Positions 1 to 64,000 of a stretch of 64,000 bases of DNA are shown here, in pieces. This DNA comes from the human T2T-CHM13v2.0 reference genome, Homo sapiens: the NCBI RefSeq assembly GCF_009914755.1, contig NC_060933.1; one strand, given 5' to 3'. Below the pieces are notes generated by a model. It ran no database searches and was not told the origin of the DNA. It saw nothing but the letters and a program-made list of their open reading frames with translations. Numbering within the stretch: position 1 is the first letter of the stretch; every line of letters starts with the position of its first letter. A program made the translations under genes and the position numbers.

Positions 1-414
1 GCTTTTGTCATATATTCATCACATTATTTTTTCATAGTCTCCATTCAACTTTGGTTTCTGTTGCCAATGTGGTTGATTTTTTAAAAATACATACAGTACA
101 ATTTACATCTTTTGTTGACTAGTTCCCCAGGTTTTAACCAGTGAATACAGGCACAGCTTATCTATCTTTACTTGAAGTTTTCTTGTAAGTTTAAAGCTGA
201 ACAAAACTTTCCACCAATTTATACCATGACAGTGCCTAAGCATGCAAGATCTGACGTTTCTCCTTTAGGTCGTTGTTAGTTGCATTGATGACCCTCTTGA
301 GGTCAGTCTACTGTTTTAATTACCAACAAATATACATCGAATCTCACATATTCCCCAATTTGGAATTCTTGTTGTTCTCCCAGATGATGGAGCCCTCTGA
401 AGGTCTTGTAGAGG

Positions 415-1585
415 ATTCTGTGAAGAAGGTGGATTAGAAAACACCAGAACTCAGTCTCCCCATCTAGATAACAGTTGCAATGGCAAAATCTACCTGATAT
501 AACTATTTTGGAACTCTGGACTATATTTCAGGCTTGGAACTTCCAGGGGAAGTCTTGGATGGTAAATTGTGATTAATTTCAGTCAATTTTAGCTTTAATC
601 ACATTAGTATCAACAGATCCTCTACAGTTTTCCACACCTAGTCTCCATGGCAGGCAGCTGTGCCCATGTTCCAAGAGCAGCTTGCACTGAGCTGATGGGA
701 GCCAGTGTTGGCAAAAAGCATACTTTCTCCAAATATCAGGGACCTGTGTCCTATTTTCTGGTTGCTGTTTTTGATCCCCTTTGTTGCAAGGCCCACCCTC
801 CAGCTGAAGTGACTTCCAAGGTATGAAACAGCCAGCACCCTCCCCATCTCCTCCTTTATTTTTTTCCCCTTTTCGGCAACCGGGCATTAAAAACTAGGAC
901 ATTCAAGGTGAAAGTTAGAGAGTGACTGCATATGTCTAGGGAAAGGTGCAGACTCAGAAACACCCTGAGAAGACCTTAAGATCATACCTCAGGACAATCT
1001 TTACACAGAGACAGCCTGCAACAATCAAATCAAGAACAAAATAATATCAACAATCACCAAAGACTGGGTAAGGGGTTAATCTTATTTCCAGAATTACTAC
1101 ATTATTAGATTTGAATGTCGAGTTTTCAACAATAAAAATAATCACAATTTTCTGTGTTAATAGTACATTAACACATAAAAATATGGCCCATTCAAAAAAA
1201 GGTCTCAGAAATCATACCTAAAAAAGATTTGATAGCAAATCTACAAGATAAAGACTTTGAAGTAACTCTTAAAGATGCTCAGAGAATTAAAGGAAGATGT
1301 GGAGAAAGTCTCAAAAATGATGCACAAACAAAATGAAATTATCAATAAAGAGATAGACAACCTATAAAGAAAACAAAAAAAAAATCTGGAGCTAAAAAGT
1401 GAAATAACTGAAATGAGCACTGAACATTTTATTAGAGGGATTTAAAGGCACATTGGAGTAGACAGAAGAAAGAATTAGTGAACTTGAAGATAGGACAATG
1501 AAATTATCACGTCTTAGAAACAAAACAAAAATGATTAAATAAATGACTCAAATCTAAAGGAACCATGTACACCATCCAGTGGACT
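415..1585 (+). mobile_element. Old L1 (L1M-type) 5' region and ORF1 remnant
   Basis: Purine-rich ORF1-like text at 1200-1580 (e.g. gaagaaagaattagtgaacttgaagataggacaatgaaattatc) preceded by a GC-richer 5'UTR-like segment; no intact ORF. Confidence 0.6.
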
Positions 1586-1949
1586 TGAATGGGGAGAATC
1601 ATCATGACCTGTGTCCCCAAATAATTGTAGTTTTCTTCTCATTGTTTAATCATATAATGGCTTTTGAATATATGTGTTAATGAGTAAGTTTTCATTGGCC
1701 ATTTCCTCTTACTTTCATCCAGATTGCCAGGTATCAAATAGCTTGATGTCCTCCAAATGGCATGGTCCTGCAGTCCTTTCAGTCTATGAGAAATCGTGAA
1801 CATAAGCTTTAGGATCTGTCCTTGATGTTATTTTCTTGTAGCTGCTGATTAGGCTACCAATACATTACCCAAAAAAATGCAAAATCAATGTTGGAAACAT
1901 TGTTAATGATGTTCAGTAATAAAAATTACTGAAATAAGCACTGCTTCCT

Positions 1950-2750
1950 AATAAGACAAGAAAATACATGATAGTCATCCAAATAGAAAAGAAGAAAGTA
2001 AAACTTGTTTATGAAAAATGACTTCATCCTCTAGAAAATTCTTCAGATTCTTTAAAAAATATGCTAGAATTTACTAGTCAATTTATCCGAGTCAATATAC
2101 AAAAATCAATAATATTTCTTTATATGCGCAACAATCAGAAATTTAATCTTTAGAATATAATTTATAATATTATGAAGCATTTAAAATACTTAGGAATAAA
2201 TTTATAGGAAGACATATACATTGAAAACTATAAAATATTGCTGATAGAAAATAGATAAGACCTAAACAAATGGAGAGATATATTGAGCTAATGGATTAAA
2301 AGACTCAGTAATGTTAAGATATCAGTTATAATCACATTGATCTACAGATTCAATGCAGTATCAGTCAAAATTTCACCAGACTTTTTTCTGTAGAAATTGA
2401 CAAACAGATTCTAATATTTATGTGGAAATGCAAAGGAACAAAAATAACCAAAATAACTCGAAAATGAAGAAAAATGTTGGAGATCTATAATCTCTAATTT
2501 TAGGACTTATATTACTAAAGTAATCAAGACAGTGAAGTATTAAAGAGAAACAAATGTATCAGTGAAAGAGACAATAGTTTGCACAAATAGAACCTACATA
2601 TACTGTTTATTGATTCTCAACACAAGCACAAAAAGCATTCAATTTTTAAAAAGAAAAATTGAGTAAACAAGTAGTGCTGGGATACACATCTCTATAAAAA
2701 TGATAAATCTTGACCCATATTTTACAGAATATACAAAAATTAAATTTTGA
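1950..2750 (+). mobile_element. Old L1 ORF2 3' fragment
   Basis: Degenerate L1 ORF2 phrases (gacctaaacaaatggagagatata, tacagattcaatgca, gaaattgacaaacagattctaa, gtaatcaagacagtg). Confidence 0.7.
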
Positions 2751-2789
2751 AATGTGCTCATTCCAGTATTTGTTCAGTTGTTTCCAGGA

Positions 2790-4153
2790 AATTTCCTCTT
2801 TTTAGCTCTGAAGAAAAAGCCGGTGGAAGGAGACAGACTTATACATAGAACAGAATTGGCCACTGTCTCTGGTCTTGGCAGGTAGGTGGCTCTCTCACAG
2901 TGTGAAGTTACCCTTGATACCCACAAAACCCAAAGAGATCAGGGAACTCAAGGCAAAGAAGAGCAGAGCTCCACATCTGAGAGAAACTACCCATGACTCT
3001 TGGAGCTCCACGAGGAAGACAGAACACCCCATGTAGTGGAGGGTCCGTGGCACTCTTTTTGCATGCTTCAAGGGGTCCTAGGTTTTTTTCAAGTGTCTCC
3101 TACATTCCCTTTTGTGGTATCCGGAACTTTGATGTTTCTGCCTAGTAATTTTCTGTCCACTGACCACCAAATTGAGGAGGCAGGGGCTTGAAGGGTAATG
3201 TATCGATGATAAAAGAGACCTAGATAGAAAATTGAAAGTGGCAGAAGGAAGGAAGTACAGAAATAAATGGAAGAACAAGTCTTAAAGGAGCCAGATTGGG
3301 AAGATCTTAAGCTTCCCAAAAAGGCCATTGAAGTTTCACTTTTCTTTTCAGCAAAAATTATGCCAGCAAGAAGGGAGGCAAACAGAGGGATCAAACATAT
3401 AATTAAAAAGAGGTTTAGGTGTACCGAAGAAACTTCCCATGGGAGAAACAGGATTCCATTTTAAATCTCTTATCAGATTTCAACAAGAATAAACAGCTAA
3501 TATTTCTAGCTTTTGAAATTGTTTTCTTTTTTTCCTTTTCTCTTTTAAAACAAAGGTATCTACCAAGTGACTCCAAACAGAAACCAATTAAGTCTTTTAT
3601 GATTAACCAAGGATGCATAAGACATCTTCAAAGAAATGCAAAGATGCAACCCTCTCAGAATTCAAAGTCACCCCTAAATCACCCCTAAAAATAGCCAAAA
3701 GAAAGATTTAGACACTTTGTGAGCTAGCAACAGTCAATGACATGTAAGCTTGTCATGGGAGCCCCCAACATTTTTTTTGGCCACCTGCACATGCCGAAGT
3801 GTGTTGTACAGGCAGCAAGCCAAGCCAGGTTCTCTTGACACAATATGAGACAAACAGGGACACAATAGCTGTCTATGGAAGGGAAAAGATTAATAACAAA
3901 TGGGTACTTTAAATCAAAACTACACAAGAATCACAATCCAAGCTAATAATTTTCTCCTGCTATCCTGAATTTGGAAAAAAAGAAAGAGAAATTTTTACCT
4001 TCCATTCTTGACCAGGCACTATAGGCAGAGATCCAGGAGAACAGACCTTGATACAAATTCTTACCTTTCTTTGCCAACTTTTTGCCAGCTGTCCCAGGAC
4101 CTCATCAGTAGGTGAGTCAGTTGCTTCAGCCATCCCTTCCTCATCACCGGGAC
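2790..4153 (-). mobile_element. ERV1 (MER4-group-like) internal leader fragment
   Basis: Abuts the LTR at 4154 through a primer-binding-site-like junction (tcatcaccgggac); resembles non-autonomous ERV1 internal sequence. Family uncertain. Confidence 0.45.
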
Positions 4154-4795
4154 TATAGGGGCAGAAATGGTGTGATCTCTTTCCTTCCCATCATAAGGGT
4201 CATAGCTGACACCCGTTTAACAAAAGAAAGACAGGTTAACAAGAGAAAAGCAAAGCAAAGCATATTTATTTAATTATAGTTTTATGTGACATGGGAGCCT
4301 TCAGAATGAAGACCCAGAGTTACATAAAAAAATTCATTTTAATGCTTAAGTTCAATGAAGAATGGACAGCTGTGTAAAAAATGTGATTAGACAAAAAGGG
4401 CATCATCTAATGCTAATAGACTGAGTGCGGAAAGCCAGCAAGGTCTTTCTGGTCAGATTCTTCTTGACCTCTCCGTGCAGCATTCCTTCCTCCCTGGCAT
4501 GGGGTAGAGATCCTTTTGGAATGGAGGTCTTATAACCTACAATTAAACAAGATAGTTCAGAGAATTTCTTTAGAGCCAGTTCTTACACAGAAAAGTAAGA
4601 GTAGTATTTTTAGGTTTTATGGCTTACTTTGGTGAAAAGGAGCCTTGGAAAAGGGGGTTTCTAGTTTTTATGGCTAACCTCTAGAGAACGAGGAGTGAGA
4701 AACAAGAGAGGAAAAAAAGATCAGAGAGAAAATTTGCTTCTGAGGCTGCTTCTGAGACCATCACTTTTGAGTATTGTTTTTTCTGATCCCCAACG
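4154..4795 (-). mobile_element. ERV1-class LTR
   Basis: About 640 bp with LTR-like ends (tatagggg...gatccccaacg) and recognisable ERV1 LTR text (aagacaggttaacaagagaaaagc, gtgacatgggagccttcagaatgaagacccag). Confidence 0.5.
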
Positions 4796-7794
4796 AAAGT
4801 GAAGAATGGGATTCAAGAAAACAGGGGAAGAAGGAGGGAATTCTGCTAGGTATCAGAATCAGCCAGTACATATTATGTATATTTTACTTCAGTTTAGGGA
4901 AACAAACTGAATATATTATGAAATATATTACATATATTTCATAAGCTACCATTTCCTGACTAAATAAACAAATCAAACTTACCTTCGATGTGAAGGCTGA
5001 CTATTTTTCAATTTACTCCAGAATGCTTCCAGGAATTCTGTTTTTTAGACTATCACATTCTCGAACGTAGTAGTTACTGAGTTTGAGGAGAGTGTTCAAT
5101 ATTCTGATAAATATGTATAAAATAAGAAAATAACCATATATCCATAAAATAAGAAAATGATAGCCATATATGTGTATGTATATATCAAGTTCTAGATATT
5201 CATATATAGATATATGATGTTGACTGTGTAGCTTGAGGAAAAGATTCAAGAGACCCCTCTGCAGTTGCAGGCTCTCACTCCCTGCTACCTCAGAAATTCA
5301 CACACACTCCCTGGGAAATACCTCCATGAGAATATGGTACCAATTACAGGAATGCCTCTCAAATTCTACCAATATGGACACATTTAGATAAATAGACTTC
5401 ACTGAGAATAATAATAATAATATTCTTTTATATTTCTTAGCTTCTGTGGGATTTTTCCCTTTTTCTAACTAGGTACAGTTTTTATTGCTGAGTTGAGGAG
5501 CTGTCAAGATTACTACCTAAAGTTACAGTAAGAAAATGTTGATTTGTTAAAGTTTGAACTCTGACATTAGGAATGAATCTGTGAAACTAAGATTGCACTG
5601 TCAAGAGTTTAATGCACTAAGAAACATGATATTTTTGTGAATAGTATTAAGTTCCAATCCAAACTGGCAGTTCTGTGTATCCCCAAGGATCCCAATATAT
5701 GTGGAAGGGGTGATCCTAGGGAGCGTAGACTGGTCTACACAGTAGGCTGTGGGCAGGGAATACATGTTTCTCTGTCCCTATAACTGGAAATCCCAAGGAG
5801 TCCACGCCCTGACTTTAGCCAGAAACTCACTCTCTTTGTAATAGACCAAGGGTAAGGAAACATGCTTATGACAGCATGAGTATCTCTTCTGGCCAAGAAG
5901 TAGCCTTTTTGCAGCATGTGGATAAATCCCCAGAACTGGTAGAATTTCTTCATAGATCAGCAACCTGCCCCTCCAGTTTTGGTTGCTGCCCTTATCACTC
6001 TTGGCCCCAGGGGACTGTCTTCCCCTGAGAGGTTTGCAGGAGCCTACGTATAAACTGAATTCTGCTTTCTCTTTCCTTTTTGCTAAGCTACTGTTATGTC
6101 ACATTTAATGGAGATTCTAGAAAACCCCCTTTGCATGTGTTTCTGTAAAACCTAGAAATTTTATTTCACTTCTGCTTTCTCCTTGTGGCATTCTGCTCTT
6201 TAGGGAAGCCATATGAAGCCAGAACCACAATAGAACAGAAAGCTGCTCTGTGTGAATGGGCAGGAAAGTCAAGAGAATGAATGACCAGGGTCCCATGGGA
6301 AATCCACCTCAGAGAGCAAGGAAACCCTGGTGATATGGAAATGCCTCCTGGAATGCTGAGAGCCAGGGAGGGAATGTGTCAGGTGCCTGAATCAGTAAAT
6401 AAACATCACATGTCTTCTGCACGTCAATCTATATGTTTATTCTCCTGTCTCAGGTATTTATACAAGCCACCATTCCCCGACTGCATATAAATAGGACACT
6501 TCTTTGAAATGAGGAGTGACTGTTTTTCAACCACTCTACAGTTGCTGACAGAATCTAGTTTTTTTAGGCTGCTGCCATTGGCAGTCACTTACTGAAATGC
6601 AGGACACAGGTCCTAAGAATTTTATAGAAAGATAAATATTATCCTCATCTACAGCTGTATGAAGAAAATAGGGAAATACCTATCATATTTTAACTTCTTA
6701 CTAGATAGGAGACACAGTGGTAGGTGCTTTAAAATGCATGTTTTTTCTAATATTCACAACTACATAAATATTTTAAACCCAATTTTTATGAGAAAAGTGA
6801 GGCTCAGTGAGAATAAGTGGGTTGATCAACACCACACATACATCCAAGCAGAATGAAATTTCAACGTTAAAGTCTTTAATGCAAATTATGAGTGATTTTG
6901 TCAGTTTGGTTTTCTGGATTTCTATTACAATTGCTAAATCTCCTTGTACTCGTGAATTATACACAACTCTTTGGTACTTTCTGAATTTCCATGGTTCGGG
7001 TTGTATTTTTAGCTGGTTTGACTAATTTTTTTCTTTCCCTTAAGTATGGAGGAAGAGATTCTCTGATCCAGTTTCCTAATTTAATTTGTGAAGGAAGTTT
7101 GTCAGTTTATATGTTTATGGTAATTTAGTTATTTTTGTATTCATGTAAGATTGTAATATTCATAAAATCCGGAAAAATTACCAAGGAGTATTATAAAAGA
7201 TTTCTTATCATATCTGGCTCTACCGGAGAAATGCAGTCAAGTTGTAGTAAACTAGCATGACAATGGCGCAAGTTAAGTAACTTAATTAAAGCCAGTAATT
7301 GCAGTAACCATTATATTATCAATATTAATTGAATATTTTGATGAAAGATTGAATTAGTTATCTATTCCTGCCTAAATAATTAACAAAACTAGGCATCTTA
7401 CTGATAGTCACAGTAGTATTAATTAAAACTGATAAATTACTATTGTAATTAAATATGCCGTGACTTAAAATAAATATATGAAATATATTAATGTCATTTG
7501 CCAGTACCTCAATTACATGAAATCTATTGAGAAAAATATACATTGCAAAAAAGGAAAAACTATGCCCAGAAAACATAACCCACATCCTTTCCTAATCCCA
7601 TTTTATTTCTTTCTCCACTTCAGTTCACTAACTTATCTTATTTAAACTTCCTCCAATATGGCTTCTGTGTATTAACTTTACCCAATCAGTTCTCACTAAG
7701 GGTGCCAATGCCATCTATTTCCCAATTAGTAGGCAGTTTCAAGCCACACCTTGGGCAAATCGACTGAATCCTCTTCTCGGCACATTTATTTCCT

Positions 7795-7905
7795 TTTGTT
7801 TGTTTGTTATTTTGAGATGGGGTCACTCTCCCTCTGTCTCCCAGGCTCGAGTGCAGTATTGTGATCATGGCTCACTGCAGCCTTGAACTCCTGGGCTGAA
7901 GCATT
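7795..7905 (-). mobile_element. FLAM/AluJ monomer fragment
   Basis: ccaggctcgagtgcagtattgtgatcatggctcactgcagccttgaactcctgggct. Confidence 0.8.
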
Positions 7906-8445
7906 TATCTTCCTAAATACACTTTCATTATCTTTCTCTGCTGTTGCCTTCTAATGTACAGCCATTCCTTTGTGGCTGTGGATGTTTCCTTTGCGGCTTT
8001 TCTCTCCCCTCCCTTTAAAAGCGAAAGGTCCTCAGAATCATGTTTAAAACTTTTTCTCTCTCTACACTCTCTCCCAACACCATGACCTTCATTTCTTGGC
8101 TTTCTCTTATCACATATAAACCCCCAGCAATCGCATTCCTTGCAAATTGCAAACTTATATATCTAACTGGCAATGGACATTTTCTAATAGATGTATACTA
8201 GTCAATTTAAAGAGAATGTCTCTGTCTTATTTTTATTTCCTCACATGCCTCAATCTACCTTCTGCAGAGAGAAATCATCGGTTGTTCCTTCTTCTCTTCA
8301 TACCATTTACCATAACTGATAATTAAGTATGATTACCATTTTTAGTTTTTTTCATACAAAAATCAAATACACAAGAGAGCAGAATTGTATTTGTTAGGTT
8401 CACCTTGTTATCTTGAGTACAACATACAACCTGGTTTACAGAAAG

Positions 8446-8451
8446 TTTATT
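8446..8451 (-). terminator. IFNA2 distal polyadenylation signal AATAAA (a proximal AATAAA lies at 8629-8634)
   Basis: tttatt on the plus strand about 490 bp past the stop codon. Confidence 0.7.
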
Positions 8452-8693
8452 TTTACTTATATCTTGAATATAATATTGATGGATAAATGAAGTGTACCAG
8501 TTATTCTGTAATCAGGTTGCACAATTAGGCTTGGAATTTCGTTTTAAAGAATAAACAAGTACAAAAGTTTCCATAGCAAAAGTTCAATGAACAACACAAA
8601 ATAAATTTACCAAATACAAAGAACATATTTTATTACATTAACCACTGTGCAAAGGTGCACATGACATAATATGAACAAAAATAAGTTGTTTTA

Positions 8694-8732
8694 TAAATAG
8701 TTAAATAAATAATATTTTAAAAATATTTAAAT
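8694..8732 (-). promoter_or_regulatory. AU-rich element cluster in the IFNA2 3'UTR
   Basis: Minus strand reads ATTTA...TTATTTATTTA...ATTTA; typical cytokine mRNA instability element, mirrored at 34134-34155 in IFNA8. Confidence 0.75.
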
Positions 8733-8939
8733 AGATAATGGATCAGTCAGCATGGTCCTCTGTAAGGGACTAGTGCCTTAAGAGCTGAATACAATGTTGA
8801 TTAATACTCCTAAAAACATTTGAAAAGATTTAAATCGTGTCATGGTCATAGCAGAAACATGAGTCTTTGAAATGGCAGATCATAAAAAGGTGAGCTGGCA
8901 TACGAATCAATGAAAATCATTTCCATGTTGAACCAGTTT

Positions 8940-9557
<618 letters not shown>

Positions 9558-9573
9558 TTAGGCTCCAGGTTCT

Positions 9574-9683
9574 CTGAAGACCTTGCTTTGTGCCTAGCCT
9601 TAAATAGGGAACATACTCGTTTACATTTTCCAAATGCCCCTGTGTTACTTTCTACTTCTCTTTTTGCTTTCTTTATGCACTCT
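9574..9683 (-). promoter_or_regulatory. IFNA2 promoter: virus-responsive element (IRF sites), TATTTAA box (9600-9606), start site near 9574
   Basis: Minus strand GAGTGCATAAAGAAAGCAAAAAGAGAAGTAGAAAGTAAC...GGAAAATGTAAACGAGTATGTTCCCTATTTAAGG, the canonical IFNA VRE layout. Confidence 0.9.
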
Positions 9684-10956
9684 TTACATGGGTTTTCAGC
9701 TGTTTTTCTCACCACATTTTTTTCATTATTGTTTCCTTCCTCTTTTACCCCAGAGCCTTTTTAGAAACTTTTTTCTGATTGAATCTCCCATTATATTTTA
9801 ATCACATATACACTGTGTATCTATTTACATATCCTATGTATATCTCTATTCTATACATTAAATTAAAAAGTATAAAGTTAATGTTTTATTATTGCAAAGA
9901 ATGATAAAACAATTAAAAATTAAATTAAAAGGCTATTGACATTTTACTTAACTTGATAACTATATTCTTAGAGCAACTTTTTTGAAAATAGATTTTTGTG
10001 GGTACATAAGAGGCGTCTGTGTTTATGGAATAAGTGAAATATTTTTATATAGGCAGACAATTCATAATAATCACAGCAGGGTGAATGGAGTATCCAATGC
10101 TTCAAACATTTATCATTTCTCTCTGCTACATACATCCCATTTATACTATTTTAGTTATTTTATAATATATAATAAATTATCATTAACAGTAGTCATCCTA
10201 TTGTGCTATCGAATACTAAATCATATTCATTTTTTCTAACTATATTTTTGTGCCCGTTAGCCATCTCCATTTTCCCCCATATGATCCAGCAATCCCACTA
10301 CTGGGTATTTATCCAAAGGAAATGAAATCAGTATGTCAACAAAATATTTACACTCCCATGTTTATTGCAGCACTATTCACAATAGCTAAGATTTGGAAGC
10401 AACTTAGGTGTCTAACAGATGAATGGATAAAGAAAATATGGCACTTATACACAATGGAGTACTACTTAGCCATAAAAAAGAATGAGATCCTGTCATTTGC
10501 AAGAACATGGATGGAGCTGGAGGACATTATGTTCATTGGACAACATTAAACCCATTGATCTGCACATACCTAACCACACTTGAATCTCTAGGACAAATTC
10601 CACTTGGTCATGATGAATGATTGTTTTAATGTGTTCTTGAATTCAGTTTGCTAATTTGTTGTTGAGGATTTCTGCATCAATGTTCATCAGAGATATTGGC
10701 CTACAGTTTTCTTTCTTTTTAATGTGTCTTTCTCTGGTTTTATATGTGATTAAAATATAATGGGAGATTCAATCAGAAAAAACACTGGCCTCATAGAATA
10801 CATTTGGAAAGATTCTGTCCACCTCTATTTTTTTAATAATTTGAGTTGGATTGGTATTAGTTTTTTAAATATTTGGCAAAATTCATCAGTGAAGCCATCA
10901 GATCCTGAGTTCTTTTCTGGGATACTTTTTAGTATGGCTTCTGTCTCATTACTTGT

Positions 10957-11100
10957 TATTGGCCTGTTCACATTTTGTATTTCTTCATGGTTCCATGAAG
11001 AAATACAAAAACCATGAAGAAATACAAGAATGGTTCTAGAAACAATTCTTGTATTTCTTCATGGTACTATGAAAAAATACAAAACCTGAACAGACCAGTA
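10957..11100. repeat. Nested fold-back (inverted) repeat array within L1
   Basis: Five copies of an approximately 18-21 bp unit (ttgtatttcttcatgg / ccatgaagaaatacaa) in mixed orientation; perfect 18-bp and 21-bp arms. Confidence 0.9.
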
Positions 11101-11859
11101 TGTTGTATGTTTCTAGGAATTATCTATTTTGTTCAGGTTTTCCAATTTATTAGCATATAGTTTCATAGTATCTTCTAATGATCCTTTAATTTTTTGTGGT
11201 ATTGGTTGTCATGTCTCCTTTTTTATCTCAGATTGTATTTATTTGGGACTTCTTTTTTTCTTAGTCTGTGGTGAGAGAAAACGTTTGATATTATTTCACT
11301 TTTTTTCTAAATTTTAAGATTTGTTTTGTGACCTAGCATTTGGTATATCCTTGAGAATTATCCATGTGCTGAGGAGAAGAATGTGTATTCTACAGCTGTT
11401 GGATCAAATGTTCTGTAAATATCTACTAGGTCCATTTGGCCTATGGTGCAGATGAAATTTGATGTTTGTTAATTTTCTGTCTGGATGATCTGTCCAATGC
11501 TGAAAGTGGGGTGTTGAAGTCTCCAGTTATTATTGTATGGGGGTCTGTCTATCTCTCTCTTTGGCTCTAATAATATTTGCTTTATATACCTGAGTACTCC
11601 AGTATTGGGTGAATATATATTTAGAATTGTTAAATGCTCTTGCTAAATGGACCCCTTTATCACTATATAATGACCTTCTTTCTCTCTTTTCATAGTTTTT
11701 GTCTTGCAGTCTATTTTGTCTGATATAAATGTAGCTTCTGCTTCTTTTTGTTTGTTTCCATAGGCATAGAATATTTTTCCATCCCTTTACCTTCAGTCTA
11801 TATGTGTCTTTAAAGGTGAAGCATACTTCTTGTAGGCAATGAATCATTGGGTCTAAGGG

Positions 11860-12183
11860 TTTTTTGTTTTGTTTTGTTTTGCTTTTTTTTTTTGAGGCAG
11901 AGTCTTATTCTGTCACCTAGGCTGGGGTGCAGTGGCTCCATCAATCTTAGCTCACTGCAACCTCCACCTCCCAAGTTCAAGCAATTCTTCTGCCTCAGCC
12001 TCTCTAGTAGCTGGAACCACAGGCATGTGCCACCATGTTCAGCTAATTTTTTGTATTTTTAGTAGAGACAGGGTTTTGCCATGTTGGCCAGGCTGGTCTC
12101 GAACTCCTGGGCTCAAGTGATCCACCCGGCTCAGTCTCCCAAAATGCTGGGATTATAGGTGTGAGACACCACGCACAGCTCGG
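11860..12183 (-). mobile_element. Alu (AluJ/S), full length
   Basis: T-rich tail followed by dimeric Alu consensus in reverse. Confidence 0.95.
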
Positions 12184-13474
12184 TGTAATATTTTTTTTAA
12201 AATACATTCAGCCACTCCCTGTCTTTTCATTGGAGAGCTTAGTCCATTTACATTCAATGTTATTATTTATGAGGACTTATTCCTGTCATTTTGTTATTCA
12301 TTTTCTGATTATTTGATGGCCTTCTCTTTCTTATTTTCTTCCTATTTGTCTTTCTTTTAATGTAGGTGATTTTCTCTGGTGGTGTGTTTTAATTTCTCCT
12401 TTTTATTTTGTGTGTATTTGTTGTATGTTTTAGATTGGAGGTTACCATGAGGCTTGCATATAGTGTCTTATAACCCATTATTTTAAACTGGTAACACTGA
12501 TTACATAAACAAACAAAAAAGCAAAAAAAAAAAAAAACCAAAAAATCAGACTTCATCTCCCCACTTTTAACTTTTTTTGTTTCCATTTATATCTTAACTG
12601 TATTGTCTATATCTTGAAAAGTCATTATAGTTATTATTTTTGATTGGTTCATCTTTTCCTCTTTCTAAATATATGTCTAAATTCAAACTCTCTGATTCAC
12701 ACAGCTCACAACAGACAACATACCATACCACCCTCTGGGGTGTGGTAGCTCTAATTCCCCCAAATCATCAATCTTCCACCTTTCCTGCACTTGTAAAGGA
12801 TGTATTAAATCCCCAGAATGTGTGTGTGAACTGTAAATAGTTGTGACATCATTTTCCATCCCTCAGAAACCTAGGCTTCAAACAATTTGGTGATCTTTAG
12901 GCAACATTAGTATAAAATCAGTCTATATATAGAGAGAGCAGAAAGAATCAGTTTTTTTAAATAAACCAAATAAATTGTATTATTGATTATTTTCATGATG
13001 CAATTAAACTATATTATTAAACAATTAAAATGCTCAAAGTTCTTAAATGGGCACAGGAATTTCTATAATAGATAAACTTTCTTTTCAGAAATATACATTG
13101 CAAAAATTAACAACTTTTAGTAGTTTATCTAGTCAGTACATTTTTATTGGCTCAAACTGTTAAGTCTGTCAAACACTGAGAAATGAGCATTTTGTCTACG
13201 TTCAATTCAGATTTTGCTGGGAACTTAAGTATATTTACTTTTTATGTGGTATTTGACCATGAAAATTTGTTTGGCTAACCCTGATTTTTTTATTCACCTT
13301 CAGCTTTATGTTAGTAAAGGGATATATGAATATGATGAAACAAATGGAATATAAAGTATTTCCATATAGTGCTCACAAGACCAAATATATTTCTTTCTCA
13401 TTTTTCTTTTTGTACAAAGTAAATTAGTCTGGTTTTGCATCCCAATGCATAGGGCCAAAAATGTATGTCTACAT

Positions 13475-14875
13475 GAGGTAAGAATTTAAGAAGGAAGTCA
13501 AGAGAAATTAGAAAACATCTTGAGATAAATGAAAATAAAAAGACAACATTACAAAAGCAGTACTAAGTGGAAAATTTACACCTATAAAAGCTTACACTAA
13601 AAAAGAGGAAGAAAGAGCTCAAATAAACTACCCAATTTTATATCTTATGTAGCTAGAAGAAGGAGTGCAAACTAAACCCAAAGCTGGCACAAGGCAGGAA
13701 ATTATAAAAATTGGAGCAAAGATAAACAAAATAGAGAAAAAGTAATTTAAAAATTAGCAAAGTAATAGTTGGTTTTTTGATAAGTTTTTAAAAATTGTCA
13801 AACCCCTAACTAGATTGATTAAGAAAAAAGAGAGAAGACTCAAAGAACAAAAATCAGAAACAAAAGAGGAGACATTAGAGCTGATGCTATAGAAATAAAA
13901 AAGATAAGAGACAATTAGAACAATTAAATGTCAACAAATTTAATATTGTACAGGAAATGGATAAATTTCTAGAAACATATACATAAAATCTGCTAAGGCT
14001 GAATCGTGAAGAAACAAAAAAATCTAAGCAGACCTATAACTGGTAAGGAGACTAAATCAATAAGTAAAAACTTCTGAACAAAGAAAAACCCAGGGACACA
14101 TGGTTTCACTGGAGAATTCTGCTGAACATTTAAAGAAAAATTTACACTAGTCTTTCTCAGCCCTTTCATAATATTGATGAGGAAGGTACTCTTTCAAACT
14201 AATTTTATGAGTCTAGCATTATCCTCATATCAAAGCCAGACAAGGACATGACACAAAAACTACTAAAGACCAACATCCCTACTGATATTGATGCAAAAGT
14301 TCTTAACAAAAAACTTGGAACTCAGATTTAATAGCACATTAAAAGGATTATGCATTATGACTAATTGGGATTTACTCCTGGTATACAAAGATGGTTCAAC
14401 ATTTTTTTAAAAAAACCCAGTGAATGTCATATACTTCATTAACAGAACGAAGGGAGAGAAACTGTAATAGTCTCAATTGATGCTGAAAAAGCATTTTACA
14501 ACATTCAAAATCCTTTCATGATAAAAACACTCAACTAGAAATAGAAGGAAATTATTTCAACGTGATAAAGACTATTATATGAAAATCCCACAGCTAACAT
14601 CATATTCAGTGGTGAAAAACTAAAAACTTTTACTCTAAGATCAGAAACAAAGCAATAATTCCACTCTCACCACTTCTATTTAATGTAGTACTTGAAGTCC
14701 TAGCCAGAGGAATTGATAAGAAAATGAAATAAAAGGCATACAAATTGGAAAGGAAGAAGTAAAATGATCTCTGGTGGCAGACAGAATGATCTTATATGTA
14801 GAAAATCCTAAAGATTACAAACACACACAGGGATACACACACATTGTTAGAACTTATAAATGAAATGAGTAAAGT
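13475..14875 (+). mobile_element. L1 ORF2 fragment (endonuclease-RT linker and RT region)
   Basis: gaaatggataaatttctagaaacata, gatgcaaaagttcttaacaaaa, tctcaattgatgctgaaaaagcatt, aaatcccacagctaacatcata. Confidence 0.85.
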
Positions 14876-15837
14876 TAATTAAAATGTACTTCCTGCTTCC
14901 AGCCTGTTGTGCAGGTCACAATCTCCTGACTAACACTCCTTACCCACACTACGAAGTGGAGCTGGAAAAACTCAGTGTGGAAGTGCAGTGGTAGTTTAAA
15001 TCAGCAGGAAATCTTATAGTTGATAGTGTGTGAAATGGCTTTGTCAACAGTAAATTTCCAGTTTCACAGGTTCATTACGAATATCAGATAATAATGTCTG
15101 CCTGTATAATTTGAAAATATATTCATCATCACATTAGTCAAATAGAGAGCTCAGGTGTATTTTAAGAACTTGTTAGAGAATTCTACATTGTCAACTGACA
15201 GTCAGAGGCTTTTTCATGCAAGCGTATGGATGTTGGTAGAATTTGGGAGATGTTACTGTAACCTGCACAATTTTGTATTTGAGGTCATTAATGAGGAGGT
15301 TTGTGTGCATGTGTGTGTGTGTGTGTGTACGTTGGTTGCTCAGGCAGCTGGAAGGGACATCAATTTGGGAGGGTTTCTTGAATCATTGTTTCAGATTTCC
15401 TAGCCAATGCTTTAGTGTGCTTCCCTGTAAATTGGAGGGGAGGGTCTTAGTAATATTTTAGTAGATTTTTGTCCTTTTTCTTTTCTCGATGACTGCTTCT
15501 GGGTGGACCAGGTTAGGAGCAAGGGAAAGGCTTGGCAACTATTGAATCTCTGTTTCTTTATTTGATTGCCTTACATATTTCAATTATTATGATCCTTTCT
15601 AGTCATGGAATGCTGTAGAAGATTAGGTATAATATATATATGTATATATATGCATACACAGACATACATATAGACACATGCATGCATATAACTTATACAT
15701 ATATGCATAATTTTACTTACTTTTGTTCATTTTGTTACATGGTTATTTTTAGTGTGAAAAGATTGTCCTAGCTAACTGTGCTGTCACTTTGCCCTGAAAA
15801 TCTCTGCAGCCATATCAAGAGCTATTGACTTTATGCA

Positions 15838-16253
15838 TAGTTGACTCTAGAACAATACAGGAGTTAGAGGCTGACCCCCCTCAAAGTGAAAAATCTGCAT
15901 ATAACTTTTGACTTTCCGAAAACTTAACTACTAATAGCTTACTGTCAACTGAAAGCCTTATCAATAACATAAACCATCAATTAACACATATTTTGTATGT
16001 TATACATAATATATATTCTCACAATAAAGCAAGCTAGAAAAAAGAAAAGGAGATCACAAGAAAGAGAAAATATATTTATTATTCATTAAGTGGAAATGGA
16101 TCATCATCAAGGTCATCATCACACTAAGCTGCGAAGCAGGAGGAGGAAGGGGAGGGGTTGGTCTTGCTGTCTTGAGAGGTGGCAGAAGTGGAAGTAAATC
16201 CACTTATAAGTGGGCCCTAGTAGTTCAAACCTGTGTTTTTCAAGGGTCAACTC
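15838..16253 (-). mobile_element. Tigger2a (MER28) DNA transposon
   Basis: Terminal inverted repeats tagttgactctagaacaa / tttttcaagggtcaactc and characteristic interior (cattaagtggaaatggatcatc, ggttggtcttgctgtct). Confidence 0.85.
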
Positions 16254-16449
16254 CATGTTCAAAAGAATTGGAGAACAGAGGCAGTGCTGGCAGCAGCAGA
16301 GCTGGGGGTAAGAGCTGATCCACTGCAGCACTGAGCCACTCATCCACTCTGGGCTAAGTCTCTCTCAGGCTCTGGCCTTTAGCCGCTGAAGGCACATTCT
16401 CACTTGGGAAGAGGATGAGGAGAAACTTGGGTCGCAACTATGTTGGTCA

Positions 16450-16826
16450 CAAATGTCTTTGCGGAATCAGCGCAGTGTCAGCAGGAAGCAGTTGAATTTG
16501 AAGGCAGATACACCTTGACTCTTCCTGCCTGCCAATGCCCTGCCTCGCAGTAGACAAGTCTCCATAGATGACCAGCCAAGCACAGAAGTGCAGTAATAGA
16601 GGGACCTGCAGTACCAACACTGCCCACACATCTATACTTCACAAGCCGGTAAAGACATCCAGTAGCTCATTGTGGATTCGTTTAGGTGCATTGAAGTTCT
16701 TAGTCCTCTAGGAGGAGATTGCACCAGTCATATGATGCTCATTCGCTTAATAAACAAAAGTGAACATCAAGATCTGTGAAGATGTTCCTAGAGCCAGCAG
16801 CAGCTTGAGAACTTGGAATGTAAGAA
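16450..16826 (+). pseudogene. Degraded MXI1 processed pseudogene, copy 1 (3' truncated in the leucine zipper)
   Basis: Frames give KSP*MTSQAQKCSNRGTCSTNTAHTS, VLSPLGGDCTSH, KVNIKICED, SQQQLENLE; compare recalled MXI1 [55 protein letters not shown]. Confidence 0.8.
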
Positions 16827-17641
16827 ACTCCCCAAAATCTGGTATTCTGGGCTCTTGACTGCACAGATAGAATTTGTCAAATTTGTTAAAAATTACAACC
16901 GTGTTGTTTACATAGAATTATTTTGACAGTTAAGTTCACCCAAATATCGATATTGTGTAAAAGTGTGTGCCCACTATAGATGTCATGATCCCCTCCTCCA
17001 AAGTTGTGTGGGCTGTCAGGACAGATCAAGTACTCCCAAGTCACCCTAGTGGAGCCCCATATTTAAAGGGAACCTCTGCTCTACTCACCCAGTGCCTCAT
17101 TCCTCCCCCTAATTCTCCTCTAATCCTACTAGAAACTAGGTTATAAACCAATCTTCTGTCACCAGCACTAGTGCAGTCCAGGCTCCCCCAAGAAGTCTGG
17201 GAGTTTGGAGTGCATCTCAACATTACGTCCAGAAACAAAGGGTGACTTTCACACTAGTTTAGCATCCCCCACGTGCAGAGTGCTGAGATGGGCCGACTGG
17301 AGAGAGGAGACTACAACTCTTAACCCTCCTGGCCTCAGGTTCTGCCTGTTCTGTGGAAAGAAGAAAAAAATAATGGTTCTGCCCCGTGCTCAAATTTGTT
17401 CCTTGCCAGTTGTGGCCTTCAGGCAAATCTCTTCTCTTCCCCGAGCCTCATGCGCCCCACAACCTTCTGAGACACAATTTAGAAAATATGAATGCTAATA
17501 GTGAGTGTAAAATCACCGCAAAGTGTTATGTGGACGTTAGTGGTTATTCTTCAACACATCTAATTGTGTTGAACTGGACTACTTTTCCAGCTTTGCCGTT
17601 ATTTTTCATAGGGTTGTTTGTTGATTTAAAAGTGTGATTCT

Positions 17642-17730
17642 CGCTTGAACCAGGGAGGCGGAGGTTGCCGTGAGCCGAGATCGCGCCACGGCACTCCAGC
17701 CTGGGCACGGAGCCAGACTCCATCTCAAAA
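17642..17730 (+). mobile_element. 5'-truncated Alu (about 90 bp) with perfect 14-bp target-site duplication
   Basis: aaaagtgtgattct at 17628-17641 and 17731-17744; body cgcttgaaccagggaggcggaggttgccgtgagccgagatcgcgccac is CpG-rich. Confidence 0.9.
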
Positions 17731-17749
17731 AAAAGTGTGATTCTGCAGC

Positions 17750-17920
17750 CATAGTTCATAGCCTGGATCCCAGCTCTGACCTTGTAAAATAGCCTAAACG
17801 TGTGTTCCCTAGTTTCCTCATCTTTGATGTGGGGACAATTATAGTATTTTTTTCCATAGGATTATTGTAAGGATTAAATGAGTAAATACACACAAAAGGC
17901 ATCAAAGTATGCCTACTAAA
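17750..17920 (+). mobile_element. MIR
   Basis: atcccagctctg...agtttcctcatct...attgtaaggattaaatgag core. Confidence 0.7.
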
Positions 17921-18135
17921 AGTAATTAGGACTGTTAGAAGTCAGAGTAGCTACCCTCAGGGAAGAAACAAGAAAGCGGGTTTTAAGTAGTGACGAGAAG
18001 GCAACACTCAGGAGGCTTCTAGGTCCTGAGCAAAATCTTTTATTTTTCACACAGGTGGTAGTTTCAGAGTGCATTCAGTGTATGAATATTCATTGTGCTA
18101 TATGCCTAAGATACTTGCAATTTCTGTGTATTATA

Positions 18136-18313
18136 CTTTTTCTTTTCTTTTTTGTTTTTAAGATGGAATCTCACTCTGTTGCCCTGGTGGGAGTGCAGTA
18201 GCATGATCATAACTCACTGCAGTCTCAAACTCCTGGGCTCAAGCAATCCTCCTGCCTCTTACCTCAGCCTCCTGATTAGCTGGGGTTACAGGCATGTGAT
18301 AGCACATCTGGCT
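18136..18313 (-). mobile_element. Alu monomer (FRAM/AluJ-like)
   Basis: tctcactctgttgccc...gagtgcagtagcatgatcataactcactgcagtctcaaactcctgggctcaagcaatcctcc. Confidence 0.8.
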
Positions 18314-18389
18314 CTGTTATTTTCATGGTAAAAAAATACCACAATATGTGTAATTATATATATTTGTCTGCTATGGTATATAGATTTGT

Positions 18390-20096
18390 CTGCTATGGCT
18401 GTGTCCCATTTGGCCCTCTAAAAAGTTGTTCATGCTTGTCCTCTAAAAAAGACAAGATTCAGCTTTTTGAGAATCTGTTCCATTATGGCTAAATGTTTTC
18501 AAAAAACTGGTTTTGTAAAAATGTTCTAATGAAGAGTTGATTCATTGTGACATCCTCTTTTATTCCAAAGAATCCTTTTAAAATTTTCCATGCATACGTT
18601 TTATCAGTAATACAATGTAATCAAATATTAGCACCTCAAAAATATATTCAAAGACTTGTAAAACTCAAACAAAACTTGTGACCATGAAGTTTTGATGTTT
18701 CATCATGTTTCCTAAAATAGAAAGTTTACAAAATCTTTCAATCTCCTAAGTTACTAGATGATGCTTACAGAAGCAATAAAATCAGAGAAACAAAAATGTT
18801 AGAAAATTCTTGCAGGTGATTTTCAATATTGTTTTATTTTGTGCAAAAAATAATTAACCTTTTAGAAGGTCCCAGAGTATTAGAAGCCCAAACTCTGGAA
18901 TATTCTCAATTTTAGTTGAGCTTTTCAGTTATTATAATATTGGTATAGCTACTCATATAATTAGTAATACAAAAGATTCTGAGTCTTATTTGTAAATAAA
19001 GTTCAAAATAAGTCATATGTTATAGGTAATCATGTTAGATATAAACCACTATTGAAAAAGAATATAAAAACAAAATACTTTATTTTTTGATTATACAATA
19101 TATATAGTCCATTATGTTCACATTTAGAATGATGTTAACAATTGTTTTGACATTTTTAAAATGAAAAACTTCAATATATCTAGTTCATGAAATTGTTAAT
19201 AAACTAGAAAATGATATGGACATAAAAATGACATTAGCCAAGTATATGATAATGAGGCAATGGTGGCAGGTGTACACAAAGGCATAAAAGCCATTATTTC
19301 CCACCCAAAATGATTATGTCACATTTGTGCCTTACTCAGCTCATAATCTTATGTAAAAATCTGCATTTGTGAATTAAGATAACTTTTTAAAAGTATTGTA
19401 CAAAGGGTATATCTACATTTTTGAATTCAACTAGCAGATGGGAAATTATCATGTCTGTATTAACCACTACATTAAAAACACTTAAGGATATCTAGGGCAT
19501 AAAAATAAAAATCGATGTATTGGCACTTAAGATATGTATTAAGCAGTAAATGATACCAAATGCAAACCTGCATTATGCTGAAATGGAAAGCATCTTAATG
19601 CAAAGAGATTACACATTTTTATGCAACTTATCTATGTGGGATGACATTTTGAACCAAGTGGAAAATGTTAATAAAATTCTCCAATGAAAACCATGACTAT
19701 ACAGCATATAAAGCTGAATGCTTCATAGAAAGCCCTTGCTTAAAACAACTAGGATTTAAAAGTTCCTATAAGTGGAAATTAAGGAAGACAGTTATTGGTT
19801 CATGAGATATTGCCAAACATGGTAATGTTCTTAATTGAAAATGAGTAAGCAGAAAAGTAATTTTGAAAATATTCTGATGTTTGCCTACATTAAAATCAGA
19901 AACTTACAAAAAAAAAAAAAAAGTCTGGTCTTGGCATATTTAAACTTAAAATAATGTGTTTTAATAGTTTTCAGTTTTTTCAACTACTTTGTTGTAGGAA
20001 AAAATAACCATTAAAACTTAATAAAATCACCTACATTGGGGCACACATTTTCCTTTTCCCCCGGGGTGCCCTGTCCACTGAAAGGTGGACAGCACT
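18390..20096 (+). mobile_element. Ancient hAT (Tip100/Zaphod-like) transposase remnant
   Basis: Translation at 19236-19300 SQVYDNEAMVAGVHKGIKAII and at 19321 TFVPYSAHNL resemble hAT motifs GQxYDxAxxMxGxxxGV and xVxCxAHxLNL; AT-rich, many stops; boundaries approximate. Confidence 0.6.
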
Positions 20097-20254
20097 TTGT
20101 AAGCTCGCTTCCTGATTGTTCATGATTTTCCCCTTTCTCCGAATTCGGGTCTTTCTCCGCAGAAATGGCCCTGAATCTCTAACACTGACTACGGCACGAT
20201 CTGATTTTGAGCCGTCAGTCCCCTCAATACACTGGCACATTGGTAAAACGGTCT

Positions 20255-20545
20255 CGCTAAAATGTTCCATGAGAAAAATGTCTCGGGGGAGGCGGCGGTA
20301 GAGCTCTCCCTCTGTAGTCAGAGCCGTGAAAGGCGGCGTTTACTCGCTGCTCACGAGGCCTGCGGACCCTAATCCCCAAGCGCCCGGGCCTCCACTCTGC
20401 GGACCCCAAGCGCGGGTCTCCTTGAGGAAGGGGCGACCGCGGGTTAGGGTCGCTGGTGGGTCCGTTACCGCTGGTCCGGCGCCCTCTGTCGGCTGTTTGT
20501 AACAGCAAAGGCAGCTTTGTGCGCTGTTAGCAGTGGTCGCGTGCT
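20255..20545. promoter_or_regulatory. Small orphan CpG-rich island
   Basis: Abrupt GC- and CpG-rich segment (ggcggcgg, aaggcggcgtttactcgc, gcgaccgcggg, ccgttaccgctggtccggcgcc) in AT-rich surroundings. Confidence 0.75.
20479..20492 (-). promoter_or_regulatory. CTCF-like motif
   Basis: Minus strand CCGACAGAGGGCGC vs core CC(A/G)(C/G)(C/T)AG(A/G)(G/T)GGC(A/G)(C/G): one deviation. Confidence 0.55.
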
Positions 20546-22789
20546 CAGTGTCACTGCTGTGCTGGTGATTGAAATTCTCCGTGTCCTGATCTCTGCTGAT
20601 GCCACTCCTCACCTGCTCTGCTCTCCTCCATCCTTCACATTTCACTCATCAGCATATGTCATCTTCTATTTTCCCAATCATTTCCCATAGTCATGTAAAT
20701 TGGAAGCATAAGTATCCTCTCCTTTCCACCCACAAGAGCCACTAGCTCTGTTTTCTACAGGAGTCACTGAAATAATTGTAAGAAACTCACTCTCTGGTCC
20801 AGAGGTCATAAGTCTCACAGGTCTTGTCTCCCACGCACCTCGTGAACTTACGGTGAGAATTAACTGAGCAACATATAGAGCCACCTGGGCCATAGTAAAT
20901 ATGGTTATTTTATACCAATAATTATGATGATTATTAACTTTGTTGATTACGCTTTAGACTCTCAGAGATAATTACCAACTGTTAATTTCATTTTGCCAAC
21001 TATATAAAATGGTCAAGATATTTCCTTGTCATTTTGTCAACACATCTACATATTTGTAGGTGAGGCACACATTGGTGAAAGTATCTGATAATTTGTAATC
21101 AATTTGAGAATTGTAGACCATAAAGGAACATCAGTGTATTATAAGTAAAGTGGAAGGCTTTCTAGAAAATAAGTGATGATTCAGTACATGCAGTTTGCAC
21201 AGACACGTAATGCTGTGGGTGAGGAGGTGGAGTTTGGAGTCTGACAAAATCTAGGTTTTGAAACCTAGATTTGCCTTTTATTTACTAGATTGTTTTAGTT
21301 ACATACACTCCGTTAGCATGCAGTTTTTTGGTAAATGAGATTATAGTGAGGGGATTAAATGAGTCCCTCAGAGAGGGGAAAATAATTTGTAGTTGCTATC
21401 ATCATCATCACCATTTTTGATAAAGACTGAAAGAAGCCTGTGTGATTTGTCTGTCAGGCCCTTGGTGGTCATGATCAGAGCAACATTGAAACATTTAATT
21501 AGTAATCAATTCAGGATTAATGTGCCATAAGAAAATATAGGCAGCAGCAAGGAATGTGTTCTTTATTCTCAAACAAATGTAGAGAATAAAAACTATTTTA
21601 ATGAAACCTTGCCATATAACCATGATAACCTGAGGTCTCTTCGTCATGAAATCATTCATGTAGCACCTGTAATACATTGGTTAGATTGTGACCCAATATT
21701 TCAAGTTTAAATCATATATGACAGACAAAATTATCAAGTATAATTATTAACCCTTTCTCTAAAAAGAGGATCTCATATCTATACTCACAAGTAAAATCAC
21801 AGATATTGAATCAAGGAGAGGAGAGAAATGATGGCCTGAAGTTGGCCCCATTTAAGAAAGGCACACGGGTATGAATGAGAGAAAGAAACCCACAAGAAGT
21901 AGAAGGAGGCTACAAGAAAGAATATGCAGGTGTTTGGGGAAAAAAACCACATTTGCTCAGAAGGAGCTACCATGATAAGAGTGACTCATGGAGTGAATGG
22001 TTAAAGAACATTTAATTTTTATTTCTAGCTAAGTTGTCCAGGTCTAGCTAAGTTGCCCAGGCTGGAGTGCAGTGGCATGATCACAGTCCATGGCAGGCTT
22101 GAACTCCTGGGCTCAAGCTATCCTCCTGCCTTTTTCAAAAAACATAAGTAAAACTGAATTAGTTCCAGCTAGTAAAACTGCCAAAGTGTTTGGTGCATCT
22201 TCTTCATAGCCCTAGAAAGGGTTCCTACCGATTACTTACTCTATAAGACCTGTCAGCTTTGCCAGAGTGCTCCACTACAGAAATAATACATTTGTCTTAC
22301 TTACCAATATACTCACTAAATAAGTACATTACTTGAAACAGATATACTCAAAATATTTTATGAAGCAATGAAATAAATAAAACCATTTATGTTCTTTTTG
22401 AAATTGATGGCAGATTAAAGGTTTATGGACATTTTGTATCTTTTCAAGAGTATGAGTTAAGACCCAACATTTACAGTTAAGATTTAACTCCCTCCTACAC
22501 TCCACAGCAAAAACAAACAAACAAAAAAAGGCAAGCTGACCGTGTTTATAAAGAATAAAATTTGAAGACAAGTATCATGAGATAAATTGTAATTGTTACA
22601 AACTAAAAATGTACTTTCCTTATATTCAAAAGTACTATACAATTTCTTCTTATTGAAAAAGGCTAACAAAAATGACTCAATACATTTTATTACAGAAGCA
22701 GAAGGAAAGTCTTTGAATTGAGCTTAAAGCAACAAATTAATAGATGAGACCCAACTGACCAAAATGAGGTTTACGTCTAAGTCTCTTCT

Positions 22790-23316
22790 CCAAACTTCTG
22801 AGTTTTCTGATAAGCCTATTAGCACAGAGAAATAACTTACTGATTTTTACTTCTTAATTTCTGGTAGGACAATGTCCTGGGCACAGCAGCTATGTACTTT
22901 CTTTTTCAGCTAGAGACTGGTCCTTTGGGAATAACCCATCACAGCCAGGCTGGAGTTCTACCCAAGGTCTCTTCCATTTCCTGTTCCAAACAGTTCTCCA
23001 GAAATTCTAGCTACTGACCAAGCCCAGTGAGGAATTTCAGCCCTTTGTGCTGAAAACATTGGAGATCTGCTGGATCATCTCATGGAGAATATTGGTGGCC
23101 TGAGCCTTTTGGAATTTGGTGCCATCCATCTGCTCCAGGAGAACCTGAAAACATTCTTGTCCTTCAGACAGGAAGAAAAGGAAGATTCTTCCATTTGGTG
23201 AAGAACTGTGAAGGTCTCCTGCTTCTGGCAGGCTGGGCCAGGTCACAGCTAAGGGTACAGAGAAAGCTGGAGAACATCATCCTCAGTGTCACTAGTGAAA
23301 AGGTTGGCAGGGCCAC
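22790..23316 (-). pseudogene. IFNA11P: Type I interferon pseudogene (divergent, alpha-omega-like)
   Basis: GTG start, [83 protein letters not shown]; frameshifts, stops and deletion of the AAWxETLLD segment. Symbol assigned from recalled position between IFNA2 and IFNA8. Confidence 0.85.
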
Positions 23317-23406
23317 TGGTGGGATGCAGCTGGCCGGGCCTTGTGAGCCTTCACTCAGCTGTCTCAGCACTTTCTTGTTGTGAGACTATTACATTACCAG
23401 GCAAGG

Positions 23407-23460
23407 ATTTTCAGTTTTTGTACTTATCTCAATTTTTTTTCCATTTTGTTCACTTTCTAT
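23407..23460 (-). promoter_or_regulatory. Residual IRF/VRE motifs upstream of IFNA11P
   Basis: Minus strand AGAAAGTGAACAAAATGGAAA...AAAAACTGAAAAT at the usual VRE distance from the start codon; TATA box decayed. Confidence 0.55.
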
Positions 23461-23557
23461 TCTATTTATGGATCTCAGATAATGTCATGACCTCAGCACT
23501 TCTTTTGTATTATAATGGAAATTAAACACTCCGAAAATGAAAGAAATCGCGATCTAA

Positions 23558-24007
<450 letters not shown>

Positions 24008-24577
24008 TTTTTACATATTAAACTGCACTGAAATACACATTTCCTCACCTCTCTCCATTTCCCTTTTAAGGGGCTAATGCACTAGATTTGATTTCTTCCA
24101 CCTTTCTTTACAGGAGCCACAGATCACAATCTACAGATCACAGGGCATAAAACTGGCATACCAACGGTTAACTCATCCAGTTGTCTTCATTCTGTCACTA
24201 AAAATGTGTTCACTGCATATACGGGACAAACAATGTGCTTGGCAATGTGGGTTCAAGGATAATAAGACAGGATGATGATTGCCCTCCAGGGAGCAAAAGC
24301 CAGACATTAAAGACACGATTATGATTAATTAAGCACTAGCATTCTCAGTGCTGCCAAGAGGAAGTACTGAGAGCAAATCAAGAGGGGAGTTGGAGGCAGT
24401 AGAAAGCTCCACTTTCTGACAAAATCTGTGACTCTTAGCAAGTTAAACATCAGATTTTCATTTCCTCTTCTGAAAAATTCAGAATATTTTAGTAGTTGTC
24501 ATATTAGAAACTGTAAAGATTAAATGAAATAAAGTTTGGAAATTACTGGCTGAGAATCTGAACATGATAAATTATAG

Positions 24578-24939
24578 TGATGTGGTTTGGCTGTGTCTCC
24601 ACCCAAATCTCACCTTGAATTGTAATAATTCCCACATGTCAATAGTGGGGCCAGGTGGAGATAATTGAATCATGGGGGCAGTTTCTCCCATATTGTTCTC
24701 GTGGTAGCGAATAAGTCTCACAAGATCCAATGGTTTTATAAATGGGGGTTCTCCTCCCTGCACAAGCTCTCTCTTGCCTGCCACCATGTAAGACATGACT
24801 TTGCTCCTCATTCACCTTCCGCCATGATTGTGAGGCCTCCCCAGCCATGTGGAACTGTGAGTCAATTAAACCTCTTTCCTTTATAAATTACTCAGTCTTG
24901 GGTATGTCTTTAGTAGCAGCATGAGAACAGACTAATACA
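24578..24939 (+). mobile_element. THE1 (MaLR) solo LTR
   Basis: tgatgtggtttggctgtgtctccacccaaatctcaccttgaattg...gactaataca; 5-bp TSD tatag/gatag. Confidence 0.9.
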
Positions 24940-25149
24940 GATAGTAACCTTTAGTATAATCTATATAGTTTGCATTTGTGAACTATATAGAAAAAATATA
25001 TATATACATACAACCATGTATTTATAATCTGTATAGTCCATATTCAACCAAGTCCATCCAAGAAAAGCTTTGATTGCAGCTCCCCTGACACTCTCAGGGT
25101 CTTGCACATTGGCGCCTCCTAAATGGAAACTCTAGGAGAGGAAATTGTC

Positions 25150-25870
25150 TGTAAGACTGGAAAATATTTTAAAGAAGTTTATTCTGAGCCAATATGAGTG
25201 ACCATATCCTGGAGAAACAGTTTTAAGAGGTCCTGAAAAAGTGCACCCAAGGTGGTTGGGTTATAATTTGGTTTTAGACATTTCAGGGAGATACGAATTG
25301 CAGGTAAAATCATAAATCAATACATGGAAGGTATACAGTGGTTTGGCCAGAAAAGGCAAGACATCTCAAAGTGGGGATTTAAAAGTCACAGGTGGGTTTC
25401 AGGGATTCTTTAGCTGGCAATTGGTTGAAACAGTTAAGCTTTGTCTAAAGACTTGAAGTCATTAGAAAAGAATGCTTAAATTAAGATAAATGGGTCTGCA
25501 ATCTGCCATATGGTATTATATGAGAGTTAGGTTAGAAAGTGAGCCACATTTTACTGGGTTAATTTTTAAAAATCCATTTAAGGAGATTTTATGGTTTGCA
25601 GTACATAACTCTCGCCTTGCATGGCCTTAGGTCTTGCTTATAATTTGGTATCTTATTGCCACAAAGTCTGTTTTGTCTTATTATCTCTCTTATAACATCA
25701 ATGCTGGCCAGTTTGTGTCCATACTCCAAAACGGAGGGGGATATAATGAGGCGTGTCCATCCTGCTTCCCATCATGGTTGAGAATTCAGTTAAGGTTTTT
25801 AGGGGTTCCATTGGCCAAAAGGGGGCATGTTCAGCCAATGGGTGGCTTAGTATTTTATTTTTAGTTTTAG
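25150..25870 (-). mobile_element. MER4-family ERV1 solo LTR
   Basis: aagtttattctgagccaatatgagtgacca, ggtatcttattgccacaaagtctg, ataatgaggcgtgtcc, ttggccaaaagggggc...ttttatttttag. Confidence 0.7.
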
Positions 25871-26135
25871 TTTATAACTCTATATCTATATATATATGTA
25901 AGTATATGTAGAATATATACTTACATTTTATATATTATGGGTATTTAAATATATAAATATATACATATGTTATAATTTTATATAAAGTATATGCTGAAAT
26001 ATATAAATATGTATACGTAAGTATTTAAATGTACAGAAACACACATATAAAATAGATCAATATAAAAATATATATCCTTTATATATTTAAAATATATACT
26101 TAAATTATCAACTCAAATACTATTTTAATACAATA
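25870..26135. repeat. TA-rich low-complexity tract
   Basis: Degenerate (TA)n run. Confidence 0.85.
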
Positions 26136-26619
26136 TTAAAATTGGAAATTAATGCCTAAACATCCATGATGAGGCAAATATCAAAATTTTAATTAAGTAA
26201 AGGCAGGAAATGTAAGATGACCCTGAGGGTCTTACAAAGGAGAGGGGCCAGTGTAACAAATTATGGCAAACTCCACTCAGGCTATAAAATTCTTACCCTA
26301 GAAAATAAAAAGTTCTGACCTGCTCCTCTACTCTTTGTAGGCAACACTGCTCATTTCTCTTTTCAGCAACACAAGTCAAGGTGGGGTCTTGAGGAAGGGC
26401 TTTCAGTAAACCAAAGTTAAATAAAATTATCTCAGTGTCACTGAGTCACTGGAAATGTCAGACATGGCACTTCTCCCAGATAAAACAAAGTAGGGATCTT
26501 GAAAGCATTGCTGAGTTTGCTTCCTTTAAAGCTAGGGAAGTAAGATCACAACATTCTTGTTTTGGTATAAAGTATTTAAAATAATGCTGTTGAGTTTTAA
26601 CATACCTGAATTATGGTTT

Positions 26620-27290
26620 CAGCGACACTGGCGTCTGAAGCTGAAAGCTTAGCTCCTGGCACACCCTGGGGCAGGCACGGGCGCCTCTCTGCTCCTGGCC
26701 CGGTGCGCGGCGTCCCCAGCCCCGGGCGCTCCCAGGACCCGTCCGCTCGCCCCAGGGTCCAGCGTGTCCCCTTCCCCAAGACGTCCCCGCCCTGCGCCCC
26801 CACACAAACGGAATCCCCAAGATTAAACCCGTGCGATCTCGAGCCCTCAAGTCCCGGAATCAACGGGTCCCTCTGTAAAAACAAGTCTCGCTGAAGTCTC
26901 TATGGGAAATAAAAGCCCCAAACCCAGGGGAAAATCCCGAAAATAAAAGGTGCCCTGCTGGCTACCTGAGGAAGATGTCTCAAGGGAGACCACGGCGGAG
27001 CTGCCTCCTGAGCAGCAAAAGAGATTTTTTTACTCAGGTCGAAGCTGCACAAAGTTGGCGCGATAAGCCGCGACGACGTTTCCCTGGGGCTGCGGGACGC
27101 CCCGAAACTCAAACCCGCGGTTCCCAAATCCTGGGCATCAGGAAAACCCATTCTGGCGCCTTGCTGCGGCCGTGGTGCGCAGCGCTGGGAGCTTTGCGCT
27201 CTTTGCGCAGCGGGCCCGCGCCCCTTCGAGGCCGGCTAGTGAATCTCTGAAATCACAGTGGCCTACACCTCCCTGGTAATGGCGGGAGTC
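26620..27290. promoter_or_regulatory. CpG island immediately upstream of the IFN-delta-like pseudogene
   Basis: About 670 bp of dense CpG (cggtgcgcggcg, cgcgacgacg, gcggccgtggtgcgcagcgc, gcgggcccgcgcccc). Confidence 0.85.
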
Positions 27291-27825
27291 ATCATGCTCA
27301 TCTCCAGCGCTGCCTGCTCACTTGGCAGGGACAAGTCTTGGAGCCATGGCTAGAAAACAAGGAAGGCAGGAGGAAACCTCAGTGCTATTCACACAGCTGA
27401 AAAGTATCCCCTCTCAATCATGCCTAATGACAGAACCCACTTCAAGTTTTCTAGGAAACGAGGAACTATCACCCAAATCCAGAAGACAGGAGACATCCGT
27501 TTCCACCGTCAGCTGCTCCAGCAGATCTTCAGCCTCTTCCCCAGGGACGACACACTGGCTGTTTGGCATAAGATCCTCCTCAATAAACGACTCTCCAGAC
27601 TTGATCACAGTCTGGAACGACTGCAGCTGACAAAAGTACATTTCTGCAAAAGTAGAAAATCTATCTTGTCTCTATTTAGGAATTGCTGTCTGGAAATATT
27701 TCCAAAGAATCATTCCCTATGTGAAGTAAAGGGAATAAGGCCTCTGTGCCTGGGAGGTTGTCAGAGGGGAAATTGAAGGGTGCTTTTCCCTAGTTAACAA
27801 TCCTCAAAGAAAAGACAGCAAATAA
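27258..27825 (+). pseudogene. IFNA12P: Interferon-delta-like pseudogene
   Basis: [112 protein letters not shown]; stops and frameshifts. Symbol from recalled position. Confidence 0.85.
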
Positions 27826-28145
27826 ACAAGAAAGTTATTATATATTCATGACTCTCTCTAATCAATTACATTATTGTTTTCTGAGCCAAAAAAGCAATGT
27901 CATCTCAGATTTTTTAACCAGCTAGAAAAATCTGAAACCAAAATCAGTAGATTATATCAAAATTATATTGTGTATTACAAATTTATAAAAAATATTTGCA
28001 GAAAAGAACACGTATTAGTTTCTTAAGATGATCATTTATTATTTTATTTATCTGCTTAAATCTTTGAGGGGTATTTGCTGTTTCCAAAGTTGAAAATTTA
28101 ATTTTTTATGGAAAAGTTTCTTCAGGATAGTATTTTAAAAGACTT

Positions 28146-28570
28146 TGTCAGTTAAGTTGATGAGAGCTGCTGTAACAGATAAATAGAAAACAATTAGTAA
28201 TTAGATCAATATGCAAATTTACCTTTCCTTCCTATAAAAGCTCAATGCAGGACTTCCTGCTCAGATGACTCGGGTTGGCTATTCAGGGATCTGAGTACCT
28301 TTTATTTTGTGGCTTTGCTATCTTCAACATATAACCCCAAATGTGGCTGTGGTGCTTCAATCTATTTTAGTCAATTGCAAAGGTTAAACTGTGTGGTACA
28401 TCACGTGGAGTTGTTTTCACACGTTACAGGGCAAGATACACATCTTGCCAAGATGTTACAGGGCAAGAATCTCTTCCAACCAAATTAACTTGGCCTGGAT
28501 TTATTCTCACAGGATACCAAGATGCAAAGAAGTTGTGAAAGGGAGTCCAATTGGGTGACTAGTAGGAAAA
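28146..28570. mobile_element. Old MLT1-type MaLR LTR
   Basis: tgtcagtta...agctgctgtaacaga, attcagggatctgagtacctttta ttttgtggct; weak, highly diverged. Confidence 0.4.
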
Positions 28571-29820
28571 GAAGGCAAGTTCTTTGAATAAGATTAATCT
28601 TCATTTTTATAATATTTGTACAAATGCTATTTTTGGAGGAAAAACAACCAATGTTTTTGCTCACATATTCTATTAAAAACTCTCTTCCAAAATCTGATTT
28701 CACAATTCAAACGCAGGGAAGTGGACACAGATGTCATTTATTAGAGTTTATGGCATCATTGACTCTTTGAAAGAAAGGGTTAAACTGGTTCCCAAAGCCA
28801 TTGGCTAAAGTTGAAAAAAGACCAAGAGTATGGGATAAGGCCTTGGAACACATTGTAAAATTGAAATTGTTTCCTTATTGTCTGAGGAGACAAGGAAACT
28901 ATGACAGGTATCTCTGCAGGTACTTGAAGACCACTGAAAGAAAAGTGGAGAGGGAATTTTCCATTTGTCCAAGTCATTTTTTCTCATTCAGATATTCTAA
29001 TTATTAAAAATACAAACTTGAAAATGATTCTACAAGCAAGTGGCTGTTCTTTCTTTGAATATTCCACATAATTTTCAATGATAACTTCCAATGAAGAACC
29101 TTGAAGAATTTACAAATTATCTTTTGATGTATTTTCCTTTCAAATTATGTATCTAATATGTATTGGTAATATTCTTTCCACTGGTTTTATAGTGATTACT
29201 CTTTTTCATGAATATTGGCTGAGCTCCTGAAATGATAGGGACTGGGCCAAGATGCCAGGGAAAAAGACTAGATAAGATGACGTGTCTGCCCATAAGTATC
29301 TTATGGAGTCCTGATAAAATATTCTAAAGAGAAAATAGGTCAGATCACTAAAGGCAACATCTCAGACAGCAAAAAAAGAGAAAATTATAACCATGCCTAA
29401 GGGAGAATAAGAACACTACCAGGCAAAAACATCTGACCAAGGACTCAAAATCCAAAATCACGGTTTTTTCACCTGAAGTAGCACTTTGAATATTACATGC
29501 CAAATTTTGGAAATCAAACAGAAATGGACCTCACTATCACATGGAAAATGGATGGAGATAACAAGAAGCAAATGGTCATTCATCTATTTTTTGTACAAGG
29601 AGAATCTTAAAAAATCACTGGATAAGGCGACATAATTATCACATTATTTAAGACACACTTAAAAAAATGGAAGGCCAAACGGAAGGAGTAAAGGCATAGT
29701 TTGCTCCAATTCTAGGCCTGTTTTTAGCAAGTATCTTTCCACCTATGCAAACACGTTATTTTTTTCCAACCCCATTTCTTTAGTTCTCTCCATATATTGC
29801 CCATCATGTTTGCCCGGTTT

Positions 29821-32680
29821 CTCAAAACAAGTGGTAAAATTAACTCAGCAGCAAACTCTGCTGGCCTGCAACATAAAAGGCATCAACCAGCTGGCAAGTC
29901 AGGTGACTCAGAGACTTTGGTATCACAGTCCTCCTCCTATAATACACTGGACTCTCCTCATTTCTCCAGAAGACCTTCCATTCCCACTTTTAATCCTTTT
30001 AGTGAGCCCTTCTAGATGTGGTCTCCCTGAGCTCTGAGCCTTAGTTCATTGGTTTAGTTCTGATTTAGCTCATGTCTCTAGCTTGTCATTGCTTAGTCTT
30101 AAACTTGGGCTAAGATAGAAATCTAAGGCCTTACGGATATTTGAATAAAAGGATAGAAATATGCAGGTTTTTACGGAGTTGTTTATGGATATATTACTAG
30201 GGTGAACAAAGAGTTTTGCAACTACATTCAAGTTTATGAATATACATTCTCAAAAAAACAAAACTAGTATATAACATGTAAATAAATTGGGGCCCATCTT
30301 TATTATAATGTAACATATCAGGCATAAACAAATAGGGCTTTTCAGTGAGGGAGAGGGTGAAGGAGCTGAAAAGAAAGGCCGTGACCTTCTTTATGTAGAA
30401 CTGTACTAAGAAAACATTGACCGGGGTCTAGAAACCAGCTCTGGGTCTTATGGCCAGAAATAATTCCCAGGGAACATGTAAGAAATGAGGATTTAGAGTC
30501 AGATGTTTTGGGTTCCAACTGTAGCTCCACAACTCAATAGCTCCCTGTGCTTCTGGGTTTTCCTTTTGTAAAAAAGGACAACAGTACAACCTGTCAGTGT
30601 CTGCTTTGGTCACTGATATCTCTAGCAACTAAGTAGGGATGGGCATATAGTAGATGTTCAATAAAAATGAAAATGAGGGTATTTCTCATTGAATGAAGTG
30701 AAAATAGTTTTTGTAAGTGCTAAGAACAATATCTGATTGATAGCAAACATGATAAAATTTAGCAACTTTTTATTCTTCTTATTAGTGTTATCATTATTGT
30801 CCTTTTAAGTCAAGATAAGTTTCCTTTGAGATCATCTATTCCCTGGCTTCTTGTTAGATAGATATATTAGTCAGAGTTCTCCAGAGGGACAGAACTAAGA
30901 AGATATGTTTATATATAAGAGGGAGTTTATTAAGGAGAATTGACTCACACGGTCACAAGGTAAAGTCCCACCATAGGCTGTCTGCAGGTTGAGGAGCAAG
31001 GAAGCCAGTGGTGGATCAGTCCGTGTCCCAAAACCTCCCAAGTAGAGAAGTCAACAGTGCAGCCTTTAGTCTGTGGCCAAAGGCCTGAGACCCCCTTCCA
31101 AATCACTGGTGTAAGTCCAAGAGTTCAAAAGCTGAAGAACTTGGAGTCTGATTTCAAAGGCAGGAAGCATCCATCAGAAAGATGAAGGCCAGAATACTCA
31201 GCAAGTCTCCTCTTCCATCTTCTCCTCCCTACTTAATTCTAGCCATGCTGGCAGCTGATTAGATGGTGCCCACAGTGACTGAGTGTGGGTCTGCCTCTCG
31301 CAGTTCACTGACTCAAATTTTAATCTCCTTTGGCAATACCCTCACAGACACACCTAGGAACAACACTTTGCATCCTTCAATTCAATCAGGATAACACTCA
31401 ATGTTAACCATCACAACAGATAACACGCAATATACTGATCTTCTGAGTTTATCTGTCTACTAGTGGAGAACTTGAGATAATTATACTTGTCCATTCTACA
31501 GACAGAATATTGTGCTCTTACAAATTTGCCTTTCTGGTGCACAGTGTCTTATGTTTGGTTCATCACCCTCAACTGTCTAGTAAGGCTGAATTCACTAAAG
31601 CTGAAAACATCCCCTTGGACCAGTAATGATTACTTTTCTTTGAGCTCCTGCCCATTTGCTACCTTTGTTCTACATCTCTTGCACCATTTTGCTTCTGCTC
31701 TTCCTCACCCCTTAATGTCCATCTAATCTGGGCTGAATATCCAAGTTATATTTTGTTAGTTGTTTTTCTCCTTTGGGATATTACTTCCATTCTTATGTTT
31801 TTATCACATTTAGGTATACATTTGTTTTCTTTTTGCTCTCATTTATTGGGATACAAAAAGCAACAACTTTTGCTTTCTGTGAAAAAGGAAATGAGAAAGA
31901 TATCTGGTATCCTGCATGCTATGTACAACAATTGCACACCTCATTTACTTTATCATACTTAGATATTATTATTTACCTTAGGAAACAGATGGCTTTTTTT
32001 ATTTTATAAGAATGAACTAGAATTGGGATGTCCCCAGGTTCTTTGGGAAATCTAAACATTAATGCAAAAATTGTTTTGAAAAATATAATTGATGTTTTCT
32101 CAATTGTGTATTCTCATTGGGGATGATATTGCTCCTAAGGGCACAAACCTTAGTTCTTGTGGTGTGAACAAATTGTAGATATTATATTCGTTTATGGCCC
32201 CTCAATGCAGAACTCTAAGACAACCCTATCCTGTAGTGTTTATTTTCTTTCACTTGGTTTTCTTATGTATTACATGAAAAGACTGATATTGAGTTCATGG
32301 AAGATACACAAAATGTATGTGAGATTAGTGTTGCAAACCAATGTGAAATAGATGGTTGTCACTGGTGGACTTTCCACTATGTGCTCAATCTCAGAGTCAT
32401 ACCATGTGATGTGGTCTCCATCGGCATATGAATGGGCTGCCATTGGCTGTCTTGGGTATGTAGCTTATGTTTGATCCTCAGTGCTTTCAAGTGTATTATA
32501 CTCTTTTATACAAATGTTTTTATTTTATGATTAAATTGTATAAAACTTTTTCAAACATCACTACTTATAGGAAGTGCTGAAAAGAAAAATATGTTGACTA
32601 TATCTGGATGAAAATCTAGCAGTTAGTGAAGGTAAAAATCATTTTCTATATGAAGCAAAGCTAAAAGTTAAGTATAATAA
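29821..32680 (+). repeat. IFNA upstream block, direct paralogue of about 59726-62039
   Basis: Colinear matches, e.g. 29869-29911 vs 59775-59817 (42/43 identical), 32290-32320 vs 61668-61698, 32617-32677 vs 61981-62039. Confidence 0.9.
30863..31415 (-). mobile_element. MLT2A (HERV-L) solo LTR
   Basis: Minus strand begins TGTGATGGTTAACATTGAGTG...GATTGAATTGAAGGATGCAAAG and ends GAACTCTGACTAATATA; TSD ataga/acaga; absent from the paralogue near 60810. Confidence 0.85.
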
Positions 32681-33180
32681 ATTAAATGTTATAGGAATAA
32701 TTTAATTTTAAATAGCCCCTTAGCAGTTTTGGGAGATTTTTAAGTATTTTTATTTTTTTGATATTACATATTTTATATAAGTATTTTTATTATATTGGTA
32801 TTATATATTTTCATATATTATAACTTTGCATGTTTCACTTGATTCATTAATATTTATATAAGTATATACACTAGAAGTCACTCAGCAAATAACTTTTATA
32901 AAGTTAAATGCCAATAGCTTTTAAATTTAACTTTTGACATAAAATTTTTACTTATTCTTAATGCTGCATTGCATAAAAAAGTAAACTGTCCACTTTGTTC
33001 TCTAAAGCATGGATAGGAATGTAGTACATTCAAATATGTGCATAATATATCTGTGTTATTAAATTATCAGGAGGGGTTTACTTAGAAAAAAATTATCAAA
33101 CAGGACTCTGGAGGTTGAGAAAGGGAATGCAGTAATGAAAAGAAAACTGGTTGAGAAACACTTTCCTAAGCCCATGTAGA

Positions 33181-33266
33181 GAGTACATAAAGGAAAGCAA
33201 AAACAGAAGTAGAAAAAAAAATGCAGTAGCATTCAGAAAATGGAAACAAATATGTTCCCTATATAA
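33181..33266 (+). promoter_or_regulatory. IFNA8 promoter: VRE and TATA box (TATATAA 33260-33266)
   Basis: GAGTACATAAAGGAAAGCAAAAACAGAAGTAGAAAAAAAAATG...CAGAAAATGGAAACAAATATGTTCCCTATATAAGG. Confidence 0.9.
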
Positions 33267-33350
33267 GGCGGTGTACAAACCAAAGTCTTCAGAGACCCAG
33301 GTTAAGGGTCATCCATCTGAACCAGCTCAGCAGCATCCACAACATCTACA

Positions 33351-33920
33351 ATGGCCTTGACTTTTTATTTACTGGTGGCCCTAGTGGTGCTCAGCTACAA
33401 GTCATTCAGCTCTCTGGGCTGTGATCTGCCTCAGACTCACAGCCTGGGTAACAGGAGGGCCTTGATACTCCTGGCACAAATGCGAAGAATCTCTCCTTTC
33501 TCCTGCCTGAAGGACAGACATGACTTTGAATTCCCCCAGGAGGAGTTTGATGATAAACAGTTCCAGAAGGCTCAAGCCATCTCTGTCCTCCATGAGATGA
33601 TCCAGCAGACCTTCAACCTCTTCAGCACAAAGGACTCATCTGCTGCTTTGGATGAGACCCTTCTAGATGAATTCTACATCGAACTTGACCAGCAGCTGAA
33701 TGACCTGGAGTCCTGTGTGATGCAGGAAGTGGGGGTGATAGAGTCTCCCCTGATGTACGAGGACTCCATCCTGGCTGTGAGGAAATACTTCCAAAGAATC
33801 ACTCTATATCTGACAGAGAAGAAATACAGCTCTTGTGCCTGGGAGGTTGTCAGAGCAGAAATCATGAGATCCTTCTCTTTATCAATCAACTTGCAAAAAA
33901 GATTGAAGAGTAAGGAATGA
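33351..33920 (+). CDS. IFNA8: Interferon alpha-8 precursor (189 aa)
   Basis: Intronless [47 protein letters not shown]...[14 protein letters not shown]...[20 protein letters not shown]...[10 protein letters not shown]; these motifs are diagnostic of IFNA8. Confidence 0.99.
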
Positions 33921-34133
33921 GACCTGGTACAACACGGAAATGATTCTTATAGACTAATACAGCAGCTCACACTTCGACAAGTTGTGCTCTTTCAAAGACC
34001 CTTGTTTCTGCCAAAACCATGCTATGAATTGAATCAAATGTGTCAAGTGTTTTCAGGAGTGTTAAGCAACATCCTGTTCAGCTGTATGGGCACTAGTCCC
34101 TTACAGATGACCATGCTGATGGATCTATTCATC

Positions 34134-34155
34134 TATTTATTTAAATCTTTATTTA
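34134..34155 (+). promoter_or_regulatory. AU-rich element in the IFNA8 3'UTR
   Basis: tatttatttaaatctttattta. Confidence 0.75.
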
Positions 34156-34338
34156 GTTAACTATCTATAGGGCTTAAATTAGTTTTGTTCATATTATATT
34201 ATGTGAACTTTTACATTGTGAATTGTGTAACAAAAACATGTTCTTTATATTTATTATTTTGCCTTGTTTATTAAATTTTTACTATAGAAAAATTATTTAT
34301 TCTTTAAAATTGAACTCCAACCCTGATTGTGCAAACTG

Positions 34339-34344
34339 ATTAAA
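34339..34344 (+). terminator. Candidate IFNA8 polyadenylation signal ATTAAA (another at 34270-34275)
   Basis: Variant hexamers about 350-420 bp past the stop codon. Confidence 0.5.
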
Positions 34345-37300
34345 GAATGGATGGTACAATTCCTTTATCCATGCTTATTACATTCAAATTATAAGTAAAA
34401 ATGAACTTTGTCTAAATTAGGTTGTATGTTGCCCTCAAGATATCCAGGTGAACATAACAAATACAATTCCCGCTCTCTCATATCTTTGTTTTTTGTTGGG
34501 AAAGAAAACTAAAAACAGTAATCATACTTAATATCAGTTATGTCTAATGCTATCATGAGAAGAAAGAACCAATGAATTTATCTCACCAGAAGGTAGACCA
34601 AGGCATGTGAGGAAATAAAAATAAACGCAGAGATATCCTCTATATGCTAACTGGTAGACATCTAAGTGAAAATGTGCACTACCAGTTGGATATATGAGTT
34701 TGCAATTAATAAGGAATGCAATTGCTAGAGGTTCATATGCAGTAACTGAAAGCCCAGAAATGGAGGATCTCATGTGGGGAGAGAGTGTCGAGGGAGAAAA
34801 TGGCTTAAACGTGATTCTGAGGACCTTCCACACTTAAGAAAGGAAAGAGAAGAGCCACAAAGAAACAGATGGAAAGGCCACACATTAGAAGGACAACAGG
34901 AGAAAATACTAGGAAAAAAAGTTTAAGAAAATTAATATTCTTAAAAGAGTTATCAGTAGATTTACAGAAGATATACATTGAAACTGTCCACTACCTCGGG
35001 AAAATAGATGGCACTGGCAACCTTATGAGAGTTATTATGGTAAAATAAATCAGAACAAACCATACTGTAGTGGCTGGAAGTATAAATAAGAGAAGTTAGT
35101 GACTCTGAAGAGGGCAAAAAAATAGGATGTGATGGGGGAAAGAATGTGAGTTACTTTTTCTGTGCATAGTATTTCCTTTATTAATATTTTTCTGGATAGA
35201 TTTCATGTAACTGATGTACTAGCAAATCATATTAATATACTTAATATATTATTTTAAATCATGATATATTATTTACAATTATAATTTATTATTGTTTTAA
35301 TTAATACTACTTTGGCTATCAGTAAGCTACCTAGTTTCTGTTCATCTGTTAGGGAGTAAGAGATAACTAATTCGATCCTTCACCGAAATAATTAATGATG
35401 ATAATATAATGACACCTGGAAGTATTGGCCTTATTTGTTGTTAACTTGCATCATTGTCACACTGGTTTACTACAGTTCTTCTGCACCTTTACAATCCATC
35501 TTAATTTCTTGTAGTGCTAGATATAAGAATTCTTTTATGTTACACTTTGGTAATTCTTCCTGATTTCATGAATATTGTAGTCTTAGATCAATCCAGAAAG
35601 AACCGAATTACTATGGACATAAAGACTGACAAACATCCTTCACAAAATAAAAGTGGGAAACAATCAGAGACTTTCTTTCTCAATACGTAAGGTAAAGAAA
35701 AAAACTGGTCAACATCAAGTGAAAATACATGAACCACGCATATTCAGAGAGCAAGGAAGAGTTATGTATAATTCATGAATAAAAGGAGATTTAGCAATTA
35801 TAACAGAAATCTGGAATACAAAACTGACAAAATCACCCATCAATTACATTAAAGAATTTGATACTGAAATTTCATTCTGCTGGGAGGTAGGTGTATTGTT
35901 GATCATTCTGCTTAATCTCTTTGAGCCTTAGTTTTCTCATAGAGCCTTAGTTTTCTCATAAATAAAATGGTTTCAAAATATTTATATAGTTGTGAGTATT
36001 AAAGGAACACATGCATTTTAAAGCACCTACGATAATATCTTTTATCGAATAAGGAGTTAAACTATGGTAGGTATTTTCCTATTTTTCTTCATACAGCTGT
36101 AGATGGTAATATTATTTGTCTTTTTATAAAATTCTTAGGAACTATGTCCTATATTTTAGTAACGGACCTCCAATGGAAGGAGATTAAGAAAATGAGAATT
36201 CTAGAGAGGCTGAAAAATTGTCAATCCTCATTTCAAAGATGTGTCCTATTTATATGCAGTCAGGGAATGGTGGCTGCTCCTTTTCCTGAGATAGGAGAAG
36301 AAGCATCTAGTTTGAACTGCAGAAGACACATGATGTTTATTGACTGATTCTGGCACCTGGTACATTCCTTCCCTGGCTCTCAGCATTCCAGGATGCAGTC
36401 TCATATCACCAGGGTTTCCTTGATCATTCACTCCCTTTATCCTTCTGCCCATTCACACAGAGCTGCTTTCTGTTCTGTTGTGGTTCTGGCTTCATGGTTT
36501 CCCTAAATAGCAGAAAAGTAAAAGTAGAAAGCAGAAGTTAAATAAAAAAGACAGTCACCTGGGACCAAGTGTAACAAGAGCAGCAACCAAGACTGGAGGG
36601 CAGGTTTCTGATCTATGGAGAAATCCTACCAGTTCTGGAGATTTCTCTTTGTGCTGCAAAAAAGCTACTTATTGGCGAGAAGAGACGCTAATGTTGTCCA
36701 AGTTTGTTCCTTATCCCTGGTCTATTACAAAGAGAATGAGTTTCCAGGTACAGTCAAGGCATGGACTCCTTGGGATTCGCAGTGATAGGGACACAGAGAT
36801 GTAATATCTGCCCACCCTACTGTGCAGAACAGTCTACTCCCCAGGATCACCCCATCCTCATACATTGGGACTCCAGGGCACAGGTAGGGCTGCCGTTTTG
36901 TATTGGAACTTAATACTATTCACAGAAACCTCATGTTTAATGGTGCATTAAACCAGCAGTACAATCTTAATTTCACAGATTTAATCCTAATATCAGAGTT
37001 CAAACATTAACAAATTAAAACATTTTCTCACTGTCATTTTGAATAATGATCTTTCCAGTTCTTCCACTCAACAGTAAAACCCCTGCCCAGTTAGAAAAAG
37101 GAAGAATTCCCATAGAAGCTAAGGAATGTGAAAGAATAGCATTACTGTTCCCTGAGAGCTGGCGAGGTCTATTTATTCAAATGTATCAATTTTGGTAGAG
37201 ATTGAGAGGCATTCCTATAATTGACACCATATATTCTGGAGTTATTTCACTAGGAAGTGTGTGTGAATTGCTGAGGTAGCAGGGAGGGAGAGCCTACAAC

Positions 37301-37471
37301 TGCACAGGGGCCTCTTGAGTCTTTTCCTCCAGCTACACACTCAACATCTGGATTTGCTGCTTTCAGACTGGGAGTTGACCAGGGCCTTAGACAAATTACA
37401 AAAAATTGTATTGTTTGCAGTCTTCTTCTGTCCTCTAGAGGGGAGGATGGAGAAATTTAGGAGTGACCAAC

Positions 37472-37743
37472 AGGGAGGTAATTGAATCATGGGGGTCGGT
37501 CTTTCCCATGGTGTTCTCGTGATAGTGAATAAGTCTCATGAGATCTGATGGGTTTATCAAGGGTTTCTCCTTTTGCTAATTCCTCATTTTTCTCTTGCCA
37601 GCACCATGCAAGAAGTGCCTTTCACCTCCTGCCGTGATTCTGAGGCCTCCCCAGCCATGTGGAACTAACTGTAAGTCCAATTAAACCTTTTGTTCCTAGT
37701 TTCAGGTATGTCTTTATTAGCAGCATGAAAACAAAGTAATACA
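37472..37743 (+). mobile_element. THE1A-like LTR, 5' truncated
   Basis: gggaggtaattgaatcatggggg...gtgatagtgaataagtctcatgagatctgatgg...agtaataca. Confidence 0.85.
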
Positions 37744-38450
37744 TCTTCCCTCTCCTTTCTTTAAGCAGAAGGAAGGGTCTCATTTGGAGTTCTGAACTGT
37801 GCTTCCTGGGGTTACGGGAGAAGTGTTGCAAGTACTCCTTTAACCTTTGTTGCTGGTGTCTCAGTAGGTCACATGCCCCCTTCCTGTTCGCTGCCTCTGA
37901 ACCCAGCTCAGCACTAGGAGTTGCTTAGAAATTACAGTCCTTGTGGCCTAGGCTGCCTTTCAAGTTTATTTAGGGTCCCAGAGCCCTTTAGTCCATGGTG
38001 GGGAGGTTTGCTGGAACTCAATCTCCCATCACTGGGATAGGACATTTCCCTCTGGCTAGGGCTGGTTCAAATGCTCCCTCTATGGGCAGGCACAGCTGAG
38101 TACAGCCCTGTGCTGCTTTCTGCTGTCAGAGGGCAGCCATGAATTTAAGGCAAAGTCTCACACGTACTGTACTCTCCCTCTCCCAAGTGCACAGATTCTC
38201 CATGCCATGTGGCTGCTGCTAGGGATGGAGGCAGGGTGGGGATGGCAATTCAAGACTGTCTTTCCTACCCTCTCCAGTGCCTCTTTTAGTGATATAGAGT
38301 TAAAATCAGACACTGTGAGTGTTCACAAGATTTTTGGTTCCTATGAAGATGCTCCCTTTGCATAGACAGTTGTCAAACTTGATGTTCCTACCGAGAGGGT
38401 GGGACCATCGATGGTGCCCTTCATTCAGCCACCTTGCTCTACCCTCCATA
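37744..38450 (-). mobile_element. L1M 5'UTR fragment
   Basis: ggcctaggctgcctttcaagtttatttagggtcccagagccct, ggcaattcaagactgtctttcctaccctct resemble old L1 5' ends in reverse. Confidence 0.6.
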
Positions 38451-38824
38451 ATGTCTTTCAAATGTTATAACCTCTTTCATTTTTTTCAATGCTTTAAAAA
38501 AATTATATTCAGGTTGTTGTAAAAGTTTTATGACTTGGCTCCAAACTGTCACCTTGCCCTGGAAATCTCTATAGCCATATCTTGCATCATATCCTGGAGT
38601 TATTAACCAGTTATGTGTTCTACAGTAGTCAGGAATCAAGCAGTGGGTCTGGAGGACCAGGACAGAGAGTGAAGTTGGAGGGCAGTGAGTGCTGAGATGC
38701 CCCACCCATTCAGGTCCCTCTGTAGTGCCAAACATTACTTCCCCCTACACTCCCAACCCAGCTGAGGTGCATCTAGTTTACCTGAGAAGGGCCACAGGGA
38801 GCATGGAGAAGCACTCCAGTTCCC

Positions 38825-39517
38825 ATGGAGACTTGGCAAGGGCTAACCATGCAGCACTAGCTGGAGACAGCTAAGTTTTTAGAGCCTTGGAAGCAAGAGT
38901 GTGAATATGACCTTGTTTTGACCCCTCCTGCCAGGTGATTCATGAGCTGTGGGGGGTCCAGACCCACTGATGTCCAGTCAGGCCACAAAATGCAGTAAAT
39001 GGAAGGAGGCCTTCCCCCATACTTATGACCCAAAGAACTGGTAAAGAATGCAGGAGCTCATCTGTTCTTATGTTTAGAAGTTTCCATGTTCTGATTCCCC
39101 TAAGAGGAGACTGCACCAGACATAGGACTCTCATTTGTTTAAAAACAAACAAACAAAACAAAACAAAAAAAAACAGAATACATCACAACACAAAGAAGTT
39201 GAAAAAAAGAGGAGCTGTCTGATATCTTGGAAGGAGAATAGAGATGTTTAAAACATTGACTGCAACAGTGGCAGGTCCTCAAGAGATGGAACTACGTGAA
39301 TGAGCAGATGGAGTTAACTGTTCAGATCCTCTGATCATAGAGAGGGAGAGAAGATTGAAAGTGGATGAAGACTGAAGCACAGAGTCGTCTCACAGAGACA
39401 TGGCCAACCTCAGTGACTCCAGCATGGGAGACACTGATAGACCACAGTAGCCTGCAGAGTTTTGGAAGGGACAAGCCTTATTCTAGTGCCAGCTGCCAAC
39501 TGCTGTTTCCTCTTAAG
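38825..39517 (+). pseudogene. Degraded MXI1 processed pseudogene, copy 2 (full CDS span, followed by 3'UTR-like sequence)
   Basis: METWQGLTMQH*LETAKFLEPWKQECEYD (MXI1 MERVKMINVQRLLEAAEFLERRERECEHG), KELVKNAGAHLFLCLE, VLIPLRGDCTRHRTL, GPQEME, STESSHRDMANLS, DHSSLQSFGRDKPYSSAS (MXI1 DHSSLPSIGSDEGYSSAS); no introns. Confidence 0.9.
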
Positions 39518-40230
39518 GACCTAGCAAGTCATCACTCCACAGGGAAAATTATTCCATGAGGCCAGTGCAATCTAAGACATCTCTTAAATTTTGGTTATAA
39601 TGCAGCCTCCTTTAAAACTAAAACAAAATGAAGCAATACCTGAACAGAAGGGACATATCAGGTATTTGAGTATAATTAGAGGCAAGTAGGGCAGAGCCTT
39701 CCAAGCAGGACAGATATTAGTAATGTGCATATTTGAAGATCATAATAACTAATGATAGCAAAGACCTTTGTCAATATTCATTGAATGAAAATAGTTGAAA
39801 AATAAAACATTGGCAGTTTGATTCCCTTTGTTTTCTTTCCAGTTAGTACATTCTGCGATGAGTCAGCATATTTAGAATTTGGAACTCTTCCTGAAGATTA
39901 GAGTCCATAAAACAACAACAACAAAAAATCAAATTTAAATAAGTAACAAATTAGAACTATCAGCCATTAATGTATTATATAGCACCCTGTGACAGCCAAT
40001 TATGAAGCTAGTGATGATGAAATCTTTAGAGAATCAGACAACTACAAACAATTCATCTCTTGTTGTATAAAAGGAAACTCCAATTGTGCCTGTTAAAGGA
40101 GTTATAATGAGCTCCGCTTGCGGTGATTTCATGTGAAGCAAGCTACATCCTGTACTGATGGCACTAGGGCACCATCCCAACTCCCCAGATGGCCAAGACA
40201 CCTTGACAGGGATTATTGCCAGAGCATCTG

Positions 40231-40676
40231 GGTTATAGGGAAAAAAGTGACTGTTTTAGATGCTAATCTGCCATGTCACTCCTGATTAACCCCAAGTCTG
40301 GGAATGCCTCCAAGATATCTAGTTAATGCATTACTCTACGTAGAAACACCTATTTACTGTAAGTCTTACTTTTCCTCCATAATAAGCCTTGACGTTGCAG
40401 AAATCACAGACTGTGACACTCTTAGCATTCTCTCAGCCACCTACACCTTCCTTCCAGAGCAGATATACTTTTCCCCCAAGATATAACCCCTAGGTCTAGG
40501 GGGCTGCAGCACTGAGACCTACTTGTTTTGTTCCTACACAATGACATGTTTCTGTCTGTAAGCTCCCCAGAAAATCACCCTTTACCAACAAACTAAATTT
40601 ATCTGTCTTGTTCTTTGGTTTCTGGGCTCTTTTGGCATTTGGGGACCGCTTTGCGTATATAGCCTTTTCACAGAAT
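40231..40676 (+). mobile_element. Solo LTR (LTR47-like)
   Basis: Starts ggttatagggaaaaaagtgactg, ends ggggaccgctttgcgtatatagccttttcacagaa; absent from the paralogous cassette. Family name tentative. Confidence 0.55.
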
Positions 40677-42587
40677 GGGGTCTTTGCACATGTTGACTGA
40701 ACGTGCAGTCTGGGGACAGTGGAAAAAGCTCCATGTGACTCTGTGTGGGTCATACATGTTTGTGCACACAGGTAGGCAGGCCAACAACTTGGCAATGACA
40801 GGATTTTATTTCCTGATTTTGGTAAATGTTTGTAAACTAAAAATTACATCTTTTAAATCTTAAGAAACAGAAACACTGTAGAAGCAAGAGGTTGAAAATA
40901 TCATCCATTTTGATGCCAACAATTGACAATCCTAGATAGCCAAAGACAGCCTTACTAAGCAATGTGGCTGCTTTTGGAGTCAAAGGAAGACTCACTTTGG
41001 TAAGTAGCCTTTTGAAAGCATTCACTGCTGTGGTGTGGGAAGTGCATAATGTTTTTCCATCTTGCTCATACAAAATATTTTTTTTTGGCACTTACAGCTC
41101 AACTGTTGGATAAAAAGATAAAGAGAAGAAAAGGATCTTCAGTGGGTTCATCAGTAGACAACACAAAGTCCAGTCTGACCAGGTGGGAAGAAACTGATTT
41201 GTCATCCTTGGGAATGAGAACAGCATTAAAATGGAAAATATTAGGTGCTTTTTGCTTATTCAAGACAACTCAAGAGTCAAAAATAAATAGGCCTCTAGGA
41301 GTACGCATTTAATGGGTTCTTAAAGTGGTCTAAATATATTTCATTTAAGAAATCGCTCATTAATTTTTAGACTTTTTTATTGGCAGAAAAATCTGCTGCC
41401 TTATATCCATTTAGATGGTCTTTTGTTTACTTTTACGAAAAACTTAAAAGTCAGTCAGTTCAATTCACTCATAGCACACCTACTCTTGCCCTATAAAACA
41501 ATAGACAGCAACACATGGGCATTTGAAGTGGAACCCAGAATCCCTTGACAACTTACCCTCCCTGCTCTTCTTATTTCATGCTATGGCCTCTCCTTGGTTC
41601 ATGAATCTCATGTCCAGTTCTGTTTTTTTAATGGACTCCTCCAGACTCACTATTATCTCAGTTTGCCCTGTGGTTTTGACCTTAGGTCTTTGTTCTATTC
41701 CTTCAGATTTATATTTCTCTCCAGACAGTTATAAAAATGAGTGTAATCCAAACATGGTTATTGGGTTAACAGTTTTAATGATCTTAAAACAGTCACAGGC
41801 CTATAGTTATAATGCAATAATTTTGGTGTTATCTTTTAAAAAAATCATCATTGTTATAACACAACTAGGAGCAGAATCTTTTGGGAAATCAAATTCTGTT
41901 TCTTTGCAGGTTTCTAAATGCCATCTTTTCATTTCCTGGGTGGATTTTTTAACTAGGTACGGTGCTAAGGCAAGGCTAATATTCATTATCATGCCAGAGA
42001 GGACTAGTGTTCTAGCAACTGGGGTCTTGTTGCCAGTCTACTGTGAGTTGGTTGGTGTGACTCCTCCTTTCTTAGCTCAGAGGTGATAACATCTGCATTC
42101 AATGAAAGAAGAGCAGGTGGCTGGTCTTGCAAAGCTGAGGACAATCCATTGACCCAGGAGTTGCTCTTCTGTGAGGCTCTGGCAGAAGCAGCCGTTTCCC
42201 TTGCTTTTGTGTACCTCAACAATGACATTCATCCTTCCCCTGGGACAGAGTCCCTAGTCTCTAATTTTGCTGCACTGAATTTTGCTAACATATGTTTTGC
42301 TATTTTGTCAGCAGAAAGTCACTTCTCTTACTTCCTGATATTCAGGCTTATATTTGTTTTGTTTTTAATATATAAGCAATTGTTGAGGTTTGCTTTCTAG
42401 GAAAGTTGAAATGAGAGACAAAAAATCTGAAATCTTGAAAATTATGGAGAAGAACAATATGGTTCCTTTGCCTTTCTTTTACTTTTCTTTATTTGTTTTA
42501 ATTCATCATAAATAAGAATATCATGTAGGAGAAGCAAGATATACCTTACCCAGTAAACCACTATGTGAAAAGAAGTTACAAAAATTC

Positions 42588-42914
<327 letters not shown>

Positions 42915-44403
42915 TCACAAACAAGTAAGGAAATAAGGCTATTTCTTTCTTACTGAATAACCTGAGCCTCACTGCCCTGCATTGTCAGAGTGAGACAGAC
43001 ACAGAAAAAGACTCCATTAGAATCATGCTGACTGTATAAAATAACTTTAGGTCACTAGTTTCTGTAAATTAGGTTGTAATAAAAGAAAATATTGTTACTG
43101 AATCCCCTGTGTCCACCTCAGAAACTTCAAGCATAACAAGTTTTCAGTGGTTTAAGTAAAGGTCTTCATCAATAAAAACTGTACTTCGCAAAATAAGAAT
43201 TACTTGACTAAGGAAGGTAAAATGATTGCAGTTGCATAAGTCCTCTACCTCCTTAGACAAAACAAGCCTTTGCTATCAGCATTGGAGGACTGTTGAGACT
43301 TTTGATACCTAGGAACATGGCTCAGGAGAGGAAGAGGCCATCACTGAGGGCTAGGGTCCCTCACACAAACACTCTAGGGACAAAGGCAAGGGCCTTAGAA
43401 GATAGATTATTTTGGCAGCAAAGAAACAAGACATTCCTCAGGGGTTGAATTCTGAAGTCATCAGGATGTGGTGAGCCTGTTTTCAGGGAATAAATCTGTC
43501 TGGAAGATTTTGGATTCAGGCTACTTTGTGACTCTATAGGAGAGAGTGTTAGTGGATGTGATAACTACCTTGTGAGTGAGGTGATGTTGGAAAACATTAT
43601 CTTGGAATTAGAATCTCTACACCTATATGCACCTGAAAAACAGCCAGGATTCTTCCTGAGGGAATTGACACAGCCTGAGGAGCACTTAGTCCACCAGTAA
43701 GAAATGGTGAAAAAAACAGCAATGGTCTGCATTAATCCTGACTTTGTGACCCCCATGAACCACGGCCTCATGGACCTCAATAAATGCATTTTAGAAGGAA
43801 GAGAAATTTCACAGAAGTTCATTCACCAATACCCATCAATCTCTGCTGTGAATAAAACAGCAAACAAACCCAGTCCTAAAGAGTTTGAATGCCATAGATG
43901 GTCTGGTATATCCCTAACTTCATACACCCATAGAGGTGAGGGAGTCTGATTTCCTATGTAAAGTATGGAGGGTAAAAATAGAGCCTAGGATCAGGGCTCA
44001 AAATCTTTTCCAAGAACAGAAAAAGCAATGTTTATATATTAAAAAATAGTGTGTGCATGCGTGCATGTGTGTGTGTGATTTACATACATATATACGCTTA
44101 GGCCTTTAGGACAAAGATGTTTCTCATGCAATTGATAAATATCCATTTTGATTGACACCTCTAAAGTTTACTAGGAAAATTAGACTTCTATTGCAAAATT
44201 AATAGTATGGAGTGATGTTTCTTCTTAGGTCATATGAAGAATAAAAAAATAATAAAAAGGGAAATAAGTGTAGAGGAATGCAGAAAATGAAAACTATTTG
44301 TTTCCTGTTAAAAGCCATGCATAGTGAATGTCTTGAGAGAACCTAGGTTCCAAATTACACTCAGACCCCAGCTCCACCAGGCCAGCAGCTCCCTCATTTC
44401 CCA

Positions 44404-44987
44404 GTGGCCTGCCTTCACTCTCTAGTGGTGGTCCTAGTTGTGTGCAGCTGTGGCTCTTTTTGATCTCTGGGATGTGACCTGACTCAGAACCATGGTCTGA
44501 CAGGAAGGAAGACGTTGGTGCTTCTGGGCCAAATGAAATGGATCTCCCCTTTCTTGTGTCTCAAGGACAGAAGAGACTTCAGGTTTCCCCTGGAGATGTG
44601 TATGACAGCCAGTTGCAGCAGGCCCAGGCCCTGTCTGTCCTCCATGAGATGCTGCAGCAGATCTTCAGCCTCTTCCACACAGAGCGCTCCTCTGCTGCCT
44701 GGAACACGACCCTCCTGGACCAACTCCACACTGGACTTCATCAGCAGCTGGAACACCTGGAGACCTGCTTGGTGCGGGCAGTGGGAGAGGGAGAATCTGC
44801 TGGGTGATTGGGAGCTCTACACTGGCCTTGAGAAGGTACTTCCAGAGAATCTGTCTCTACCTGAAAGAGAAGAAACAGTGACTGTGCCTGGGAAGTTGTC
44901 AGAGTGGAAATCATGAGATCCTTCTCTATATCAACAAACTCACAGGAAAGATTGAGAAGTAAGAATGGAGACATGGAGTCATCTTAA
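44404..44987 (+). pseudogene. IFNWP2: Interferon-omega pseudogene
   Basis: GTG start, [91 protein letters not shown]; omega-specific C-terminal extension; several frameshifts and stops. Confidence 0.92.
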
Positions 44988-46309
44988 AATAATTCTCATT
45001 GACTAATCTGCCATGTCACACTTTCACATATGATCTTGGATGTTTTGCTTTAGTTACTGAATTGGTTGAGTTAAATTCAGCAAATACTTCATCAGTATAT
45101 TAAGCAAGTATGTGTTCAAAACATTTAGCTCCAGCGGCATGGGACTCTAAGAGATGACTCCCCTGATGTTATTTATTTATTTCCACTATTTTGCATCTAT
45201 TGTATTTATAATATTTAGATATTTTACATATAACATGTTAATCTTCACATTGTATTAACATTTACAAAATATATTCACCATTGAATGTTATTAAATTAGC
45301 AGTTTTGATTTGTTAAATATTTATCAAAGAAAATTTTCATTTTGTTTATTCTAAAACCTAAGCCAAATTGAAGAAAGGATTGCAAAATTTAATTATTCAT
45401 ACATTCCATTCACATTATATTTATGAACTAAGTAAGTGGCAGACTGTAGAAATTCCTTCAAGTAATACAGGTGACTAGAGCAAACACAGTTTCTGCTGTG
45501 TTGGAATTCTCAGTCTAAGAGGGAAGGAGACATAAAAACCATACTAATGTTTATATTATTTCAATTATATTAAGTGCTTCAGAGAGAAGTAAAGGAAAAT
45601 TATGTTCTCACACCAGAATCTTTAGGTGTAAATGATGCTGGGAAGGGAAAAAAAAATGGATGTCTTCCCAAAGCGCCCAGGAGACATGAAAGTGCAGAGG
45701 TCTTATTGGCAGCTGGGAATGCTGGCCTAGAATGAACAAATACCATGGGCATAGGTATTAATTTAAGATTCTTTATTGCATTTCTGGTAATCAGGGCATG
45801 GGAATGGATGTGATCACATATAAATAAGGGGAGAAAATTAGATGAGCACTAATCTATGTTCTACAGACTGTCAATATTTAAAGGTACAGCAGAGAAGGAG
45901 AGTCTGCAAAAGACACCGGGATAGAGTGGCCAGTGCACTTAGATGAAGAAATAAGGAAGAATGAGGGAGAGACTAATGAAGGGAACAGTAATGCGTTCAG
46001 GGAAGATGGGGACTGACCTGTCCTAGTGGACCTGAAACACACTCCACCATTGATTTTAGGATGATCTGGTTTTGCAGAATGAATGGGACAGAGACCAGAT
46101 GGGAGTAGTTTGAAGAAGAAACACAAGAAGTGGTATTAGGTGCACTATGTATAGAAGATCATCTTGGGAAGCTTGTTTGCGGTGTTAGGAAATAGGGTGA
46201 TACCTGGAGGAGGGTGTGGGTTAACATTGCCACGCATATTTTTCAAATGTTTTCTGAGCATCATTTTCAAAGAATAGCTGAATTTGAGTAAAACCTTTAA
46301 ATATTTCTT

Positions 46310-47963
46310 TATTGAGATATGATTAAAAATATATTATTTAAAGTGTAAAACATAGGGATTAGGTATAAATATACCTTGTGTAATGATTTCTACACATTAC
46401 ATAATCCACAGCTAATTAACACATTCATCACCTGACATAGTTGTTTTGTTTTTGTATGCACGCTGAGAACACTAAAGATTTACTTGCGTTTAAATCTTTA
46501 ATCCATCTTGATTTAATTTTTGTATGTGGTGAAAGGTAGGGGTCCAGTTTTATTCTTCTGCATATGGCTACTCAGCTATCCCAGAACCATTTATTGAATA
46601 GGGAGTCTTTTCCCCATTGCTTATTTTTGTCGACTTTGTAGAAGATCAAATGGCTGTAGGTGTGTGGCTCTATTTATGAGTTATCTATTTTGTTTCATTG
46701 GTCTATGTGTCTGTTTTTGGTTGCTGTCATCTTATAGTATAGTTTGAAGTCCAGTAATGTGATGCCTCTGGCTTTGTTCTTTTTGTTTAGAATTGCTTTA
46801 GTTATTTGGACTCTTTTTTGGTTACATATGAATTTTAGAATAGTATATTTCTAGTTTTGTGAAAATGACATTGGTTGTTTGATAGGAATAGCATCAAATC
46901 TGTAGATTGCCTTGGGCAGTATGGCCATTTTAACAATATTGATTCTTCTAATCCATGAACATGGAATGTTTTTCCATTTGTTTGTCTCATCTATGATTTC
47001 TTTCAGCAGTGTTTTGTAGTTCTCCTTGCAAATATATTTCACCTCATTTATTAAATATATTCCTAGGTGTTTTATTTTTGTGTGGCTACATGGATTACAT
47101 TCTTGATTTGACTCTCAGCTTGAACATTATTGATGTCTAGAAATTCTACTGATTTTTGTACATTGATTTGTATCCTGAAACATTAGTGAAGTCGTTTATC
47201 AGCTTGAGGAGCCTTTTCGCAGAGTCTTTAGGGTTTTCTAGGTATAGGATTATAACTTCCACTCAGAGAGGTAGTTTGACTTCTTCCTTTCCTATGCCAT
47301 TTCTTTCTTTCTCTTACCTGATTGCTCTAGCTATAAGTTCTAGCACTATTTTGAATAGGAGTGGTGAGAGTGGACATCCTTGTCTTGCTCTAGTTCTCAA
47401 GGGGAATGCTTCCAGTTTTTGCCCATTCAGTTTGATGTTAGCTGTGGGTTTGTCATAGACGGCTCTTATTGTTTTGAGGAATGTTCCTTCGATGCCTAGT
47501 TTCTTGAGAGTTTTTAGCATGAAGGGATGGTGGATTTAATTGAAAATTTTTTCCATGTCTATTGAGGCTATTATGTGGTTTTGCTTTTAATTCTATTTAT
47601 GTGATGAATAACATTTATTAATTTCTGTATGTTGAACCAAATTTACATCCCAGGAGCAAAGCCTACTTGATCATGCTGAATTAACTTGTTGATGTACTGT
47701 TGAATTCGGTTTGCTAGTATTTTCTAGAGGATTTTTGCACCTATGTTGTTCAGGGATATTGGCCTGTTGTTTGTGTTTTTCATTGTCTTTGCCAGGTTTT
47801 GGTATTAGGGTGATGTTGGCTTCACAGAATGAATTAGGGAGGAGTCCCTCCTCTTATTTATTTATTTATTTATTTTTGGGAAATAGTTTCACTAGAATTG
47901 TTACCATCTCTTCTTTGAATTTGGCTGTGAAGCCATCTGGTCTGGGGCTTTTTGTGGTTGGTA

Positions 47964-47994
<31 letters not shown>

Positions 47995-50900
47995 CTGTTG
48001 CCCAGGCTGGAATGCAGTGGCACACTCTTGGCTTACTGTAACCTGCACCTCCCAGGTCAAGTGATTCTCCTGCCTCAGCCTCCTGAGTAGCTGGTATTAC
48101 AGGCATGCACCACCATGCCCAGCTAATTTTTGTATTTTTAGTAGAGATAGGGTTTTACTATGTTGGCCAGGCTGGTCTCAAACTCCTGACTTCAGGAGAT
48201 CCACCCGCCTTTGCCTCCCAAAGTGCTGGGATTACAGGTGTGAGCCATGATGCCCAGCCACATGTAGCTTTATAATAGAGTGATTTATATTTTGGGGGTG
48301 TATATCTAGTAATGGGATTGCTGGGTCAAATGATCTTTCTGGTTCTAAATCTTTGAGGAATTGCCACACCATCTTCCACAATGGTTGAACGAATTTACAT
48401 TCCCACCAACAGTGTAAAAGTGTTCCTATTCCTCTGCAACCTCACCAGCATCTCTTGTTTCTTGACTTTTTAATAATTGTCATTCTGACTGGCGTGGTAT
48501 GGTATCTCATTTTGGTTTTGATTTGCATTTCTCTAAAGATCAGTGATGCTGAGATTTTTTCATGTTTGTTGGCTATATGTACGTCTTATTTTGAGAAATG
48601 TCTGTTCATGTCTTTTGCCCACCTTTCGATGTGTTTCTTTTTTTATTTTTCTTGTAAATTTGCTTAAGTTCCTTGAAGATTCTAGATATTAGACCTTTGT
48701 CAGATGGATTGATTGCAAAAATTTTCTCCCATTCTGTAGGTTGTCTGTTCGCTCTGATGATAGTTTCTTTTGTGCAGAAGCTCTTTAATTTAATTAGATC
48801 CCATCTGTCAATTTTTGCTTTCCTTGCAATTGCTTTTGGCCAATTTCATCATAAAACCTTTGGCCATGCCTGTGTCCTGATTTTCTTCTAGGGTTTTTAT
48901 AGTTTTGGGTTTTACATTTAAGTCTTTAATCCATCTTGAGTTAAATTTTGTATAAGGTGTAAGGAAGAGGTTCAGTTTCAATTTTCTGCATATGGCTAGC
49001 TAGTTCTTCCTGCACCATTTGTTAAATAGGGATTCCTTTCCACATGGCTTATTTTTGTCAGGTTTGTCAAAGATCAGATGCTTTATATGTGTGGTTTTAT
49101 TTCTGAGTTCTCTATTTTGTTCCATTGGTCTATGTACCTGTTTGTGTATCAATACTATGCTCTTTTGGTTACTATAGCCTTATAGTATAGTTAGAAGTCA
49201 GGTAGCGTGATGCCTCTGGCTTTGCTCTTTTTGCTTAGGATTGACCTGGCTGTATGAGCTCTTTTTTGGTTCCATATGAATTTTAAAATAGTTTTTTCTA
49301 ATTCTGGAAGAATCTCAATGGTAGTTTAATGGGAATAGCATTGAATCTATAAATTGCTTTGGGCAGTATGGCCATTTTCATGATATTGATTCTTCCTATC
49401 CATGAGCATGGAATGTTTTTCCATCTGCTTGTGTCCTCTCTGATATCCTTTAGCAGTGGTTTGTAGTTCTCCTTGAAGAGGTCCTTCACTTCCCTTGTTA
49501 GCTGTATTCCTAGGTATTTTATTCTCTTTGTAACAATTGTGAATGGCAGTTCATTCATGATTGCAGTCTCTTCTTGTCTGTTATTGGTGTAAAGAAATGC
49601 TTGTGATTTCTGCACATTGATTTTGTATCCTGAGACTTTGCTGAGGTTGCTTACCAGCTTAAGAAGCTTTTGGGCTGAGATGATGTGGTTTTCTAGATAT
49701 AGGATCATGTCGTCTGCAAACAAAGACAATTTGAGTTCCTCTCTTTCTATTTTAATACACTTCATTTTTTTTTTATTGCCTGCTTGCCCTGGCTAGAACA
49801 TCCAGTACTATGTTGAATAAGAGCGGTGAGAGAGGGCATCCTTGTCTTGTGTTGGTTTTCAAGGGGAATGCTATCAGCTTTTGCCAATTCAGTATGATAG
49901 TGGCTGTGGGTTTATCATATCTGGCTCTTATTATTTTGAGATATGTTCCTTCAATTCCTAGTTTATTGAGAGTTTTTAACATGAAGTGATGTTGAATTTT
50001 ATCAAAGTCCTTTTCTGCGTCTATTGAGAAAATCATGTGGTTTTTGTCTTTAGTTCTGTTTATGTGATGAATTACATTTATTGATTTGAGTATGTTGAAC
50101 CAGCCTTGCGTCCCAGGGATGAAGCCGACTTGATCGTGGAGGATAAGCTTTTTGATGTGCTTCTGGATTCAGTTTGCCAGTATTTTATTCCTCAGTATTT
50201 TTGCATTGATGTTCATCAGGGATATTGGCCTGAAGTTTTCTTTTTTGTTGTATCTCTGCCAGGTTTTTGTATCAGGTTGATGCTGGCCTCATAAAATGAG
50301 TTAGGGAGGAGCCTCTCCTTTTCAACTGTTTGGAAGAGTTTCAGAAGAAATGGTACCAGCTCCTCTTTGTACCTCTGGTAGAATTGACCTGTAAATCCAT
50401 CTGGACCTGGGTTTTTTTTGGTTGGTAGGCTATATATTACTGCCTCAATTTTGGAACTTTTTATTGGTCTATTCAGGGATTCAAATTCTTCCTGGTTCAG
50501 TCTTAGGAGGGTGTATGTGCCCAGGAATTTATCCATTTCTTATAGATTTTCAAGTTTATTTGCACAGAGGTGTATGTAGTATTCTCTGATGGTTGTTTAT
50601 ATTTTTGTGGGGTCAGTGGTGGTATCCCCCTTATCATTTCTGATTGTGTTTATTTGAATCTTCTCTCTTTTCTTCTTTATTAGTGTAGGTAGTGGTAAAT
50701 TTTATTGTATTTTTGTTTTTTGTTTTTTGTTTTTTTAAATCCAGTGCCTAGATTCATTGATTTTTTTGAAGGGTTTTTCGTGTCTCTAGCCCCTTCAGTT
50801 CTGCTCAGAGCTTGGTTATTTCTTGTCTCCTGCTAGCTCTGGGGTTTGTTTGTTCTTGGATCTCTAGTTCTTTTCATCGCGATATTAGGCTGTTGATTTG

Positions 50901-52600
50901 AGATATTTCTAGTTTTCTGATGTAGGCACTTAGTGCTATAAATTTCTCTCTTAACACTGCTTTAGCTGTGTCCCAGATATTCTGGTACATTTTCTCTTTG
51001 TTCTCATTGGTTTCAAAGAACTTCTTGATTTCTGCCTAGATTTCATTATTTACCCAGAAGTCATTCAGAAGCAGGTTGTTTAATTTCCATGTAGTTGTGT
51101 TGTTTTGAGTGGGTTTCTCAATCTTGAGTTCTAATTTGATTGTGCTGTGGTCTGAGATAGTCTCTGTTATGATTTCCGTTCTTTTGCATTTTCTGAGGAG
51201 TGTTTTACTTCCAATTATGTGATCAAATTTAGAGTAAGTACAATGTGGTGTCAATAAAAACGTATATTCTGTTGTTGTTGGGTGGAGAGTTCTGTAGATA
51301 ACTATCAGGTCCACTTGATCCAAAGCTAAGTTCAAGTCCTTGAATATCTTGGTTCATTTTCTGTCTCAACGATCTGTCTAATACAGACAGTGAGGTATTA
51401 AAGTCTCCCACTATCATTGTATGGGAATCTAAGTCTCTTTGTAGGTCTTTAAGAACTTGTTTTATGAATCTGGGTGCTTCTGTATTGGGTGCATATATTT
51501 TTAGGATAGTTAGCTCTTCAAGTTGAATTGTACCTTTTACAATTATATAATACCCTTCTTTGTCTTTTTTGACCTTTGTTGGTTTAAGGTCTATTTTGTT
51601 AGAAACTAGGATTGCAACCCCTGCTTTTTTCTGCTTTCCATTTGCTTGGTAAATTTTCCTCCATGCCTTTATTTTGAGCTATTCGTGTCTTTGCATGTGA
51701 GATGTGTCTTTCGAATACAGCACACTGATAGGTCTTGTCTTTTTATCCAGCTTGCCATTCTGTGTCTTTTAATTGGGGTAATTATCCCATTTACATTTAG
51801 GGTTAATATTGTTATATCTGAATTTGATCCTGTCATCATAATGCTCGCTGGTTAATTTTGCAGACTTGTTAATGTAGTTGCTTCATAGTGTCATTGGTCT
51901 GTGTACTTCAATGTGTTTTTGTAGTGGCTGGTTTTTCCTTTCCATGTTTAGTGCTTCCTTCAGGAAGTCAGTGCAAGTCAGGCCTGGTGGTGATGAAATT
52001 CCTCAGCATATGCATGTCTAAAAGGAATTTATTTATCCTTTGCCTATAAAGCTTGTTTTGCTTGATTTGAAATTCTGGGTTGAAAATTGTTTTCTTTAAG
52101 AATGTGGAATATTGCCCCCTAATCTCTTCTGGCTTGTAGGATTTCCACTGAGAAGTCTGCTGTTAGTCTGATGGGCTTCCCTTTGTAGATGACCTGGCCT
52201 TTTTCTCTGTCTGCCCTTAACACTTTTTCTGTCATTTTGACCTTGATAAATTGAAAATTATGTTTCTTGGAGTTGTTCTTCTTGTGGAGTATTTTATTGG
52301 GGTTCTCTGGATTTCCTGAATTTGAATGTTGGCCTGTCTTGCTAGGTTGGGGAAGTTCTTCTGGATGATATCCTAAAGTGTGTTTTCCAACTTGGTTTTA
52401 TTCTCCTCATCTCTTTCAGGTACTCCAATCAGTTGTAGGTTTGGACTTTTTACATAGTCCCATTGTTCTTAGAGATTTTGTCCATTTCTTTTCATTCTTT
52501 TTTCCCTAATCTTATCTGTCTGCCTTATTTCAGCAAGACAGGCTTCAAGCTCTAATACTACTTCTTCCACTTCTTGAATTTGGCTATTGATACTTGTATT
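46310..52600 (-). mobile_element. Cluster of L1 elements (L1M 3' stub; L1PB-like ORF2 piece about 46490-47965; longer L1P ORF1-ORF2 about 48260-52600)
   Basis: ORF-track peptides [50 protein letters not shown]; the same ORF2 region appears twice, so at least two elements. Confidence 0.92.
47968..48258 (-). mobile_element. AluS at the junction of two L1s
   Basis: Poly-T then reverse Alu dimer. Confidence 0.93.
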
Positions 52601-53548
52601 TGCATCAGTATAGCTGCTTCCTGTTCCAGTGTGGTTCCTGGCTGTTCATTTTCAACTGAAAGCAAATGTTGAGTGAAAGTTTTTGGTTTTGCAGAAACTT
52701 CCATACGAGAGGCCTTTCTTTTTCTTCTCCTGGTGAATATTTTTTGGAAATAAGAGAATGCCCCCATTACAATGTAACCTTTGCTGTAGCAGAAAGGACA
52801 AAGAATGCAAGATCCATTTTACTCTGGAGGCTGTTAAAATATTTACAGAGGATGAGAGATACCTACTGGCCAAGATGACAAAGACATACTCCAAGTCTAT
52901 GGAGAGCAAGCTTTTCTGTTCTATAGCAGTATGCTGTCTCCTTGCAGGTGATTTTTCTCCAGAGGTAAAAGGGGCTCTTTCTCAGAAAGAACTGACTCTA
53001 TTGTTGGAAAAAGACTGTTTCCATGGCTTTTGTATTGTAGAAGGGGAAAACACTTCCAGCTTCAGGCAGGACATGTCTTTTGGGCAAAGAATAGCTATGT
53101 GGGGAAAGGGTGAGAATATGTCCCTTGCCTCCATCCTGTAGAGCCTCCCTGGACCTTCTGAAACATCCCTCCCTCTCTGTATTGTCCTAAACTAGGAATC
53201 AGCAGAGCCTGCCAATCTGGGTGTAGAATTGCAAGGGAAATGAAGAAAAAATCTCCTGTTTGAAGGTACATTAGTTCTTTCTTAATAGTGAGTCGCTAAT
53301 TTTACAAATTTATTCCTTAGATCATGTCACTTAACTTTATAATTAGGAGAATATTCTCTGTTATTTTGAATAACGACTCAACTTGCATTCTTTCTACTTT
53401 TAGTAGTAAGAGAGAGCAGAGACATTTGCAAAGGGATCAGAGGATACAATTCTTGCAAATGTCAGCCAGCAGAGGTATCTATTTGGGTAGAAATTGGGAA
53501 GTTTAATGTAATCTGCAAAATAATGTAATTCGAGAAGTTAATCAGGAA

Positions 53549-53587
53549 GTGTGTGTGTGTGTGTGTGTGTGTGTGTCTGTGTGTGTG
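53549..53587. repeat. (GT)n microsatellite
   Basis: (GT)14 CT (GT)4; shorter paralogous tracts at 15311-15328, 37257-37265 and (CA) near 5299-5307. Confidence 0.95.
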
Positions 53588-54177
53588 AATTGCTGAAGTA
53601 GTAGGAAAGGGCCTCAATTTAGAAGGAATTTCACAAATCTTTGCTCAGTTATACACTCAACCTTTAGATTGCTCTTTGTAAGTGGGAGAGGAGAGGGATT
53701 GGAGAACTCAGTTATATTTAGCCACATATTTTTCACTTTCCTGTCTTTTTTTCTCCCCAGTTTAAGAGCATAGAAAAACATTAAAAATTTTGAATTTACC
53801 TGGTCCTCTCTCTCTCTCCCTGTCTTAGTGATTGCTTTACACTTTTCAGATATTACTATCTCTTCTATTCTTTTATTGATTTTTATGCTGCGGATTTCTT
53901 TAGTGTGGTTTTACTTTTTATTGTTTCTAATGTTATGTTCAGTCAGCAGAAATTATATTATATGGCTCTGCATTTTCATCTTACCCTGAAAAATCTCTGT
54001 AATCATATCCTGATCATATCCAGAGTTAATTTTTTGTGAATCCTAAAGTAATGGAGAACTGAAGCGAGGGGGTGGCAGAGTTGGCAGTGAGGGCTCTATC
54101 ACAGGCTGCCCTGCACAGGTGCCTGGGAAGCACCCCTCAAGAGGGACACATGGAGCCTTGATTCTTTCCCTGGATCC

Positions 54178-54796
54178 CTGGAGGAGTAACAAATATCGTG
54201 GTGCAGCACTGGAGACACTGAGGCTTTGTCAGGTCAGGGAGTGAGAGTGTGAATGTGGCCATGCCTGAACTCTCCCTGCCTGCCAAGCTCAGGACTGCAG
54301 ACGTCAAGGATGTCCCACTGGGCACAGAAACACTGAATAGAGGGGGTCCTGCCCACAGACTATACCCAATGAGCTGGTAAAGAATCCAGGAGCAAATCTG
54401 TCCCTGTTTAGGCACTCTTATGTTTTAATTCTCCTAGGAGGAGACTGCACAAGGCTCAGGACTCTCATTTGTTCAAAAAAGCAGAGCCCACGTGCAATAT
54501 GAAGAAGTTGAAAGAACCAGCCACAGCTTGAGAACATGGAAGGAGAACAGAGACTGGAACAGCAACAGGTCCTCAGGAGATGGAACACTTCCAATGAGAG
54601 CATGAAGTCAACTGTTCAGATTATTCTAATTAGAGGGAGAGAAGATTGAAGTGGATGCTGAGAGCAGAGTTCTCCTATGGAGATGTGGCCAACATCAGCG
54701 TCCCAGGGTGGATGACACTGATGCCACAGGAGCCTGTAGTTTACTGGAAAGGATGAGGTATTTGACTACCTGCTGCCTCTTGTGGTTTCTTCCTTG
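54178..54796 (+). pseudogene. Degraded MXI1 processed pseudogene, copy 3
   Basis: RE*ECECGHA, NELVKNPGANLSL, VLILLGGDCTRLRTL, QLENMEGEQRLEQ, GPQEME, EKIEVDAES, EFSYGDVANIS; 3'UTR-like continuation paralogous to 39520 onward. Confidence 0.85.
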
Positions 54797-55444
54797 GAGC
54801 CAACAAGTCATTCCACTGCAGGGAAAATTTTTCATGGGGCCAATGCAATCAAAGGAAACTGTTAAATTTAGGTCTTGATACAGCTTCCCTTGAAAACAAA
54901 ACAAATGAAATAATATTTGAGCAGAAGATATACAGGTAGGTATTTGAATACATTTAGCAACAATTGGAGCAGAGCTTTCCCAGCAAGACAGATACTAGTA
55001 ATGTGGGTATTTGGTGATCACAACTGCTAATAGCAGCAAAGACCTTTATTAAAATTTATTTAACTCAATTGAAAATAGATCATTGGTGGCTCAATTCTTT
55101 TTTTTTTCCCAGTGGGTGCCTTCTACACTTGGTTGGCACATTTAAAGTGCCTACTTTCCACTTCCTGAGGATTAGGTTCCAAAGAACATGTTTGGTAAAA
55201 TAATAATGCTTTTATCATTTTATCAATTAGTGCTGATTTTAATGATATGTTTATTTCAATACTACAATTTTATTTTATGATTTTTAATAAGATGAGTTTA
55301 TAAATTAAATAAAAACCACCATATTAGGTAGGTGGGCTGAGTTTGGCATTAACGCCAAACTCATTGGTAAGCTGCCCTTTAAAAGCATTCACTGCCTCAG
55401 TGCAGGAAATGGAAAATATTTTTCCATCTTGGTCATACAAAACA

Positions 55445-56025
55445 TCTGGTGGCATGATGCCTCCAGCTGTTCTTTTTGCTCAGGATCATTTTTTCTATTC
55501 GAAGTCTTTTATGGTTCCATACAAATTTTAGTATATTGTTTACAATTTCTATGAAGAATCATTGGTACTTTCATAGGGATTGCATTGAATCTGTAGATTG
55601 CTTTGGGTAATATAGACATTTAATGATACTAATTCTTTCAATCCATGAGCATGGGATATCTTTCCATTTGTTTGTATTTTTCTCAATTTCTTTCATTAGT
55701 GTTTTATAGTTTTCCTTGTAGAGCTCTTTAATCTTGTTGGTTAAATGTACTCCTAGGTATTTTATTGTATTTGCAGCTGTTGTCAATGGGATTGCCTTCT
55801 GGATTTCTTTTTTAGCTAGTTCATTGCTTGTATATAGAAATGTGATGGATTTTGTATGTTAATTTTGTATCTTGCAATTTTTCTGCATTAGTTTATCAGT
55901 TCTAAGAGTTTTTTGGTAGAGCCTCTCCAAAGAGCCTCTCTTTGGTAGGTTTTTCTACATATAAGAACATATTGTCTGCAGACAGAGACAATTTGACTTC
56001 CTCCTTTCCAGTTTGGATGCCCTGT
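55445..56025 (-). mobile_element. L1 ORF2 fragment
   Basis: ORF-track IKYLGVHLTNKIKELYKENYKTLMKEIE...WKDIPCSWIERI; interrupts cassette copy B. Confidence 0.85.
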
Positions 56026-56489
56026 GCTTGAGTCCCTGGCCTGAGAAACAACCCCATGGGCCACCCCGGCAGACATATCCCCAGGATGGCTGAGCAGCTG
56101 TGTGACCATATCCCAGGCCTGAATTAATATTTGTAAAGATCTTAGAATAGTGTATCATTCATTGCAAGCATGCGATCTTGTTTTTTTTTAAATTTTTTTA
56201 ATCTACTTTTTTTAAAAAATATCACAATTACTACTAGCCAGGTTAAGAGCAGAATCTTCTGGGATAATCTAATTCCCTCTCTTTTAACTGTAGGTTTATG
56301 GAAGAAATTTTTTTATTGCCTTTCCTTGCCTGAGTAGATTTATTAACTTGGTAGAGTGTTCAGGCAAGGTAATATCCATTACCTTGCCAGAGAGGATTGG
56401 TGTTATAACAACTGGGGTCTGATTGCCTGTCTCTTGGGAGGCAGTTGGTGTGACTCCTCCCTTTTCTCCTCAGAGCTGATGACATGTAT

Positions 56490-56760
56490 GCATACAGTTA
56501 GATAGAAAAAATAAGTTTTAATGTTAGATACCATGGTAGGGTGACTATAGTTAAAAACAATGTATCATATATTTAAAAAATAGCTAGAAGAGAGGAGTTG
56601 AAATGTTCCCAACATGAAGAAAGAATATAAATACTAAAAGTGATAGGTATCCTAAATACTCTGGCTTGATCATTACATATCCTATGCATGTATTAAAATA
56701 GCACATTACCGCATAAATATGTACAAATATTATGTATTAGAAAAATAAAAAATACATATT
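56490..56760 (+). mobile_element. L1MA 3' end
   Basis: tacagttagatag...ggtagggtgactatagttaa...tagctagaagagagga...aaatatgtacaaatattatgtat + A-rich tail. Confidence 0.8.
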
Positions 56761-58044
56761 ATAATAAAATGCAAGGGAATAAGTAATGTGGACTCAATGA
56801 AAGAAACGTCATGTAGCTGGTTTTGCAAAACTGAGGGCAGTTCATTGACCCAGGAGTTGCTCTTCTTGGAGCCTCTAGCAGAAGCTGCCATTTCCCTGCC
56901 TTTGTATACCTCAACATTGGCCTTCATTCTTCTTCTTTGCCAGAGCACCTACTCCTCAATTTGGTTGCATTGAATTTTGCTAGCTTACGCTTTGCAATTT
57001 TGTCACTAGAAAGTCACTTCCCTCTTTCACTTTCATGACATTTGTACTTACGTTTGTTTTCTGTTTGCTCACAAATAATGTCATGTTTTGCTTTTTAGGA
57101 AAGTTCAAATGAGAAACTAAAAATCTGAAATCTTGAAAAGTACAGAGGAAAACTATGTGGCTTATTTGCCTTTTACTTCTTTTTATTTGTGTTACTTCAT
57201 CATGAATTAGAATGTAATACAGAAAGAGTAAGACAAACTTTGCCCAGTAAGTAAATCATGTGAACAGAAATTATACAAAAATTTAAAATGGAAAACCACA
57301 AATGAGTAAAGGAAAGAAGGCTATTTCTCCCTGACATAATAGCCTGGGCCTAACTGCCTTGCATTACCAGGGTGAGACAGAGTAACAAAGAACCCTAAGA
57401 GAATCATGCTGAGTGGATGAACAACTGAAAGTCACTAGTTTCTGTCATATTAGTTTCTATGAGAGACAAAATCATCATTGAATCCCCTGTGCCTAGCTCT
57501 GAAAGGTCAAATATAACAAGTATTCAATAGTTTTAAGTATTGGATAATAAAAATAAGACTGGAGCAATAAAAGCTATACTTGGCAAAATACAAATTGTTT
57601 GCTTACTTGAGTAAAAATTATTGCAATTGAATAATTCTTCCACCTACTTAGACAAAACAAATTTTGCTATCAGTATCTGAGCACTGTGGACACATTTGAT
57701 ACCTGGGGATATGGGGTCAGGACAGGAGGAGGTAACCACTGAGAAGCAGAGTCCTTCACACAAACACTCTAGGGGAAAGGGCAAGGGTCTTAGAGGACTA
57801 ATTATTTTGGCTCAAGGAAATAGTCCCCTCCTTAGTGAAAGAGTTCAAAAGTTGTCAGCCTGCCTCAGGGAATGAGCTGGGGAGAGCTTGAGTTGAGGAC
57901 ATTGTCACTCTAGAGGAAAGGGTGTTACTGGATGTGATAAAAACTTTGTGAGTGAAGTGATGGTGGGAAAATACAATTATCTTAGAATTTGAATCGCCGT
58001 ATCCCCATGCACCTGGAAAAGACCAGGATTCTTGCTAGGGATAT

Positions 58045-58555
58045 TGTTGGGAACAAGCCCCCCCAAATCTGGCCATAAACTGGCCCCAAAACTGGCCATA
58101 AACAAAATCTCTGCAGCACTGTGACATGTTCATGATGGCCATAACGCCCATGCTGGAAGGTTGTGGGTTTACCAGAATGAGGGCAAGGAACACCTGGCGC
58201 ACCCAGGGCAGAAAACTGCTTAAAGGGATTCTTAAGCCACAAACAATAACATGAGTGATCTGTGCCTTAAGGACATGCTCCTGCTGCAGTTAACTAGCCC
58301 AACCTTTTCCTTTAATTCGGCCTATCCCTTCATTTCCCATAAGGGATACTTTTAGTTAATTTAATATCTATAGAAACAATGCTAATGACTGGCTTGCTGT
58401 AAAAATATGTGGATAAATCTCTGTTCCAGGCTCTCAGCTCTGAAGGCTGTGAGACCCCTGATTTCCCACTTCACACCTCTGTATTTCTGTGTGTGTGTCT
58501 TTAATTCCTCTAGCGCCCCTGGGTTAGGGTCGCCCTGACCGGGCTGGTCTTGGCA
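58045..58555 (+). mobile_element. MER9 (HERV-K9/HML-3) solo LTR
   Basis: tgttgggaacaagccccccc aaatctggccataaactggccccaaaactggcc...ggtcttggca; perfect 6-bp TSD ggatat; empty site near 43660. Confidence 0.92.
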
Positions 58556-58809
58556 GGATATTATCACAGACTGAGGAGCACTCAGTAAGAACATTATGGG
58601 AAGAAAGGGCTATGTCTATAGTAATCCTGACCTGGTGGCCCCAGTGAGGCGTAATCATATGGACCCGCATGAATGTATTTTAGAAGAAAGAGAAACATGA
58701 TCACAGCTTCTACTGTGAATAAAAGAGTTAACAAAACCCAATTATTTGTTCTAAAGAGCTTATTGTCGCAGATGGTCTGGTAAATTGCCAACCAAATACA
58801 GAAACCTAT

Positions 58810-58823
58810 CCGGTAGAGGGCGC
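58810..58823 (+). promoter_or_regulatory. CTCF-like motif
   Basis: CCGGTAGAGGGCGC matches the CTCF core at all positions by eye. Confidence 0.6.
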
Positions 58824-59039
58824 CTGATTTCCTATGTAAAGCATGGAGAGTAAAATGTAGCTTAGAATCAGGGCAAAAATTTTGCTCCTGACATAGAAGA
58901 GAATATTTATATATGAAAAAAATGTATGTGGGCATTTTTGTGTATGAGTATTCACATTTCTACATACACTTCAGTTTTTTAGGAAAAAAGATATTTCTAA
59001 TTTAATTAATGAAAATCTGATATCTGATCAAATCCTCAT

Positions 59040-59721
59040 CCCACGCACTCAATATATAATTACCCTGGCTTGCCTTTAGAAAGAATTATGTTCAGGTTAG
59101 CAAGGATCCCCCTACCTTTGATGTCTCCTTTTAGTGATTTTCTATCCACTGACCCCCTCATTCTGCTTGTTGGGTATAAACCCCAGGCTGTCTTTGCTGA
59201 TTTATGAGCTGAGCACCAATGGGTCTCTCTCCCGTATTGATATGGTTTGGGTCAGCATCCCCGCCAAAATCTCACATGGAATTGTAATCTCCAGTGTTGG
59301 AGGCGGGGCCTGGTGGGAGGTGATTGGATCATAGGGCGGTTCCTCACGGTTTAACACCATCCCCCTGGTGGTGTCATGGCAAGAGTGAGTTATTCCAAGA
59401 TCTGGTTGTTTAAAATTGTGCAGCACCTCCCCTGCTTCTCTCCTCCTGCTCCGGTCATGAAGGACATGCCTGCTTCCCCTTAGCCTTCTGTCATGATTGT
59501 AAGTGTCCTGAGGCCTCCCCAGCCATGCTTCCTGTAGAGTCTGCAGAATCGTGAGCCAATTAAACCTCTTTTCTTTCTAAATTACCCAGCCTCAGGTTTT
59601 TCTGTATAGTAATGCAAGAACTAATGCACCTATCATGATAGTTTTGACACCTGTTGCAATACTTTTAAATAAAGCCTTCCTTACTGTTATACCAAGTGTC
59701 AGAATAAATTTTTCTTTACCA
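59040..59721 (+). mobile_element. 5'-truncated ERV1 LTR (MER31-like) interrupted by an MST LTR
   Basis: TATA-like gtataaacc, aataaagccttccttactg and end tttttctttacca; family tentative. Confidence 0.5.
59238..59628 (+). mobile_element. MST (MaLR) solo LTR
   Basis: tgatatggtttgg...gttggaggcggggcctggtgggaggtgattggatcat...ctaatgca; TSD cgtat/cctat. Confidence 0.88.
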
Positions 59722-59725
59722 GATC

Positions 59726-62039
59726 CTTAAATTAAGGCAGTACAATCAACACTGCAGCATACTCTGGTGACCTACAACATAAAAGGCATGAACCAGCTGG
59801 CAAGTCAGGTGACTCAGGGTCTTTTGTCATCTCAGTCCTCATCCTCTAATGCCATGGACTCTCCTCATTTCTCCAGAAGTGTTTCCATTTCCACACCTTT
59901 AATAATTCCTTTACTTTAGTTAACCTTTCCAGGTGTGCTCTCCCTGAGCTCTGAGCCTTAGTTCATTGGTTTAGCTCTGATTTAGTTCATGTCTGTAGCC
60001 TGACAATGACTTGTTCTTTCTTAAATTTGTGCTACACAGGTGGAAATCTAAAGTATGGTGCATATTTGATTAAAAGAATAGTACTATGTAGAATTTTAAA
60101 TGGATAGAAATATATAGGGTTTATGAATACATTTACTGGGGCGAACAACATGTTTTACAAATACACTCATGTTTATGATAGTGTATCCTCAAGAAGACAA
60201 AACTAGAATATAACGTATATACTCCTTTACAAGGAGCATAAGTAAAGCGGGGCCCAATTTCATTGTAATGTTGCCATGAGCAAATGGGGCATTACAGTGA
60301 AGGAGACAAATGGAAACTGAAGAGAAAGACTCTGTCATTACATAGGCAGGACTCTACTAGGAAAGGATTGACTGGTCTATAAATCAGCTCTGGTTCTTAT
60401 GGCCCGAAATATTCCCAGAGAGCATGTAAGAGCTAAGACTTCAGAGTTGAATTTTCTGCATCCAAACTGTAGCTCCAAAACTTAATAGCTTCCTGTGCTT
60501 TCATTGTTTCTTTTGTAAATGGGGACAATAGTAAAATCTGTCACTGTGTGCCTTGGTCAGTGATATCTCCAGTGAATAAATGGGGTTAGGGACATGGTAG
60601 ATGTTCAGTAAATACGAAAAACAAAAGTATTCTTTATTGGCTAAGTGAGCATCGATTATGCAAGTGCTAAAAACAGTGTCTGACTGAAAATAAAGACTGT
60701 CTAGAGTTTAGATATCTCATTCCTCTTATTAACATTATCTTTATTATATAACTCTATTAAGTTGGGGAAGTGTCCTTTGAAATTATCAAGTCTCTTGTTT
60801 CTTATTAGAAATATAACAAGAAAAAAATTGATCTTTGGAGTGTACTTATCCACTAGTGGAGAGCTTGGTGCAATGAACACTTAACTATTTTCCAGAGAGA
60901 ATATTGCACTCTCTAAAGTTTGCCTTTCTTGTGTATAAATGCTTGCAGTTGGTGTGTTTGCAAGATGGGCTTCAGTAAATCTGAAAACACCCTGTGGACC
61001 AGGAGTAATTACTTTTCTTCCAGCCCATACTTATTTGCTACCTTTGACCTATATCCCTTCTACCATTTTGCTTCTGTTCTTTCCCACCCCTTAACCTCCA
61101 TCATGGCTGGGCTGAATGCAGCTAAGGTACATTTTGTCATTGTTTTTTCTTAGTGGGATATTACTTCCATTTACATTTTAATCACATTTAGATATATTTT
61201 TGTTTTATTTTTGTCCCCATTCATTAGGGTGCAAAAAGTGACAATTTTTGCTTTTTATGAAAAGAGAAAGAAAGATATCATGTCTGGCATGCTATGGAAA
61301 ACAACTGTACAAGTCATTTATGTTATAACATTTACATCTCATTATGAACATTTAGGACAAAGATGGTTTCCTTTAGTTGGATCAGAATCAACAAAGAACC
61401 TCTGAAGTTTCTTTGGAAATTTGAATTTTCATGCAAAAAAGTGTTTTTAATCAAATTGAGGATATTTTTTCAATTGTGTATTCTCATTGAGTATGATGCT
61501 ACTCCCAAGGGTGTAAAAGTGTAGTTCTTGAGAGTGGGAACAAATCTTACAGATTTAAATGATTTGTGGCCCTTCAAAGTTCAACCCTATCTAACAAAGT
61601 CTTATTCCTTAGTTTTTTGTTTTCTCCCCATTGGGTTTTCTTGTGTATCACATGAGAAGCATTGACATTAAGTTCATGGAAGATACACAAAATGTATATA
61701 AGTTCAGTGTTACAAACCTATGGAAAATGAGTGGCTGTGATTGCAGTACTTTCCAAGGCTTACTAGATCTCACAGTCATATCAAGAGATGTGTCCTCTGC
61801 ATACATATGTTTTGTCACTGGCCATCTTATAGTTGTTGCTTATTTTTGATCCTTAGCATTTCTAACTGTGTTGTGGGCTTTGAGGATAATTTATATTTTA
61901 TTAATTCTACAAAAATTGTTCAGCACATCAATAATTAGGTCAAGCATCGAAGAAAAAAGTCTTGACAATATTTAGGTGACTAGCAGCTAGTGAAGTTAAA
62001 AAATTTCACACATGCAACAAAATTAAAAGTTAAGTACAA
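59726..62039 (+). repeat. Second copy of the IFNA upstream block
   Basis: Direct paralogue of 29821-32680 without the MLT2A insertion. Confidence 0.9.
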
Positions 62040-63029
62040 CCCTGCCACAGAGGCCGGGAGAGGCGACTGGCCCTTTGTTGGTCTGTGAGAAATCAAACTT
62101 CCAACATGACAAGCAGGAAGCCTACGGTTAAGGGAGTCAGCGTGTCACAAATACAAGCACCTGGGGTCTTCCAAGAGCATCATACCTCCTCCAGCCCCTG
62201 GAGCCACCTGCTTTCCTAACTGGCTGTGGGAAATGGCCTGAGGTCCCAGATGCTGCCACTGTGCTGCTGCCTTCCACTCTCTCCAAGCAGAGCGCAAGTT
62301 CAGCCACCTTTGAAAGACACCCACCCCCTGGCCTGGGGATGCACAAGTTCAGAGCTTTGCAGGGAGTAACCATGGGTTATGGCTTCATGAAAATGTCCTA
62401 CTCACCAGTGCCTTTTTCGCAGATGTGGATGTGGAGGCATGAGGGAGGGTAATTATTGGATTACCAAGGTGCTGCTAAGAGCAGAGGAGGAAACCCCTAT
62501 TCCCAGTCATATGTCTGGTGTGACATTTCACTAACCCATTTAAGTGCACAGGCCTCCAAATATCTACCTAATGAGTATGATGGTTTGGGCATTTTACACT
62601 TAAAATCACTGGCCTCATGTCAACTGAAGCCTGACTGGCCAGTGTCTCAAAGTCACAGATGATGACCTGATCCCTCAGGAACAGATGGTGTTTCAGCTTT
62701 GTGGGAGTGACTGTCAAGGTATGGAGCACTTAGGTGGTCTTTGAAACCTGTCAGGTTTCACATCTCTGCTTTGAGTGAAAAGCTCATCACCCACAGTAGT
62801 GAGGAATGTGCCTATACTTGCTGGGGCTGATCTGTTGAAACTTTATGTGTAGACAATGGAAACATCCAGGAGCATTTCTGCTTTCATGTAGCCTCTTAAT
62901 AATTGATGTCCCTGAAGTCCTGTGTCCTCAGGGACAGTTCCTCTGATTCCTGGATTGTACCAGCTTTCATGATGTTAAATCTAATCTGTAAAACTCTGAG
63001 CATTAATCTCCATGAAAATAAGACCTTGT

Positions 63030-63660
63030 TCTTTCTCATTTAAATGCCCCTTTTTTTTCTTGTCTAATATTCTGAGTAGGATTTCCAGTACTGTGTTGAA
63101 AGAAGTAGTGAGAGTGGGCATCCTTATCTTATAATAAATCTCAGAAAAAAGATTCCAACATTTCACCACTGACTATAGTGTTAGCTAATGGCTTATCTTA
63201 TAGCTAATAAGGAATGTGTCTCTTTATTCTGAGGTATATTCTTTATATACCTAATTTGTTATAAATTGTATTAGAGATGGATTTTAAATTTTGTCAAAAT
63301 AATTTTAGGCATGCATAAAAATAGTTATGATTTTTAATCTTTTGTGTAAATAAGGAGTATGGCATTTATTGATTCCAACATATTAAAATATTCTTGCATC
63401 CCAGGAATAAATCAAGCTTGATCATAATAAATGATCCTTTTATAGTGCTTTTGAATTTCATTTGCAACTACTTTGTGGATGATTTTGCATCTGTGTTCAT
63501 CAGGAATATTGGCTGTAATTTTTTTTTTTCTTGTAATGTCCATCTCTGGCTTAGGTATCAAGGTAATGCTGGCTTCATAAAATGAGTTTGGGAGTATTCC
63601 TCCTTAATTTTTTCAAAGATTTGGTTCTGTTTAAATGTTTGGTGAAATTCAGGAGTAATC
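63030..63660 (-). mobile_element. L1 ORF2 fragment
   Basis: ttccagtactgtgttgaaagaagtagtgagagtgggcatcctt, gattttgcatctgtgttcatcagg, gctggcttcataaaatgagtttgggag. Confidence 0.8.
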
Positions 63661-63835
63661 AGATCTAAAAAAACGTAAGAACACTAAAAATAAATGATAA
63701 AAATATTTTAAAGTTTTAAGTGTTTATCACTTTCAAATAATTTTTAAGTATTCATTACTTAGAAAATGTTTATCTATAAACATTAGAAAATGTTTATAAT
63801 TTGTTAATTTGCTTATGTAATTTGATACACTACAA

Positions 63836-64000
63836 TTTATTTGTTTGTTTGTTTTTTGAAACAGAGTCTCACTCTGACACCCAGGCTGGAGTGCAGTGGC
63901 ACAATCTCGGCTCACTGCAACCTCCACCTCATGAGTTCAAGGAATTCCCTGCCTCGGCCTCCTGAGTAGCTGGGATTACAGGTGCACACAACCATGCCTA
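63836..64000 (-). mobile_element. Alu (runs off the window end)
   Basis: (TTTG)n tail then reverse right arm. Confidence 0.93.

What the first reader, a model, noticed from the sequence alone, without database searches (positions are those of the whole stretch)
38825..39517. Hidden family of MXI1 retrocopies embedded in the interferon cluster
Seen: three colinear, intron-less, heavily decayed segments (about 16450-16826, 38825-39517, 54178-54796, all plus strand). Stitched across frames, copy 2 runs from ATG to the former stop and follows the recalled MXI1 protein: Sin3-interaction helix (LETAKFLE vs LEAAEFLE), basic region (ELVKNAGAHLFLCLE vs ELEKNRRAHLRLCLE), loop (IPLRGDCTRH vs IPLGPDCTRH), zipper end (GPQEME) and C-terminus (DHSSLQSFGRDKPYSSAS vs DHSSLPSIGSDEGYSSAS). 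The N-terminus matches the MERVKMINVQ isoform. An AAAAC-like tract follows near 39613 and 54892, as I recall for the MXI1 3'UTR. I do not recall MXI1 pseudogenes being annotated here, but cannot check. The ORF track shows only fragments, so this is easily missed.
Basis: partly seen in the sequence, partly recalled or inferred. Interest (0 to 1): 0.85.

Follow-up and report, generated by a model that had tools for sequence, protein, structure and literature searches.

The report
Decayed MXI1 pseudogene copies among interferon genes
An ancient, intron-less and long-dead copy of the MXI1 gene landed in the interferon gene cluster and was then copied eight times along with the interferon genes, which makes it an ordinary genomic fossil but a handy neutral marker of how that cluster grew.

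Summary
I spliced the MXI1 mRNA from the chr10 gene. It aligns in single, intron-less alignments across all five exon junctions to window 16312-16821, 38752-41073 and 54176-55495 (E 1e-29 to 1e-130).

The parent is MXI1, not MXD1, MXD3 or MXD4: 8 of 8 copies are closest to MXI1. The UTRs also match.

Five more copies lie outside the window. All eight sit on chr9 between IFNA14 and IFNWP19. Genome-wide searches found nothing else except the parent.

The copies share flanking homology and six frameshifting deletions. This points to one retroposition that was already dead and was then spread by the segmental duplications that built the IFNA/IFNW array.

The copies diverge like their flanks. No RefSeq feature overlaps them. 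No poly(A) tail or target-site duplication survives.

Verdict: a real but ordinary set of unannotated processed-pseudogene relics. Their main use is as a neutral clock for cluster history. I could not check GENCODE or retrocopy catalogues.

The parts
16312..16821 (+). Copy 1 (c1): a truncated MXI1 processed-pseudogene relic covering mRNA positions 13-555 (5'UTR to exon 5). It is the earliest-branching copy.
   Evidence: nhmmer E 1.5e-31; blastn core 16494-16820, E 1e-29. Matches copies D, E and A in a genome-wide search. It retains 8 nt (mRNA 335-342) that the other 7 copies have lost. Sister to the rest with support 86.
38752..38824 (+). Copy 2 (c2): remnant of the MXI1 5'UTR.
   Evidence: blastn alignment starts at mRNA 75, where the ATG is mRNA 151. 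Match to sequence upstream of exon 1.
38825..39517 (+). Copy 2: the former coding sequence, from the ATG-equivalent to the stop-equivalent, crossing all five exon junctions. It has 17 indel events (16 not a multiple of 3) and 4 stop triplets at MXI1 codon positions.
   Evidence: tblastn E 6e-10 / 7e-9.
39141..39175 (+). AAAAC microsatellite that grew inside the former exon 4 of copy 2 only.
   Evidence: Tandem Repeats Finder, period 5, 7.2 copies. The insertion is seen only in c2 in the alignment.
39518..40187 (+). Copy 2: proximal 3'UTR remnant (mRNA 838-1542), including the AAAAC-rich tract near 39613.
40698..41073 (+). Copy 2: distal 3'UTR remnants (mRNA 1607-1887, then 2459-2581). They follow a 510-bp stretch (40188-40697) that does not align to MXI1.
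   Evidence: blastn E 4e-16 and 1e-5; nhmmer E 9e-18 and 4e-6. The genome-wide search with the MXI1 last exon hit chr9:21430721-21430862.
54176..55188 (+). Copy 3 (c3): mRNA 149-1243. The former coding sequence is 54178-54796. It has 26 indel events (24 not a multiple of 3) and 5 stop triplets.
   Evidence: blastn E 2e-110; nhmmer E 3e-104.
55197..55495 (+). Copy 3: distal 3'UTR remnant (mRNA 2346-2633). It follows a roughly 1.1-kb internal deletion that copies A and C share.
   Evidence: blastn E 5e-23; nhmmer E 1e-15.

Best explanation
A single MXI1 mRNA was reverse-transcribed and inserted into the ancestral type I interferon cluster. The transcript began at the exon encoding MERVKMINVQ, with about 157 nt of 5'UTR and at least 1.7 kb of 3'UTR. 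The insertion presumably used the LINE-1 machinery; that step is inferred.

The insert had no function and accumulated frameshifts as a single-copy pseudogene. The segmental duplications, tandem and inverted, that built the IFNA/IFNW array then copied it passively. The result is eight relics on chr9 between IFNA14 and IFNWP19. Three are in this window.

The copies fall into two position classes:
- One clade (c2, B, D, E) lies 4-12 kb downstream of an IFNA gene.
- The other clade (c3, C, A) lies 9-10 kb upstream of an IFNA gene.
- c1 branches first.
Seven of the eight have the same orientation as the neighbouring IFNA gene. c1 (+) lies between IFNA2 and IFNA11P, which are both on the minus strand.

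The youngest split is D/E. It goes with the inverted IFNA13/IFNA1 duplication. Today the copies do nothing and drift at the same rate as their flanks.
For: Processed origin:
- Single blastn and nhmmer alignments of the spliced mRNA run across all five junctions in 7 copies, and across junctions 2-4 in the truncated c1.

Parent is MXI1:
- The MXI1 last exon with its 3'UTR hits only chr10 and the chr9 cluster genome-wide.
- Copy A's 850-nt core gave 10 matches: itself, the 7 other copies (copy B in two pieces) and the MXI1 last exon (E 3.5e-39), with nothing else.
- In the HLH exon, 8 of 8 copies are closer to MXI1 (0.62-0.73) than to MXD1 (0.46-0.55), MXD4 (0.42-0.50) or MXD3 (0.35-0.46). Gene names were checked against RefSeq coordinates.

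One insertion, then duplication:
- Pairwise alignments run more than 1 kb beyond the retrocopy, for example C-c3 at -1227..+1345 and c2-c3 downstream to +5409.
- Frameshifting deletions at mRNA 255, 415 and 522-525 are shared by 8 of 8 copies. Those at 594, 614 and 644-647 are shared by 7 of 7 covering copies.
- In 66 of 626 coding columns, all or all but one of the copies share one base that differs from MXI1.

Tree and dead status:
- ML tree: stem 0.225, root-to-tip 0.25-0.30, clades supported 98 and 100.
- Each copy has 10-26 indel events in the coding sequence and 3-6 stop triplets.
- The copy 2 ORF pieces no longer hit Pfam HLH, while the parent exon does (E 1.5e-6).

Neutral drift:
- K2P of the retrocopy against its upstream flank is 0.24-0.31 vs 0.20-0.27 within a clade, and 0.37-0.40 vs 0.44-0.50 between clades.
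- No RefSeq enhancer, silencer or transcript overlaps any copy. The only exception is an intron of lncRNA LOC107987053 over copy C.
Against: - No poly(A) tail and no target-site duplication can be recognised.
- Homology to the mRNA stops at about position 2582-2633, roughly 600 nt short of the annotated gene end, and no polyadenylation signal lies just upstream. The 3' end of the source transcript is therefore unexplained. The 'processed' call rests on intron loss alone.
- mRNA 1888-2312 is missing from every copy. This could be a stem deletion or later gain in the MXI1 3'UTR.
- For the D-E pair, flank K2P (0.14) exceeds retrocopy K2P (0.05). This is probably an alignment effect of indels, but I did not resolve it.
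- The copy count is a lower bound. The genome search scores only the best candidates and hides closed regions.
Confidence: 0.93

Rival explanations
1. Several independent retropositions of MXI1 mRNA hit the interferon cluster, making it a retroposition hot spot.
For: All eight copies are confined to 200 kb.
Against: Flanks are homologous on both sides of the copies. Six frameshifting deletions and 66 of 626 coding columns are shared derived states. Copy-to-copy distances match flank distances. Independent insertions would share none of these.
Confidence: 0.02
2. The copies derive from another MAX-dimerisation paralogue (MXD1, MXD3, MXD4), or from the shared ancestor of these genes.
For: The HLH exon is conserved among the paralogues, at 57-66% DNA identity to MXI1. 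A decayed copy could therefore be mis-assigned from peptides alone.
Against: 8 of 8 copies are nearer to MXI1 in that exon. Homology continues through the MXI1-specific 5'UTR and through about 1.7 kb of 3'UTR. The reciprocal genome-wide search returns MXI1 only.
Confidence: 0.01
3. The retrocopy, or some of its duplicates, was or is functional. It could be a retrogene early on, or today a non-coding RNA or regulatory element co-opted by the interferon cluster.
For: The copies keep a regular spacing and, for seven of the eight, the same orientation as the neighbouring IFNA gene (coordinates). Copy C lies inside a lncRNA intron.
Against: At least six frameshifts predate the first duplication. 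Divergence equals that of the flanks. No RefSeq functional element overlaps any copy. The regular spacing is what block duplication gives without any function.
Confidence: 0.04

Closest known systems
Processed pseudogenes (retrocopies) of human protein-coding genes made by LINE-1 machinery
   Same: Intron-less and colinear with the parent mRNA including its UTRs. On a different chromosome from the parent. Riddled with frameshifts and stops, and drifting neutrally.
   Different: Very old, at about 65-69% identity to the parent. It has no surviving poly(A) tail or target-site duplication. Its 3' end does not coincide with the annotated MXI1 poly(A) site.
Pseudogenes multiplied by segmental duplication inside tandem gene arrays (here the IFNA/IFNW array, with IFNWP and IFNA pseudogenes)
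   Same: Copy number rose by DNA-level block duplication, tandem and inverted, together with the neighbouring interferon genes. Flanks are shared.
   Different: The amplified passenger is unrelated to the array's own gene family. It apparently escaped the gene conversion that homogenises the IFNA genes. It therefore records block ages more faithfully than the IFNA coding regions do.
KLHL9, the known intronless non-interferon gene inside the mammalian type I IFN locus
   Same: A non-interferon, intron-less sequence embedded in the locus. Walker and Roberts 2009 (PMC2680415, passages read) call it the only non-IFN gene detectable in the bovine sub-loci.
   Different: KLHL9 is intact, functional and single-copy. 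The MXI1 relic is dead and eight-fold duplicated.

Membership tests
Processed pseudogene of MXI1 | Significant homology to the parent mRNA in coding sequence and UTRs | tested here: met
   blastn E 1e-29 to 1e-130. nhmmer E 1e-31 to 1e-122. 5'UTR match. 3'UTR matches. Reversed-protein control best E 0.25.
Processed pseudogene of MXI1 | All introns absent: continuity across exon-exon junctions | tested here: met
   The five junctions (mRNA 223, 356, 386, 501, 673) are crossed without insertions in 7 copies. Junctions 2-4 are crossed in the truncated c1.
Processed pseudogene of MXI1 | Poly(A) tail at the 3' end | tested here: not met
   No A-run at the end of homology (mRNA ~2582-2633) in the six copies inspected: c3, C, A, D, c2 and E. 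A profile of three copy ends stops at mRNA 2582. At this age a tail is expected to have decayed, so this does not exclude membership.
Processed pseudogene of MXI1 | Target-site duplications flanking the insert | tested here: inconclusive
   The boundaries were inspected by eye only. With about 35% divergence a 10-15-bp duplication is not recoverable.
Processed pseudogene of MXI1 | Parent is MXI1 rather than a paralogue | tested here: met
   8 of 8 copies are closest to MXI1 in the HLH exon. The reciprocal genome-wide hit is MXI1 only.
Processed pseudogene of MXI1 | Disabled reading frame | tested here: met
   Per copy, 9-24 indel events that are not a multiple of 3, and 3-6 stop triplets at MXI1 codon positions. 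The copy 2 ORF pieces do not hit Pfam HLH.
Segmentally duplicated pseudogene family | Homology extends into the flanks on both sides, and there are shared derived mutations | tested here: met
   Flank alignments run to -1.3 kb and +5.4 kb. Six shared frameshift deletions. Flank and copy divergence are alike.
Interspersed repeat family (rival) | Many dispersed copies genome-wide | tested here: not met
   Only the eight chr9 copies plus the chr10 parent were found. Matches in closed regions are not shown.

The most novel reading that the evidence does not exclude
The eight MXI1 relics form a gene-conversion-free neutral clock interleaved with the IFNA/IFNW genes.

Their depth is 0.25-0.30 substitutions per site root-to-tip, after a stem that already carried six frameshifts. 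If this is read at the usual human-lineage neutral rate, the block architecture of the distal half of the human interferon cluster (IFNA14 to IFNWP19) was laid down at or before the radiation of placental mammals.

The IFNA genes would then look roughly half as old only because gene conversion keeps homogenising them. The figures are synonymous distance 0.19-0.25 against 0.35-0.45 for the relics, and 0.013 against 0.05 for the IFNA1/IFNA13 pair.

If so, orthologous Mxi1 relics bearing the same frameshifts should sit in the interferon clusters of other placental orders, and they could be used to sort true orthology of IFNA blocks.
Probability: 0.45. Interest if true: 0.45.

Novelty: new member of a known kind. 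Interest (0 to 1): 0.3.

Why it matters
By itself it matters little. It is one more ancient processed pseudogene that RefSeq leaves unannotated.

Its use is as a marker. IFNA genes cluster by species in trees, and it has long been argued whether this reflects independent duplications or gene conversion. Passages in PMC2680415 and PMC3342878 describe both views. A dead passenger sequence sits between the genes, was duplicated with each block, and apparently lies outside the conversion tracts. It gives an independent estimate of block ages and block orthology.

Here it already shows two things. The blocks are about twice as diverged as the synonymous sites of the IFNA genes they carry. The IFNA1/IFNA13 arms are about four times as diverged (K2P 0.05) as the genes (dS 0.013). 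The second result fits the published conversion of IFNA1 by IFNA13 (PMC3342878).

Tried and rejected
Steps that led nowhere or were rejected:

1. Direct blastn and tblastx of copy 2 against the unspliced 82-kb MXI1 gene gave colinear exon hits but missed exons 2 and 3. An 8-residue hit in an intron (gene position 44653) was chance. I replaced this with the spliced mRNA.

2. One search used coordinates off by 1000 and returned only Alu-like hits from an MXI1 intron. One search corrected it.

3. A weak mRNA match at window 29041-29190 (E 7e-4) found no support from copy-to-copy comparison. I do not count it as a copy.

4. Searches with whole copy A and whole copy B were swamped by interspersed repeats inserted in them. 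The repeat-free core of A gave the clean list.

5. I looked for an unannotated IFNW or IFNA remnant downstream of copy 3 and found none.

6. A profile of three copy 3' ends did not extend homology beyond mRNA 2582. The 3' end stays undefined.

7. The RefSeq 'masked_repeat' list does not flag any copy. It also fails to flag the ~430-bp repeat inside copy B, so it is weak evidence.

8. Scripts (strand and regex mistakes; thread error) were redone.

9. Literature:
- 'MXI1P1' found 0 papers.
- MXI1 + retrocop found 1 paper, and MXI1 + 'processed pseudogene' found 1 paper. Both are irrelevant on reading the passages.
- MXI1 + pseudogene + interferon found 30 papers. I saw only the listing of 15, and none is on topic by title.
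- Two broader searches listed nothing on topic.
- Woelk 2007 is not held.
- Supplementary retrocopy tables are closed and may list these copies.

10. Substitution-rate yardsticks used for dating are recalled, not taken from any call.

Full report
**What is there.**

The window is chr9:21390001-21454000 of T2T-CHM13, in the type I interferon cluster. I read 38600-39800 and listed its ORFs.

A genome-wide DNA search with window 38780-39700 found seven other places. All are on chr9 between 21.26 and 21.47 Mb, at 69-75% identity, and none is elsewhere. RefSeq's gene table holds one gene with MXI1 in its name or description: the parent at chr10:111091474-111171229.

**Building the parent mRNA.**

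- I fetched the 82-kb MXI1 region in nine pieces.
- blastn and tblastx of copy 2 against it gave colinear hits at four to five separate exons. These included the exon that encodes MERVKMINVQ and 425 nt of the last exon with its 3'UTR (71% identity, E 1e-49).
- I located all six exons by open frame and GT-AG borders.
- I joined them in a script into an mRNA with a 228-codon frame. It holds 150 nt of 5'UTR, coding sequence at 151-837, and 3'UTR to the annotated gene end.
- Exon ends fall at mRNA 223, 356, 386, 501 and 673.
- Exon 4 of the parent hits Pfam HLH (E 1.5e-6, above the cut-off).

blastn of the spliced mRNA against the window and the fetched loci gave one long alignment per copy across the junctions:

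| Copy | Position | mRNA span | E-value |
|---|---|---|---|
| c1 | window 16494-16820 | 223-554 | 1e-29 |
| c2 | window 38752-40187 | 75-1542 | 1.6e-130 |
| c3 | window 54176-55188 | 149-1243 | 2e-110 |
| five copies outside the window | see list below | — | 1e-58 to 1e-122 |

- nhmmer agreed and extended c1 to 16312-16821 (mRNA 13-555).
- The printed alignment shows no inserted sequence at any junction.
- The MXI1 start and stop map to 38825 and 39515-39517 in c2, and to 54178 and 54794-54796 in c3.
- The AAAAC tracts near 39613 and 54892 align with an AAAAC-rich stretch of the MXI1 3'UTR.
- tblastn with the spliced protein gave E 1e-6 to 1e-13. The reversed protein gave 2 hits, best E 0.25.
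- More 3'UTR follows: c2 at 40698-40947 and 40940-41073, and c3 at 55197-55495.

**Which parent.**

- The MXI1 last exon plus 3'UTR hits only chr10 and the chr9 cluster genome-wide.
- The repeat-free core of copy A gave 10 matches: itself, the seven other copies (copy B in two pieces) and the MXI1 last exon (E 3.5e-39). Nothing else matched.
- A search with the 38-residue HLH exon located the homologous exons of three paralogues. RefSeq coordinates name them MXD1, MXD4 and MXD3.
- Over that exon, identity of the copies was as follows:

| Gene | Identity of the 8 copies |
|---|---|
| MXI1 | 0.62-0.73 |
| MXD1 | 0.46-0.55 |
| MXD4 | 0.42-0.50 |
| MXD3 | 0.35-0.46 |

- MXI1 is therefore closest in 8 of 8 copies.
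- Homology also runs about 157 nt upstream of the ATG into the MXI1 5'UTR.

**One insertion, then duplication.**

- Pairwise blastn of the loci shows alignments that run well beyond the retrocopy. Examples are C-c3 from -1227 to +1345, A-D from -1251, and c2-c3 downstream to +5409. Even c1 shares upstream flank with A, C, D and E.
- Relative to the intact MXI1 frame, deletions at mRNA 255 (1 nt), 415 (1 nt) and 522-525 (4 nt) are present in 8 of 8 copies.
- Deletions at 594, 614 and 644-647 are present in 7 of 7 copies that cover those sites.
- In 66 of 626 coding columns, all or all but one of the copies share one base that differs from MXI1.
- The copy was therefore already a dead pseudogene before it was first duplicated.
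- c1 alone keeps 8 nt (mRNA 335-342) that the other seven lost. This fits its position as sister to the rest in the ML tree.

**Tree and distances.**

- Identity to MXI1 is 0.65-0.69 (K2P 0.40-0.49).
- Between copies, identity is 0.56-0.80, except D-E at 0.96 (K2P 0.05).
- I ran IQ-TREE (GTR+G4, 1035 columns, MXI1 as outgroup). It gives:
  - stem 0.225;
  - c1 first (support 86);
  - clade 1 = c2, B, (D,E) with support 98;
  - clade 2 = c3, (C,A) with support 100;
  - root-to-tip 0.25-0.30.
- Retrocopy and upstream-flank distances are alike: 0.24-0.31 vs 0.20-0.27 within clade 2, and 0.37-0.40 vs 0.44-0.50 between clades. D-E is the exception, at 0.05 vs 0.14.
- I read this as neutral drift since duplication.

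**Where the copies sit.**

I worked these positions out by hand.

- A: chr9:21264149-21265756 (-), 10.3 kb upstream of IFNA14.
- B: 21278082-21279873 (-), 12 kb downstream of IFNA22P.
- C: 21329923-21331268 (-), 10.4 kb upstream of IFNA5.
- D: 21375042-21376686 (-), 4.9 kb downstream of IFNA13.
- c1: 21406312-21406821 (+), between IFNA2 and IFNA11P.
- c2: 4.4 kb downstream of IFNA8 and 3.1 kb upstream of IFNWP2.
- c3: 9 kb downstream of IFNWP2 and 9.1 kb upstream of IFNA1.
- E: 21463446-21465092 (+), 8 kb downstream of IFNA1 and 4.5 kb upstream of IFNWP19.

Clade 1 copies lie downstream of an IFNA gene, and clade 2 copies lie about 9-10 kb upstream of one. All are in the gene's orientation except c1. 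No copy was found in the IFNB1-IFNA14 half, within the sensitivity.

**What is missing.**

- Homology ends at mRNA ~2582-2633, about 600 nt before the annotated gene end. There is no A-run and no recognisable target-site duplication.
- The nearest upstream AATAAA is at mRNA 2458, which is too far away.
- mRNA 1888-2312 is absent from all copies.
- Clade 2 shares a roughly 1.1-kb 3'UTR deletion, and D/E share a larger one.
- No RefSeq transcript, enhancer or silencer overlaps any copy. The exception is a lncRNA intron over C.

**Comparison with the interferon genes.**

Nei-Gojobori synonymous distances are as follows:

| Pair | dS |
|---|---|
| IFNA2-IFNA8 | 0.25 |
| IFNA2-IFNA1 | 0.19 |
| IFNA8-IFNA1 | 0.22 |
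| IFNA1-IFNA13 | 0.013 |

- The relics that belong to these blocks differ by 0.35-0.45. The D/E pair beside IFNA13/IFNA1 differs by 0.05.
- Passages in PMC2680415 review the duplication-versus-conversion argument and name KLHL9 as the only non-IFN gene seen in the bovine locus.
- The relics thus behave as markers outside the conversion tracts.
- This comparison is only suggestive. K2P on formerly coding, CpG-containing sequence and dS are not the same measure.

**Dating (inference).**

My recalled yardstick is about 0.17 neutral substitutions per site on the human lineage since the human-mouse ancestor. This is recalled from the mouse genome paper and was not seen here.

Against that yardstick:
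- A crown depth of 0.25-0.30 puts the first duplication at or before the placental radiation, and the insertion earlier still.
- The D/E split (0.025 per branch) falls roughly among catarrhine primates.

Saturation, CpG decay and alignment error all inflate such figures. Only a search of other mammals can settle it, and the tools here do not reach them.

**Novelty.**

- RefSeq does not annotate the copies.
- In the searchable library I found no paper on MXI1 pseudogenes.
- GENCODE, the pseudogene and retrocopy databases, and paper supplements were out of reach.
- The kind of object is thoroughly known: a processed pseudogene multiplied by segmental duplication.
- I file it as a new member of a known kind, with low to moderate interest. 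Its value is as a neutral clock for the interferon cluster.

Noticed in passing
L005 (chr9:21264584-21264920, inside copy A): A ~320-bp insertion in the 3'UTR part of copy A matches many dispersed loci at 85-89% identity. It coincides with a RefSeq masked repeat. It looks like an Alu; the name is recalled and was not tested.
   Followed up: partly
L007 about 857-1289 (chr9:~21278505-21278937, inside copy B): A ~430-bp interspersed repeat is inserted in copy B, with 86-90% identity to many loci. It is not in the RefSeq masked-repeat list, so that list is incomplete.
   Followed up: no
window 55476-55680: The sequence directly after the end of copy 3 looks like the 3' part of a LINE-1 element. 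This was seen by eye, the name is recalled, and it was not tested or compared.
   Followed up: no
window 40188-40697: A 510-bp stretch inside copy 2's 3'UTR does not align to MXI1, while only 64 nt of the mRNA are skipped. It is probably an insertion of unknown kind.
   Followed up: no
window 29041-29190: A weak match to MXI1 mRNA 2288-2422 (E 7e-4) has no support from the other copies. It is probably chance.
   Followed up: yes
L025 and L026 (IFNA1, IFNA13): In both genes the longest open frame starts about 50 codons upstream of the interferon signal peptide, at an in-frame ATG (720-nt ORF). The two 1.1-kb pieces are 97.8% identical overall and 99.2% identical in the ORF.
   Followed up: no
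window 16200-16260: The first ~55 nt of the query window 16200-16900 match dozens of dispersed loci at 85-93%. This is the edge of an interspersed repeat just upstream of copy 1.
   Followed up: no
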